From a virus, in IMG/VR virus record IMGVR_UViG_3300045988_066741: a stretch of DNA of 41,315 nucleotides; one strand, given 5' to 3'. The notes beneath the pieces were generated by a model. It was not told the DNA's origin. It ran no database searches and worked only from the letters and a program-made list of their open reading frames with translations. The position numbers and the translations under genes are program-made. Positions 1 through 41,315 of this stretch are shown piece by piece. Within the stretch, counting starts at the first letter, position 1, and the number at the start of each line of letters is the position of its first letter.

Positions 1-8196: not shown

Positions 8197-8616
8197 CTAA
8201 ATATCGCGCAGAGCTGCTTCCAGGTGCTTGTACATTCCCGGTCTTGAGTATCCGTACTTTTCTGCAACTCCCGCCATCGGTTCGTGAAGCAGTGTAAGTT
8301 CTATCAGTGCCTCTCTGTCCTGCGGGTCCAGGTTTTCAATCCACCCGCACTCCTGAATCAGCCCTGCCAGCATCCTTGCCTCTTTTTCTTTTGCCTCTAC
8401 GGCTTCGATCAGGGCCACAGGCGAGGCATTCGGGTCGTGCTGGTAGTGTGGAAGGGGGAGCGGTGATCTGGCCTGCTGCGGGCTCAGGACGGGGCCGGAG
8501 CGGGCGAGCCCGGTCATCTGGTGCCTCAGCACCTCGATGTCCTGGTTGACCCTTATCAGTCTGCGGTTGTAGTAGACCGTCCCTCTCAGCTGCTGGATTG
8601 ATTCTCTGTAGTCCAT
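8197..8616 (-). CDS. Sigma-70 region-4-like late transcriptional activator (DUF1492/RinA/ArpU-type position)
   Basis: 139 aa. The C-terminal segment LDPQDREALIELTLLHEPMAGVAEKYGYSRPGMYKHLEAAL looks like a sigma r4 HTH. It is the last gene before the terminator and the packaging module. SD GGAGG. Confidence 0.6.
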   Translation of the reverse strand: MDYRESIQQLRGTVYYNRRLIRVNQDIEVLRHQMTGLARSGPVLSPQQARSPLPLPHYQHDPNASPVALIEAVEAKEKEARMLAGLIQECGWIENLDPQDREALIELTLLHEPMAGVAEKYGYSRPGMYKHLEAALRDI

Positions 8617-8620
8617 CTCG

Positions 8621-9985
8621 TTACCTCCTCAGGGCTTCTATCAGTGCCTTCTGTGTCACGTCCTTTGTTTCAAGTGCCCGTGCCTCGTCTTCGTCTATCG
8701 TTCCTTCGGCCATGATCCGGTAGATGGTCACGGGCTGTGTCTGGCCTTGTCTGTAGATGCGTGCGTTTGCCTGCTGGTAGAGCTCCAGGTTCCAGTTCGG
8801 CAGGCTGTACCAGATTGCGATGTGCCCGCCCTGCTGGAGGTTCAGCCCGTGGCCTGCGCTTGCCGGGTGAACCAGGAGAACCTCGATGTTTCCCAGGTTC
8901 CAGTCTGTGATGTCCTTTGCTGTCGTCAGTGCTCTTGCCTTGTGGTCCTTCTGCAGGTGTGCGAGGAGTCGTTCCTTCTCGTGCTGGAACCAGTAGAACA
9001 CGATCACCGGATTTCCGTTGGCTGCTTCTATCAGGTCGTCGAGTGCATCCAGCTTCGTGCTGTGGAGGCATTTCGTGCCCTCTGCGCGGCTGTTCATGTT
9101 TTCCCTGGTGTACACCTCTCCTGAGGTGATCTGCTTCAGCTGCGCGCACAGAACGCCCGCATTTGCTGCCATCACCTGCTCGTCTTCTATGCTTAGGATT
9201 TTCTCGCGTTTGAAAGCGTGGTATCTGTTCATCACTTCCTTCGGCAGTCTGACCATCCAGTCGAGGTATTTCACCGGCGGAAGTTCTGCGCAGTCCTTCT
9301 GGTCCAGGCTCATGCAGATGTCTCCGATTGCCTCGTAGATCCTTCTGTCTGCTCCAGGCTGCACGTTCCATTCGTACACGATGTAGCCGTTCCTTCTTCC
9401 CGGCTGCAGGTAGTTCTCTCGGAATATCGTCAGTGTCCGGCCGAGTCTCTTGCCTCTGTCCATCAGGTACACCTGGCTCCAGAGGTCAGGGATTCCTCTC
9501 GGGGCAGGGGTTCCGGTCAGTCCGATGAATCTGTTCACTCTTGGCATTACTCTCCGCAGTGCCTTGAATCTCTGGCTTCTCGGGTTCTTGAATGTTGACA
9601 GCTCGTCGATCACCACCATGTCAAATTTGAATTCTGAGGTCTCGTCAATCAGCCAGCAGACGTTCTCCTTGCCTATGAGGAAGATGTCCGCATCCTTCTC
9701 GAGTGCCTTCCTTCTCTGCTTCGGGGTTCCTGCAACTACCGAGTAGGTCATGTCTCTTGTGTGGTCCCACTTCTGTATCTCGTCCGGCCATGTGCTCTGT
9801 ACGACTCTGACGGGTCCAATGATCAGAACTCTCTGAATCAGTCCGAGGAGCAGCAGGTCCTGGATGATGGTCAGCGTGGTCACTGTCTTTCCTGCTCCCA
9901 TCGGCAGGAAGAGTCCGCATCGGTCATTGTCGAGTGCGAACTCTATCGCCTTTCTCTGATAGGCGTGCGGTTCAAAACTCGTCAT
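8621..9985 (-). CDS. SNF2-family helicase
   Basis: Motifs LPMGAGKT (I), DELSTFKN (II), LTGTP (III) and QANARIYRQGQ (VI). Confidence 0.9.
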   Translation of the reverse strand: MTSFEPHAYQRKAIEFALDNDRCGLFLPMGAGKTVTTLTIIQDLLLLGLIQRVLIIGPVRVVQSTWPDEIQKWDHTRDMTYSVVAGTPKQRRKALEKDADIFLIGKENVCWLIDETSEFKFDMVVIDELSTFKNPRSQRFKALRRVMPRVNRFIGLTGTPAPRGIPDLWSQVYLMDRGKRLGRTLTIFRENYLQPGRRNGYIVYEWNVQPGADRRIYEAIGDICMSLDQKDCAELPPVKYLDWMVRLPKEVMNRYHAFKREKILSIEDEQVMAANAGVLCAQLKQITSGEVYTRENMNSRAEGTKCLHSTKLDALDDLIEAANGNPVIVFYWFQHEKERLLAHLQKDHKARALTTAKDITDWNLGNIEVLLVHPASAGHGLNLQQGGHIAIWYSLPNWNLELYQQANARIYRQGQTQPVTIYRIMAEGTIDEDEARALETKDVTQKALIEALRR

Positions 9986-10286
9986 AGTTGTTCATGTTCG
10001 GGCATCTTGCGTAGGTCTTCAGCTCGTTCACGAACTGATCGACCTGCTCCTTGCTTGAAAGCACGTATATGAATGCGCCCAGTCTCTTCATCTGTCGGAA
10101 GACTGTCACCTGCAGAGGCCTTGGCGTTTCTCCCGGTCTTTTGAGCTCGACGAACATCGTACGTCCCTCGTGAATGATGATCCTGTCTGGAACTCCTGCA
10201 GTCCCTGGAGATGTGAACTTGAGGCACATCCCTCCGATCAGTCCGATTCTGCTGTGGAGGTGTCTTTCTACCTGACTCTCAGTCAT
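9972..10286 (-). CDS. VRR-NUC domain nuclease
   Basis: Motif GVPDRIIIHEGRTMFVELKRPGETPRPLQ. ATG at 10286 forms an ATGA overlap with the upstream stop. The ORF-track start at 10484 adds an Arg-rich extension that overlaps the upstream gene. Confidence 0.8.
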   Translation of the reverse strand: MTESQVERHLHSRIGLIGGMCLKFTSPGTAGVPDRIIIHEGRTMFVELKRPGETPRPLQVTVFRQMKRLGAFIYVLSSKEQVDQFVNELKTYARCPNMNNYDEF

Positions 10287-10510
10287 TTTCTGTCTCCGTA
10301 GAATGACTTCATTGTCTGCTCGAACTTCTTTGCGCAGTCTGGGCACAGGTCTCTGCGGTCTTCTGTTCTTACCCATCCTTCCGGAAGGTCTTCGTAGCAG
10401 TCCGGTAAGTTGATACCATTCGGTGTTCTTACTGCTCTTTCTGGATCCTGCTTTACTGTGATTGCTGTGTGGCATCTGTCGCATTCGACGTATAATCTTT
10501 TCTCTCTCAT
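10283..10510 (-). CDS. Small zinc-ribbon protein (CxxC...CxxC)
   Basis: 75 aa with CDRC and CPDC pairs. SD upstream, and translationally coupled to VRR-NUC. Confidence 0.6.
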   Translation of the reverse strand: MREKRLYVECDRCHTAITVKQDPERAVRTPNGINLPDCYEDLPEGWVRTEDRRDLCPDCAKKFEQTMKSFYGDRK

Positions 10511-10528
10511 ATTGTTCTCCTTTTTCCT

Positions 10529-10933
10529 TTATAGTCCCAGCTCTTCTGGTGTGTATCTCTTTTCAAGTTCCAGTCCCTTGTACATCCTGCCCTTTTTAAA
10601 GCTCGGGAAAGACATACTGTCGTCTTTTAAAATTATTAAAATATATTCTTTCCCGGCAGGGGTTTCTAACTTTTTAATTACTGTAACTTCTTTTCTGAAG
10701 GGTCTGATTACTTCGCTGAGGTATTTCTTCTCTACCTTGTCGAGGAGTTTCTGCTTGTACTCCTGTGCCATCCATTCCAGGATACTGTTCGTGTAGTTCA
10801 TGCTGATGGTCTTGATCTCTGGATCGATATAGTTCTGAATATTGAAGAAAATCATGCTGGGGTCTTTGTAGTACTTCTTCAGGATACTCTTCAGTCTTTT
10901 CTTGTAATGTTCCAGGTTTGTTTCTTTTTCCAT
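10529..10933 (-). CDS. Hypothetical protein in an AT-rich island
   Basis: 134-aa ORF with an SD. No motif recognised. The local composition is visibly AT-richer than the neighbouring genes. Confidence 0.55.
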   Translation of the reverse strand: MEKETNLEHYKKRLKSILKKYYKDPSMIFFNIQNYIDPEIKTISMNYTNSILEWMAQEYKQKLLDKVEKKYLSEVIRPFRKEVTVIKKLETPAGKEYILIILKDDSMSFPSFKKGRMYKGLELEKRYTPEELGL

Positions 10934-10934
10934 G

Positions 10935-11138
10935 TCATTGTTCCTCCTTCAGTAGTTTTAACAGGTCATCGTAGATGAGGTGTTCAACGTCTTCAAGTGA
11001 GCATTTTCGAGAACCGTAGTCTAGATAGCTTGCTCTGCACCCTTGGCATGCATAGCCTCGTGGCCAGCACCATTTTTCTTCAATAGTCTTTCTTAGATAC
11101 TTAAAGCTTTCTTGCACCTTTTGGTTTTGTGATGTCAT
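10935..11138 (-). CDS. Hypothetical Cys-containing small protein
   Basis: 67 aa. Strong SD AGAGGAGGAACAACGAA-ATG. Contains CWPRGYACQGC...C. Confidence 0.55.
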   Translation of the reverse strand: MTSQNQKVQESFKYLRKTIEEKWCWPRGYACQGCRASYLDYGSRKCSLEDVEHLIYDDLLKLLKEEQ

Positions 11139-11154
11139 TTCGTTGTTCCTCCTC

Positions 11155-11229
11155 TTATTTCATGATCCATTTTATGAACATCAGCCATGCTGCCAGGATT
11201 ACCAGTATCGTGATGTCGTTTGTTGTCAT
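11155..11229 (-). CDS. Possible 24-aa hydrophobic peptide
   Basis: ATG at 11229 follows AAGGAAAG. The peptide is MTTNDITILVILAAWLMFIKWIMK. Too short to verify. Confidence 0.25.
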   Translation of the reverse strand: MTTNDITILVILAAWLMFIKWIMK

Positions 11230-11265
11230 TTCGTGTATTTCTTTCCTTGTGTTTTTTTTGATGCA

Positions 11266-11493
11266 AACGGTGTGAACGGTGTAACTCCCTCGCGCGTATA
11301 TGCGTATATGCGTGTATATATGCGTGCATATGTGCGTTTTTTCTATGTATTTCATTAAGTTATAGAATCACTGTTATCACCGTTTACAAAGTTCATTTTT
11401 TCTTTTATTTATGCGGATATTCGTGTAAACGGCAACCCATTTTTAAGTGTTATCAGCCGTTGTCACCGTTTTCGCGTCACCGTTATCACTGTT
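11266..11493. promoter_or_regulatory. Iteron cluster, putative replication origin
   Basis: AACGGTGT at 11266-11273 and 11275-11282. The inverted copy TCACCGTT is at 11377-11384, 11463-11470 and 11477-11484. Degenerate TCACTGTT is at 11368-11375 and 11486-11493, and TCAGCCGTT at 11453-11461. The extended consensus is GTTRTCACYGTT. The cluster flanks A/T-rich DNA and the alternating tract, directly downstream of the primase gene. Confidence 0.5.
11291..11336. repeat. Perfect 46-nt alternating pyrimidine-purine tract, (YR)23
   Basis: cgcgcgtatatgcgtatatgcgtgtatatatgcgtgcatatgtgcg. Each position was checked and there is no break in the Y-R alternation. Confidence 0.95.
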
Positions 11494-13876
11494 TGCGGAA
11501 TCTCTCAAGGCTGTTATCTACTCCGGGTTTCCTGTACGCCCTCTGAAATCCGTAGAAGGCTCCAAATCTTGCATTACCTTTTCGGTCCCATCCGATCCGG
11601 GTCATGATTGCCTTCAGTTCTCGCTGGTCAGCGTTACCAAAATTGACGCGACTTCCATCGAATACCTCGCACCAGATTTCCAGCAGGCACACCCTGTCTC
11701 TTTCCACGGTGCCCTGGTTGTCCGGGTTCTCCAGCCATGACTTCCTCTCGAACAGGGTCATGTCCTTCCATCCTTCCGGCAGCTTTCTTTCCAGGTAGTC
11801 CCGCACCAGGTCCTCTCGTACGGAGTGGTATGTATGATCGTCCTGGATCCTTGTGGCCGTCTCTGTCAGTTCTCTGTCCAGGTACAGTGGCTCCTTGTCC
11901 TTGTATCTCTGCACTGCTTCCGCCCAGATCTGATCACGCTCCTGCGGCAGTTCGTCAAAGATGTTTTTTGTTGCTGCTGTTGCGTCTGTCTGTATCGGCA
12001 GGAATCTTCTGTTTCCTGTAAAGTCCCGCAGGAACTCGTCATCGTTTGTCGTGCCTACAAAGACGCACTGTCTTGGATTGTCTGTCACCCTTCTTGCGTA
12101 CGCCTTGCGGTAGCGGTCGTCTCTCTTTGAGATGAACTGCTTCATGGATTCGATGTCTGATTTCTTTGCTGCGGAAAGTTCAGCCCACTCGACGATCCAG
12201 CTTCCGTGCAGTGCCTCGTAGCCTTCCTTGCCCTGGATGCTTGTGATGGAATCACTGAACCACTCTCCGCCCATGATGCTCAGCATGTGGCTCTTTCCTA
12301 TGCCCTGCTTGCCTATGAGTACCGGCATGCTGTCAAACTTGCACCCTGGCTCGAATACGCGCGCCACGGCTGCTGTGAACGTCTTTCTTGCCACTGCCCT
12401 TGTGTAGGGGCTGTCTTCTGCTCCCAGGTAGTCAATGAACAGCGTGTCCAGCCTTTCCTGCCCGTCCCATTTCAGTGTGCTGAGGTAGTCCCTCACCGGG
12501 TGAAAGCTGTTTTTCTCGTGTACGAATGCGATGGCATCGTCCACCTTGCCCTTGGCTACGATCCTGTATACCTTCTCCAGGTAGTAGCGCAGTCCGGCAT
12601 CGTCCGTGTCGTCCCAGGTGTTATTGTCGTTGTAGCTCCACCATGGCAGACTTCCAACCTTGACAGGCTTCTGCTGGAACAGGTCGGTTCCGCCGACGCT
12701 GTCCTTCAGTTTTCTGTCATGTGTCATGATCTGCACGATGTTGTCTGTCGTGGCCATGAGGTTTCCCTTCTTGTCCATCGCCAGTGCTTCCATCCACGCA
12801 TCGTCGTCCTGCGTGTCATTTTCAGTGTCCTGTTGCGAGTTTTTCGCATCTGCACCACTGATTTCGTCACCCCAGGCGTCTTTTGCCTCCTGTGCCTTCT
12901 CTTTTGCCAGCTGTTCCTTTGTTGCCGTGTCACGGCTTGCGAGGTCCAGCATCTTCTTCTGGCTGTCCGGGTCGTCCCTGAACAGGTGCACTCTTACCAG
13001 GTCGAATGCGTTGCACAGCTGCTGGCTCGCGGGGTCCGTGCTGTGGTTCGAATATGCGAACTTGTCATCATAGATCACCAGTCCTCCGGCCGTGCTTCCC
13101 TTGGCGTAGGTCCAGCGGTTATCGCTGGCTGTCGGGATGTATTCCTCCGGGATGAACTTCTCTATTGCCTCCTGGATTGTGTAGGTTCTGCAGAATGCTC
13201 CGATCCATCCCTGCTTTGTCAGCGGGTCTTCCTGCTTCTTTCCCAGGTGTGCCCGGATGTCCGTCTCTCGTGATGATCTTGGCCATGTGCTGATGTCGTG
13301 CCAGTCTCTGTAGGAGGCCAGCACCTCATCGGCGCACAGTGTCTCTCCGTCCTTCTGTACGAAGACATATTCTCCGTCGCTGCTGGTGCTCGGCCAGAAC
13401 ATCATTCTTGATGGCTGGTATGTCGTGTCGTCGAAGTCATCCAGGCCGATAAACTCTGCCGTACGGCGCGCTATGGCCTCGTATTCTTCAGGCGTGACTT
13501 CTCTGTCCAGCGGGATGATCCATCGGTATTTCGGTGTGTTCCGGCTGTGCTTGTGCGTGCTGTAGATGCAGCAGCGGTACGGGTAGAGCAGGTCGATCAT
13601 GTCTGTGAAGTCCTTCTTTGCGAAGTCTGCATCCAGCGTGACCATGGATCTGCATACGACGTTCTGGTTCAGTCTTCTGCCGTCCCTCAGCTCGCCGGCC
13701 ACGAATCCGCCGACATCCTTGATGTCAGCCTGCCGGTCCTTTGTCTTTTTCTTGTATTCCTCCAGGGTCTCTTTTGTGCGGGTCGTGTGTTCCAGCTTGG
13801 CCAGAATCTGTTCCCACGTGACCTCCCTGTTCAGGTAGGTCTTCTGATTCCTGTTCTTGCAGGTAGCTATTTTCAT
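11486..13876 (-). CDS. Primase-polymerase / VirE-family (P-loop) replication protein
   Basis: N-terminal prim-pol-like signature (VTLDADF, YSTHKH). C-terminal VirE-like NTPase with Walker A LIGKQGIGKS. ATG at 13876 lies just after the polymerase stop. The ORF-track start at 13915 overlaps the polymerase gene. Confidence 0.85.
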   Translation of the reverse strand: MKIATCKNRNQKTYLNREVTWEQILAKLEHTTRTKETLEEYKKKTKDRQADIKDVGGFVAGELRDGRRLNQNVVCRSMVTLDADFAKKDFTDMIDLLYPYRCCIYSTHKHSRNTPKYRWIIPLDREVTPEEYEAIARRTAEFIGLDDFDDTTYQPSRMMFWPSTSSDGEYVFVQKDGETLCADEVLASYRDWHDISTWPRSSRETDIRAHLGKKQEDPLTKQGWIGAFCRTYTIQEAIEKFIPEEYIPTASDNRWTYAKGSTAGGLVIYDDKFAYSNHSTDPASQQLCNAFDLVRVHLFRDDPDSQKKMLDLASRDTATKEQLAKEKAQEAKDAWGDEISGADAKNSQQDTENDTQDDDAWMEALAMDKKGNLMATTDNIVQIMTHDRKLKDSVGGTDLFQQKPVKVGSLPWWSYNDNNTWDDTDDAGLRYYLEKVYRIVAKGKVDDAIAFVHEKNSFHPVRDYLSTLKWDGQERLDTLFIDYLGAEDSPYTRAVARKTFTAAVARVFEPGCKFDSMPVLIGKQGIGKSHMLSIMGGEWFSDSITSIQGKEGYEALHGSWIVEWAELSAAKKSDIESMKQFISKRDDRYRKAYARRVTDNPRQCVFVGTTNDDEFLRDFTGNRRFLPIQTDATAATKNIFDELPQERDQIWAEAVQRYKDKEPLYLDRELTETATRIQDDHTYHSVREDLVRDYLERKLPEGWKDMTLFERKSWLENPDNQGTVERDRVCLLEIWCEVFDGSRVNFGNADQRELKAIMTRIGWDRKGNARFGAFYGFQRAYRKPGVDNSLERFRKQ

Positions 13877-13880
13877 ATCT

Positions 13881-15905
13881 CTAGTCCTTCTTGTAGTAAT
13901 CGCTCTGGAAGCCATCGGCCGTCAGTACGATGTCAGGCGCCCAGGCTGGCGGTGTGGCCATGATCTTCTCGAGCCTTGCCAGTCTTGCGTCTGCCTCGTC
14001 CTCTGGTACTTCACAGATGACTTCATCGTGTACGTGCATCACCGGCCGGAAGTTCTCCGCTTCCAGCGTGGCCAGCGTGTCGCACAGGCAGTCCCTTGCG
14101 ATGCTCTGCACCACGTTCTCGGTCAGCTTTCCGCCCCATGTGGTGATGCGAGTCCACTGTCTTGTGGTCTGGTTCAGTCCCATGTATGAGATCTGCCCGT
14201 CCATGATCACCGGCTGGACGTATGCGATGCTGCGTCCGTTCGGCAGTCTGATGAACAGTACCTCACCGTCTCTGTAGACTGCCATGTTGCGGTCAAGTCT
14301 CGCCGGGATGCCCTGGATTGCCATTCGTACGGCATCGTCCAGCTTCGACCAGTACTTCTTGATGTGCGGGCTTGCCTTGCGCCACTTCTGCACGATGTCA
14401 TTCATTTCTTCCTCTGTCAGTCCCATGGATTCTCCTCCCATGGCCCTGAGGGCATTGACGCCGCCTCCGTAGCCCAGGGCGAGCTCTGCGATCTTTCCCT
14501 TCTGTCTGAGATGCCCGTTCACGCCGTGCTTTACGACCGGCACTCCGAACATCTGCGATGCGCTGGCGCAGTAGATGTCCTTGCCTTCTCTGAATGCTTC
14601 CTGGCGCCATGTCTCCCGCGTCAGCCAGGCTGTCACTCTTGCCTCGATGGCCGAGTAGTCTGCAACTACGAATCGGTAGCCTTCCGCTGGTACGATGGCC
14701 GTTCTGATCAGCGTACTGAATACGTCGTTAAGGCTTCCGTACAGAAGCTGCGCCATTTCCCATTCCTCGTCCTTGACCAGCTCTCTTGCTCCATCGAAGT
14801 CATCGAATGTGTTTCGTGGGAAGTTCTGCGGCTGGATCAGTCTGCCTGCAAAGCGTCCGGTTCTGCCTCCATAGAACTGGAAGCATCCGCGGACTCTGTT
14901 GTCCCTGCAGGCGCTGCGCTGGAAGCAGTCATACTTCTTCACGCTGGTCTTGCCGAGCTCCTGTCTGATTTCCAGGACACGCCTTGTCTGTGGCGTGATG
15001 TCCTGTTTTAACAGCTCAGTTACCGCTGTCTTGTTCAGGCTCTCTATTGCATGGCCTTCCTGCCGTTCGATCCAGCTCTTCAGCTGTGCGAGGCTGTTCG
15101 GATTCTCCAGGTGCGTCAGGTCATGTGCTTCTTTCTGCAGCTGTGCTGTCAGTACCTCGTGCTCCATGAGCACCTTGCCTACAAGATCAGCGTCTATGCC
15201 GATTCCTCTGTCATTGATGTGCTGGTCAACCTGCCAGTTCTTCCATTCCTGGTCGAGTACTGGACAGATGCGGTTGAGCTTTTCAAATATGAATTTCTCT
15301 GTGACTACGTCCTGCCTGTTGTACTCTACGAATGTTTCCCACTTGTCTGGTGCATCCGCGGCCGTGTTCCTTGTTCGTCCATGGTTGCTGATGGTCGGTT
15401 TGCATGGCTTGCAGAAATACTGAATCAGGCGCTTTCCTGCGGCCATCTTCTTCTTGTCTTCCGGCAGTCCCAGGGCATTTCCAAGCTGCGCCAGGCTGTT
15501 CGGGTAGCCCAGCTCTGCGGCCATGATCATTGTGTCCTGCCACTGCTCCGGTGGTAGAAAATCCAGAGGCTCCTTTGCATCTGGACTTCTGTATGTATTG
15601 ATAATTGTCTGTGGTAGCTTTCTGATGTATGCGCTCAGGCAGGTTCTTTCGAATGCTGCATTGTGCGCAACCTTAATAATGCGTGGATCCATGAGCAGTT
15701 TCACAAATCCGTCGTCGTACAGCGTCTCCGGTGTCGGATGTTCGATTACCTTTACGGGTCCGTCGTCAGAGGCATACCCGAAGAGGAGGATTTCGAAGTC
15801 CTCGCTCTCCGCGTATTTGTATGCTCCGCATTCTTTCAAATTGACGCTGGAGTATGTCTCCAGGTCGATATGCAGATACCTTGGCTTCCTAGAGAAGGTC
15901 GCCAT
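13881..15905 (-). CDS. Family A DNA polymerase with 3'-5' exonuclease domain
   Basis: Exo motifs HIDLETYS, NAAFERT and YNRQDV. Pol motifs DYSAIEARV (A), RQKGKIAELALGYGG (B) and HVHDEV (C). Confidence 0.95.
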   Translation of the reverse strand: MATFSRKPRYLHIDLETYSSVNLKECGAYKYAESEDFEILLFGYASDDGPVKVIEHPTPETLYDDGFVKLLMDPRIIKVAHNAAFERTCLSAYIRKLPQTIINTYRSPDAKEPLDFLPPEQWQDTMIMAAELGYPNSLAQLGNALGLPEDKKKMAAGKRLIQYFCKPCKPTISNHGRTRNTAADAPDKWETFVEYNRQDVVTEKFIFEKLNRICPVLDQEWKNWQVDQHINDRGIGIDADLVGKVLMEHEVLTAQLQKEAHDLTHLENPNSLAQLKSWIERQEGHAIESLNKTAVTELLKQDITPQTRRVLEIRQELGKTSVKKYDCFQRSACRDNRVRGCFQFYGGRTGRFAGRLIQPQNFPRNTFDDFDGARELVKDEEWEMAQLLYGSLNDVFSTLIRTAIVPAEGYRFVVADYSAIEARVTAWLTRETWRQEAFREGKDIYCASASQMFGVPVVKHGVNGHLRQKGKIAELALGYGGGVNALRAMGGESMGLTEEEMNDIVQKWRKASPHIKKYWSKLDDAVRMAIQGIPARLDRNMAVYRDGEVLFIRLPNGRSIAYVQPVIMDGQISYMGLNQTTRQWTRITTWGGKLTENVVQSIARDCLCDTLATLEAENFRPVMHVHDEVICEVPEDEADARLARLEKIMATPPAWAPDIVLTADGFQSDYYKKD

Positions 15906-16494
15906 AGTCGTCTCCCAGGCTGTCTGTTACGGCCTGTTCGATTTCATCTTTCCAGTCTGCTACTGAGGCTTTGAATCCGCTTAGGCTGTCTCCGTCCTTA
16001 ATTTTGCATAGAGAATTAAGCCCGCAGGCGATGCCTTTCTTGGCCTTGCTGTATGGGTAGAAATTAAAGAGTACCTTTGCATAGCATCCGCTGTACACAA
16101 TCTCTGCGATTTCTTCGGGTTCTAGCTTTCTTTCTCCCTTTTCTACTGCCATGATCAGTGGTGGTGTGGCGGATTTTGCTGTAAGGATCCAGCTGTTTTT
16201 GTATTCTGGGCTGTCGGCGTAGCGTTCGTCCTGATCTCCGTCGATCAGGAGTCCTTCTCCTCCTGGCGCTCTTAGTAGAGGCGTAACTCTAGTTTTGAAG
16301 CTCTGACCGAATTTCTCCACGCCATGTTCTACGGCTTCTTCATAGCTCTTTTTGATCTGGTCGATGGTATTCTTGTCATCTTTGCTGATGATCATTCCAG
16401 TGCTGTATTTTGGTGTGTTGCCCTCTTCAAAGGCGTATGGTTTGTCCAAGTGTACATATGTGAGTCTTACTAGTCCTGTTCTTACGTTAGTCAT
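15889..16494 (-). CDS. DUF2815-family protein (phage ssDNA-binding-like)
   Basis: 201 aa. The N-terminus VRTGLVRLTYVHLDKPYA...KYSTGMIISKDD is the pattern I associate with DUF2815. Conserved position between the DUF2800 nuclease and the polymerase. Confidence 0.75.
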   Translation of the reverse strand: MTNVRTGLVRLTYVHLDKPYAFEEGNTPKYSTGMIISKDDKNTIDQIKKSYEEAVEHGVEKFGQSFKTRVTPLLRAPGGEGLLIDGDQDERYADSPEYKNSWILTAKSATPPLIMAVEKGERKLEPEEIAEIVYSGCYAKVLFNFYPYSKAKKGIACGLNSLCKIKDGDSLSGFKASVADWKDEIEQAVTDSLGDDYGDLL

Positions 16495-16649
16495 GCTTTC
16501 TTTTCCTCCCTAAGCATTAGATATTTCTTTTTTGTCAGCCTGCGCAGCTGTCTGATCTTGTCCGCCCTGTAGCGGTTGTTCTTCAGCCCCTGGATTTCTA
16601 TGTTGAGCTGTCTGATCTTGAGGCTCAGCGCCTTGATTTCATCCGTCAT
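16491..16649 (-). CDS. Micro-ORF (52 aa, basic coiled-coil-like)
   Basis: Own translation: MTDEIKALSLKIRQLNIEIQGLKNNRYRADKIRQLRRLTKKKYLMLREEKKA. Its stop overlaps the DUF2815 start (ATGA). The SD is weak. Confidence 0.35.
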   Translation of the reverse strand: MTDEIKALSLKIRQLNIEIQGLKNNRYRADKIRQLRRLTKKKYLMLREEKKA

Positions 16650-16818
16650 CTTTCTGTGCCTGCTCGATCAGTTCTTCCGCCTGGTACAGATAGTGAACGA
16701 TAGTTTTAAGATCTTCATGGACCTCTTTTACCGCTTCTCTCAGATATTCACAGCATTCATATGCATCATTGAGTGCTGTTTCTCTGTCTCTTGTTACATC
16801 TGTGTGATAGTCTTTCAT
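16639..16818 (-). CDS. Micro-ORF (59 aa, acidic)
   Basis: Own translation: MKDYHTDVTRDRETALNDAYECCEYLREAVKEVHEDLKTIVHYLYQAEELIEQAQKDDG. SD is GGAGAG. ATGA overlap with the upstream micro-ORF. Confidence 0.5.
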   Translation of the reverse strand: MKDYHTDVTRDRETALNDAYECCEYLREAVKEVHEDLKTIVHYLYQAEELIEQAQKDDG

Positions 16819-16982
16819 TTCATTCTCTCCTGCAGTTCCCGCAGCATCTCAAGTGCTTTGATAATTGCTGCCTCCTGCTTTTCTGCTACGCTTCTCCAGC
16901 TTACGCAGTCGCAGTCGAGCACATCGTCCAGGGTCTTGTAGATGTCTGCGGCCAGCTCCTGCTTTGTCAGACTGTCTGTCAT
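16815..16982 (-). CDS. Micro-ORF (55 aa)
   Basis: Own translation: MTDSLTKQELAADIYKTLDDVLDCDCVSWRSVAEKQEAAIIKALEMLRELQERMK. SD is GGGAGG. ATGA overlap with the DUF2800 stop. Confidence 0.5.
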   Translation of the reverse strand: MTDSLTKQELAADIYKTLDDVLDCDCVSWRSVAEKQEAAIIKALEMLRELQERMK

Positions 16983-18118
16983 TTGAATTCCTCCCCGAAG
17001 GCCTCGAATGCCGAGGCTTCTCTGATATCTGGTCTCTTGTCGCTCTCCGGTACCAGTGTCGGAGCTCCTGGCGGTTTGATCAGCGTGTCGCCCAGGATCT
17101 TTGGCAGTTCATTCTTTCCTGTCAGCTTCTGCAGCTCTGTGATTGTCTTCAGCTTTGTCACAGTGATGTCCGTGTACTGGTATCCTGCTGCCTGCAGTTT
17201 CTTCATGGCTTCCAGGTCATCAGTGATCTTGCGTCTGGACGTTCCTTCTACTACCTTGTAGCCTCTGTACTTTGTGCCCGACAGTGCCTGTTCCAGGGCG
17301 TATTCCTGCAGGTCTTTGGCCCAGGCGGTCATTTCCTTCAGCCTTGGAAGAAGATCGGCGATTTCGTCGTCTTTCAAAAGCATTCCGTTGAGCCTTTTGT
17401 TTTTCTCGGCTACTTCTTCCTGCATCTGCGCTCTTGCTCTGCAGTTTGCTTTGACCTTGCAGAATCTGCACCACCCTCCAGGCATCTGCATTCCTTCTCC
17501 GGCGTAGGCCATCTTTGCCATTGGCCTTACTGTTCCTTCCAGCCATTTCTCCAGGTTTTCCACGGTCGTCGTGTATGAATCAAAGTGGTCGATACGTGGC
17601 TGGTAGATATGAACCGTGATGTTTCTGAAACCGTACAGAGGTTCGTAGATGTTCATCGTCCCTGCTGCATAGAGTAATAATTGAGAGTTATGATATGCAC
17701 TTACCGGTACTCCCTCTCCATACTTGAAGTCGATAACATGCAGCGTGTCTGTGCTTACGACTACAGCGTCGCTGGTTCCGAATCCCTCGGGTATCCATTT
17801 AGAAAGGTCAACCTCTACCTCTACGAACAGCTGCGCGCATGGATCTTTCTTCTTTTCTGCGTTCAGTACCTCGATTACGTAGTTTCTGTAGTTCGTGGTC
17901 GCCTCGTCCATCTCTCCGTCGGGGCACTTCACCTTCTTTCTCGGATGGCCCTCCAGGTAGTTCGTCAGCTTCTCCTCGGCCTTGGAGTGTGCCAGAGTGC
18001 CCTCTGCAGCGTATGCAGAGGCTTTCTCCGGTATCGTTTCTTCCAGTCTTGCCGATGGAGTGCAGCAGAGCCACCTCTCAGAGCTGGATGCGCTGAGCAG
18101 TGCGTGTCTACTTGGCAT
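16979..18118 (-). CDS. DUF2800 / PD-(D/E)XK (Cas4-like) nuclease
   Basis: 379 aa. N-terminus HALLSASSSERWLCCTPS...YAAEGTLAH. C-terminal cysteine cluster CRFCKVKANC. Confidence 0.8.
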   Translation of the reverse strand: MPSRHALLSASSSERWLCCTPSARLEETIPEKASAYAAEGTLAHSKAEEKLTNYLEGHPRKKVKCPDGEMDEATTNYRNYVIEVLNAEKKKDPCAQLFVEVEVDLSKWIPEGFGTSDAVVVSTDTLHVIDFKYGEGVPVSAYHNSQLLLYAAGTMNIYEPLYGFRNITVHIYQPRIDHFDSYTTTVENLEKWLEGTVRPMAKMAYAGEGMQMPGGWCRFCKVKANCRARAQMQEEVAEKNKRLNGMLLKDDEIADLLPRLKEMTAWAKDLQEYALEQALSGTKYRGYKVVEGTSRRKITDDLEAMKKLQAAGYQYTDITVTKLKTITELQKLTGKNELPKILGDTLIKPPGAPTLVPESDKRPDIREASAFEAFGEEFK

Positions 18119-18554
18119 TGATTGCCTCCATCAGTTCAGGGTACTTTTCTTTAGGCATGCTGGATACGCTTCTTGCGCCCAGCTGGCTGAGGATTTCCTT
18201 GAATACCTCAGGGCTGTTCTTCTTGATGAAGTCCGCGCTTGCCGCGATCACTTCTTTTTCGGTGTATTCCTTCACCGGTTCTTCTTCAGCAGCTTTCTCA
18301 GTTACCGTCTCTTCCTCAGAGCACTCATTTGTTGTCCATCCGCCTGTCGTGTTTCTCCAGGACACTCCGCCTTCTTCCTGTTTGGCCTCAGGCTTTGGCT
18401 TCTTTGCAGCTTTGGCTTCTCCGTGTGCCTGCTCGATTGCTTCATCGGCTTCTGCATCCGCCTTGATCTGCGGGTTCTTGCTGAGGAATGCCAGCAGTTC
18501 CTGGCATTCTTTCATTTCCGACTGCGTGTACTTGATACTTACATCAACAAACAT
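18108..18554 (-). CDS. Hypothetical acidic early protein
   Basis: ATG at 18554 follows GGGAGGAAATAAAA. 148 aa with an E/D/K-rich centre. No motif recognised. Confidence 0.55.
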   Translation of the reverse strand: MFVDVSIKYTQSEMKECQELLAFLSKNPQIKADAEADEAIEQAHGEAKAAKKPKPEAKQEEGGVSWRNTTGGWTTNECSEEETVTEKAAEEEPVKEYTEKEVIAASADFIKKNSPEVFKEILSQLGARSVSSMPKEKYPELMEAINAK

Positions 18555-18771
18555 TTTTATTTCCTCCCTTTTGTCCATGTTCTGTTGTTCCCTCTATATC
18601 CATCCAGCTGCCTTCATCATCTTCATGCTGGATTGGTGAGATGATTGTGTGATCATGCATCTCTCTGATCAGATAGTCCCTCAGGCCTCGAATCTGCTCC
18701 AGGCTTTCGTTTCGGTATGAGACTTTCTGGTCCCCGATCTGTGCTGTAAATCTGTACTTCTTTTTCGACAT
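18544..18771 (-). CDS. Hypothetical small protein
   Basis: ATG at 18771 follows AAGGAGACAAGG. 75 aa (MSKKKYRFTAQIGDQK...). The ORF-track start at 18843 lies in the intergenic hairpin region. Confidence 0.5.
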   Translation of the reverse strand: MSKKKYRFTAQIGDQKVSYRNESLEQIRGLRDYLIREMHDHTIISPIQHEDDEGSWMDIEGTTEHGQKGGNKNVC

Positions 18772-18773
18772 CC

Positions 18774-18803
18774 TTGTCTCCTTTTTTGTGCTTGTGCTAT
18801 AAT
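18774..18803 (+). promoter_or_regulatory. Plus-strand promoter inside the minus-strand early operon
   Basis: TTGTCT (18774-18779), an 18-nt spacer, then the extended -10 TGcTATAAT (18795-18803). Confidence 0.45.
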
Positions 18804-18809
18804 ATCTAT

Positions 18810-18861
18810 GTGTGTTTGTGCTAGTATTTGACTTCGTCATCAAATGCTAGCCCTTTTTTTT
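18810..18861 (+). ncRNA. Candidate ~50-nt small RNA ending in an intrinsic terminator
   Basis: 12-bp stem 18820-18831 / 18840-18851 (one G-U pair), 8-nt loop, CC, then T8 (18854-18861). This is a plus-strand terminator geometry, although every flanking gene is on the minus strand. The promoter lies about 7 nt upstream of the predicted start. Confidence 0.4.
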
Positions 18862-19111
18862 ATGCCCTCTCGTGTGCCTCGATGATCTTCTTTTCGCTCA
18901 GTCCAAGGCACCCGATGGCTCTTTTTGTCAGCATGAACCGTCCGCCGCCTATGCATTCCAGTCCTTCTGCCTCTATATCTGACAGGAACCTGTTCCACAG
19001 TTTCGTTGCGGTCTTGTACCCGCAGTCCATGAACTTCTGGAACTCTTTTTTGTTCATGTAGCCGCGGATCAGCATCCTGTACCTGAAATCTTCCAGTCTT
19101 TCTTCGCTCAT
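18860..19111 (-). CDS. Hypothetical early protein
   Basis: 83-aa ORF in the operon context. No motif recognised with confidence. Confidence 0.5.
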   Translation of the reverse strand: MSEERLEDFRYRMLIRGYMNKKEFQKFMDCGYKTATKLWNRFLSDIEAEGLECIGGGRFMLTKRAIGCLGLSEKKIIEAHERA

Positions 19112-19335
19112 AGGCTCAGGGCTCCAAGCTGCAGGGCTACGATCAGCAGGATTGCTGCCGTCAGCCCGCAGATCAGCATGATGTCTGTACTGCTGAAGAT
19201 TTCTTTTACCGCTTCTTCCTCATGCTGCTTTCTGTTCATGAAGCTTGGGATCTCGAGCGGTTTCTCGAAATGTTGCACCTCTAGAGGCTTTTTTTCAGTC
19301 ATTGTTTGCACCTCTAGAGGCTTTTTTTCAGTCAT
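19108..19335 (-). CDS. Small membrane-anchored protein with an 11-aa tandem repeat
   Basis: C-terminal TM segment IMLICGLTAAILLIVALQLGALSL. The repeat MTEKKPLEVQT is duplicated. Several in-frame starts are possible (GTG 19350, ATG 19335, ATG 19302). Confidence 0.5.
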   Translation of the reverse strand: MTEKKPLEVQTMTEKKPLEVQHFEKPLEIPSFMNRKQHEEEAVKEIFSSTDIMLICGLTAAILLIVALQLGALSL

Positions 19336-19346
19336 TGTTTGCACCT
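19275..19346. repeat. Perfect 33-bp tandem repeat, 2.2 copies
   Basis: gcacctctagaggctttttttcagtcattgttt at 19275-19307 and at 19308-19340, then a partial copy gcacct. In frame with the overlapping CDS. Confidence 0.9.
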
Positions 19347-19861
19347 TCACTTTCTTCTTCCGGGAAGAACGTGCGTGTTCTGATTCCTTGCGAGTCGTTC
19401 TTCTCGTCTTCTAATTCTGGAAAGAATGGGCGGAGCAGTTCTTCTGTTTCCTTGTCCAGCTCCTGTTTTTCATTCATGGCTTCTGCCAGGGTGACTGCCT
19501 CTTTTTCTTCCTGTCCGGCCGACAGTTCGTCTGCCCATCTCTGCGCTTTCTCGGCCATGATTTCCAGGTCCAGTGGAATATCAGCGGTTTCTGCTGTCAT
19601 CGTAAAGGCTGCATACTTCTTGATTACCTTCATCAGGCACCAGTAGGAGTCGTACCCGCCTTTGTTTGTTCCCTCAAGGGCTCTTGCGTATTTGAGGCAT
19701 GCCTGTGCAAGGTCTGCAGCTGCCTCTGCTGTCTGTCTGTAAAGTTCAGGCTTGTGCAGGCGCTCCTGCACGTACTCCTCCGCAGTAGTCGTCTTGAGTT
19801 TCAGCTCCAGTGCAGTACTCGTCTTGAGCTTTAGCTCTGCGATCTTTCTGTTGTTTTCCAT
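19328..19861 (-). CDS. Hypothetical early protein with a strongly acidic C-terminal half
   Basis: 177 aa. Contains an ELKLKT(S/T)TA duplication near the N-terminus. The C-terminus is rich in E/D (EELLRPFFPELEDEKND...EEESEGANND). Confidence 0.55.
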   Translation of the reverse strand: MENNRKIAELKLKTSTALELKLKTTTAEEYVQERLHKPELYRQTAEAAADLAQACLKYARALEGTNKGGYDSYWCLMKVIKKYAAFTMTAETADIPLDLEIMAEKAQRWADELSAGQEEKEAVTLAEAMNEKQELDKETEELLRPFFPELEDEKNDSQGIRTRTFFPEEESEGANND

Positions 19862-19866
19862 TTCTC

Positions 19867-20085
19867 TTATTCCTCCTCTCTAAGGGCTTCCGTCTCTGTG
19901 AAGTTGTCCAGTACCTTTTCTACCCGTTCTCGCAAGGCTTTCACCTTGTCGTAGTACTCTTTGTCCTTCCATGTTGTGAAGACCTTGTTTCTTAGAGTGC
20001 GGAGCTGTGAGCTCAGGCACTCATCCATAACTTCCAGGTCATCCTTTGTCAGGATCATTGATGCTGCTGCCAGAATTGTCGCCAT
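19867..20085 (-). CDS. Hypothetical small early protein
   Basis: ATG at 20085 follows GGGAGGACAAGAAAG. 72 aa. Confidence 0.5.
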   Translation of the reverse strand: MATILAAASMILTKDDLEVMDECLSSQLRTLRNKVFTTWKDKEYYDKVKALRERVEKVLDNFTETEALREEE

Positions 20086-20227
20086 CTTTCTTGTCCTCCC
20101 TGTTTCTCTCGGCTGTTTCCAGCGCGTCCTCCATTCCTTTTCGAAGTGCCTCAGCACATTCCATAAGGTGTCCCTTCAGGATCTTCAGGTCATCCTCTGT
20201 CCGTGTCATTGGGATTAAGGTCTTCAT
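20039..20227 (-). CDS. Hypothetical small early protein
   Basis: ATG at 20227 follows AAAAGGAGGACAAGAAGA. 62 aa. Confidence 0.5.
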   Translation of the reverse strand: MKTLIPMTRTEDDLKILKGHLMECAEALRKGMEDALETAERNREDKKDGDNSGSSINDPDKG

Positions 20228-20375
20228 TCTTCTTGTCCTCCTTTTTGTTTGCCATCTGCTCTGCGCAGGCTATGAAGCCTTGAAGATATGCCATAGTCTT
20301 CTGATCAAGGTTGTCAGCCTTTCCGCTGAAGTATTCTATGGACTTTTTTTTGTCATCGCGTTTTGCTTCACCCAT
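20190..20375 (-). CDS. First gene of the early operon (hypothetical, 61 aa)
   Basis: ATG at 20375 follows AAGGAGATAAAT. Lies downstream of the near-consensus promoter. Confidence 0.5.
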   Translation of the reverse strand: MGEAKRDDKKKSIEYFSGKADNLDQKTMAYLQGFIACAEQMANKKEDKKNEDLNPNDTDRG

Positions 20376-20416
20376 ATTTATCTCCTTCTCTGTTACTTTT
20401 CGTAACTTCTGAGACT

Positions 20417-20445
20417 ATTATAAATTCTTATCGTATTTTCGTCAA
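20417..20445 (-). promoter_or_regulatory. Early lytic promoter
   Basis: On the minus strand: TTGACG (20445-20440), a 17-nt spacer, TATAAT (20422-20417). A GTTAC-N5-GTAAC inverted repeat at 20392-20406 lies in the leader. Confidence 0.7.
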
Positions 20446-20509
20446 CTAGAAAAGTTGCAATTCTTTACTTTCTGACATTTTATGCTATTATCTATTCAGG
20501 GAGGATAAA

Positions 20510-20869
20510 ATGAAGGGCTTTAATGAAAGAATGAAGGAGCTCAGAAAAGCCTTAGGGCTAACCATGGAAGAGTTCGGCAGTAAAATAGGAATGACGAAGG
20601 CCTCTGTATCTAGGCTTGAGGCTGGCATAAATGGCGCCTCTGAGCAGACTATTAGATTGATTTGTTTGACTTGGGGTGTTGATTACTTCTGGCTGACTAA
20701 TGGCACCGGAGAGATGTTCGTTGACTCTATGGATTACCTAATCGACGAGTTAGCTGCGGAGAAACACTGGAAGCCTGAAACTGTTAAGGTCATGAAAAGG
20801 CTGTACTCCTTACCACCGGAGCAGTTTGATCTTGTTTGTAAGGTTATTGATTCAATGGGCGACAAATAA
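20510..20869 (+). CDS. XRE-family HTH repressor without a peptidase domain
   Basis: 119 aa. HTH segment LRKALGLTMEEFGSKIGMTKASVSRLEAG. Divergent from the early promoter. SD AGGGAGG. Confidence 0.85.
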   Translation: MKGFNERMKELRKALGLTMEEFGSKIGMTKASVSRLEAGINGASEQTIRLICLTWGVDYFWLTNGTGEMFVDSMDYLIDELAAEKHWKPETVKVMKRLYSLPPEQFDLVCKVIDSMGDK

Positions 20870-20915
20870 AAAAAAAGAAGAGCAGTAGCTTGTTTCGCTA
20901 CTGCTCTTCTTTCGT
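20868..20915. terminator. Bidirectional intrinsic terminator
   Basis: 13-bp perfect stem GAAGAGCAGTAGC (20877-20889) / GCTACTGCTCTTC (20897-20909). A9 lies upstream (U9 for minus-strand transcripts) and TTTCGTC downstream. Confidence 0.8.
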
Positions 20916-21050
20916 CATGGCACCTTTGTCTGCTACCTGCGTGTGTTTGTGCTGGTGCCGTATCTCAACCAGAGCCCGTGTATAATGGCATACGTTCTGC
21001 GTAGACCTTCCGGGCTCTGGTTGAATCATGAACTGGATTTGTTCCATCAT
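20898..21050 (-). CDS. Unannotated 50-codon ORF (or a structured RNA) between the two repressor genes
   Basis: Own translation: MMEQIQFMIQPEPGRSTQNVCHYTRALVEIRHQHKHTQVADKGAMTKEEQ. GAGAGGAG lies 7 nt before the ATG at 21050. There is a strong promoter upstream, and the stop falls inside the terminator stem. Confidence 0.4.
   Translation of the reverse strand: MMEQIQFMIQPEPGRSTQNVCHYTRALVEIRHQHKHTQVADKGAMTKEEQ
20965..21024. repeat. 14-bp perfect inverted repeat with a 32-nt spacer
   Basis: TCAACCAGAGCCCG (20965-20978) and CGGGCTCTGGTTGA (21011-21024). Confidence 0.9.
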
Positions 21051-21078
21051 ATGCTAGCTCCTCTCTTGAGACCCTTAG

Positions 21079-21106
21079 ATTCTAGCACTTTCGAGAATTG
21101 TGTCAA
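21079..21106 (-). promoter_or_regulatory. Near-consensus minus-strand promoter
   Basis: On the minus strand: TTGACA (21106-21101), a 16-nt spacer, then the extended -10 TGc-TAGAAT (21087-21079). Confidence 0.65.
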
Positions 21107-21110
21107 CCTT

Positions 21111-21141
21111 TTAGATTATTTTTTATTTGTTGTGCTATAAT
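21111..21141 (+). promoter_or_regulatory. Promoter of the S24 repressor-integrase operon
   Basis: Extended -10 TGcTATAAT (21133-21141), 35 nt upstream of the ATG. The -35 is weak. Confidence 0.55.
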
Positions 21142-21176
21142 CTTTTTGTAACCTTTAAGATTAGGAGGATTAAATT

Positions 21177-21788
21177 ATGAACGAATCTATGCGAGATCTG
21201 CTGGCTCAGAGATTGCCTGAACTTTTGAAAAAATCCGGGGCTTCCCGCAAGGAACTAGCGGCTTTCTGCGGCGTTTCAGAGAACACCGTTTCTGCCTGGG
21301 TGCGCGGACTGAAGACTCCGCGTCCTGAAAAGATGTCCAGGCTTGCGGAGTTCTTTAATATCAAAGCTACCGACCTTATAAGCCATTCTTTAGACAGGGA
21401 GCTGCATCCCGTACGCTTTCTTCCGCTTATCTCACCTAACGGCGCCATTGTTGACTCTACCGTTCCAGGCAGCTATGGTGCTCTGTCCGAGGGAATAGAT
21501 GCCGACTATGTATGGATCTGCCCGGATGATTCCATGCATTCCGCGGGCATCTGTCGCGGGGATGTGTGTCTGATCAAGGGTTCCAGCGCTGTCCGTGCTG
21601 GGCATCCTGCTCTGATCGTGCTGGACGGCTGCACGATGCTCCGCTTCCTGGAACAGTTCGAATCCGCCATGTATATCCGTCCAGCGTATCCTAGCCAGCA
21701 GGGAGCTCTGCTCACGGGAGACTGGTCTTCCAGGCTCCGTATTCTGGGCTATATCAAGGCGCTCAGGCGCGAATGGAGGCGAGGATAA
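21177..21788 (+). CDS. LexA/CI-type repressor (XRE HTH plus S24 peptidase domain)
   Basis: N-terminal HTH RKELAAFCGVSENTVSAWVRG. The C-terminal segment ICPDDSMHSAGICRGDVCLI contains the S24 serine motif, and a Lys occurs in LGYIKAL. Confidence 0.85.
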   Translation: MNESMRDLLAQRLPELLKKSGASRKELAAFCGVSENTVSAWVRGLKTPRPEKMSRLAEFFNIKATDLISHSLDRELHPVRFLPLISPNGAIVDSTVPGSYGALSEGIDADYVWICPDDSMHSAGICRGDVCLIKGSSAVRAGHPALIVLDGCTMLRFLEQFESAMYIRPAYPSQQGALLTGDWSSRLRILGYIKALRREWRRG

Positions 21789-22898
21789 ATGTCTGTATCT
21801 AAAGATAAGAAACGCGGCACCTGGCTTTATCATGGCTATTATCGAGATGCTACGAATGCGCGCCGGCAGTACTGCCGTCGTGGCTTTGAAACAAAACGAG
21901 ATGCAAAAGAGGCAGAGCGTGCCTTCCTGGAGGCATCTGTCAAGGTTCGCCCTTCCATTACCCTGGACGAGCTGGTTCTTCGATATCACGAAGAATACGA
22001 GATCATGGGAATCAAAGAGGCGACCCTTATATCAAATGAAAGCTATTATCGCAATCATATTCAGAAAAGTCTGGGAGGTGTTCAACTCTCAAAGTTTACC
22101 GCTCCGCTTGTCACACAGTTCATGTCCAGCGTTGCAAAGCGTAAACAAAAAGACGGCACTCCCTATTCTGTTGCAACGATCAACAAAACGAAGGAAGTGC
22201 TGTCTAAATACTTGAGCTATGCCATGCGTCTTGGCTTTATCGACTATAACCCCTGCATGGCCGTCGGTCGCTTCAAGCGTCCATCTGATTATAACACAAA
22301 TGCGCCGAACTTCTGGGAAGTGAAGACGTTTAAATACTTTCTTTCCTTTGTGGATGATCCTTTCTGGGTGGACGTGTTTACGTTCCTCTTTGAGACGGGC
22401 GTACGAGAGGGGGAATTCTTCGCCCTGCAGTGGTCTGATGTTGATCTTGGTGCTGGAACACTCAGCATAAAGAAAACTCTAACTTATAAAACTCTTGGCC
22501 GTGGCTGGGCTCTCACGTCTCCAAAGACGAGGAATTCAATCCGCCGTATTGATCTGCAGGATTCGCTCCTGGAGCTCCTGCGTCGCCGTTACGCTGCGTC
22601 TTCCTGCGTGGATGGATTCTCGTCCGACTTCTTTGTGTTTGGCGATGTAGCGCCTATGTCGCGTCAGAAACTGGCTACAACTCTAGACAGATATATCAGG
22701 CTCACTGGTGTTCCGCGTATCACACCTCACGGCTTCCGTCATTCCCATGCATCGTATCTGATCCGTTCTGGAAAGATAGACGATCAACTTATCGCTGACC
22801 GTTTGGGCCACACTGTCGAAGAAATGCGCAAGACATACGCTCATATTTACGAGGAGTCCAGGCATGATCTGAAGTCAATTCTGAATGAAATATTCTGA
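21789..22898 (+). CDS. int: Tyrosine integrase with an N-terminal arm-binding domain
   Basis: C-terminus HGFRHSHASYLI...LGHTVEEMRKTYAHIY (R-H-R-Y catalytic set). N-terminus KRGTWLYHGYYRD...RRGFETKRDAKEAE. The ATG abuts the repressor stop. Confidence 0.95.
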   Translation: MSVSKDKKRGTWLYHGYYRDATNARRQYCRRGFETKRDAKEAERAFLEASVKVRPSITLDELVLRYHEEYEIMGIKEATLISNESYYRNHIQKSLGGVQLSKFTAPLVTQFMSSVAKRKQKDGTPYSVATINKTKEVLSKYLSYAMRLGFIDYNPCMAVGRFKRPSDYNTNAPNFWEVKTFKYFLSFVDDPFWVDVFTFLFETGVREGEFFALQWSDVDLGAGTLSIKKTLTYKTLGRGWALTSPKTRNSIRRIDLQDSLLELLRRRYAASSCVDGFSSDFFVFGDVAPMSRQKLATTLDRYIRLTGVPRITPHGFRHSHASYLIRSGKIDDQLIADRLGHTVEEMRKTYAHIYEESRHDLKSILNEIF

Positions 22899-22899
22899 T

Positions 22900-22921
22900 T
22901 TTGTGTATCATTTGTGTATCA
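22900..22921. repeat. Perfect 11-bp tandem duplication at the convergent junction (candidate attP element)
   Basis: tttgtgtatca at 22900-22910 and again at 22911-22921, immediately after the integrase stop. Confidence 0.35.
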
Positions 22922-22927
22922 CGAAAA

Positions 22928-22953
22928 GGCGCCAGGTTACTTTTCCTGGCGTT
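22928..22953 (+). terminator. Hairpin terminator after int
   Basis: CGCCAGG (22930-22936) / CCTGGCG (22945-22951), followed by a T-rich tail. The right arm lies within the 3' end of the convergent gene. Confidence 0.5.
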
Positions 22954-23137
22954 CCTTTATGTCTTTTCTGATCAGCTGCTTCAGGTATGCGTTGGTCGAG
23001 GTTCCTTCTTCGTTTATTTTCTTTAGATGATCCAGGATATCCTTGTCCAGCTTCATGTTCAGCTTGACGGTCTTGTTTGTGTAGTGCTCAGACAGCCACT
23101 TGTTTGTAGCGTCTTTCTGTGCTTCTGATACAGCCAT
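22937..23137 (-). CDS. Ribbon-helix-helix (CopG/Arc-like) small DNA-binding protein
   Basis: 66 aa. The layout is a strand (KTVKLNMKL), a helix (DKDILDHLKKI) and a second helix (STNAYLKQLIRKDI). SD GGAGGAG. Confidence 0.55.
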   Translation of the reverse strand: MAVSEAQKDATNKWLSEHYTNKTVKLNMKLDKDILDHLKKINEEGTSTNAYLKQLIRKDIKERQEK

Positions 23138-23178
23138 CCTCGTTCTCCTCCATCATTATTTTATAATGCAGAGGTTTG

Positions 23179-23595
23179 CTAGTCTATCTTAAGCTGGATC
23201 GCTGGGATCTCTTTATCTCTGTACTGAATCTGAGTCACCTTTTCCAGTTGTGCTCCAGCCTGTTCAAAATACCAGACACAACGTATCGAATCTGTCCAAG
23301 TGGAGGAATATGTGAAGTGCTTTATTCCATTCTCTTTCATGATTTTAACGTATGAATTTACCTTTTCTGAATTGAAGACTGAATCGAAATTCAGGAATTC
23401 GTTTCCATCCTCAGCGGCTTCTCTGTACGCCCGGTAAACTTCATAGAAGTCCAGCGTTTCCCATTCGAGCATTTTGTTCTGGTGTTCCTTCATCAGCATT
23501 CGCGCTGCGTTTCTTGTTTCCTCATCCTTTGCTTCTCTGTAGGTTCTGATGATTTCATCTTCGAGCCTGCTGTAGTATTCAAATTTGCTTTCCAT
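23179..23595 (-). CDS. Hypothetical 138-aa protein of an autonomous moron
   Basis: Has its own promoter and is bracketed by terminators. The motif IKHFTYSSTWTDSIRCVWYFEQAG resembles uncharacterised proteins I recall from Firmicute conjugative elements. No function can be assigned. Confidence 0.6.
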   Translation of the reverse strand: MESKFEYYSRLEDEIIRTYREAKDEETRNAARMLMKEHQNKMLEWETLDFYEVYRAYREAAEDGNEFLNFDSVFNSEKVNSYVKIMKENGIKHFTYSSTWTDSIRCVWYFEQAGAQLEKVTQIQYRDKEIPAIQLKID

Positions 23596-23622
23596 GTGTG
23601 TTTTTCCTTTCTTCTAGTACCC

Positions 23623-23665
23623 ACAGTATACTGTAGTACAGTATATAGTCAAGCGAATGATTCGC
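23623..23665 (-). promoter_or_regulatory. Moron promoter with palindromic operators
   Basis: On the minus strand: TTGACT (23652-23647), a 16-nt spacer, TATACT (23630-23625). The 12-bp palindrome ACAGTATACTGT (23623-23634) overlaps the -10. A second ACAGTATA is at 23638-23645. The palindrome GCGAAT-g-ATTCGC (23653-23665) abuts the -35. Confidence 0.65.
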
Positions 23666-23679
23666 ATTTTTCTGCAAAC

Positions 23680-23704
23680 AAAAAAAGCCCGGATTTCTCC
23701 GGGT
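23680..23704 (-). terminator. Intrinsic terminator
   Basis: Minus-strand RNA reads CCCGGA-gaaa-TCCGGG followed by U7 (plus-strand A7 at 23680-23686). Confidence 0.75.
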
Positions 23705-23710
23705 TTCTGC

Positions 23711-24019
23711 TTATTTGCTTCTTGATTTCTTGACCTTGGCCACGACCTTGTCTCTCGTAGAGGACTTCTTGTTCTTCTGTGCGTAGTAGTTGTCATAGGC
23801 CGCCTTGATTTTAGCAGGTGCGTCTTCAGGCATTGCTACCTTTGCTTCTGCTGCGTCCTTTGCAAATTCCAGAAGGTCTTCCCAGCCTTCCGTATCCTTT
23901 GCATCGAACCAATCGGGTATCATCCCATTGCCTTCTGTGATCCCCTTGACAGTTGCTCCAAGTTGCATAGGATCGTATAAGTCTTTATCGAATCTGTTGC
24001 GTTTATTGTGGTATGCCAT
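23711..24019 (-). CDS. Small protein coupled to the ART-like gene (candidate immunity/partner)
   Basis: 102 aa. SD AGGAGG lies in the 9-nt gap after the upstream stop. No motif recognised. Confidence 0.55.
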   Translation of the reverse strand: MAYHNKRNRFDKDLYDPMQLGATVKGITEGNGMIPDWFDAKDTEGWEDLLEFAKDAAEAKVAMPEDAPAKIKAAYDNYYAQKNKKSSTRDKVVAKVKKSRSK

Positions 24020-24028
24020 ATTGCCTCC

Positions 24029-24898
24029 TTATTTTATCTTGTGGTTATCCTTAAGTTCATCCCATGTACTGCCAGGTCTGTTTGAAGTTTTGCTCATCAT
24101 TGTCTTTGTCTGATTGTCCATAATCAGGGCGCCCCTGTTCAGTACTTCAGTATAATGATCTCCACCGTCCATCATAGCTTTTCTGATTGATTTTTGGTCT
24201 TTTCCTTTTGCTTCGGTCACTATTGAGTAGCCCTTGGACATAGCATAGATGGCTCGTGTCGTGTATTCATCATAGCCGTAGTCCCTTTGGAGATTATACA
24301 CAAGACTTCCGGGTTTCAGGCCCTCGTTAAAGACTTGATCTCGGAGATCCTGCTCATTAATAATCTTGGCATCATCTCTGATTTTAAAGCGCATAACTGC
24401 TGTGCTATTGTCTCGGTTGTAGCCGTAACTTAAGGATCCCGATAGATTTGGCGTCGAATAAAGTCCAAGTCCATGAGCCGTTCCACCATCCCCATTGTAT
24501 AGAAATGTGTCATCCTTGGCTACGTTTTCAGCTACCCCGGCTGCGCTGAATGCAGAGTTACTGTTGACTGTTCGGTAGATTACCGGGCCGTTTTCCTTGT
24601 CGAAGTCGTCGGAATCCATCAGCTGTGGCTTTCCATCAAGCCCTGAGTTATTGATGAACTTCTGATAACTTGTGCCATATGCCCGGTAGCTGTTCTTCTG
24701 AGGTGCCTTGACAGCATTGCTGATAATTGATTCCTGTGCTTTCTGGTCTAGACTCGCGAATGTCTCGGTTCCGGATAGATTCCGACCTACTGCCCCGCCT
24801 CCGCCTGTACTTGCTGCTGAGGTCGCCGCGGCGGCGACTGTGGTGGCTCCACCGCCTGCAGCTCTTCTTTTGACGCTTCTTTGTCCACCTGAGCCCAT
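24029..24898 (-). CDS. ADP-ribosyltransferase-like protein (divergent)
   Basis: 289 aa. N-terminus MGSGGQRS matches the junction-spanning ART. Also YRAYGTSYQKFINNSGL, VIYRTV, GLYSTPN and HYTEVLNRGAL. Fold assignment by motif only. Confidence 0.45.
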   Translation of the reverse strand: MGSGGQRSVKRRAAGGGATTVAAAATSAASTGGGGAVGRNLSGTETFASLDQKAQESIISNAVKAPQKNSYRAYGTSYQKFINNSGLDGKPQLMDSDDFDKENGPVIYRTVNSNSAFSAAGVAENVAKDDTFLYNGDGGTAHGLGLYSTPNLSGSLSYGYNRDNSTAVMRFKIRDDAKIINEQDLRDQVFNEGLKPGSLVYNLQRDYGYDEYTTRAIYAMSKGYSIVTEAKGKDQKSIRKAMMDGGDHYTEVLNRGALIMDNQTKTMMSKTSNRPGSTWDELKDNHKIK

Positions 24899-24921
24899 AC
24901 TAGTCTTCTCCTCTCATTAAG

Positions 24922-25218
24922 TCAAGACCTCCCGTTTGAGCCTCCGTCGGGGACTGCCACTCTGCCCTCTAGGGAGGCCAGCCGGTCTCGCAGCGCGTTC
25001 TGGTCCTTCTGTAGCGTTGCTACGCGATTGTCCAGTCTGTCACTGATCTTATCTATCTGCTTTTCCAGACGTGTGATGTTGTCGGTTAGGTCATTCAGTT
25101 TTGTCAGAATAACCCCCACCTGCTGGCCATCTTTTTTACTCGCGGTAAGTCGCCCGATTAAAAATCCGGTCAATGCAACGACCAGGCTTCCCAGTGCGAT
25201 GATCTGTCCTGTTTCCAT
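24922..25218 (-). CDS. N-terminally membrane-anchored coiled-coil protein
   Basis: 98 aa. TM segment IIALGSLVVALTGFLIG, followed by heptad-like LNDLTDNITRLEKQIDKISDRLDNRVATLQKD. Adjacent to the holin. Confidence 0.55.
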   Translation of the reverse strand: METGQIIALGSLVVALTGFLIGRLTASKKDGQQVGVILTKLNDLTDNITRLEKQIDKISDRLDNRVATLQKDQNALRDRLASLEGRVAVPDGGSNGRS

Positions 25219-25235
25219 AGACTATCTCCACACTA

Positions 25236-25460
25236 TTACACACTGTCTTTACCGCTTCCATCATCCATCTCAGGCAGTCCAGCGAGGGATGTCAGCAAGG
25301 AATACAGACCGGCAACCGCTGAAGCGCTGGCAACCATTAGCCAGTCCACGTCTTTGATCACCTGTCCTACGGTGAATAGTGATAGTGCTGTCTGTGCCAT
25401 GGTCTTGACGGCTCTTGTTCCTGCTCGTTTCCACCACTCTAGATTGAATAAATTGTTCAT
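25236..25460 (-). CDS. Holin (r1t-like family pattern)
   Basis: 74 aa from the ATG at 25460 (SD AAAAGGAGGAACCCT). Pattern WWKRAGTRAVKTMAQTALSLF...DWLMVASASAVAGLYSLLTSLAGLPE. Two hydrophobic segments. Confidence 0.65.
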   Translation of the reverse strand: MNNLFNLEWWKRAGTRAVKTMAQTALSLFTVGQVIKDVDWLMVASASAVAGLYSLLTSLAGLPEMDDGSGKDSV

Positions 25461-25475
25461 AGGGTTCCTCCTTTT

Positions 25476-25503
25476 AAAATAAAAACCCGGCATTTCTGTC
25501 GGG
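25476..25503 (-). terminator. Intrinsic terminator closing the 5-gene cassette
   Basis: Minus-strand RNA reads CCCGACA-gaaa-TGCCGGG (one mismatch) followed by UUUUUAUUUU. Confidence 0.55.
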
Positions 25504-25511
25504 TATATGCA

Positions 25512-25904
25512 TCAAATGACGCGCTTTACGCTTGCTGTGGCGCTCACCAGTGTTCCTGCTGCACTGACTGTCCAGCTGATCGGTACTGTGGCTCCCTGCG
25601 TGCCCTGGCGTGTCTGTACGGTGCCCTGCACCGGCAGGGTAACTGTTCCGCCTGCTGTTGCGGTAGCCGTGGCCGTTGCACCTGGCACATTTACTCCGCC
25701 TGCCTGCATCTGTACAGTGACGTCTCCAGCAGCAGTGGCTGTGAATACGAAGTTTGCAAGGATTTCAAATGTTCCGGCTTTTCGTATTTCCAGGTTACCG
25801 TTGTTGAGCCTTGCCTCCTGGTTCGTCTGGATGGCTGTAGATCCTAGTGGTATCTTCTGGTTTGCGCTCAGCGCTGTCTGCGTTGTACTAACAGCTACTA
25901 GCAT
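25512..25904 (-). CDS. Stand-alone C1q/TNF-like (BclA C-terminal-domain-like) protein
   Basis: 130 aa, rich in beta-strand residues and T/A/G/V. AGTFEILANFVFTATAAGDVTVQMQAGGVNVPGA ... ASVKRVI parallels the BclA-CTD layout as I recall it. Confidence 0.5.
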   Translation of the reverse strand: MLVAVSTTQTALSANQKIPLGSTAIQTNQEARLNNGNLEIRKAGTFEILANFVFTATAAGDVTVQMQAGGVNVPGATATATATAGGTVTLPVQGTVQTRQGTQGATVPISWTVSAAGTLVSATASVKRVI

Positions 25905-25914
25905 GGCCTGTCAC

Positions 25915-26496
25915 CTACTGCAGAGTAGCTCCAGGGCAGCCGTAGAAGTTGCCGTAGCCGTAGCCTCCATAGCATGGAGGATTTGTCACGTATCTTCCAA
26001 GGCTGCTCAGGATGTTCTGTGTCTGTGTCGCATTGGTAATTGCGCCCAGTGCCTGCTGATAGTCTCTGTTGAGGTTATCGTACTTATCCTGCATCATCTG
26101 TGTCTTCAGATTGCAGCAGCACTGCTCCATCTGATGGCTCAGGTTGTTGATGCTTTCCTGTACGCCGTTGAAGCCCTGCATCATTCCCATCTGTGTCTGG
26201 TTGAATCCCTGCATGTTTGTGACTGTGTTCTGTTCGATGAGTCTTGCGTTCTCATACGCTGTGTCGCACAGTCCGCTGCTCAATCCATCCAGCTTGCTGA
26301 TGATTGACTGTGTGTCAAAGCCTCGCTGCATATCAGCTGATAGGTTGCCGTTACCGTTGTTGCCCCATCCTCCAAATCCGAAGATCAGGAAGAAAAGAAT
26401 TAGAATAATGATTCCGTTTCCTTCCAGAAACCCGTCGTGGTCAGTCGTGTTCTTTGGCATGACTGCCGCAATGTCTGACAATGTCATATTGTCCAT
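25915..26496 (-). CDS. Membrane-anchored Q/N/M-rich protein with a CCC motif and a G/Y/C-rich tail
   Basis: 193 aa. TM segment GIIILILFFLIFGFGGW followed by GNNGNGN. Repeated MQGFN motif, then QCCCNL. The C-terminus is CYGGYGYGNFYGCPG. SD GAAAGGAGAG. Confidence 0.6.
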   Translation of the reverse strand: MDNMTLSDIAAVMPKNTTDHDGFLEGNGIIILILFFLIFGFGGWGNNGNGNLSADMQRGFDTQSIISKLDGLSSGLCDTAYENARLIEQNTVTNMQGFNQTQMGMMQGFNGVQESINNLSHQMEQCCCNLKTQMMQDKYDNLNRDYQQALGAITNATQTQNILSSLGRYVTNPPCYGGYGYGNFYGCPGATLQ

Positions 26497-26538
26497 GTGT
26501 GCTCTCCTTTCATCTCTATTTCCAGTCTGCAGAACTGC

Positions 26539-26724
26539 CTACTTTAGTAGGTTCTTGAATTGCTCCGCCATCGCCTTCGCTCTTTCGAGGTCCTGCTGTG
26601 TGTACTTTCCTGAGTTCATCAGCTGGTTCAGAACCGCCTGCGGGTTCTGTCCCTGCATTGATCTCTTGAAGTCCATAAACTGCTGGAGCATGTTTCTCTG
26701 ATTGTTATTTCTTAGAGGATTCAT
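26539..26724 (-). CDS. Q/N-rich helical small protein
   Basis: 61 aa. SD GGAGG. Overlaps the upstream gene by 20 nt. Confidence 0.5.
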   Translation of the reverse strand: MNPLRNNNQRNMLQQFMDFKRSMQGQNPQAVLNQLMNSGKYTQQDLERAKAMAEQFKNLLK

Positions 26725-27058
26725 CGCTGTTTCCTCCGTTCTGTTTTCTGTTCTGAATCGAGGAGATCCATTCCTGGAATTCCTTTTTTGTCAGATAGAT
26801 GTCTTCTGGCCTGTCTTCATGTACCTCCTGGAACTGGTACGCCTTGATGGTTCTGTAGCCGCTGGCATCTGCCTGCACGTGGTAAAAGATCGGATTGTTG
26901 CTGTCCATCAGGATGGCGGATTCGTTAGGTCTCAGGCTGTAGGCCTTTGCGCTCTCCATGCCATTGACGTACTGCACCTGATTGATGGACTGAGGCTGCT
27001 GGAAGGCTTGGAATCCAAATCCTCCGGCACCCTGTGGGTATCCTTGAAATGGTGTCAT
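26705..27058 (-). CDS. Protein with a Q/G-rich N-terminus and a small beta-rich domain
   Basis: 117 aa. MTPFQGYPQGAGGFGFQAFQQPQ, then VNGMESAKAYSLRPNESAILMDSNNPIFYHV...IKAYQFQEV. SD AAAGGAGAA. Confidence 0.6.
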   Translation of the reverse strand: MTPFQGYPQGAGGFGFQAFQQPQSINQVQYVNGMESAKAYSLRPNESAILMDSNNPIFYHVQADASGYRTIKAYQFQEVHEDRPEDIYLTKKEFQEWISSIQNRKQNGGNSDESSKK

Positions 27059-27080
27059 AGTGTATTTCTCCTTTACAACA

Positions 27081-27377
27081 TCATCTTATACCCTGTGGAT
27101 CCACCATTCTGTCCCTCTTTTGTGCCTCAAATGCGGAAAGTGCCAGGGACACCAAAAGTCTCCAGTAGTAGTAGTCGTTAAGATCCTTTACCGTTTCTTC
27201 GAACTCATCTTTAGACATTTTTGCATCCTGGTAGTGCCACTCGCTGTCTTGCATCTTGTTTCGCAGCTGGTACACCACAGCCTTCTGCCTTTCGCTCAGC
27301 CCCTGTTCTTCTACCAGGAAATGCACGAAGTCGGGAGGCAGTGGTGTCTGATATCGTCTGTTTACTCTGCGGTTCAT
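27081..27377 (-). CDS. Hypothetical 98-aa protein, first gene of the cassette
   Basis: ORF with SD GGGAGAAG, 23 nt after the endolysin stop. Confidence 0.55.
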   Translation of the reverse strand: MNRRVNRRYQTPLPPDFVHFLVEEQGLSERQKAVVYQLRNKMQDSEWHYQDAKMSKDEFEETVKDLNDYYYWRLLVSLALSAFEAQKRDRMVDPQGIR

Positions 27378-27400
27378 GTGTGTTTGCTTCTCCCGTCTGG

Positions 27401-28351
27401 CTACTTCACGCGGATTCTCTGTCCAGCGTAGATGCGGTTAGGATCTGCGATGCCGTTCATAGCGGCCAGCTTCTGGTACGTTGTGCCATATCTTGCTGCA
27501 ATGGCTGACAGTGTGTCTCCTCTTCTGATCGTGTAGTAGACGGCTCTTCTTGCGGCCATTTTCCTGTTGACGATTGCCTGCACCACTGCGTAGTTGTAGC
27601 CTGCAGCAGTCAAGCGCTTTTTACGATCTTCACCGTTGCCCCAGGCGCCGTTGATGACTTCCTGTGCGATGACTTCGTTTGACTTTCTTGCTGGTGCTGG
27701 AGCTGGTGCTGGCTTTGACGCAGTTCCGCTCTTGCCTGCATACTTGTTCCATGTGTTTACGTCACCATAGAACACGTTGCAGTCCAGGTTACCGTTGTAG
27801 CCATTCAGGCGGCCGGAGCTTGTCCACTGCCACATGCAGTAGAAAGGCCACCACTTTACTTTTGGTCGTGATCCTGCGCTGGCCATACTGTAGTTGTAGT
27901 CAGGGTTGTTGTCTCTGTACTTGGCTACCCATAGGCCGTAGTCTGCTGCCGCAACTGCAGACCAGTTGTGCGCGTTGACTACTGACTCGGACATGTAGAT
28001 CACTGGCTTTACTCCTGAAAGCTGATATACTCGGTCGAGCCATCTCTTCGCCCAGGCGACGTCGCTTGTGTTTCCGGATTCCCAGTCAAGAATTGGGATA
28101 CCTTTTCCAAAGTATCCACGGCAGTTGTTGTAGAAGTATTCTGCTTCTCTGACTGCGTCATTTGTCGGTCTAGCGAAATGATAGAATCCGAAAGGCTTGC
28201 CCAGCTTGATTGCCTGCTGGATGAATTTGTCGCAGTACTTGTCTACGAAGTTGAGGCCTTCCGTTGCCTTTGCAATCACGAAATCGCAGGCAACATCTGA
28301 AATGTTCAGGCCTGCCTGCCAGTTTGATACATCGATACCGTTCATTGTCAT
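27401..28351 (-). CDS. Endolysin: GH25 muramidase plus CW_7 repeat plus LysM
   Basis: N-terminus [10 protein letters not shown]...[10 protein letters not shown] (GH25). Middle [32 protein letters not shown] (Cpl-7-type repeat). C-terminus [29 protein letters not shown] (LysM). Confidence 0.9.
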
Positions 28352-28374
28352 ACCGTCTCCTCCTTTAATCTGAC

Positions 28375-28405
28375 AAAATAAAAACTTGAGATAATTTCCT
28401 CAAGT
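28375..28405 (-). terminator. Intrinsic terminator between the tail/fibre operon and the endolysin
   Basis: Minus-strand RNA reads ACTTGAG-gaaattat-CTCAAGT followed by UUUUUAUUUU. Confidence 0.7.
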
Positions 28406-28410
28406 CTTTG

Positions 28411-28521
28411 TTAGCTGTTTGTCTGCTTCAGTGCTTCTGCCACTGCATCGTGCCATCTCTTAGGCACTTCTTCCAGTGTCATGCGATTCATTGTGATTTG
28501 TCTTACGTACCATTTAACCAT
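28411..28521 (-). CDS. 36-aa conserved-type small tail-module protein (XkdX/CD1375-like position)
   Basis: Own translation: MVKWYVRQITMNRMTLEEVPKRWHDAVAEALKQTNS. The pattern (short protein, ..T.EEVP....V...L) resembles small ORFs found at the end of fibre modules in Firmicute phages. Confidence 0.45.
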   Translation of the reverse strand: MVKWYVRQITMNRMTLEEVPKRWHDAVAEALKQTNS

Positions 28522-28523
28522 GA

Positions 28524-28928
28524 CTATTCTCCTCCTCCAACAATTTCTGCAAGTGCAGCAATTGCCCCGTTGATAGCTGTGATGTCAGCGGTGTTCTGTG
28601 CAGAAGCATTCTGTAGTGTTTGAATCGCCTTTGTTGCATCTACAACGGCTTCTCTTGTTTCCTTAACTTCGAGAGTTACCGTAGTGGTGTTCTCCCTGGA
28701 ATTTACGGAGATGCTGTCTCCGAGGCTGTACCCTTTCGCGGTCAGAACTGTCTCGCCCAGTTCGTTTAGAATTTGGATGTCTGCGATCTGTTCTGTTGCC
28801 AATGCTTCTACCGCCTGCTGGTATCCCATATCTAATAGTGTTATTGAGACTTTACCTTCTTTTGTGTTGAATTCTTTAATGTCTAGCTTTGTTCCGTCTT
28901 TCAGGACTAGCTTTTTATTATATTCCAT
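28524..28928 (-). CDS. Hypothetical tail-fibre-module protein
   Basis: 134-aa ORF with an SD. Has a C-terminal coiled segment. Assigned by position only. Confidence 0.5.
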   Translation of the reverse strand: MEYNKKLVLKDGTKLDIKEFNTKEGKVSITLLDMGYQQAVEALATEQIADIQILNELGETVLTAKGYSLGDSISVNSRENTTTVTLEVKETREAVVDATKAIQTLQNASAQNTADITAINGAIAALAEIVGGGE

Positions 28929-28940
28929 TTACTTTTCTCC

Positions 28941-29420
28941 TTACGCTGTGCGTTTCCAGATGTTTACTGCCAGATATGGCTGCATGTTGTTATGACTTGC
29001 ACCTCCACCTTCTGCATTTGTGCGTAAAATATTGCTAGATGTTGAACTCGATGCACTTGTCTGGTCAATGTATAGAACCTGGTCTCCGTCCTTATTCCAT
29101 GCATCTGCTTTAAGTCCGTAGTTGCTTAATTTGTAGTTATATACTTTACCCGCAGTGTGCCCATGAGGTGGCATTTCATTTCCACTCAGATAATGCTTTT
29201 CTTCGCCACCAGTTGAGCCTAGTGTGTAATCGCCCCCAGCCTGGATGAGACACTGTCCTTCCGCAATCTTTGACCAAGTGCCTCCCCAGTGATTTGCTGG
29301 ATTAAAGCTTGAACTGATGGTGATATACACAGAACCTACTGGATGCTCGTGGCTGTTCACGAAACCTTTAATTTTTCCCCAGAAATACGTGAGTCCTGTC
29401 TGATCTAAATATTTAGCCAT
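28941..29420 (-). CDS. Tail-collar-domain fibre protein
   Basis: 159 aa. VGSVYI...WGGTW...LSGNEMPPHGH...HNNMQPYLAVNIWKRT is the phage tail collar pattern. The N-terminus KYLDQTGLTYFWGKIK is shared with the upstream fibre gene. Confidence 0.7.
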   Translation of the reverse strand: MAKYLDQTGLTYFWGKIKGFVNSHEHPVGSVYITISSSFNPANHWGGTWSKIAEGQCLIQAGGDYTLGSTGGEEKHYLSGNEMPPHGHTAGKVYNYKLSNYGLKADAWNKDGDQVLYIDQTSASSSTSSNILRTNAEGGGASHNNMQPYLAVNIWKRTA

Positions 29421-29428
29421 GGTTCCTC

Positions 29429-30178
29429 CTAGCTGGCGAGGATCGTGTCAATTTCAGAATTTGCGATGGCAGTCAGGTCTGTTTTCTTCATGTAGGCGGA
29501 CAAGTCAATATCTGTGTTACCGATCTTTTCAAATGCGGACTTGGATTCTACCCATACGTATTCGTCGTAGGCGTCTCCGGATGCGTGGCTGTGAGCCATC
29601 AGATAGATGACACCCTTTTTACCTTTTGCTGGAAGGTTTTCTACTACCTGGAGATCAAACTGTGCAACGCCTGCAATGGCTGAATTGATTGCTGATGTTA
29701 CCTGGGATGCTGTCTGGTAGCCCTTGCCTGTGATAGCAGTGTTTACCTGTGTTGCTGTCTGATAGCCCTTAGCCTCCACTTGCTTCATTGTAATGAATCC
29801 TGTGATGTCCGTAGCCTTGGCAAAGTAAGAAGCAGCGTGGCCTTCCAATGCTTTTGAGTTGTCTACTACGCCGTCGCCGTCTGTATCATAGACAGCCTTT
29901 GTCATATCGCCGTTGCCGTTTCCTTTAGTATCAATCAAGTCCTTTAATACTTTACCCTGGGCAGCAGATAATGCGTTAGCTGTAGATGTGGACGTGAGTA
30001 CGTTTTCGACTGTTGTCTTGTTTGCTTCAGATGCAATGCCAGCCAGCTTGTCCTTTTCTGCAGTCGTGTAGTCATTTGTAGATAGGTCTTTGCCTTCTAC
30101 CTTGTCTACCTTGTTGTTGAGCTTATCCTTGATCTTGCCCCAAAAATAAAGTAAACCATCATAATCTAAATACTTCAT
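29429..30178 (-). CDS. Tail fibre / receptor-binding protein
   Basis: 249 aa. MKYLDYDGLLYFWGKIK, ALSAAQGKVLKDL and YDTDGDGVVDNSKAL are motifs typical of Firmicute phage fibres. Confidence 0.65.
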   Translation of the reverse strand: MKYLDYDGLLYFWGKIKDKLNNKVDKVEGKDLSTNDYTTAEKDKLAGIASEANKTTVENVLTSTSTANALSAAQGKVLKDLIDTKGNGNGDMTKAVYDTDGDGVVDNSKALEGHAASYFAKATDITGFITMKQVEAKGYQTATQVNTAITGKGYQTASQVTSAINSAIAGVAQFDLQVVENLPAKGKKGVIYLMAHSHASGDAYDEYVWVESKSAFEKIGNTDIDLSAYMKKTDLTAIANSEIDTILAS

Positions 30179-30405
30179 ACTATTTTTTCTCCTCCTTCTA
30201 GTAAATTCAGTATTTCGGAATTCGTTATTTTCTCGATTCCAAGTGCTTCTAGAGACCTGTTACCGGTTAGCTCAACACTGTTGATCTGCGGCTTGTTTTT
30301 CAGTTTCTCATAGTCGCTTCCTGCGGTGCCCGCTCGAATAATAATCCTGTCGCGGACATCGATGTCGATGCGTTCTGCTGTTCTGTCGACTGGGATCTCT
30401 GTCAT
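30175..30405 (-). CDS. Small fibre-associated protein
   Basis: ATGA-coupled start at 30405. 76 aa. The motif SDYEKLKNKPQINSVELTGNRSLEALGI recurs in phage fibres. Confidence 0.55.
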   Translation of the reverse strand: MTEIPVDRTAERIDIDVRDRIIIRAGTAGSDYEKLKNKPQINSVELTGNRSLEALGIEKITNSEILNLLEGGEKIV

Positions 30406-30713
30406 ACCATGAATCCCTCCTTCAGAACTTCTCCGACGTCCTTTTGAATAATGTCGGAGTTCACATCGCTTCCGTCCACGAAGAGCACGCGCGCCTGAAT
30501 CAGACACGTGTCGTATATTCCTTTAGGGAGCTTGGCGGTGTCTTCTGACGTCAATGTCAGAGTAAATCCGTTGTCCTCGACGGTCATGTCTTCCATCGTC
30601 TTAGTGATGAGTTCGTCTCGATCTGACTCTGAAATGGTCAGCCAGATATCTTGTACTACCGATGGGTCCACCAGGATACGGATGTCAGGAGTTGAATATC
30701 TCTGTATAGTCAT
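30402..30713 (-). CDS. Hypothetical tail-module protein
   Basis: ATG at 30713 follows ATAGGAGGAAAAAAGCA. 103 aa. Confidence 0.55.
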
Positions 30714-30726
30714 TGCTTTTTTCCTC

Positions 30727-31071
30727 CTATATGCAGATATCATCGATATCTGCCGTGTCTATCGTAGGTATGCTGGTGACGTCTCCCGGGTCGCCTTTTG
30801 GTCCGGGGTCTCCTTTTTCGCCGGGGTCCCCCTTAGGACCTGGATCTCCTTTAGCTCCGGGGTCACCCTTAGGACCTGGATCTCCTTTCTCACCTGGGTC
30901 GCCCTTAGGTCCAGGCGGTCCTTCTGGTCCGGGATCTCCTTTTTCTCCAGATGATGTTTTTGCCTTCACCATAGCCAGCAGTAGCTTTCCCTGTCGGGCT
31001 GATAGTGGTCTGTCTGGACTTCCGGAGTCCAGAGTATCCTCGACGTCTTTTTTGAATAGTAAATCTGACAT
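30727..31071 (-). CDS. Collagen-like (G-X-Y) fibre protein
   Basis: 18 uninterrupted G-X-Y triplets ([19 protein letters not shown]...). The N-terminus carries the [10 protein letters not shown] fibre motif. ATG at 31071 follows GGAGGATCCT. Confidence 0.85.
30787..30948. repeat. Coding tandem repeat (9-nt period) encoding G-X-Y
   Basis: Repeated ggwcctggrtctcct-type units that correspond to the collagen triplets. Confidence 0.9.
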
Positions 31072-31082
31072 AGGATCCTCCA

Positions 31083-31697
31083 CTAGGCCGTGGCGGAGTC
31101 AATGTCTGCGTTCTCCATCGGTATCATGCCCTTGGAGATTTCTTCATAGTTTGTCTTTGTTCTGTTCATGAAATCCGTGAACTGTGCATCATATCCAGCC
31201 GTCGGGATTCTGTCTGTCCCGTCAATCACCAGCCCGCAGTACGTCTGATTCAGTCTTGTGTCTTCGATGTCTTCTGCGGATATCTCTGATGCATTAGCCC
31301 TGACTCGCACTATTGCAAGGATTATTTCATATACTGAGGCCGTTCTTACCGGTTCAGAGGGTTTAGATCCGCTGCCTTTCACACTCACAAGCGCACACTT
31401 GTTCGTGTCTTTCGTGTACCGCACGGCGATGTAGTCATATCTGGTCGTGCTTTCTGCAGTCGGGATTGTCAGTCCTTCCGTGGCGTTACTGCCGTAGGTG
31501 ATTCCGCCTACTCCTCCTTTGGCTGTCAGCAGGAAGGCATAGCCTGGCTTTACGTCCACAGCCATCCGTCCTGTTGCTGATACCTGGAGGTCGCTTCCTG
31601 TTGCATTAAAGATTCCCGGTGTCCTGGCTACATGAAAAAGCCGGACGTCCTCAGCCAGGTAGTTGGTATCGTCCAGCGGATATGCTTTTTGTGTCAT
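31083..31697 (-). CDS. Putative baseplate/fibre structural protein
   Basis: 204 aa. ATGA-coupled to the upstream tail gene. No secure family assignment. Confidence 0.5.
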
Positions 31698-32737
31698 TTC
31701 AGTACCTCCATTTTTTCTATACTGAGCTCCAGCGTGATCTTCGTGTTTGTGTTCTGCTCCTCGACGATGTTAAGGCCTGTGATTCGCGCAAGATTTGCTA
31801 CTTTGAATCTCTTGCTGATCACAGGAACAAGGTCGCCCAGGTCGTAGTCTCTTCCAAGAACTGCGATGCGGTTCTCTTCGTTCAGTTCGCATTCGAACTG
31901 GTACGCTTTGCTCAGCATCTCTGCGTACTTCTGATGCCCTCGTGCATTGAGGAGAGCCGTATATTCCTCGGTACTGTAGGTATGCTCGTTACCGTTGTCG
32001 TCCTCATAGGTTGACTGCAGATCTCTCGCATCTACATATTTCTCGATGGCGGCTTCTCCTTCTCCTCTTGCGTCAATGATGACGCTCGTTCGGCTGGCTC
32101 CGTTCTCCTCGCCAAGCACGTAGATGTAGTTGAAATACTCGGACAGATCTTTTGTGTATTCCTGGCTGGCTATGTTCCCCAGGTCATCGCTGAATCGCGC
32201 GTTTTTAGCCTGTTTTCCCTCGTATATCTCCAGGACGTTCATGTGTCCGTCCTTTACGATTTCGCGCCACCCCAGCCCTGATTCCTGGCAGAAATCGGCA
32301 AAGGATTCCCGCAGTGTCTGCCAGGTAGTCTCTGTTCGTGCTACCTTGGCCGTCAGTCCTTTTGACGGTGCCAGCGTGATGTCCAGTCCTCTCTGGTTGT
32401 TCGTGACCAGCTTTCTCAGTCCTTCCTCCACGTTTGTTATTGCCAGCGTATCTGTATTGATGCGGTCGCCCAGGTTGTCGAGGCTGCCGTGGATGATCAG
32501 GTCATCCCCGTCTGCGTTCTGGTCGCTTCTCTGCACGTAGTCAATGAACAGGATCTCATTTCTCTCCTGGCAGACAACTCTGTTGTGTTCTACCAGGTAT
32601 CTGACGTTTTCGGCTGTCGGTCTTGCATGAATTTCTGCAGAGCCGCTTTCCCAGTATCTGGGCTTCCATTGAATAGATGTTACATTCTGCAGCAGAGCCT
32701 GCTTCTTACCGTTCTGGTCATAGATCAAGTAGTTCAT
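31694..32737 (-). CDS. Tail-associated protein (siphovirus Gp37-like / Tal-type position)
   Basis: 347 aa, directly after Dit. The N-terminal pattern YLIYDQNGKKQALLQNVTSIQWKPRYWESGSAEIHA resembles the Gp37-like family. Confidence 0.6.
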   Translation of the reverse strand: MNYLIYDQNGKKQALLQNVTSIQWKPRYWESGSAEIHARPTAENVRYLVEHNRVVCQERNEILFIDYVQRSDQNADGDDLIIHGSLDNLGDRINTDTLAITNVEEGLRKLVTNNQRGLDITLAPSKGLTAKVARTETTWQTLRESFADFCQESGLGWREIVKDGHMNVLEIYEGKQAKNARFSDDLGNIASQEYTKDLSEYFNYIYVLGEENGASRTSVIIDARGEGEAAIEKYVDARDLQSTYEDDNGNEHTYSTEEYTALLNARGHQKYAEMLSKAYQFECELNEENRIAVLGRDYDLGDLVPVISKRFKVANLARITGLNIVEEQNTNTKITLELSIEKMEVLK

Positions 32738-33603
32738 TACACACCTGCCAGTGATTCTTCAAAGCTGAGGGTAACCTCCAGGCTTGATTCTTTTTCCTGC
32801 GCACTGTAGCGCAGAGTGTTGGCTCCTCTTGCCAGCAGAAAGAACGTACTGTCATAGTCCATGTATTCAAAGGCGTTCTTCGTGCCTTCGGATGTGGTCA
32901 GCAGTACTTCTCTTGCGTTGATCATCGTGTTTACGCTCAGCTCATCGCCGAGGTTCAGCGTAAGCTGAGAGAACGAAACGTTCTCTCGCGTGTCTACGTT
33001 AAGCAGTTTCGGGCCCTTCACTCCATCCGTGAGCGCCTTGAACTTCACTGTGAAGCCTGCTGGTATGTCGCCTCTGTTGATGAGGGTCTGCAGTGGCTCG
33101 ATGATTCTTGATGAGATCTTCCACGGCGTCCTGGAAGAGTACGCTTGTGGAAATCTGAAGCTGGACTGCAGATAGGAGAAGCTCTTGTTTTCTTCCTCTG
33201 TCGTCCTTGGATATGGGTACGGCATCTTCATCGTGAACTGGAAGTTCTGCCATACGGGGTTCGTCGAGATGTCCGGTGTTTTTGTGGGCTGTCCTTCCCA
33301 GTAGACATCTACATTTTCTACGGTGTTCTGGTAGCGAAGTCTTGCCTTGATTCCCGGCAGAATGACTGCCAGCAGTCTCTTTCTGGTTGCCGGGGTATAA
33401 AGGTATCGTCCTTCGATGGTCATCGTTCGAGACTGAATGGAGGCACCGGTAATGCTTGAGCCCACCTGGTTGGTTACCGTTGCCTCGCTCAGCTCGATGC
33501 TGTTGGCCGACAGGCCATCGATGCCAGTGATCCGGATGTCGCTGTTTCTGGAGAACTCTATGGAGTCTCCGTATTCATTTGTATACGTTACGATTACTGC
33601 CAT
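32737..33603 (-). CDS. Distal tail protein (Dit)
   Basis: 288 aa, immediately after the tape measure. The N-terminus EFSRNSDIRITGIDGLSANSIELSE is typical of siphovirus tail-component proteins. Confidence 0.7.
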   Translation of the reverse strand: MAVIVTYTNEYGDSIEFSRNSDIRITGIDGLSANSIELSEATVTNQVGSSITGASIQSRTMTIEGRYLYTPATRKRLLAVILPGIKARLRYQNTVENVDVYWEGQPTKTPDISTNPVWQNFQFTMKMPYPYPRTTEEENKSFSYLQSSFRFPQAYSSRTPWKISSRIIEPLQTLINRGDIPAGFTVKFKALTDGVKGPKLLNVDTRENVSFSQLTLNLGDELSVNTMINAREVLLTTSEGTKNAFEYMDYDSTFFLLARGANTLRYSAQEKESSLEVTLSFEESLAGV

Positions 33604-35981
33604 GCTGCTCTCCTTATCGCGTTCTTCGTTTCCTGCGCCATCTCTGATGGTGACAGTGCGTCATGTGAGTTGACTGTCTGATTGACCACGTATGTGTTTC
33701 CTGTACCCTTTGCTTCTCCCGGATTGAACGAATGTCCTTCCAGGTTGATTCTTGTCGCCAGGCTGTCGCTGTCAAGTGTGTTGAGCATTTCAGCACTTGC
33801 CTTTTCCATGTAGCGAATGGCATCAGGCATAGTCCTTTTAAGTCCGTTTATGACACCAGGTCCTACCCATCGTGCTTCTTTATCGAATTCCTTCGACGGT
33901 GAGCCGATGCCGAGTGCGTCCTTGAAGCCATCTACCAGACCGTGGGCCAGGTTCCCGAACCAGCTTGTCAGTCCGCTCCAGGCGTTCTTGATGCCGTTCT
34001 TGATGCCGTCTACGATGTCTCCGCCAAGTGACAGCATCTTTCCTGGTATCTTCTTCACTTCATCGACCAGTCCGTCTTTGAACTTCGTTCCTGCGTCTAT
34101 GGCCTTGTTCTTCATGTCTGTCACCCAGCTTCCAATGTTATGGATAGTAGTCAGCAGCCATGCCTGAATCTGTCCAGGCAGCTGTCTGAACCAGTTGATG
34201 ATGTTCGTCAGGAATTCAGACGCCGCTTCTTTTCCATCGCTGATCATGTCGGTGCCCCACTGGGCGATATTGCTGAGAACGGCAAGCAGCCATGACCAGA
34301 TCTGTCCCGGCAGCTGCATGAACCAGTCGATTACGCTCTGGATGAACTGTGGGACTGTCGTTGTCGCAAAGTTGATCAGGTTCTGCCCGAACTCTGCAAT
34401 TTTTCCAATGATCCAGCCGATTCCGTATCCGATGCCGTACGGAAGGTCTACCGTGAAAAACTGAATCACGGCCTGTACAAAGCTCGAGATTGCCTGCGGA
34501 ATGGTCTCCGTGAAGAACACGACGACGCTGTCTGCTACGCTCTGACACGCCTCTACAAAGCTGTTGAATGCCTCAGGTATTGTCTCTGTGAAGAATGTTA
34601 CGACTCCATCCACGACTGTTCCTGCTGTGGTCTTTACTGTGTCCCACAGCCCGATCCAGAAGTTTCTAAAGTCTTCGCTCGTGTTCCAGAGATAAAGGAA
34701 TCCCGCCACGAGCGCTGCAATTGCCGTGATGATGACTCCGAATGGATTACTTACAAAGGCTGCGGACAAAAGGTTCCACGCCTTTGAAACATTGAAGATT
34801 GCGTTCAGGAAGTTGATTTTCAGCAGATCTGTTACCTTCTGCAATGTACTTAGAAAATTCCATGTTGCAAATGCCACGCCGATTGCAATGATCGCCGGTG
34901 ACAGTGAATCAAGTACTCCGGTTACTGCTGGAATGTTGTCAATAAGCCACTTCAGCGCCTCCTTGATTACATCGACTGCTCCTCCTGCGTTCTGCTGGAC
35001 GTAGTCGACCACGGTCCGTATGGCGTTTGTCAGATTCGGCATGGAATCGCCTACCTTCTTCACCAGGTCGATGATTCCGTTCAGGATCGCTGGCATGTTG
35101 TCAGCCACCCAGTTCAGTCCGTTTTTAATCACGGACCCGAAGTCTGCGATCATGGTCTGAATGCTTGGAAGTCCAGAATCCTGGACAAAGCTGTTGAATG
35201 CTGTAATTACATTGGCCACACCGATTGCGATTCTTGCGCTCATGTTTGAGAAGCTCGTTGCAAAGCTTCCGGCCATTTCCTTGGCTTTTCCTGCAACTGC
35301 AGGGAAGCTCTGTGTTCCGTTTTCGAGGGCATCTGTAAGAATGGCATCGAAATCCTGCGCACTGATCTTTCCCTTTGAGAATGCGTCGGAAACTTCGGCC
35401 ATGCTCTTTCCAGTCTTTTCCGCAAAGATTTTCAGTACAGGAATTCCTGCATCTGTCAGTCTCTGCCACTGATCAGCACTGATCTTACCGCTTGAGTTCA
35501 TCTTCGCCATCGCGTCGACTACATTCTCCAGCGTCTCATTCGTTCCGTCTCCGTAGAAGGAGACAGCATCCATGAGGTTCTTGACCATGCGTGCTGAATC
35601 GTCAAGATCAAGACCGGAAGTGGCCAGCTTCTGTGTGGAAGTTGCGGCGGCGTCCAGCCCGTATGCCGTATCGCTTACGGCATCTGTCAGTCCCTGGACG
35701 ACCTGCGAGGCTTTTTCTGCGCTTCCTGAAAGAATGCCCATTACATTCGTGGCCTTGCCCATCGCGTCAAGTCTTGCCGTTGCCTTGCCGACGGAGCCTG
35801 CTATCAGCTGATAGCCCTTTGAAGCTACAGAGAACAGTGTCTTGCCTACGAATGTGCCCTTTATGATGTCTGCCATTGAAGAGGATTTCTTGGCTACGTT
35901 CTTCAGACTTTTTTCATATCCGTCTGTCTCCAGCTTCAGCTGGATCGTAATCTGGCCATCAGTTTGTGTGAATGCTGGCAT
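33594..35981 (-). CDS. Tail tape measure protein
   Basis: 795 aa. TP901-type core (GLDLDDSARMVKNLMDAVSFYGDG...GKISADQWQRLTDAGIPV). Hydrophobic internal repeats (WF.QLPGQI..WLL). Confidence 0.9.
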   Translation of the reverse strand: MPAFTQTDGQITIQLKLETDGYEKSLKNVAKKSSSMADIIKGTFVGKTLFSVASKGYQLIAGSVGKATARLDAMGKATNVMGILSGSAEKASQVVQGLTDAVSDTAYGLDAAATSTQKLATSGLDLDDSARMVKNLMDAVSFYGDGTNETLENVVDAMAKMNSSGKISADQWQRLTDAGIPVLKIFAEKTGKSMAEVSDAFSKGKISAQDFDAILTDALENGTQSFPAVAGKAKEMAGSFATSFSNMSARIAIGVANVITAFNSFVQDSGLPSIQTMIADFGSVIKNGLNWVADNMPAILNGIIDLVKKVGDSMPNLTNAIRTVVDYVQQNAGGAVDVIKEALKWLIDNIPAVTGVLDSLSPAIIAIGVAFATWNFLSTLQKVTDLLKINFLNAIFNVSKAWNLLSAAFVSNPFGVIITAIAALVAGFLYLWNTSEDFRNFWIGLWDTVKTTAGTVVDGVVTFFTETIPEAFNSFVEACQSVADSVVVFFTETIPQAISSFVQAVIQFFTVDLPYGIGYGIGWIIGKIAEFGQNLINFATTTVPQFIQSVIDWFMQLPGQIWSWLLAVLSNIAQWGTDMISDGKEAASEFLTNIINWFRQLPGQIQAWLLTTIHNIGSWVTDMKNKAIDAGTKFKDGLVDEVKKIPGKMLSLGGDIVDGIKNGIKNAWSGLTSWFGNLAHGLVDGFKDALGIGSPSKEFDKEARWVGPGVINGLKRTMPDAIRYMEKASAEMLNTLDSDSLATRINLEGHSFNPGEAKGTGNTYVVNQTVNSHDALSPSEMAQETKNAIRRAAWQ

Positions 35982-35993
35982 GCTTCCTCCTTT

Positions 35994-36590
35994 CTATGTG
36001 TTTAGTTTTGCTAACAGTTCCGCTTCGATTTCGTGCGGATCTCTTTCCTCCTGTGTGCTGTCGTCTGGAACCTTCCAGTATCGCTTCAGCTTTTCTGCCT
36101 GTGCCTTCTCCTCGCCTTTCAGCTTGGAAGTATCACGGAGTCTGGCCTGTACGACCTTTATGAACTGCGTCTGTTCTGTCAGTCCGTCCAGCAGCGCCCT
36201 GAATTCGAACCAGTGAAGATCTGCGGTCAGCAGGTTGATTCCGTACTGCTGTATGAATGCTGCATATATCAGCCACCAGTCACAGTCGAACCTGTATGCT
36301 GTTGCCCTGCTGGAACTTACCACTTCTCCTCTGGGTTCCTGCTCGCACATGTAGAATTTAAAAATGCCAGCCCACAGGTCTGGTATCGTCACGTCTAAAT
36401 TCGTTAGATCCAGGCCTATGTACTGACATATGACAGGCAGTTTGGCTTCCTTTGGAATCTGACGGTCCTTCATGATGAGGTCCGCTTTTATCCAGCTTCT
36501 GAAGTCTGCAGAGACTGGAATCTCCAGATCATCTGCGATGATTCTTGTAGGTAGCTCTTCCTGCGAAATTGCGAGCATTGCTTGCTCCAT
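35994..36590 (-). CDS. Phage Gp15-like tail assembly protein
   Basis: 198 aa. SADFRSWIK...YRFDCDWWLIYAAFIQQYGINLL...LHWFEFRALLDGL is the Gp15-family pattern. Sits upstream of the tape measure. Confidence 0.7.
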   Translation of the reverse strand: MEQAMLAISQEELPTRIIADDLEIPVSADFRSWIKADLIMKDRQIPKEAKLPVICQYIGLDLTNLDVTIPDLWAGIFKFYMCEQEPRGEVVSSSRATAYRFDCDWWLIYAAFIQQYGINLLTADLHWFEFRALLDGLTEQTQFIKVVQARLRDTSKLKGEEKAQAEKLKRYWKVPDDSTQEERDPHEIEAELLAKLNT

Positions 36591-36993
36591 ACTTTGCCTG
36601 TGCGATATTCTGTGCCTTTGTCAGAGTTTCCAGGCTCTTGGCCATCTGGTCGAGCTGGCTGACCGCAGTCTGCGTATCGCGCATGCGTGCTTCTCTTTCG
36701 TCTTTCATGAATTCGTCCTGAAGAACTCTGACCAGGTCCAGACATAAATAAAAAGGCGCCACGCTCGTGTTCATTCCTTTGAACAGACGTGCGTACGCTC
36801 CTCCTCCCAGCATCTTGTCGATTGTTCTGTGGCACAGATCAATCAGTGCGTCATCGATGGTTTCTACTTCGGCCGTAGCCTTTGTGAATTCATCAGCGGC
36901 CTGCAGTGCCTTCAGGCTGTTGCAGTCCATCTGGAATGTTTCACCTTCGATATTCAGTGTTTTGATATTTTCCTTCTGCAGTTTCAGTTCCAT
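36529..36993 (-). CDS. Tail assembly chaperone
   Basis: 154 aa, between the major tail protein and Gp15-like/TMP. Overlaps the next ORF by 62 nt. Confidence 0.6.
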   Translation of the reverse strand: MELKLQKENIKTLNIEGETFQMDCNSLKALQAADEFTKATAEVETIDDALIDLCHRTIDKMLGGGAYARLFKGMNTSVAPFYLCLDLVRVLQDEFMKDEREARMRDTQTAVSQLDQMAKSLETLTKAQNIAQAKYGASNARNFAGRATYKNHRR

Positions 36994-37020
36994 GGTTGCC
37001 TCCTGTCTTTCATTGAAGTG

Positions 37021-37515
37021 TTATTCTGCCGCGTCAGCGGTGAATGTTTTCGATTTGATATTGTATCTACCGACTTCCTGGTCTCCCTGCTGTGCAAATG
37101 TACCGGATACCGTCAATTTTGCACCCGCTTCTCCTGAGCCCGGATTGTCTGGCTGTACTTCATATGTTCTGTGGTATGCCTTGTATTCGCCGACTCCTGG
37201 CGTCACTTCGTTCCATGTTTCTACTTCTACTTCTTCAAATGTCGCATGGATCTTCTGTTCCTTGCCGACGGAATAGAGCCAGTAGGCAAAGTCATCACCC
37301 GGGTATGCTCTTCCTTCGTAGGATACTGAGGGTGCGTAGCCTGTGAGCTGGCTTGTCTTGTTTGTTTCGGCGATGTACTGCACGCCTTCATCTGTTTCCG
37401 GGTTGAGAGCCTGTTCCCAGTTTGTCAGCCCTTTGTTTGCGAGGACATATTCCTTGTCAAACTTTACGTAGTGGAGGTTTTCTTCCACTTTGATTTCTCT
37501 GTTTGGTAGTGTCAT
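37021..37515 (-). CDS. Major tail protein
   Basis: 164 aa from the ATG at 37515. Its position before the chaperones and its beta-rich sequence support the call. The ORF-track start at 37542 overlaps the upstream gene. Confidence 0.6.
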   Translation of the reverse strand: MTLPNREIKVEENLHYVKFDKEYVLANKGLTNWEQALNPETDEGVQYIAETNKTSQLTGYAPSVSYEGRAYPGDDFAYWLYSVGKEQKIHATFEEVEVETWNEVTPGVGEYKAYHRTYEVQPDNPGSGEAGAKLTVSGTFAQQGDQEVGRYNIKSKTFTADAAE

Positions 37516-37516
37516 A

Positions 37517-37963
37517 TCAGTCCCATTTTCCTTTCTTTTCATAGGTTAGTATGAACGAGCAGTAAAAGGTAGACAGCTTTGTGCCTTCCCCTGTGTAGTC
37601 TGCAGGCAGTGTGGTCATTTCTATTTCCTGTGCCACAGCATCGTCCAGCATGAGGTTTGGAAAGCCTGCGCTTTGCTCTTCCTCCAGCACCTGGTGGATT
37701 GCCTCCAGTATCCTGGAAAGGTCCAGCCTTGCCTTTGTATCTTTTCTGCTTGCTTGAATATAAATCTCAAACGGAAATTCTGCGCGGTATCCGCCACCCA
37801 GGTAGGATTCCCTTTCTTTTCCGTATCCCTGCCTTTTGAACAGCAGGGCTGTCTGTGTACTGTTTTCGAAGTACTCCAGGTTCCACGGAATGCCATTGAT
37901 GTCAATCTTTGACATGTACCTGTACAGTCCGTCTTCGATCTGCTTTACGTCTTCCAGTTTCAT
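37517..37963 (-). CDS. Head-tail joining / tail terminator-type protein
   Basis: ATGA-coupled start at 37963. 148 aa. Assigned by position. Confidence 0.5.
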   Translation of the reverse strand: MKLEDVKQIEDGLYRYMSKIDINGIPWNLEYFENSTQTALLFKRQGYGKERESYLGGGYRAEFPFEIYIQASRKDTKARLDLSRILEAIHQVLEEEQSAGFPNLMLDDAVAQEIEMTTLPADYTGEGTKLSTFYCSFILTYEKKGKWD

Positions 37964-38376
37964 CGATTGAACTCCTTTTTGAACAGTGCGCCCGCCAGTC
38001 TGTCCCAGGATGAGCCTCTCTGCGTGAACGTCTTCTCTACCCATCGTGATCCGCCCTGTCTGTAGGTCAGGTTGCGGTTTGTGTAGATTTTCTTTTCCCC
38101 ATAGTGTGCCCACGGGCTGTGGCTGGTTTCGCCAATCATGACTTTACCGGTATGCTGGAAGTGCGCATACGGCGTATCCCACACGATATAGTCATTTGTC
38201 AGCGGTGCCCATCTCAGAGCTGAGTTCCTGAGGGCTCCTGTCTTGAGCGGTACGTTTGCATTGCAGTCCTTGATGATTCTCAGCTTGATCATTGGCTTGA
38301 TCTTTTGCAGACACCTCTTTGTTCGTGCCGTGATGCTGTCGACAGGAAAGTCGACAGTAACTTCTGTATCAATCAT
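37960..38376 (-). CDS. Minor capsid / HK97 gp10-like neck protein
   Basis: 138 aa. NVPLKTGALRNS...WDTPYAHFQH is a pattern seen in gp10/minor-capsid families. Confidence 0.55.
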   Translation of the reverse strand: MIDTEVTVDFPVDSITARTKRCLQKIKPMIKLRIIKDCNANVPLKTGALRNSALRWAPLTNDYIVWDTPYAHFQHTGKVMIGETSHSPWAHYGEKKIYTNRNLTYRQGGSRWVEKTFTQRGSSWDRLAGALFKKEFNR

Positions 38377-38741
38377 TCGGCCTGCACCTCTATGAATTCC
38401 GGTTCGTTTCTCAGCGGATTTGTGTGAGTCACGCCCGTTATTTCATATTCCTGTCCCTGGTACTCCAGTCTGTCTCCTGCACGGAGCGTAAACTGCCGCA
38501 TAGGGTTTCTGAAGTTCTGCGGTTCGCTGTACTCTTTTGTTGCCTTGATGTCATTTGCATCAATAACCACGCTTACACCATCCTGGTTGCTTCTGCCGGT
38601 GTTGCCACGGCTGGAACTTCTGACGAGTTCCACCTTGACCCTTTCCAGGATTGCCTCGGAGCGCTGCTCCTGCATGTCCTTCTCCGGCAGCACATTGATT
38701 ACCTTGATTGTGTGCGGTCTCAGCCATCTTGGTGATCTCAT
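38373..38741 (-). CDS. Head closure / minor capsid-type protein
   Basis: 122 aa, ATGA-coupled. The C-terminus GDRLEYQGQEYEITGV resembles head-tail adaptor families. Confidence 0.5.
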   Translation of the reverse strand: MRSPRWLRPHTIKVINVLPEKDMQEQRSEAILERVKVELVRSSSRGNTGRSNQDGVSVVIDANDIKATKEYSEPQNFRNPMRQFTLRAGDRLEYQGQEYEITGVTHTNPLRNEPEFIEVQAE

Positions 38742-39139
38742 AGGAGCACCCTGGAGCCGAGTCCGGAGCGCATCAGCTCGTAGTCAATCTGCGTTTTTGC
38801 AACGGGTGACAGTGGCAGGTTGTACAGCTTTGGTGTACTCGAGCCGTCATCCATGGAATAACTGAACCCGCTGGTAGTTACCGTCTTCAGTGCCATGTCA
38901 TTATTTCCCTGGAAATAGTCAAGACCTCCGTGCGCATCTACAAATTCGATTTGTCTTACGATTGGTGTCTTGAGCTCGATTCCGTATTCCTCCAGAGGCC
39001 TTACCCTCCAGTACGGGATGCGGGTCTTAATGTAGGCATCGATGACTTCTTCGACCAGCGGTTCCAGTCTGTCGTAGTCCTTCTTGGATGTGATGGCTCT
39101 TCCGCCTAGATCGCTGTACTCCTCAAAGGTTACGATCAT
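38738..39139 (-). CDS. Head-tail connector candidate
   Basis: 133 aa, directly after the major capsid gene. SD GAGGTGA. Assigned by position only. Confidence 0.45.
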   Translation of the reverse strand: MIVTFEEYSDLGGRAITSKKDYDRLEPLVEEVIDAYIKTRIPYWRVRPLEEYGIELKTPIVRQIEFVDAHGGLDYFQGNNDMALKTVTTSGFSYSMDDGSSTPKLYNLPLSPVAKTQIDYELMRSGLGSRVLL

Positions 39140-39149
39140 GGTTCACCTC

Positions 39150-40142
39150 TCAGGCTGCTGCTGCGACTTTGATGTTTCTGAAGACGCCAGCCTTTGTGCT
39201 GTCCTTGAGGACGATACCTGCAACCATTTCAACTTCACCCTTCTTGACTGCGCCTGGCTTGGATAAGTCTGGGAGATATGTGTTGATGATCTTTCCGCCC
39301 TTTGGAGATACTGCATGTAATGCGTCCAGACCGAAGCATACCGCATAGATTGCTGTTGCGCCTGTCTTTGCGTCTGTGCCGACTACATCGACAGTCTTGC
39401 TGCTTGCTCCGTCGTAGTATCTGCCCATGTCAACGATTGGGATTCCATCGTAGGCGTCTACGCCTTTTCCGAAGTCGTCCTTGCTCTGTGTGTAGTAGCC
39501 CATGAGCTTGGCAATGTATTTCAAGGCTGTTGCTGTCTTGGAATTGCAGAGAAGAGCATCAGGCTTCTGTGAAAGTGTTGCGAGCCATGTATCGATCTGG
39601 AATGTGAACGCTTCGGCGTTTGCCTTGATTGCATCAACTGTAGAAAGGTCTACGGCTGCTGTTGGCTTGTATTCTGTGGAGAGGCCTGTGCAGAGTGCGT
39701 CCAATCCGTCAAATGGTGTAGTATCTGTGTCAGCCTTGCCGTTCTTTGTAGACTTGCCGTTGATAAAGTCATAGTGGAACTTGTTGGATACGGCTTTTGA
39801 CTTCTGCTGAAGCTGGAAGCTGATTTCAGATTTTGCTGCTGTTCCTTCGAGAACACGGTCTACTTCAAACGCACCACCGAAGATCTTTAAATTGATGACC
39901 TTTGTTGCACGGATTGCTTCACCTGCAGTGTATTCGCTGTTGATCTTTCTTCCTTCTGCTACAGATGGTGTCAACAATTGAGTATAGCCGTATGCGAGTG
40001 TAGATCCGCCTGTGCCTGGGGATACTGCATTATCGAATGTAAGCTTGTCTAGAATAAAAGAATCCCTGCGGAATTCATCGATTACTGTCTGGTCGATTTT
40101 ATCTGCTAGCCCGACCTTGGCTTGTGCTAGTGTTAATGGCAT
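39150..40142 (-). CDS. Major capsid protein
   Basis: 330 aa, directly after the scaffold gene. N-terminus LTLAQAKVGLADKIDQTVIDEFRRDSFILDKLTF. Strong SD. Confidence 0.8.
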   Translation of the reverse strand: MPLTLAQAKVGLADKIDQTVIDEFRRDSFILDKLTFDNAVSPGTGGSTLAYGYTQLLTPSVAEGRKINSEYTAGEAIRATKVINLKIFGGAFEVDRVLEGTAAKSEISFQLQQKSKAVSNKFHYDFINGKSTKNGKADTDTTPFDGLDALCTGLSTEYKPTAAVDLSTVDAIKANAEAFTFQIDTWLATLSQKPDALLCNSKTATALKYIAKLMGYYTQSKDDFGKGVDAYDGIPIVDMGRYYDGASSKTVDVVGTDAKTGATAIYAVCFGLDALHAVSPKGGKIINTYLPDLSKPGAVKKGEVEMVAGIVLKDSTKAGVFRNIKVAAAA

Positions 40143-40156
40143 TTATTTTCTCCTTG

Positions 40157-41315: not shown

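Follow-up and report, generated by a model that had tools for sequence, protein, structure and literature searches.

A conserved small-protein gene facing a LexA-fold regulator and integrase in Erysipelotrichaceae-associated phages

In phages P2 (C-int/Cox) and 186 (CI-int/Apl), repressor and int share a transcript, and opposite them a divergently transcribed gene encodes a small protein that sets the switch and the direction of excision; Cox and Apl are DNA-binding proteins of ~87–91 aa that head the lytic operon. MOR, of ~72 aa and with an HTH fold, is encoded by the first gene of the lytic operon, and gp7 of phage GIL01, a protein of ~50 aa, binds the C-terminal domain of LexA and acts as a co-repressor of host LexA. 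In the CI-MOR bistable switch of TP901-1 and phi13, the small protein binds the repressor and no proteolysis is involved (PMC7250872, PMC11149083). Silpe et al. 2023 described modules of the VqmA-Qtip type, in which a transcription factor (TF) activates a counter-oriented small open reading frame (smORF) whose product inactivates cI non-proteolytically (PMC10432266).

The locus that we analysed lies in a window of 41,315 nt (the whole stretch of DNA studied), which is a complete circular phage genome with bases 1–141 repeated at 41175–41315. The minus strand carries nearly all of its genes and the plus strand three, namely an XRE repressor, an HTH regulator and an integrase. The early lytic operon, with its start at 20375, runs divergently from the XRE repressor gene. 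The features of the locus are as follows.

20510–20869, plus strand: XRE-type HTH repressor, 119 aa (Pfam HTH_3).
20864–20913, minus strand: intrinsic terminator, 16–17 bp stem (20873–20913) and U-run, 100% identical in 13 relatives.
20898–21050, minus strand: small ORF as read in the window, 50 aa; codons 1–10 native, the remainder out of frame.
20933–21017, minus strand: native-frame remnant ending in SPEGLRRTYAIIHGLWLRYGTSTNTRR and a stop codon, cut off from the start codon; matches the relatives' 39-aa protein.
21011–21024, no strand assigned: site of a 2-nt deletion found by comparison with relatives, which read CGGGCTCATGTGTTGA where the window reads CGGGCTCTGGTTGA (plus strand).
21060–21067, minus strand: Shine-Dalgarno sequence GAGAGGAG, 9 nt before the ATG at 21050.
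21079–21106, minus strand: small-gene promoter TTGACA, 16 nt, TGcTAGAAT (-35 at 21106–21101, extended -10 at 21087–21079), score 11/12.
21105–21117, no strand assigned: putative dyad operator O_A, AACCTTTTAGATT, over the small-gene -35 and the -35 region of the regulator promoter.
21133–21141, plus strand: extended -10 TGcTATAAT of the regulator-int operon, the mirror image of the small-gene -10.
21150–21162, no strand assigned: putative dyad operator O_B, AACCTTTAAGATT, between the regulator promoter and its ribosome site.
21177–21788, plus strand: HTH regulator with a C-terminal LexA-fold domain (Pfam, alignment and predicted structure).
21789–22898, plus strand: tyrosine integrase, beginning at the base right after the regulator stop codon.

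This layout is closest to the TF-smORF modules (PMC10432266), where an HTH TF likewise stands beside a counter-oriented, often unannotated smORF ~130–150 nt away, the smORF lacks homologues or domains, and the unit is separate from the main cI/PR switch, with the smORF as its output. The two differ in the probable sign of regulation, since the TF activates there, whereas the small-gene promoter here is near consensus and has a dyad over its -35, which suggests an inverted sign. They also differ in setting (Gram-negative hosts and linear plasmid-like phages there, an integrating Erysipelotrichaceae phage here), in the size of the small protein (51–60 aa there, 39–53 aa here), and in the TF, here a LexA-fold protein expressed from one operon with int. 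As in CI-MOR, the genes of a repressor and a small modulator lie back-to-back and are read from a short operator-bearing region; unlike MOR, the small protein is a two-helix hairpin with no HTH family match and no sequence similarity, its gene stands alone in a transcription unit closed by its own terminator, and a separate repressor, XRE, governs the lytic operon. The co-transcription of int with the regulator, opposite a divergent small gene, recalls P2 and 186, although the small protein has no DNA-binding signature like that of Cox or Apl and its gene is isolated by a terminator. GIL01 gp7, the host-LexA co-repressor, is comparable as a ~50-aa phage protein that acts on a LexA-fold domain.

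A minus-strand transcription unit had been proposed for the gap between the XRE and regulator genes from the window's sequence, and comparison with relatives, which carry the promoter, the terminator and the ORF, indicates that it is real and conserved. The TTGACA-16-TGcTAGAAT promoter proposed for it was confirmed at 11/12 with its extended -10, as was the plus-strand TGcTATAAT at 21133–21141. The ribosome site is present, at a spacing of 9 nt and not the 7 nt given originally, and purine-rich GGAGG-type sites also precede the ORF in other lineages. The terminator has the described T-run, and the ORF stop codon does fall within its stem, which is of 16–17 bp and not 13 bp; the XRE transcript ends there as well, and the conserved module has its left boundary at this point. 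A minus-strand promoter occupies the same position in all four divergent lineages scanned (12/12 in L014, 9–10/12 in L018, L020 and L022), and TTGACA-17-TAAACT can be read by eye as the small-gene promoter in L032. No LexA (Cheo) box was seen by eye at the small-gene promoter.

Three direct 14-mers had been described as covering both promoters. Those at 21105 and 21150 stand, and are dyads of the form AACCT-N3-AGATT (consensus AACCT-N3-AGrTT); at 21070 nothing lies within 2 mismatches, and the candidate there can be aligned only with a 1-nt gap and is not conserved in relatives. In 41 kb the dyad has two copies only, against 0.1–0.2 expected by chance, and both are within the 126-bp divergent region between the small ORF and the HTH regulator gene. 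Distant lineages keep it chiefly as O_B, the best conserved dyad site, which is a perfect palindrome in L014 (TAACCTTTTAGGTTA), L022 (AACCTAAAAGGTT) and L032 (AACCTAAAAGATT); O_A is weak in some lineages. The motif is absent from 20376–20509, as had been stated, and the XRE/early region has dyads of its own at 20392–20406 and 20443–20457 that are unlike those of the regulator, which supports the idea of two operator systems. Taken together, a promoter of 11–12/12 and a dyad across its -35 suggest that the regulator represses the small gene.

We compared more than 30 related loci drawn from viral, genome and metagenome collections, and every one has a small minus-strand ORF at the same position, with a product that differs from the window's peptide. 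Close relatives encode MMEKIQFMIQHMSPEGLRRTYAIIHGLWLRYGTGTNTRR, of 39 aa, and lineages whose regulator is only 40–65% identical encode homologous proteins of 41–53 aa. Across lineages the ORFs are 47–67% identical at the nucleotide level, and dN/dS is 0.12–0.47 in most pairs, with dS saturated. A check of conservation and codon-level selection in relatives had been suggested for the window's ORF; the gene shows both, in the frame of the relatives. AF2 models the small protein as a two-helix hairpin (pLDDT 83). It is hydrophilic, with a GRAVY of -0.4 to -0.9 and a net charge of 0 to +4 (~0 to +2 in most lineages), and with its negative GRAVY and amphipathic predicted helices it does not resemble the hydrophobic transmembrane peptide of a type I toxin. 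The gap thus holds a genuine monocistronic gene for a two-helix, non-membrane protein of 39–53 aa, with its own promoter and terminator.

The family comprises 13 clusters, all 'hypothetical' or unnamed in public data. Searches of Pfam, PHROGs, NCBIfam and PADLOC gave no match, nor did those of PDB by sequence and fold or of BFVD, with Foldseek empty; no gp7 entry was among the PDB sequence or fold hits. SinI/SinR-style mimicry of the XRE C-terminal helices was considered and rejected, with an hhalign probability of 0.7% and a resemblance limited to 11 columns ('WL..G.G'). By sequence the small proteins are a new, unannotated family, in what is otherwise a known type of phage switch.

The window carries an unusual allele of this gene. 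Against 22 of 22 related loci compared, it has lost 2 nt after codon 10, which leaves 40 of the 50 residues of its product out of frame and is predicted to knock the small gene out. The 50-codon ORF of the original prediction is therefore present at 20898–21050 on the minus strand, as a frameshifted rare allele; the conserved protein is in the 39-aa frame. Likewise, the perfect 14-bp inverted repeat (20965–20978 and 21011–21024) exists in the window and belongs to this rare allele only, relatives having no perfect repeat: the 2-nt deletion turned the 21011–21024 arm into the exact complement of 20965–20978. The 50-aa peptide and the 'perfect' hairpin thus appear to be two faces of one mutation, and we infer that the deletion is the signature of a template-switch 'quasipalindrome correction'. 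The allele is found in 4 contigs and is no assembly artefact; two further sequencing runs show another 2-nt deletion that arose independently. Among the intact 39-aa alleles listed, the commonest four are found on 135, 86, 35 and 16 contigs. Dual coding or programmed frameshifting into the window's frame was ruled out by stop codons in that frame in four divergent lineages. An exhaustive HMMER search with the 50-aa peptide returned itself and two long, repeat-rich proteins, matched in 11 and 7 stretches, which we judged spurious. The peptide read from this single genome being a mutant, the intact allele of the relatives is the proper one for experiments.

All contigs with frameshift alleles (6/6) are in the excised, circular form, and the intact-allele loci with a scorable int-distal junction comprise 7 integrated and 4 circular ones. 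Fisher's test gives p = 0.03 if contigs are counted as independent, but only two mutation events are involved, so the association is not significant. It is a weak hint on configuration, according to which the gene may be dispensable in the excised or replicating state.

The small gene also travels with its neighbours. Homology of L001 to the window starts exactly at 20870 and ends at ~22927, and in 13 relatives the terminator, small ORF, promoter region, regulator, int and the next 29 bases are conserved at 88–100%, with the XRE gene and early region replaced beside this block. XRE variants 43–75% identical have been swapped in while the adjacent module stayed unchanged, and small-protein divergence follows that of the regulator and int, not that of XRE: L009 and L001 are 95% identical in the small protein and 49% in XRE, L009 and L014 49% and 76%, respectively. 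Flanking genes of the relatives differ, which suggests different integration sites, and the small protein is retained nonetheless. As judged from these alignments, the small gene, operators, regulator, int and attP edge make up one portable inherited block, next to which XRE is swapped independently, and this weakens the proposed link between the small gene and XRE. For a small protein that inactivates the master repressor, such independent evolution is mildly unfavourable.

The integrated prophage copies adjoin ssrA/smpB and phage homology stops ~29 nt past int, so attP adjoins int, with the module/attP edge ~29 nt downstream of it (~22927). A location of attP inside the 307-nt gap was ruled out by this junction.

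We read the locus as a regulator/small-protein switch module of TF-smORF or CI/MOR logic with a protein-binding effector, and give this reading a probability of roughly 0.5. What the neighbouring regulator chiefly controls is probably the small product. We infer repression by the regulator, the protein-binding role and the target, in the following scheme. A regulator dimer would bind the AACCT-N3-AGrTT dyads; on O_A, over the -35, it would shut the small-gene promoter, and on O_B it would throttle its own regulator-int transcript (autoregulation). The small protein would then be made only with the regulator absent or inactive, during infection or induction, and would act through protein-protein binding as an antirepressor-type switch effector, its target being its own regulator or the XRE repressor, which is non-cleavable, with Int as a further candidate.

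Several observations run against the switch reading. XRE variants only 43–49% identical share the same small protein, contrary to what specific XRE recognition would imply. The homology and fold searches are empty, O_A is weak in some lineages, two lineages offer only an internal Met as start codon of the small ORF, and the frameshift alleles are all in circular genomes. In the known TF-smORF modules, moreover, the TF activates the smORF, and repression is indicated here.

The main rival to the switch reading is a role as excision factor or in Int dosage. The small protein would, like Cox/Apl or an RDF, set the direction of recombination or the amount of integrase, the regulator would keep the small gene off in lysogens, and its expression would drive excision or prolong Int. 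Such a role is possible, if clearly a minority view. It would account for the constant co-inheritance of the small gene with int and the attP edge next to an immunity gene that is exchanged, for a regulator-int operon facing a divergent small gene as in P2 C-int/cox and 186 cI-int/apl, and for regulator operators that are nowhere else in the genome; in addition, a scan of early ORFs turned up no recognisable excisionase. The protein itself fits poorly: it is a two-helix hairpin of 39–43 aa with no winged-helix or HTH_17 signature and no Pfam, PHROG or fold match, and in most lineages its net charge is ~0 to +2. Frameshift alleles found solely in excised, circular genomes also speak against it, as does retention of the protein beside differing flanking genes.

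Within the switch reading, a narrower proposal seems to us doubtful and is offered tentatively. The 39-aa hairpin and a catalytically dead LexA-fold regulator would form a portable toggle with int/attP, in which the small protein antagonises its own regulator and so sets integrase expression or the commitment to lysogeny. If this were true, the recurrent 2-nt knock-outs, one of them hairpin-templated, would yield variants persisting only as free or replicating phage, and the small proteins would count as a new family of antirepressor-like proteins, the regulator as a pseudo-protease LexA fold put to a new use.

The original prediction favoured a cascade in which SOS-driven self-cleavage of an S24 repressor frees the unit and the 50-aa peptide inactivates the XRE repressor. 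Some of its basis holds: the promoter, operator and terminator anatomy matches the description, the XRE protein has no protease domain (Pfam) and would need some external inactivator, and the regulator does have a LexA fold, with an N-terminal HTH and a C-terminal beta domain as in LexA and lambda CI. Its AF2 model (pLDDT 82) finds LexA structures with Foldseek at E = 1e-8, with a TM-score of ~0.64–0.73 (target-normalised) to LexA C-terminal-domain entries. Unlike LexA and lambda CI, however, its operators are local only, and neither the Ser-Lys dyad nor the Ala-Gly cleavage site is conserved. In an alignment with LexA and lambda CI over 6 lineages, the Lys156 equivalent is Arg in all lineages except P0017, which has Ala, the Ser119 equivalent is Leu, Gln or Thr in 3/6, and at the cleavage site the window has Glu-Gly where other lineages have Ala-Gly or Ser-Gly. 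Pfam S24 (PF00717) scores 21.5 bits on the regulator, under the gathering cut-off of 23.3, and the family profile matched only HTH domains in PDB. With dyad and cleavage site not conserved and the S24 score below threshold, SOS self-cleavage of the regulator is not supported and, as far as its residues can tell, is unlikely. The 50-aa effector fares no better, its sequence being a rare allele out of frame past residue 10, and the small protein and XRE evolve independently. We consider the cascade as a whole improbable.

That the functional product is RNA is very improbable, whether as a structured sRNA with the 14-bp hairpin at its core or as a read-through transcript that passes antisense through XRE into the early operon. 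Single transcripts do fold well (z = -7.2 in the window, -6.3 in L001), the unit shares the strand of the early operon and converges on XRE, and the unit's nucleotide sequence is highly similar among close relatives. Most of the folding strength is in our view that of the terminator hairpin, the dominant element of both predicted structures and the one RNA structure that is conserved. The structured-RNA role is not supported: the 14-bp stem is confined to the deletion allele, RNAalifold gives a consensus across lineages of -2.39 kcal/mol with a covariation term of -0.04, and Rfam has no match for the unit. Substitutions follow a protein-type pattern, the terminator is strong (17 bp and a U-run) and conserved, and in L018 an extra gene lies between the small-gene unit and XRE, all of which count against an RNA product as well. 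That the ORF is spurious or decaying, its signals chance matches or serving the neighbours, is hardly credible: database matches are absent, natural frameshift alleles exist and one abundant lineage has lost the start codon, but purifying selection acts at the protein level across lineages only 47–67% identical in ORF nucleotides, the Shine-Dalgarno sequence and promoter are conserved, and intact alleles are far more widespread than frameshift alleles.

The locus brings a small-protein family that had no annotation into the lysogeny modules of a group of Erysipelotrichaceae-associated phages, which are known here from metagenome and draft-genome assemblies only. It includes a LexA-fold phage regulator without its catalytic dyad; induction probably departs from the lambda self-cleavage paradigm, and the module is a concrete candidate for SOS-independent prophage control. 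Its logic resembles that of TF-smORF modules, but in a Gram-positive integrating phage and with an apparently inverted regulatory sign.

A search of phage GenBank DNA gave nothing useful, and in a scan of a genome collection a match in Pseudogracilibacillus proved spurious, sitting in a non-phage region. The single true locus of that scan is in Erysipelotrichaceae bacterium 7770_A6, which is also the source of the closest named protein.

The inverted repeat within the small minus-strand gene (20965-20978 and 21011-21024) is imperfect in all relatives and perfect in the window through two lost bases, a loss that matches the pattern expected from template-switch quasipalindrome mutagenesis. The repeat-perfecting deletion in the window is also a natural example in which the gene was knocked out at the same time. 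Another sublineage (loci L024 and L025; 3001-3153) has lost the reading frame of the small gene through an independent second 2-nt deletion, in which CAGAACGTATG became CAGAGTATG; this deletion was found in two separate sequencing runs.

An abundant lineage of related loci (L031-L034), whose regulator is 40% identical, has the small ORF at these positions:

about 3221-3345, minus strand: small ORF of L031-L034 (protein P0038)

Upstream of the invariant internal Met of this ORF there is no in-frame ATG, GTG or TTG, and an ATG with ideal spacing from the SD lies in a different frame (ATG GGA TAG). The codons before the internal Met carry one synonymous GAG/GAA change and one conservative K/R change, on the basis of which they still look protein-constrained.

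On the XRE side, the arrangement varies among relatives. In L021 the small gene is preceded by a tandem array of three XRE-repressor paralogues of 122-127 aa (365-1487). In L018 an additional plus-strand ORF encoding a 108-aa Cys-rich product (2371-2697) separates the XRE gene from the small-gene terminator, so that convergence of the small unit with XRE is not universal. Residues 58-69 of the repressor (window gene 20510-20869), DYFWLTxGxGxM, are invariant across all variants at an overall identity of 43-75%. The C-terminal LWLRYGTGT of the small protein is similar to this motif over 11 columns; a profile comparison of the small protein with XRE was not significant (hhalign probability 0.7%). 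The XRE/early intergenic region of the window contains the following elements:

20392-20406: perfect dyad GTTAC-N5-GTAAC
20443-20457: perfect dyad CAACT-N5-AGTTG
20445-20417: early promoter TTGACG-17-TATAAT

Each dyad is unique within the genome, and the second overlaps the early-promoter -35. At the two divergent promoters, of the small gene and of the regulator-integrase pair, the extended -10 elements are near-perfect mirror images, AGATTCTAGCAC (21077-21088) and GTGCTATAATCT (21132-21143).

The early operon of the related locus L020 carries a canonical AntA/ANT antirepressor gene (516-1244), and a PemK/MazE toxin-antitoxin pair lies directly past int (4082-4665). The true excisionase of the phage may be encoded by one early gene of the window:

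18860-19111, minus strand: 83-aa early ORF

This ORF had no match in Pfam or PHROG. By eye, its product resembles a small HTH or excisionase-type protein.

Because the window carries a 141-bp direct terminal repeat (1-141 = 41175-41315), the phage genome, about 41.2 kb long, is complete and assembled as a circle. The prophage junction lies ~29 nt past int (window ~22899-22930), and integrated copies adjoin a tmRNA gene and smpB-rnr-secG (L004 7723-8150):

L004 7790-8150: tmRNA gene, ARAGORN prediction, tag ANNNVNYAFA

Other flanking genes lie beside the more distant relatives L018, L020 and L031.

Follow-up and report, generated by a model that had tools for sequence, protein, structure and literature searches.

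Results

A short leader peptide is shared by two toxin-like genes of one phage

Why should two divergent toxin-like genes, lying about 17 kb apart in one phage genome, begin with almost the same peptide? The question arose on a 41,315-nt viral contig (IMG/VR record IMGVR_UViG_3300045988_066741; this whole stretch is called the window below), in which the original prediction had described a 289-aa open reading frame (ORF) and a junction-spanning ADP-ribosyltransferase gene (ART1), both starting MGSGG(Q/R)RS with seven of the first eight residues identical. Both starts were found as described. The source phage is temperate, given that an integrase is present and that its relatives are integrated prophages. 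The first 141 nt of the window are the same as its last 141 nt, representing the assembly overlap of a circular contig, and ART1 is therefore 234 aa and not 281 aa long. Its path leads from 588 to 1 and then from 41174 to 41058, with 588 + 117 nt giving 234 codons and a stop. The features of the two genes and their surroundings are as follows:

24029..24898 (-): gene of the 289-aa putative tagged effector, starting MGSGGQRSVKRR, with tag, linker and a predicted PARP-like/ART-PolyVal-like ART domain
24863..24898 (-): leader or tag, codons 1-12 (MGSGGQRSVKRR), delimited by conservation and by its match to the ART1 leader
24779..24862 (-): low-complexity Ala/Gly/Thr/Ser linker, aa 13-40, delimited by the AF2 model and by variation among homologues
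24029..24778 (-): helical lead-in (F..[LM]D..Q helix, aa 42-64) and ART core
23711..24019 (-): 102-aa partner ORF, with an acidic three-helix body and a constant Lys-rich C-terminal tail (KKSSTRDKVVAKVKKSRSK)
23681..23710 (-): intrinsic terminator closing the late operon, CCCGGAGAAATCCGGG then CTTTTTTT
1..588 (-): 5' part of ART1, the second tagged cargo (R-S-E ADP-ribosyltransferase), starting MGSGGRRSPKGG at 588
41058..41174 (-): 3' part of ART1 (41175-41315 only repeats window positions 1-141)

Searched with a degenerate DNA pattern for MGSGG[QRK..][R]S, the window gave exactly these two gene starts, and 100 shuffles gave none. MGSGGQRS[VI]K opens each of the 61 full-length homologues of the 289-aa protein, while close ART1 homologues retain MGSGG[RIV][RK]S[PA]KGG. 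Residues 1-8, 10 and 12 were invariant in 29 aligned homologues whose overall identity falls to 41%, and the mean pairwise identity in the family was 0.92 for residues 1-12 versus 0.52 for the domain, making the tag the most conserved part of the protein. The linker varies in length and composition among homologues and is replaced by A/P/Q-rich linkers in other lineages. DNA-pattern scans of IMG/VR for the exact MGSGG leader returned two families of this phage group, one chance 24-aa ORF and nothing else, so that this exact tag is lineage-restricted. Eukaryote-type N-myristoylation (consensus MGxxxS/T) was considered and dismissed, as position 6 is Q or R and other lineages start with MAK.. 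or MGR...

The leader co-varies between unrelated cargo proteins of the same lineage

One and the same lineage-specific leader, such as MGRGRL.., MAKVRR.., MAKSSRGG.. or MGRGSSKAGG.., stands on both the R-S-E ART and the PARP-like protein (the family of the 289-aa protein) of a phage in each of seven lineages. Over residues 2-13, true pairs share 6-11 identities and mismatched pairs 0-7, and the true pairing was the unique best among 5040 permutations. The leader is not confined to these two families. In lineage L041 four consecutive genes start with MGRGSSKA and in L038 four start with MGGRG; each of these genes is preceded by an SD sequence, and both strings occur nowhere else in the six-frame translations. 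A third cargo family (125 homologues) displays the same leader classes, with some variants placed behind a host Prp/L27-type cleavage site. The pattern recurs over four cargo families and seven lineages. The original prediction had staked its case on the leader recurring in homologues and on other cargo; with invariance within the family, co-variation in seven lineages and presence on third and fourth cargo types, the result was positive and exceeded expectation. Leader class was not seen to be linked to MuF type, as MuF is of the PF06152 type in some lineages and of the PF04233 type in others, and no co-variation of the leader with a receptor emerged, which counts against an address function.

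The shared N-terminus could be functionless and have arisen by chance or through 5' ends being converted or duplicated repeatedly among neighbouring phage genes. Conversion would be favoured by the adjacency of the tagged genes in most lineages. The codons argue against this idea. The leaders of the 289-aa protein and ART1 agree at 8 of their first 13 residues, and at 4 of these 8 the codons differ (Ser3 is TCA in one leader and AGC in the other). Codon differences were present in all four pairs compared, affecting 3-5 identical residues per pair and including the TCN/AGY serine switch, and nucleotide identity over the leader was only 22-27 of 39. Conservation at the peptide level rather than a recent DNA duplication, as initially proposed, thus held in the window and in three further lineages. 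Together with the distance between the two window genes, the exceptional conservation of the tag, its recurrence across cargo families and lineages and the empty shuffles, this leads us to disfavour a functionless leader as very improbable.

Tagged genes lie next to head genes and behind a DUF4417 gene

All tagged genes belong to late virion-gene operons, with TerS-TerL-SPP1 portal-MuF as neighbours or in a position between MuF and scaffold; in most lineages they are located just upstream of TerS or within the head module. The window carries the following further genes:

600..1361 (-): DUF4417 gene directly 5' of ART1 (PF14386, 2.7e-44)
40844-41047 (-): 67-aa partner ORF of ART1, with a Lys-rich tail, after a 10-nt gap
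1904..3472 (-): MuF(Phage_min_cap2)-Ntox50 fusion, 522 aa (PF06152, 1.5e-80; PF15542, 4.6e-17)
1729..1956 (-): 75-aa acidic ORF after Ntox50, a putative immunity protein, with a GGGAGG SD and no Lys tail

A DUF4417 gene, often fused to ParB_N, is found directly upstream of the ART/cargo array in L025, L027, L028, L029, L038, L040 and L041, and accompanies tagged-cargo arrays in every lineage; the L025 array additionally contains a Macro-domain gene. According to Pfam, the MuF domain is absent from the 289-aa protein and from ART1, and present in the 522-aa MuF-Ntox50 protein. From this sequence comparison we propose MuF-Ntox50 as the covalently targeted counterpart, in the same phage, of the tagged effectors.

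The original prediction had also suggested processing as in T4, where the capsid-targeting sequence (CTS) is removed by the prohead protease gp21. This part found no support: there was no prohead protease among the head-module genes scanned (a subset of the ORFs) and no L/I-x-E site, nor did the 289-aa window protein show any obvious cleavage site. A host protease might act in some relatives, as 10 of 114 and 4 of 50 family members carry an L27/Prp-type site, x(n)LQFF'GG.. (the apostrophe marks the cut). Cleavage at this predicted site would expose the same GGRG.. N-terminus as the M'GGRG.. forms. Prp cleaves the capsid and scaffold proteins of 80alpha (PMC5744158) and recognizes the motif MLxx(D/N)LQ(F/L)F'A(S/H)KK (PMC9405229).

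The 289-aa protein has an ART-like fold with a putative Arg-Tyr active site

The proposed ART-like fold of the 289-aa protein was confirmed by AF2 and Foldseek, and the three strands quoted for it were the right ones. The AF2 model has a pLDDT of 81, with values above 90 in the core and below 50 for residues 1-39, i.e., the disordered tag and linker. Foldseek searches of BFVD gave matches with E 3.6e-11 to 8.7e-4, including an 'ART-PolyVal-like domain-containing protein', while the best PDB matches, none of them below E 1e-3, were all ART-fold proteins (a RES toxin with E 0.0099 and prob 0.82, PARP13, Tpt1, NatT and ExoA). The motifs VIYRTV (R109), GLYSTP (Y147) and HYTEVLNRG (E251, R255) correspond to the conserved ART strands, and DSSP places their residues on strands of the model. 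In this core, strand 1 bears R109, aa 182-243 form a helical insert, and the last catalytic strand contains E251, N254 and R255. A nicotinamide-pocket signature (G143-x-G145-x-Y147, S155, Y158) aligns to the GxGxYFA..S..Y motif of PARP12, tankyrase and PARP1.

Most of these positions are nearly invariant among 114 representatives: G143, Y147, G223 and R255 in 113 each, R109 in 112 and Y158 in 111. G145 is found in 93, and S155 in 76, with Ala in 24. A strand-1 His is not typical of the family, since position 109 is Arg in 112 of the 114 and His in 2; His is present in the members from L025 and L028 (LYHS / LFHT). On strand 5, the window protein carries E251 and N254 as candidates for the catalytic-acid position. 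In most of the family, however, position 251 is V, M, N, T or I, and position 254 is N in 60 and D in 34 of the 114 members. Because the canonical catalytic acid is not conserved family-wide, the 289-aa protein may be no conventional transferase.

Judged by model and sequence, the 289-aa protein is a member of the PARP-like/ART-PolyVal group (R-Y-[N/D/E]), unlike ART1, which is of the R-S-E type and matches Pfam PF03496 (ADPrib_exo_Tox, 3.3e-12) with its YRG, STS and QAE motifs all present. The 289-aa protein gave no PF03496 match and has Y-S-T for S-T-S and Y-T-E for Q/E-x-E. An hhalign comparison of the PARP-like and R-S-E profiles was not significant (probability 1.6%); its alignment, suggestive as it is, spanned only the region from the post-linker helix to the YR(T/G) strand. 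Weak matches to Pfam PARP (PF00644) were seen in 49 of 114 relatives (best 2.4e-5) and to ART-PolyVal (PF18760) in 21 of 114 (best 7.3e-4), with scores, where listed, of 13-19 bits against a curated cutoff of 26.7 bits. The 289-aa protein itself had no Pfam match at E<=1 and no PHROG, PADLOC or NCBIfam match. In other phages the PARP-like domain is fused to MuF (P0222, P0225) or to portal, NUDIX and R-S-E ART (P0212), and in these fusions the match begins past the tag, linker and helix region, at about profile position 76-86.

The family comprises 371 representatives, 61 of its members being close homologues of the 289-aa protein. A tblastn search with four family members against 50,697 GenBank phage records gave no match, and hence no cultured annotated relative, while a GTDB scan identified a single prophage, in Erysipelotrichaceae bacterium 7770_A6. 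The phage carrying both tagged toxins is a gut prophage.

The catalytic domain and the body of its partner are exchanged as one cassette

As stated originally, the 102-aa ORF starts 9 nt 3' of the 289-aa ORF, with the SD AAGGAGG 5 nt before its ATG, and is directly followed by the terminator (stem 23688-23703, then a T-run). The predicted layout of three toxins, each with a small ORF behind it, was likewise found at 289-aa/102-aa, ART1/67-aa and MuF-Ntox50/75-aa, where the 75-aa ORF overlaps the toxin gene by 53 nt. Comparison with prophage L010, which has the same backbone, revealed how the first pair is coupled. By blastn, the 90-98% DNA identity ends at 24795, 34 codons into the gene, and picks up again at 23781, for the last ~23 codons of the small ORF, which defines one further feature:

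23782..24794 (-): swappable cassette, catalytic domain plus body of the partner ORF

The corresponding break against L007 lies at 24493..23800. The 102-aa ORF therefore swaps together with the catalytic domain, in support of the claimed effector-partner coupling, while there is no change in the tag, the linker and the Lys-rich tail; depending on the domain variant, the partner has a length of 102, 101 or 85 aa. A single-sequence AF2 prediction of the 102-aa ORF shows helices at 17-31, 43-58 and 67-84 and a low-confidence tail, and the body has a pI of 4.7 as compared to 11.3 for the tail. Searches with Pfam, PHROGs, PADLOC and NCBIfam gave no match for the 102-aa ORF, in which no antitoxin domain (HTH/Xre, macro) was recognisable, and none for the 75-aa ORF. 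The ORFs that follow the R-S-E ART in L029, L025, L027 and L028 share with the 67-aa ORF the motif ..G.(F)IQ(V/L)DT(L/I)PG / GLP.(Q/R)PFTQLD.

Wherever a tagged ART or PARP-like cargo was examined, the small ORF behind it ended in a Lys/Arg-rich tail, a feature for which an address function of the tag does not account. The tags, too, are all rich in Gly, Arg and Lys, so that generic nucleic-acid binding is possible. The tag could thus be a flexible, nucleic-acid-binding arm that tethers the effectors, and through their Lys tails the partners, to phage DNA or to ribosomes/RNA. SPP1-type MuF proteins do bind DNA. Moreover, the tags are disordered and rich in Ser as well, and they resemble the N-terminus of mature ribosomal protein L27. 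In Firmicutes, Prp likewise unmasks that N-terminus, and the L27 pro-peptide end LQFF' is copied exactly in some relatives. Yet this resemblance to mature L27 is compositional only and carries no statistics, and generic electrostatics would predict neither the exact lineage match across unrelated cargo (MAKVRR.F.TS.G vs MGRGRL.. vs MGSGG.RS) nor the invariance of non-basic tag positions. We thus regard such an arm as unlikely.

The 289-aa gene belongs to the late operon

Downstream of the lysis genes, in the order holin (PF16945), XhlA-like gene and 289-aa gene, the latter occupies the att-proximal end, as seen in two different phage backbones. This position after the lysis genes and near the attachment site is the classic slot of lysogenic-conversion morons. 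The pair might accordingly be a prophage toxin-antitoxin (TA) or moron module that is active in the lysogen or at lysis and never packaged, with the tag as a stability, regulatory or processing signal (e.g., a protease or degron site) common to the toxins of the phage. The toxin-then-small-ORF layout, the polymorphic cassette and the RES-type TA toxins among the best PDB fold matches would agree with such a module, as would the Prp-type site in relatives, by which host proteases would touch this N-terminus. However, the gene has the orientation of the late operon and shares its terminator, and no separate promoter was found for it; the single promoter-like match (24925-24897) overlaps the start codon and was dismissed. 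The moron slot is also not the rule, considering the location of the tagged genes near TerS or in the head module in most lineages. With no PADLOC match, no antitoxin-type domain and the same domain fused to MuF and portal elsewhere, we consider a TA or moron module improbable.

The neighbouring holin and XhlA-like genes could equally hint at a secreted signal-arrest-release (SAR) endolysin or lysis accessory, all the more as the N-terminus has KRR followed by AAGGGATTVAAAATSAAS, a Gly/Ala-rich stretch after basic residues. We rejected this explanation as scarcely credible: a canonical GH25+CW_7+LysM endolysin is encoded at 27401-28351, the linker of relatives, with its Lys, Gln and Pro residues, is not hydrophobic, the protein has the fold of an ART and not of a muralytic enzyme, and ART1 bears the same tag far from the lysis genes.

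Discussion

A proposed lineage-specific address tag on stand-alone effectors

The co-varying tag is the main new result of this analysis. From sequence, the tag has the look of an "address label" not described before, its most likely use being the loading of proteins into the head. In the model that we favour, the 289-aa gene would encode a late-expressed, stand-alone effector composed of a 10-12-residue Gly/Arg/Lys tag, a disordered variable linker and an ART-fold domain, the latter with an intact nicotinamide-pocket signature, an Arg where strand 1 would have His, and no catalytic acid common to the whole family. The tag would be a phage-lineage-specific label on all stand-alone effectors, here ART1 and the 289-aa protein. 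It would most likely dock them non-covalently at the portal, MuF or scaffold of the assembling procapsid, from which they would be ejected with the DNA into the next host. Indirect support for such packaging comes from the fusions of the same domain to MuF and portal, the location in late operons and the variants with a Prp site. Tagged effectors would then represent a split version of MuF-toxin and portal-polyvalent fusions, functionally analogous to the T4 CTS. The 102-aa partner might bind the catalytic domain as an inhibitor or chaperone and would be exchanged together with it, recombination taking place in the constant flanks, with the tag/linker on one side and the Lys-rich tail on the other. 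This model as a whole, comprising the three-part tagged effector, its non-covalent capsid loading and a partner that binds the catalytic domain, appears to us somewhat more probable than its alternatives taken together.

A broader reading has slightly less than an even chance in our judgement. It would hold that SPP1-portal/MuF siphoviruses of Firmicutes possess a general cargo-addressing system, in which each lineage puts its own ~12-residue tag on effector arrays for capsid loading in trans and injection; that the cargo includes the R-S-E ART, the PARP-like ART, an HxH..S..D protein and others; that in some lineages the host protease Prp, which acts on L27, unmasks the tag; and that each effector comes with a small Lys-tailed partner, and the array with a preceding DUF4417 gene.

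To our knowledge, how proteins are selected for packaging and injection is largely unknown in tailed phages other than T4, P1, P22 and N4, and for temperate phages of Firmicutes we know of no proposed route apart from covalent MuF or portal fusions. Literature searches yielded nothing relevant on a tag of this kind, on the function of DUF4417 or on the biochemistry of ART-PolyVal. If the address-tag model is true, a short peptide would be enough to load arbitrary proteins into the heads of such phages, which would provide a rule for telling which prophage genes are injected effectors, explain how polymorphic toxin cassettes are exchanged without loss of delivery, and open a way to load foreign proteins into capsids, e.g., to deliver proteins in the gut or for use in phage therapy. 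A large family of stand-alone PARP-like ART-fold proteins, with an unusual Arg-Tyr configuration of the putative active site, also emerges from the analysis. As this family is tightly linked to the R-S-E ART, to Macro/NUDIX genes and to DUF4417, the genomic context points to an ADP-ribose-based host-takeover or anti-defence module.

Comparison with known systems

In contrast to type II TA and defence systems such as RES-Xre and DarTG, the pair described here has no antitoxin domain and matches no defence model. A closer likeness exists to Prp-processed proteins (L27; the capsid and scaffold of 80alpha), given that a subset of relatives starts with x(3-20)[DN][LI]Q[FLY]F'GG.., which fits the Prp motif, and that, as with long and short L27, the exposed N-terminus would be the same with or without processing. 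The differences from Prp substrates are that P1' is Gly and not Ala, that the window protein comes without a pro-peptide, and that cleavage is a prediction from sequence.

With regard to the catalytic domain, eukaryotic mono-ART PARPs (H-Y-[I/L/Y], e.g., PARP10/12) have the same GxGxYFA...S..Y pocket, and in the 289-aa family, as in them, the residue at the third-motif position is usually hydrophobic and not Glu. The likeness to them is at the motif level only (E 0.01-0.2), with Arg for His, and R255 and K172/K178 are extra invariants of the 289-aa family. ART-PolyVal/Tox-ART-HYD2 (PF18760; Iyer et al. 2017, PMC5512222) shares the fold, the strand-2 Tyr motif and the phage provenance, as well as fusions to portal, MuF, NUDIX and Zeta-toxin modules and tandem domain repeats, whereas the 289-aa protein is stand-alone and single-domain, has a strand-1 Arg (112/114) and not His, and Asn in place of the strand-5 Asp.

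MuF polymorphic toxins of temperate Firmicute phages carry variable toxin domains, commonly ARTs, together with a small downstream ORF; their cassettes are exchanged, and delivery with the DNA has been proposed (Jamet et al. 2017, PMC5576092). The system described here likewise combines a constant N-terminal part with a variable toxin and a cognate small ORF that are exchanged together in a temperate phage. However, the 289-aa protein and ART1 have a 12-residue tag and a linker in the place of MuF, and this tag is lineage-specific and common to several genes in trans.

Finally, T4 packages and injects cargo of the Alt type (PMC5512222). The T4 CTS, present on Alt and IPI-III, resembles the tag in that it is also one short N-terminal peptide on several unrelated, late-expressed proteins, one of them an ADP-ribosyltransferase. 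It differs in its sequence, which is unrelated, and in its setting: here a long disordered linker comes after the tag, every cargo is accompanied by a small partner ORF of its own, a host Prp-type site precedes the tag in some relatives in place of processing by gp21, the phages are SPP1-portal/MuF siphoviruses of Firmicutes, and packaging is a prediction. What the two systems have in common is the placement of one peptide on multiple cargo proteins, namely on two in the window and on up to four in lineages L038 and L041.

Genome organization of the phage

The window ends, 1-141 and 41175-41315, form an exact 141-nt direct repeat, which is a k-mer overlap from assembly of a circular phage molecule with a true length of 41,174 bp. 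ORFs read across the junction therefore gain a spurious 47-aa duplication. This concerns the ADP-ribosyltransferase (ART) gene ART1 (588->1 then 41174->41058, minus strand), which without the duplicated 141 nt encodes 234 aa, starts with MGSGGRRSPKGG and is a bona fide R-S-E ART (PF03496, 3.3e-12). Near-identical prophages, one of them carried by Erysipelotrichaceae bacterium 7770_A6, share one chromosomal site adjoining an ABM-domain gene and an amino-acid ABC transporter. Nearly all late genes lie on the minus strand, and Pfam scans gave the order listed below.

Gene order of the window
Head module, first part (-): ParB_N-N6/N4 methylase, putative small terminase (no Pfam match), large terminase, SPP1-like portal
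Head module, continued (-): MuF(Phage_min_cap2)-Ntox50, 75-aa ORF, YjcQ, DUF4417, ART1, 67-aa ORF
Head module, end (-): scaffold (PF06810), SU10-like capsid protein; tail genes next
After the tail genes (-): GH25-CW_7-LysM endolysin, four small genes, r1t-type holin, XhlA-like TM/coiled-coil protein
Late-operon end (-): 289-aa gene (24029-24898), 102-aa ORF (23711-24019), terminator
Beyond the terminator: DUF7698, RHH protein; tyrosine integrase on the opposite strand

The coordinates originally predicted for the 289-aa gene and the 102-aa ORF held, as did the 9-nt spacer with AAGGAGG and the terminator; the two other toxin-then-small-ORF pairs described (ART1 and MuF-Ntox50) are also present. 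The lysis genes are split, with the endolysin at 27401-28351 and the XhlA-like protein and r1t-type holin at 24922-25218(-) and 25236-25493(-), respectively; one of the four intervening small genes (25512-25904) has a weak BclA_C-like match. As a canonical lysin is already encoded, we rejected an endolysin reading of the 289-aa protein, whose gene follows the holin. The DUF7698 protein (23179-23595(-)) and the small RHH (CopG-like) protein (22937-23137(-)), flanked by the late-operon terminator on one side and the integrase/att end on the other, are kept in all related prophages. The Arg/Glu-rich ORF 257-625(-), which overlaps ART1 in a different frame, is almost certainly not a gene, and the many long plus-strand ORFs opposing late genes are likewise antisense artefacts.

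The 289-aa protein adopts an ART fold

The 289-aa protein had no match in Pfam, PHROG, PADLOC or NCBIfam. Its 61 close homologues are all metagenomic, while a profile search returned 371 representatives at E<=1e-3, chiefly stand-alone proteins of 250-280 aa. AlphaFold2, run with 29 homologues, gave a pLDDT of 81, with residues 1-39 disordered and a core from about residue 42 above 90. Foldseek against viral models returned ten matches (E 3.6e-11 to 8.7e-4) to uncharacterised phage proteins, including one annotated "ART-PolyVal-like", and the weaker matches included further polyvalent proteins. Against the PDB no match fell below 1e-3; the top non-spurious matches were all ART folds, led by an RES toxin (E 0.0099, prob 0.82) and including PARP13, VPA0770, Tpt1/KptA, NatT, exotoxin A and PARP1. 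Among 114 family representatives, 49 matched Pfam PARP weakly (best 2.4e-5) and 21 matched ART-PolyVal (best 7.3e-4).

The most conserved family block, GG..yG.G.YFa.....S..Yg, aligns with the nicotinamide-pocket motif of PARP12, tankyrase and PARP1. In window numbering, R109 (112/114), G143, Y147, Y158, G223 and R255 are near-invariant, and S155, K172, K178 and Y249 are strongly conserved. Based on this conservation, the family combines the strand-2 Tyr pocket typical of the H-Y-E/D clade with an Arg in place of the strand-1 His. The ARTs of polyvalent proteins have been described as H-Y-D (Iyer et al., PMC5512222). In this family, 60 members have N and 34 have D at position 254, and most have a hydrophobic or polar residue at position 251; the corresponding residues of the window protein are N254 and E251. 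All peptide motifs originally quoted for the protein were found, and YRT, GLYST and YTEVL had been correctly chosen as ART strands; the roughly 60 extra residues between motifs two and three are accounted for in the model by a helical insert (aa 182-243). The ART fold is solidly supported, and the protein may be catalytically competent.

A lineage-specific leader is shared by unrelated effectors

As originally predicted, ART1 and the 289-aa protein share an MGSGG leader. A degenerate leader pattern matched these two gene starts and nothing else in the window, and 0/100 shuffles. Residues 1-12 are the most conserved stretch of the 289-aa family, with a mean pairwise identity of 0.92 compared to 0.52 for the domain. 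Close ART1 homologues keep MGSGG[RIV][RK]S[PA]KGG, and distant ones start with MGGRGGS.., MGRGRL.., MAKVRR.. or MGRGSSKAGG... We retrieved the contigs encoding these distant ARTs and searched them using an HMM built on the PARP-like family, to which the 289-aa protein belongs. Whenever both families occurred in one phage they carried the same leader, which differed from phage to phage.

Leaders of R-S-E ART and PARP-like proteins encoded by the same phage (lineage: R-S-E ART; PARP-like)
Window: MGSGGRRSPKGG; MGSGGQRSVKRR
L025: MGRGRLAASHG; MGRGRLSGQQG
L028: MAKVRRAFATSHG; (V)AKVRRSFNTSQG
L027 (PARP-like gene frameshifted): MGGRGSSTHGSHG; MGGRGGSFGGSQG
L038: MGGRGSASASR; MGGRGSSSTSS
L039/L040: MAKSSRGGRRGG; MAKSSRGGKRT
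L041: MGRGSSKAGGGGGGG; MGRGSSKAGGGGIAG

Within residues 2-13, 6-11 positions agree in true pairs and 0-7 in mismatched pairs, and the true pairing is the unique maximum of all 5040 permutations. In the L027 gene (11004-11780), a 63-aa ORF bears the tag and the remaining domain lies in another frame, reflecting either a pseudogene or an assembly error.

The tag could also be a functionless product of gene conversion. This reading is disfavoured by the codons: the window pair has 8 identical residues within the first 13, four of them with different codons (Ser3 is TCA versus AGC), and across the four pairs examined 3-5 identical residues per pair differ in codon, with a nucleotide identity of 22-27/39. 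Such divergence shows peptide-level selection, as opposed to a recent gene conversion, and bears out the original view that no recent DNA duplication was involved.

Effector domain and partner are exchanged as a unit

When window DNA was compared with prophages of the same backbone, 90-98% identity extended from upstream through the first 34 codons (tag and linker), ended at 24795, was undetectable throughout the catalytic domain and the bulk of the small ORF, and returned at 23781, covering the final ~23 codons of the 102-aa ORF, which encode KKSSTRDKVVAKVKKSRSK. Phages with a 42%-identical domain variant have an 85-aa partner instead of 102 aa, while a variant diverging in the C-terminal half alone (break at 24493) has a 101-aa partner with a changed middle. 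Behind the disordered linker, the ART domain and the body of its cognate partner therefore move together between constant flanks, as domain and partner do in polymorphic toxin/immunity loci.

The 102-aa partner has an acidic body (pI 4.7), and single-sequence AlphaFold2 modelled three helices with moderate confidence, plus a basic tail. Downstream of each tagged ART or PARP-like cargo examined lies a small ORF of 37-112 aa with a Lys/Arg-rich C-terminus:

Window: 40844-41047 and 23711-24019
L025: 3169-3354 and 4807-5040
L028: 10773-10985 and 11859-11993
L038: 3551-3694 and 4407-4556
L039: ~1262-1375 and ~2194-2310

Those behind R-S-E ARTs have the common motif GLP.(Q/R)PFTQLD / G.FIQ(V/L)DT(I/L)PG. 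Alternatively, the pair could be a toxin-antitoxin or moron module that is not packaged, in which the tag would act as a signal for stability or processing; the att-proximal position and the RES-like fold favour this reading.

Cargo arrays, leader classes and genomic context

The leader also occurs on other cargo in relatives, for which the original prediction had proposed a search. Four consecutive genes start with MGRGSSKA in L041 (3432-6855) and four with MGGRG in L038 (1398-4556), each with an upstream SD, and both strings are absent elsewhere in the six-frame translations of these contigs. A 240-aa HNHP..FSDGD protein from the arrays, which lacks a Pfam match, defines a third cargo family of 125 homologues in which SHNHP...GGTFS..D is invariant and the same range of leaders recurs; a further cargo type in the arrays is a 240-aa coiled-coil-rich protein, also without a Pfam match.

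Three classes of leader can be distinguished in the PARP-like and third families: MG[S/G/R].G.., M[A/P]K..RGG[K/Q/R]R and x(3-20)[DN][LI]Q[FLY]F-GG[R/S]G... The last reproduces the motif at which Prp, the L27 protease of Firmicutes, cleaves: MLxx(D/N)LQ(F/L)F'A(S/H)KK (PMC9405229). Further substrates of Prp are the capsid and scaffolding proteins of 80alpha, and its motif is present on other virion proteins (PMC5744158). Judging from the motif, Prp cleavage of class 3 would expose the same GGRG.. as MGGRG.. after Met removal, the relation that also holds between long and short forms of L27. As its composition resembles that of L27 and the partners carry Lys tails, the tag could itself be a nucleic-acid- or ribosome-binding arm.

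The typical module order is [ParB_N-]DUF4417, tagged cargo array, (ParB-methylase), TerS, TerL, SPP1 portal, MuF; the tagged lineages include some with PF06152-type and some with PF04233-type MuF. In every lineage examined, DUF4417, often fused to ParB_N, immediately precedes the R-S-E ART or the cargo array, whose start it often overlaps, and it may belong to the tag system:

Window 600-1361(-); L025 1645-2352; L027 9043-10011; L028 9334-10017
L029 9323-9988; L038 227-1387; L040 8878-9906; L041 2333-3448

In the window lineage, ART1 lies between the MuF and scaffold genes, and the PARP-like gene has relocated to the late-operon end, behind the holin. The same position is taken by a 46%-identical homologue in L023, a phage with an unrelated backbone and a Dp-1 holin; among the tail-fibre genes of L023 is a reverse transcriptase (RVT_1, 4619-5797), probably part of a diversity-generating retroelement (DGR).

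The PARP-like domain is fused to capsid-associated proteins

In other phages, the PARP-like domain is covalently fused to MuF or portal proteins: P0222 (831 aa) joins it to MuF, P0225 (1715 aa) combines MuF, three copies, AAA_33 and Zeta-toxin modules, and P0212 (2290 aa) combines portal, NUDIX, R-S-E ART and PARP-like domains. P0208 has four to five tandem copies. In P0222, P0225 and P0212 the match starts at about profile position 76-86, past tag, linker and first helices, so that the stand-alone N-terminal module sits where MuF or portal would. R-S-E ART and PARP-like domains are neighbours in six lineages and fused in P0212, where NUDIX lies next to both, and L025 has a Macro-domain gene (ADP-ribose hydrolase type, 3362-3868) between its two tagged ART modules; these associations suggest that both act on a common ADP-ribose-based process.

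P0225 repeats the junction motif FA(F/Y)NPDQERD.(Q/K/R)GRW.PSG ahead of each PARP-like domain. Other polyvalent relatives have HDPKTGRFT (P0165) or GSGHWGHVGVKGQRGGS (P0210), the RGGS core of the latter resembling stand-alone leaders. Going by these resemblances, a common origin with the leaders, or a processing site, is possible.

Discussion

We consider it somewhat probable that the tag, which unrelated late-expressed effectors share in trans, docks them at a putative phage-specific procapsid receptor, so that they would be injected along with the DNA. Packaging is suggested because a host-modifying enzyme made only late would mainly be useful if carried into the next cell, an argument already put forward for T4 Alt and polyvalent proteins. 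For MuF-toxin fusions and polyvalent proteins, packaging and injection have been proposed, and T4 Alt is the ART precedent established by experiment (PMC5576092; PMC5512222).

MuF-fused toxins, polyvalent proteins, the T4 CTS and Prp substrates are described in the literature. Our search found no description of a trans-acting, lineage-specific tag on stand-alone effector arrays, of the Arg-Tyr PARP-like family as such, or of the DUF4417 association. Compared with these known systems, the tag system follows the logic of capsid targeting or of polymorphic toxins in a new molecular form; it would be more novel still if the tag served a different process.

Follow-up and report, generated by a model that had tools for sequence, protein, structure and literature searches.

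The window analysed here, a 41,315-nucleotide stretch of viral DNA (IMGVR_UViG_3300045988_066741), carries five tightly packed open reading frames between its endolysin and holin genes. All five, designated g1 to g5, are encoded on the minus strand, at the positions assigned to them in a first-pass annotation of the same sequence. Read in the direction of transcription, the block opens with the endolysin gene (27401..28351), whose product matches Glyco_hydro_25 (2.6e-35), CW_7 (7.4e-20) and LysM (3.4e-18) in Pfam, as well as phrog_291 (1.2e-77). It is followed by g1 (98 aa; 27081..27377), g2 (117 aa; 26705..27058), g3 (61 aa; 26539..26724), g4 (193 aa; 25915..26496) and g5 (130 aa; 25512..25904), with intergenic gaps of 10–42 nt inside the cassette and a 20-nt overlap between the start of g3 and the end of g2. 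Next comes an r1t-type holin gene (25236..25460, minus strand; PF16945, Phage_r1t_holin, 7e-18; phrog_443, 1.5e-17) and, on the same strand, a gene for a protein of 98 aa that combines a transmembrane helix at its N-terminus with a coiled coil (24922..25218; phrog_1863, 4.6e-6). This post-holin protein gives weak XhlA/Rz-like matches, including a match to phrog_739 that belongs to it and not to g4, and resembles XhlA-type holin-accessory proteins; it is kept 3′ of the holin in the window's clade and in the diverged relative L005, and an 82-aa counterpart in a second relative, L024, also matches phrog_1863. An Rfam scan of positions 23000–29000 returned no match, and when the region was compared at the nucleotide level with 50,697 phage records, only short endolysin matches appeared.

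The cassette begins 23 nt behind the endolysin gene. A minus-strand scan for sigma-70-like promoters, the only promoter type covered, was empty, in agreement with the earlier statement that no promoter separates lysin and cassette. Because the cassette is packed directly behind the endolysin gene and no promoter was found between them, the two appear to be co-transcribed. The upstream boundary of this lysin-plus-cassette block is marked by a terminator-like hairpin of 12 bp with a U-run on the minus strand (28380..28409), recovered by terminator scan and by reading the sequence, which sits between an XkdX-like 36-aa open reading frame and the endolysin gene, so that a terminator-like structure stands between the tail genes and the cassette. 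At the other end, folding revealed a weak minus-strand hairpin with a U-run (25476..25503) between g5 and the ribosome-binding site of the holin gene, with a 5+2-bp stem, a folding energy of −8.4 kcal/mol and a z-score of −1.7. The first-pass annotation had taken this hairpin for the cassette's own terminator: a hairpin and U-run occur at the same position, with stems of different sequence, in the diverged relatives L024 (−16.5 kcal/mol, z −2.8), L005 (−16.4 kcal/mol, z −3.6) and L060, but the window's own copy is weak and was not called in the terminator scan. It is likely to be an attenuator or terminator closing the lysin-plus-cassette block; on reading the sequence, we found no space for a promoter between it and the ribosome-binding site of the holin gene.

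All of g1–g5 are real genes, with homologues conserved at the protein level across diverged phages. The first of them, g1, encodes a soluble protein that occurs only in the clade with the module inside the lysis cassette, at 64 loci and each time directly 5′ of g2; it has no match in Pfam, PHROGs, NCBIfam or the PDB and is a clade-specific addition to the module. A 'LSERQK' stretch had raised the idea that g1 might be a sigma-region-4-like regulator, as had a transmembrane-plus-HTH regulator found 5′ of g2 in one relative (L075); the idea was dropped, as BLASTP gave E 0.27 and a PDB search lent no support.

The g2 protein has a disordered Q/G/F-rich N-terminus (aa 1–26), a small beta domain (aa 29–75) and a C-terminal helix (aa 91–106). 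It matches phrog_21718 (5.8e-12), as do all 50 of 50 diverse relatives, and belongs to a family of 2226 clusters at 50% identity, the best 150 of which all measure 71–182 aa. An AlphaFold2 (AF2) model reached a pLDDT of 65 overall and about 86 in the beta core, and neither the fold of this model nor a 50-member profile found a counterpart in the PDB; the same profile had no match in Pfam. The short g3 protein is rich in Q and N (31%) and matches phrog_22984 (2e-13). These two PHROGs, together with phrog_16490, to which g4 belongs, are of unknown function.

The central component of the module is g4, which matches phrog_16490 at 6.5e-17 and has 734 homologues. Behind an acidic N-terminal tail it has a single transmembrane helix and then a region rich in Q and N, in which GFN motifs recur and a QCCC is invariant; the motif LGRY(V/Y)TNPP, conserved across the family, and a Tyr/Gly/Cys tail come next. 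The transmembrane segment (GIIILILFFLIFGFGGW, aa 28–44; 26365..26415, minus strand) was located with a Kyte–Doolittle window, with a hydropathy maximum of 2.29 at aa 23–41, and is conserved in our alignment A2; it is the sole strongly hydrophobic segment in the g1–g5 set. With charges of −4 on the N-tail and −1 after the helix, the positive-inside rule yields no clear topology for the predicted protein. In the CCC motif (aa 126–128; 26113..26121, minus strand), C128 is invariant and C126 and C127 are nearly so across the family (alignments A2 and A6). The C-terminal tail (GRYVTNPPCYGGYGYGNFYGCPGATLQ, aa 167–193; 25918..25998, minus strand) is the proposed docking peptide for g5. When the g4 profile was searched against the PDB, only the influenza HA2 coiled coil appeared, at sub-significant E-values of 0.1–0.7, and this likeness was set aside as compositional.

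The motifs quoted in the first-pass annotation are all present in the translations (FQGYPQGAGGFGFQAFQQPQ, GNNGNGN, MQGFN twice, CCC and the CYGGYGYGNFYGCPG tail), so that the Q-rich features and the Tyr/Gly/Cys tail are real. Its broader description of the set as Q-rich, Tyr/Gly-rich and Cys-rich stands in part: Q and N together make up 19–31% of g2, g3 and g4, compared with 8.4% of the window proteome, but cysteine is confined to g4 (6 of 193 residues) and Tyr/Gly richness to about the last 20 residues of that protein.

The earlier comparison of the 130-aa g5 product with the C-terminal domain of BclA was upheld by sequence profiles and structural modelling alike. Against the Pfam family BclA_C (PF18573), g5 scores 18.3 bits (E 0.0021), below the 38-bit gathering cut-off, yet 14 of 17 relatives match the family, with a best E-value of 1.1e-7, and the g5 family profile retrieves BclA chains from the PDB at E 0.0035. 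An AF2 model (pLDDT 90, pTM 0.82, 11 strands) is a compact all-beta jelly roll that superposes on BclA-CTD, C1q and TNF. Its best PDB matches in Foldseek are BclA (E 5e-9 to 2e-8, TM 0.70–0.72), F-BclA and ExsF/ExsFA (TM 0.75–0.78), with EDA, TWEAK and C1QL2 at a TM of about 0.7; in BFVD it aligns with stand-alone proteins of gut phages at TM values of up to 0.94. On this evidence, g5 is a stand-alone BclA-type C1q/TNF jelly roll and, by sequence, a divergent relative of BclA_C without being a curated member, presumably assembling as a homotrimer. It shares its fold, and a weak but consistent profile similarity, with the BclA C-terminal domain and with the C1q/TNF-like heads of collagen-like fibres in phages and giant viruses; unlike BclA, it consists of the domain alone from Met1, with neither an N-terminal exosporium leader nor a collagen-like Gly-X-Y stalk. 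A tblastn search with g5 against the 50,697 phage records found nothing. Two ideas about the origin of g5 were rejected. It is not a duplicate of the receptor-binding head of this phage, as it shows no similarity to any open reading frame in the window. Nor is it likely to be the missing head of the collagen-like protein encoded at 31083–30727 (118 aa, stopping 18 residues past its Gly-X-Y run), a link raised in the first-pass annotation: a collagen-like open reading frame accompanies g5 in the fetched flanks of only 12 of 80 g5-bearing loci.

Beyond the window, g2-g3-g4, mostly followed by g5, occurs in fixed order in hundreds of contigs from gut Firmicutes phages and also in cultured phages of Clostridium perfringens. 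Among the first 96 sources, 60 carried g1–g5 in order and 13 carried g2–g5 without g1, and g3 lay between g2 and g4 in 78. The order g2-g3-g4-(g5) holds down to 25–40% identity in g4 and extends to the C. perfringens phages and to a clade with a long form of g4, found in at least 535 IMG/VR contigs. Endolysins with 65–76% identity occur in phages that lack the module; in one of these (L110), an endolysin 76% identical to that of the window is directly followed by a holin-like gene, consistent with the earlier description of the cassette as an insertion. Since such phages lack it and its contexts vary, the module is an optional and mobile accessory. Optional membrane-protein genes in late operons or at module boundaries, partly bracketed by terminators, also include moron-type genes for membrane exclusion proteins such as HK97 gp15, lactococcal Sie2009 and TP-J34 Ltp. 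However, these are single prophage-expressed genes, whereas the module comprises 3–5 apparently co-transcribed genes with no detected promoter and no homology to them.

Within lysis cassettes, the module adjoins four types of holin and five types of lysin: GH25 and r1t in the window, Amidase_2 and r1t in L005, an SH3_5 lysin and a Dp-1 holin in L099, holin_6_1 and Peptidase_M23 in L009 and L098, and a phrog_199 holin with a phrog_435 lysin in L015. In L024 it adjoins a different, 287-aa lysin, and in L084 a lysis linkage is possible only. Elsewhere, it lies just 5′ of the scaffold gene (Dulem virus 35, L183, L171), directly after the major capsid gene (L194 and the most abundant clade) or after the tail-tube gene (L007, among SPbeta-like phages), while in C. 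perfringens phages it forms a separate unit among small non-structural genes, placed between two terminator-like hairpins in phage vB_CpeS-17DYC. Linkage to lysis genes is not constant, being absent from Dulem virus 35, L171, the L194 clade, the SPbeta-like phages and the C. perfringens phages. A 'holin' label returned by jackhmmer for an 89–97-aa gene in the head-tail cluster of the L183 and L194 clades probably reflects profile drift or inherited misannotation and was not used.

Such placements raise the possibility that g2–g5 are virion-associated or morphogenetic proteins, in which g5, or a second beta-rich family that occupies the fifth-gene position (g5′), would be a trimeric decoration of capsid or fibre. 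The products of g2–g4 would then be made alongside the structural proteins and act either inside the particle or in ejection, or else as assembly factors bound to the membrane. The module does follow the major capsid gene in its most abundant clade and sits before scaffold or after tail-tube genes in others; TNF/C1q-like domains often form the heads of phage fibres, and disordered proteins would in principle suit ejection through a tail. We nevertheless consider this reading unlikely. An N-terminal membrane anchor is unusual in a particle protein of a tailed phage, phages with closely related lysis regions do without the module, and the module stands apart from structural genes both in C. perfringens phages, as a terminator-flanked unit, and in the window, downstream of the hairpin closing the tail genes. 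Its products show no similarity to the window's tail or head proteins, and the collagen-like link is not conserved.

Positions in or beside lysis cassettes of different families could point to a dedicated lysis-timing device, with g4 as a holin or holin partner and g2, g3 and g5 as regulators, in the manner of T4 holin T and its antiholins. T4 holin T belongs to class III, with a short N-tail, one transmembrane helix and a large Cys-bearing C-terminal part. The layout of g4, in which a short N-tail and one helix precede a Cys-bearing C-terminal part of about 150 aa, recalls this arrangement, and the module resembles holin T with RI and RIII in pairing a single-helix membrane protein with small soluble partners in association with lysis genes; the conserved attenuator-like hairpin between module and holin would also fit. 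Yet g4 has no sequence or profile similarity to holin T, host type and probably topology differ, and none of g1–g5 matches a holin, antiholin or spanin family in Pfam or PHROGs, or any other lysis-category entry there. In many lineages the module lies far from lysis genes, and related phages with a close endolysin have the holin-like gene directly behind it and the module absent. This device is accordingly, in our judgement, quite unlikely. Rz-type i-spanins offer another comparison: they too are encoded in lysis cassettes and have an N-terminal anchor, an extended region (a coiled coil in spanins, presumed to be one in g4) and conserved cysteines, but g4, the only protein of the set with a transmembrane helix, has neither a lipoprotein partner nor a family match, and the hosts are assigned as Gram-positive, in which an outer membrane is not expected.

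A new observation connects g4 to the gene that follows it: the aromatic/Cys-rich tail of g4 is present exactly when g5 or g5′ follows. Of 39 distinct aromatic/Cys-rich tails, 36 precede g5 or g5′ and three precede an unassigned open reading frame of 138–152 aa, whereas none of six distinct tail-poor g4 sequences is followed by g5 or g5′; these counts ignore shared ancestry, and the tail-less sequences represent only about three independent lineages. A prediction made beforehand held, in that the gene behind tail-less P0153 is a scaffold gene and not g5. The number of cysteines in the tail also correlates with that in the fifth protein (rho 0.73 over 37 unique tails, and 0.79 inside the g5 family, kinship being ignored in both). 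Matching of tail to fifth gene, together with this co-variation, suggests that the tail may dock onto a g5 trimer, by analogy with ExsF and the BclA leader. In the crystal structure 9H3D, the F-Anchor leader is bound in the inter-protomer clefts of a stand-alone ExsF trimer (PMC12357932). Like g5, ExsF (BxpB/ExsFA; PDB 9H3D, 7R1M), from the Bacillus cereus group, is a stand-alone TNF/C1q-like jelly roll of about 130–170 aa without a signal peptide, and it docks a Pro/aromatic-rich peptide of its partner (PMC12357932), for which the g4 tail NPPCYGGYGYGNFYGCPG would be the equivalent. The two differ in that sequence identity is only 11–14%, that the peptide docked by ExsF is the N-terminus of a collagen-like fibre while here it would be the C-terminus of a membrane protein, and that g5 genes are phage-borne, apparently expressed with lysis genes and not known from any exosporium context, their docking being deduced from covariation.

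This likeness to the exosporium brings back the suggestion in the first-pass annotation that the cassette encodes spore-coat or exosporium-like proteins, which would come together in the cytoplasm of a host undergoing sporulation and alter or decorate the surface of its spores. The best solved structures matching g5 are indeed exosporium proteins, no component has a signal peptide, as is the case for coat proteins, and the Cys clusters of g4 and of many g5/g5′ relatives, the Tyr/Gly tail and the Q-rich segments recall a cross-linked coat. Tail-to-trimer docking would mirror that of ExsF with BclA (PMC12357932); many of the hosts are Clostridia, and C. perfringens sporulates, while the window's own phage has a host in the Erysipelotrichaceae. 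However, at E ≤ 1 against Pfam and NCBIfam, g1–g4 matched no spore-coat, GerQ, Cot or exosporium family, leaving BclA_C in g5 as the only such match in the set, and one of 50 g2 relatives gave a chance-level match to a microsporidian 'spore wall protein' model. The BclA_C fold, moreover, is widespread in phages, where stand-alone proteins and the heads of fibres alike adopt it. The cassette seems to be transcribed together with the endolysin gene, no promoter having been found, and the module often lies inside head-gene clusters and occurs in C. perfringens phages described as lytic (in one paper, which names two of the module-bearing phages). A survey of the sporulation genes that gut phages carry names no coat or exosporium genes in its main text (PMC10294663). 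Taken as a whole, the spore-surface reading is highly improbable, and the alternative offered alongside it, of accessory lysis or cell-envelope factors, comes closer to the evidence.

We tentatively favour, at somewhat less than even confidence, the view that g2–g5 form an accessory module of gut Firmicutes phages that produces a membrane-anchored complex at the envelope of the infected cell. In this model, g4 would be a single-pass membrane protein whose Q/N-rich region, presumably helical, ends in the LGRY-TNPP motif and gives way to the aromatic/Gly/Cys tail. That tail would be the docking site for g5, presumed to be a trimer of BclA_C/ExsF fold, which might bind it in a way resembling the grip of ExsF on the Pro/aromatic leaders of BclA and F-Anchor; cysteines would probably reinforce the link in many lineages. 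The disordered Q-rich arm and small beta domain of g2, and the short, Q-rich g3, would be soluble partners made just before g4. Given that signal peptides are missing throughout the set and that g4 starts with an acidic tail, we infer assembly of the complex at the cytoplasmic side of the membrane, with g4 oriented N-out and C-in; were its C-terminal part to face outward, g5, g2 and g3, which lack a signal peptide, would be cut off from it before lysis. Transcription with the endolysin and a leaky hairpin before the holin gene would mean that the module is made late in infection.

As no component has a characterised homologue, what this envelope complex does can be read from context only, and that context is mixed: in the largest clade the module lies in a head-gene cluster, a position that would suit a role in the virion or its morphogenesis equally well. 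Unrelated accessory genes also commonly insert into lysis cassettes and at module boundaries, so that a place next to lysis genes may lack functional meaning. Tuning of lysis or release is a slightly likelier role than exclusion of superinfecting phage, though each taken singly is unlikely. PADLOC defence models gave only chance-level matches to the module (E ≥ 0.007). The exclusion variant is weakened in this temperate phage because no sigma-70-like promoter for expression in the lysogen was found. A part in the spore coat or in the virion is not favoured. Very unlikely is a self-assembling, phage-made, cross-linked protein layer on the host membrane, forming an envelope or spore-surface structure during infection or sporulation, in which g4 as a Cys/Tyr-rich stalk would capture a BclA/ExsF-like trimer by its tail, together with two Q-rich partners; such a device might possibly be an evolutionary source or sink of the ExsF–BclA anchoring system.

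The breadth of the g2 family and the abundance of long-form g4 contrast with their function-less entries in PHROGs. What were anonymous genes now make up a module with an ordered architecture, a structurally assigned part, a testable interaction and cultured carriers. If the module does control lysis, exclusion or spore properties in abundant gut Firmicutes, it would affect phage–host dynamics in the gut, and viruses too would be users of the TNF-like peptide docking known from the exosporium.

The region between the endolysin (28351–27401) and the holin (25460–25236) holds five tightly packed ORFs of 98, 117, 61, 193 and 130 aa (25512–27377, minus strand), here termed g1 to g5 in transcription order, with intergenic gaps of 10–42 nt and a 20-nt overlap between g2 and g3; the ORFs, their sizes and all motifs quoted in the first-pass annotation are present in the window. 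ORF calling and iterated HMM searches on 95 fetched loci (L numbers below) and the window recovered g2 from 82 sources, g3 from 78, g4 from 93 and g5 from 80, in an invariant order that is kept down to 25–40% g4 identity. The position of this module (g2-g3-g4, mostly with g5) varies among lineages: in or next to a lysis cassette, it accompanies a GH25 lysin and r1t holin in the window, Amidase_2 and r1t in L005, an SH3_5 lysin and Dp-1 holin in L099, a different 287-aa lysin and r1t in L024, holin_6_1 and Peptidase_M23 in L009 and L098, and a phrog_199 holin and phrog_435 lysin in L015; it lies right ahead of the scaffold gene in Dulem virus 35, L183 and L171, in the abundant L194 clade right behind the gene for the major capsid protein, and in L007 after a tail-tube gene. 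Association with lysis genes is frequent, not universal. Phages with an endolysin 65–76% identical to that of the window lack the module, and L110 has a holin-like gene immediately behind the lysin. From its varied position and its absence beside related endolysins, we conclude that the cassette is an optional, mobile module genuinely inserted here, which bears out the earlier proposal of an insertion.

MAGs classed as Clostridia, Oscillospiraceae, Drancourtella and Bacilli carry the module, as do ~100-kb SPbeta-like phages, lemur-derived Dulem viruses and six cultured phages of Clostridium perfringens; a long-form clade is represented in at least 535 IMG/VR contigs. The window element itself is the prophage of an Erysipelotrichaceae host; strain 7770_A6 has a g4 that is 99% identical, and host genes flank relatives. 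In C. perfringens phage 17DYC, g2-g3-g4 are bracketed by two terminator-like hairpins amid small non-structural genes, some 3.8 kb past amidase and holin. Both vB_CpeS-17DYC (L169, 4046–5802) and vB_CpeP_PMQ04 (L170, 4037–5785) encode a g2 of 146 aa, a g3 of 77 aa, a g4 of 201 aa that contains an NCCCN motif, and a Cys-rich fifth protein, the 119-aa g5' described below; terminator-like hairpins stand ahead of g2 and behind g4. A role in the virion or its morphogenesis, the main rival to the membrane-associated accessory role that we prefer, would suit the largest clade, where the module sits among head genes, but is unlikely given the membrane anchor of g4 and the terminator-flanked unit in the C. 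perfringens phages.

All genes of the region lie on the minus strand. Tail genes, including that for a collagen-like 118-aa protein (31083–30727), come first in transcription order, followed by a 36-aa ORF (28521–28411), in the place of a 36–40-aa gene of related loci annotated XkdX in L005, and by a 12-bp terminator-like hairpin (28409–28380) that ends 28 nt ahead of the start of the endolysin (GH25, CW_7 and LysM). A scan for sigma-70-like sites in the gap between lysin and cassette was negative, as the first reading had it, and, given the upstream hairpin, transcription of lysin and cassette would have to read through from the tail operon. Beyond g5 come a weak hairpin with a U-run (25503–25476), the r1t-type holin and, directly after it, a 98-aa protein (25218–24922; phrog_1863, weak XhlA/Rz-like matches) that combines a transmembrane helix with a coiled coil and is probably a holin-accessory protein; the equivalent position holds a 97-aa protein in L005 and an 82-aa protein, also phrog_1863, in L024. 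Next come a 289-aa protein (24898–24029), Gly/Ala-rich at its N-terminus, and a 102-aa protein, ahead of a strong terminator (23703–23688). The 289-aa protein had no match in Pfam, PHROGs, NCBIfam or PADLOC, is confined to the closest relatives and varies in length (252 aa in L002–L004). On the plus strand, ORFs of 203 and 369 aa (21177–22898) are the only sizeable ones near the module clear of minus-strand ORFs, and occupy the place of an HTH regulator and integrase in relatives such as L005.

The cassette had been credited with its own terminator at 25476–25503; a hairpin is indeed present there, albeit a weak one (−8.4 kcal/mol, z −1.7) on which the terminator scan was silent. Diverged relatives also have a hairpin and U-run between g5 and the holin ribosome-binding site, with different and stronger stems (L024, −16.5 kcal/mol, z −2.8; L005, −16.4 kcal/mol, z −3.6). 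In the window, the space downstream is too small for a promoter, so holin expression needs read-through, and we infer that the hairpin acts as an attenuator parting a lysin-plus-module block from the holin. Predicted folds in L024 (9008–9050) and L005 (7400–7445) let the U-run pair with the holin Shine-Dalgarno sequence, a hint that holin expression is damped in translation as well as in transcription.

Three of the proteins match PHROGs families labelled as of unknown function (g2, phrog_21718; g3, phrog_22984; g4, phrog_16490), and searches of Pfam, NCBIfam, PADLOC and PDB returned nothing for g2–g4. Relatives of g1 are confined to one clade, with no fold or family from Pfam, PHROGs, NCBIfam or PDB. 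In g2, which had no match in fold searches, a disordered arm rich in Q, G and F is followed by a small beta domain (pLDDT about 86 in the model) and a C-terminal helix; the g2 family numbers 2226 clusters at 50% identity, and the best 150 are all 71–182 aa long. In a Drancourtella MAG prophage (L015, 6148–7482), the g2 domain forms the C-terminus (aa 313–444) of a 444-aa protein whose N-terminal part is phrog_31690, of unknown function in PHROGs; this natural fusion might point to a g2 partner. In one lineage (L075, 6497–7054), a 185-aa protein directly upstream of g2, with several hydrophobic segments, a C-terminal HTH and matches to the transcription regulators phrog_36 and phrog_248, may regulate the module specifically. 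The acidic N-tail of g4 leads into its one strongly hydrophobic segment (aa 28–44), beyond which come a Q/N-rich region with repeated GFN motifs and an invariant or nearly invariant QCCC and, in the family alignment, the conserved motif LGRY(V/Y)TNPP and a C-terminal tail that varies. The only PDB matches of the g4 family profile, sub-significant but repeated, were to influenza haemagglutinin HA2, in its long coiled coil (E 0.1–0.7), a likeness that we set down as probably compositional.

The structural guess that g5 resembles the C1q/TNF-like domain of BclA proved correct. Window g5 by itself falls below the threshold for Pfam BclA_C (E 0.0021), but stronger evidence comes from its family: 14 of 17 members match that model (best E 1.1e-7), and the family profile finds BclA chains in PDB (E 0.0035). 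An AlphaFold model built on the family alignment is all-beta (pLDDT 90); the solved structures closest to it are BclA-CTD (E 5e-9 to 2e-8, TM 0.70–0.72), the F-BclA head and ExsF/ExsFA (TM 0.75–0.78), with TNF-family and C1q domains behind them. A comparison with predicted viral structures put stand-alone gut-virome phage proteins of 130–150 aa first (TM up to 0.94; two bear the name 'BclA protein'), followed by C-terminal heads of collagen-repeat and tail-fibre proteins. The fold is common in phages and alone is no spore signature. Distant g5 relatives (L009, L013 and L100; P0048 and P0050 of the family alignment) carry Cys clusters (CGCC, CCC, CNC) in loops; window g5 has no Cys.

Comparison of g4 C-termini across lineages, with downstream genes scored within 1.2 kb, linked the tail to the fifth gene. 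Of 39 distinct Tyr/Phe/Trp/Cys-rich tails, 36 were followed by g5 (18 forms) or g5' (18 forms), a second beta-rich, Cys-containing family of 119–150 aa (BLASTP E 4e-13 between L169 and L073); the other three preceded an unassigned 138–152-aa ORF. Neither g5 nor g5' followed any of the six distinct tail-poor g4 sequences from three lineages, with endings such as ...NPPVAAT, ...NPPYAPTTGTTTTG and ...PPLATTTTTTTT; for one of these lineages, represented by the tail-less g4 P0153, absence of g5 was predicted beforehand, and the next gene proved to be one for a scaffold protein. Cys counts of tail and fifth protein correlate (Spearman 0.73 over 37 unique tails; 0.79 inside the g5 family), the window clade being the Cys-poor extreme; these counts and correlations are uncorrected for shared ancestry. 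Such covariation points to a direct functional, and probably physical, coupling of the g4 tail and the jelly-roll protein. ExsF, among the top structural matches of the g5 model, offers a structural precedent for tail docking: it is a stand-alone TNF-like trimer that clamps Pro/aromatic-rich F-Anchor and BclA leader peptides in inter-protomer clefts (PMC12357932; PDB 9H3D).

The first-pass annotation had read the cassette as a spore-coat or exosporium set. Exosporium proteins are the best structural relatives of g5, the inferred docking mode is like that of ExsF with BclA, the absence of signal peptides fits cytoplasmic assembly, and Cys, Tyr and Gln richness would suit cross-linked coat layers. 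The compositional claim held in part: Q+N is high in g2, g3 and g4 (19–31% against 8.4% for the window), but Cys occurs in g4 alone and Tyr/Gly richness only in its tail. Against a spore role, which we consider highly improbable, g1–g4 lack homology to any coat or exosporium family of Pfam or NCBIfam, the only promoter found in the sigma-70-like scan is that serving the late genes, phages described as lytic carry the module, head-gene clusters are among its locations, domains of the BclA_C type are widespread among phages, and the collagen-like gene, supposedly tied to g5, occurs in just 12 of 80 g5 loci. The collagen-like protein (window 30727–31083, minus strand; L016–L021) differs in Gly-X-Y repeat number (102–118 aa) among near-identical prophages and is missing from most other module-bearing loci.

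Under the membrane-associated reading, g4 would be an anchored stalk bearing g5 or g5', a presumed trimeric head, on its tail, with g2 and g3 as two Q-rich soluble partners. Signal peptides are absent from all soluble parts of the module and the g4 N-tail is acidic (charge −4), so we lean towards assembly at the cytoplasmic face of the membrane. The module is optional; most lineages have it in late or structural operons, several in lysis cassettes, and in the window phage it appears to be co-expressed with the endolysin. On these grounds our best, if tentative, guess is that it plays an accessory part at the infected cell's membrane or envelope, in lysis tuning or release, or in exclusion of other phages.

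The three core families were already catalogued as anonymous PHROGs, and phage proteins with BclA_C-like domains are also known. Literature searches found no description of an ordered, mobile four-gene module, of its very wide spread in gut Firmicutes phages or of the covariation of g4 tail and fifth gene, which would imply an ExsF-like docking interaction. By membership, the module belongs to none of the known lysis, exclusion, defence or coat systems. We regard it as a phage accessory membrane module that would use TNF-like peptide docking, and the cultured C. perfringens phages provide an experimental handle on it.
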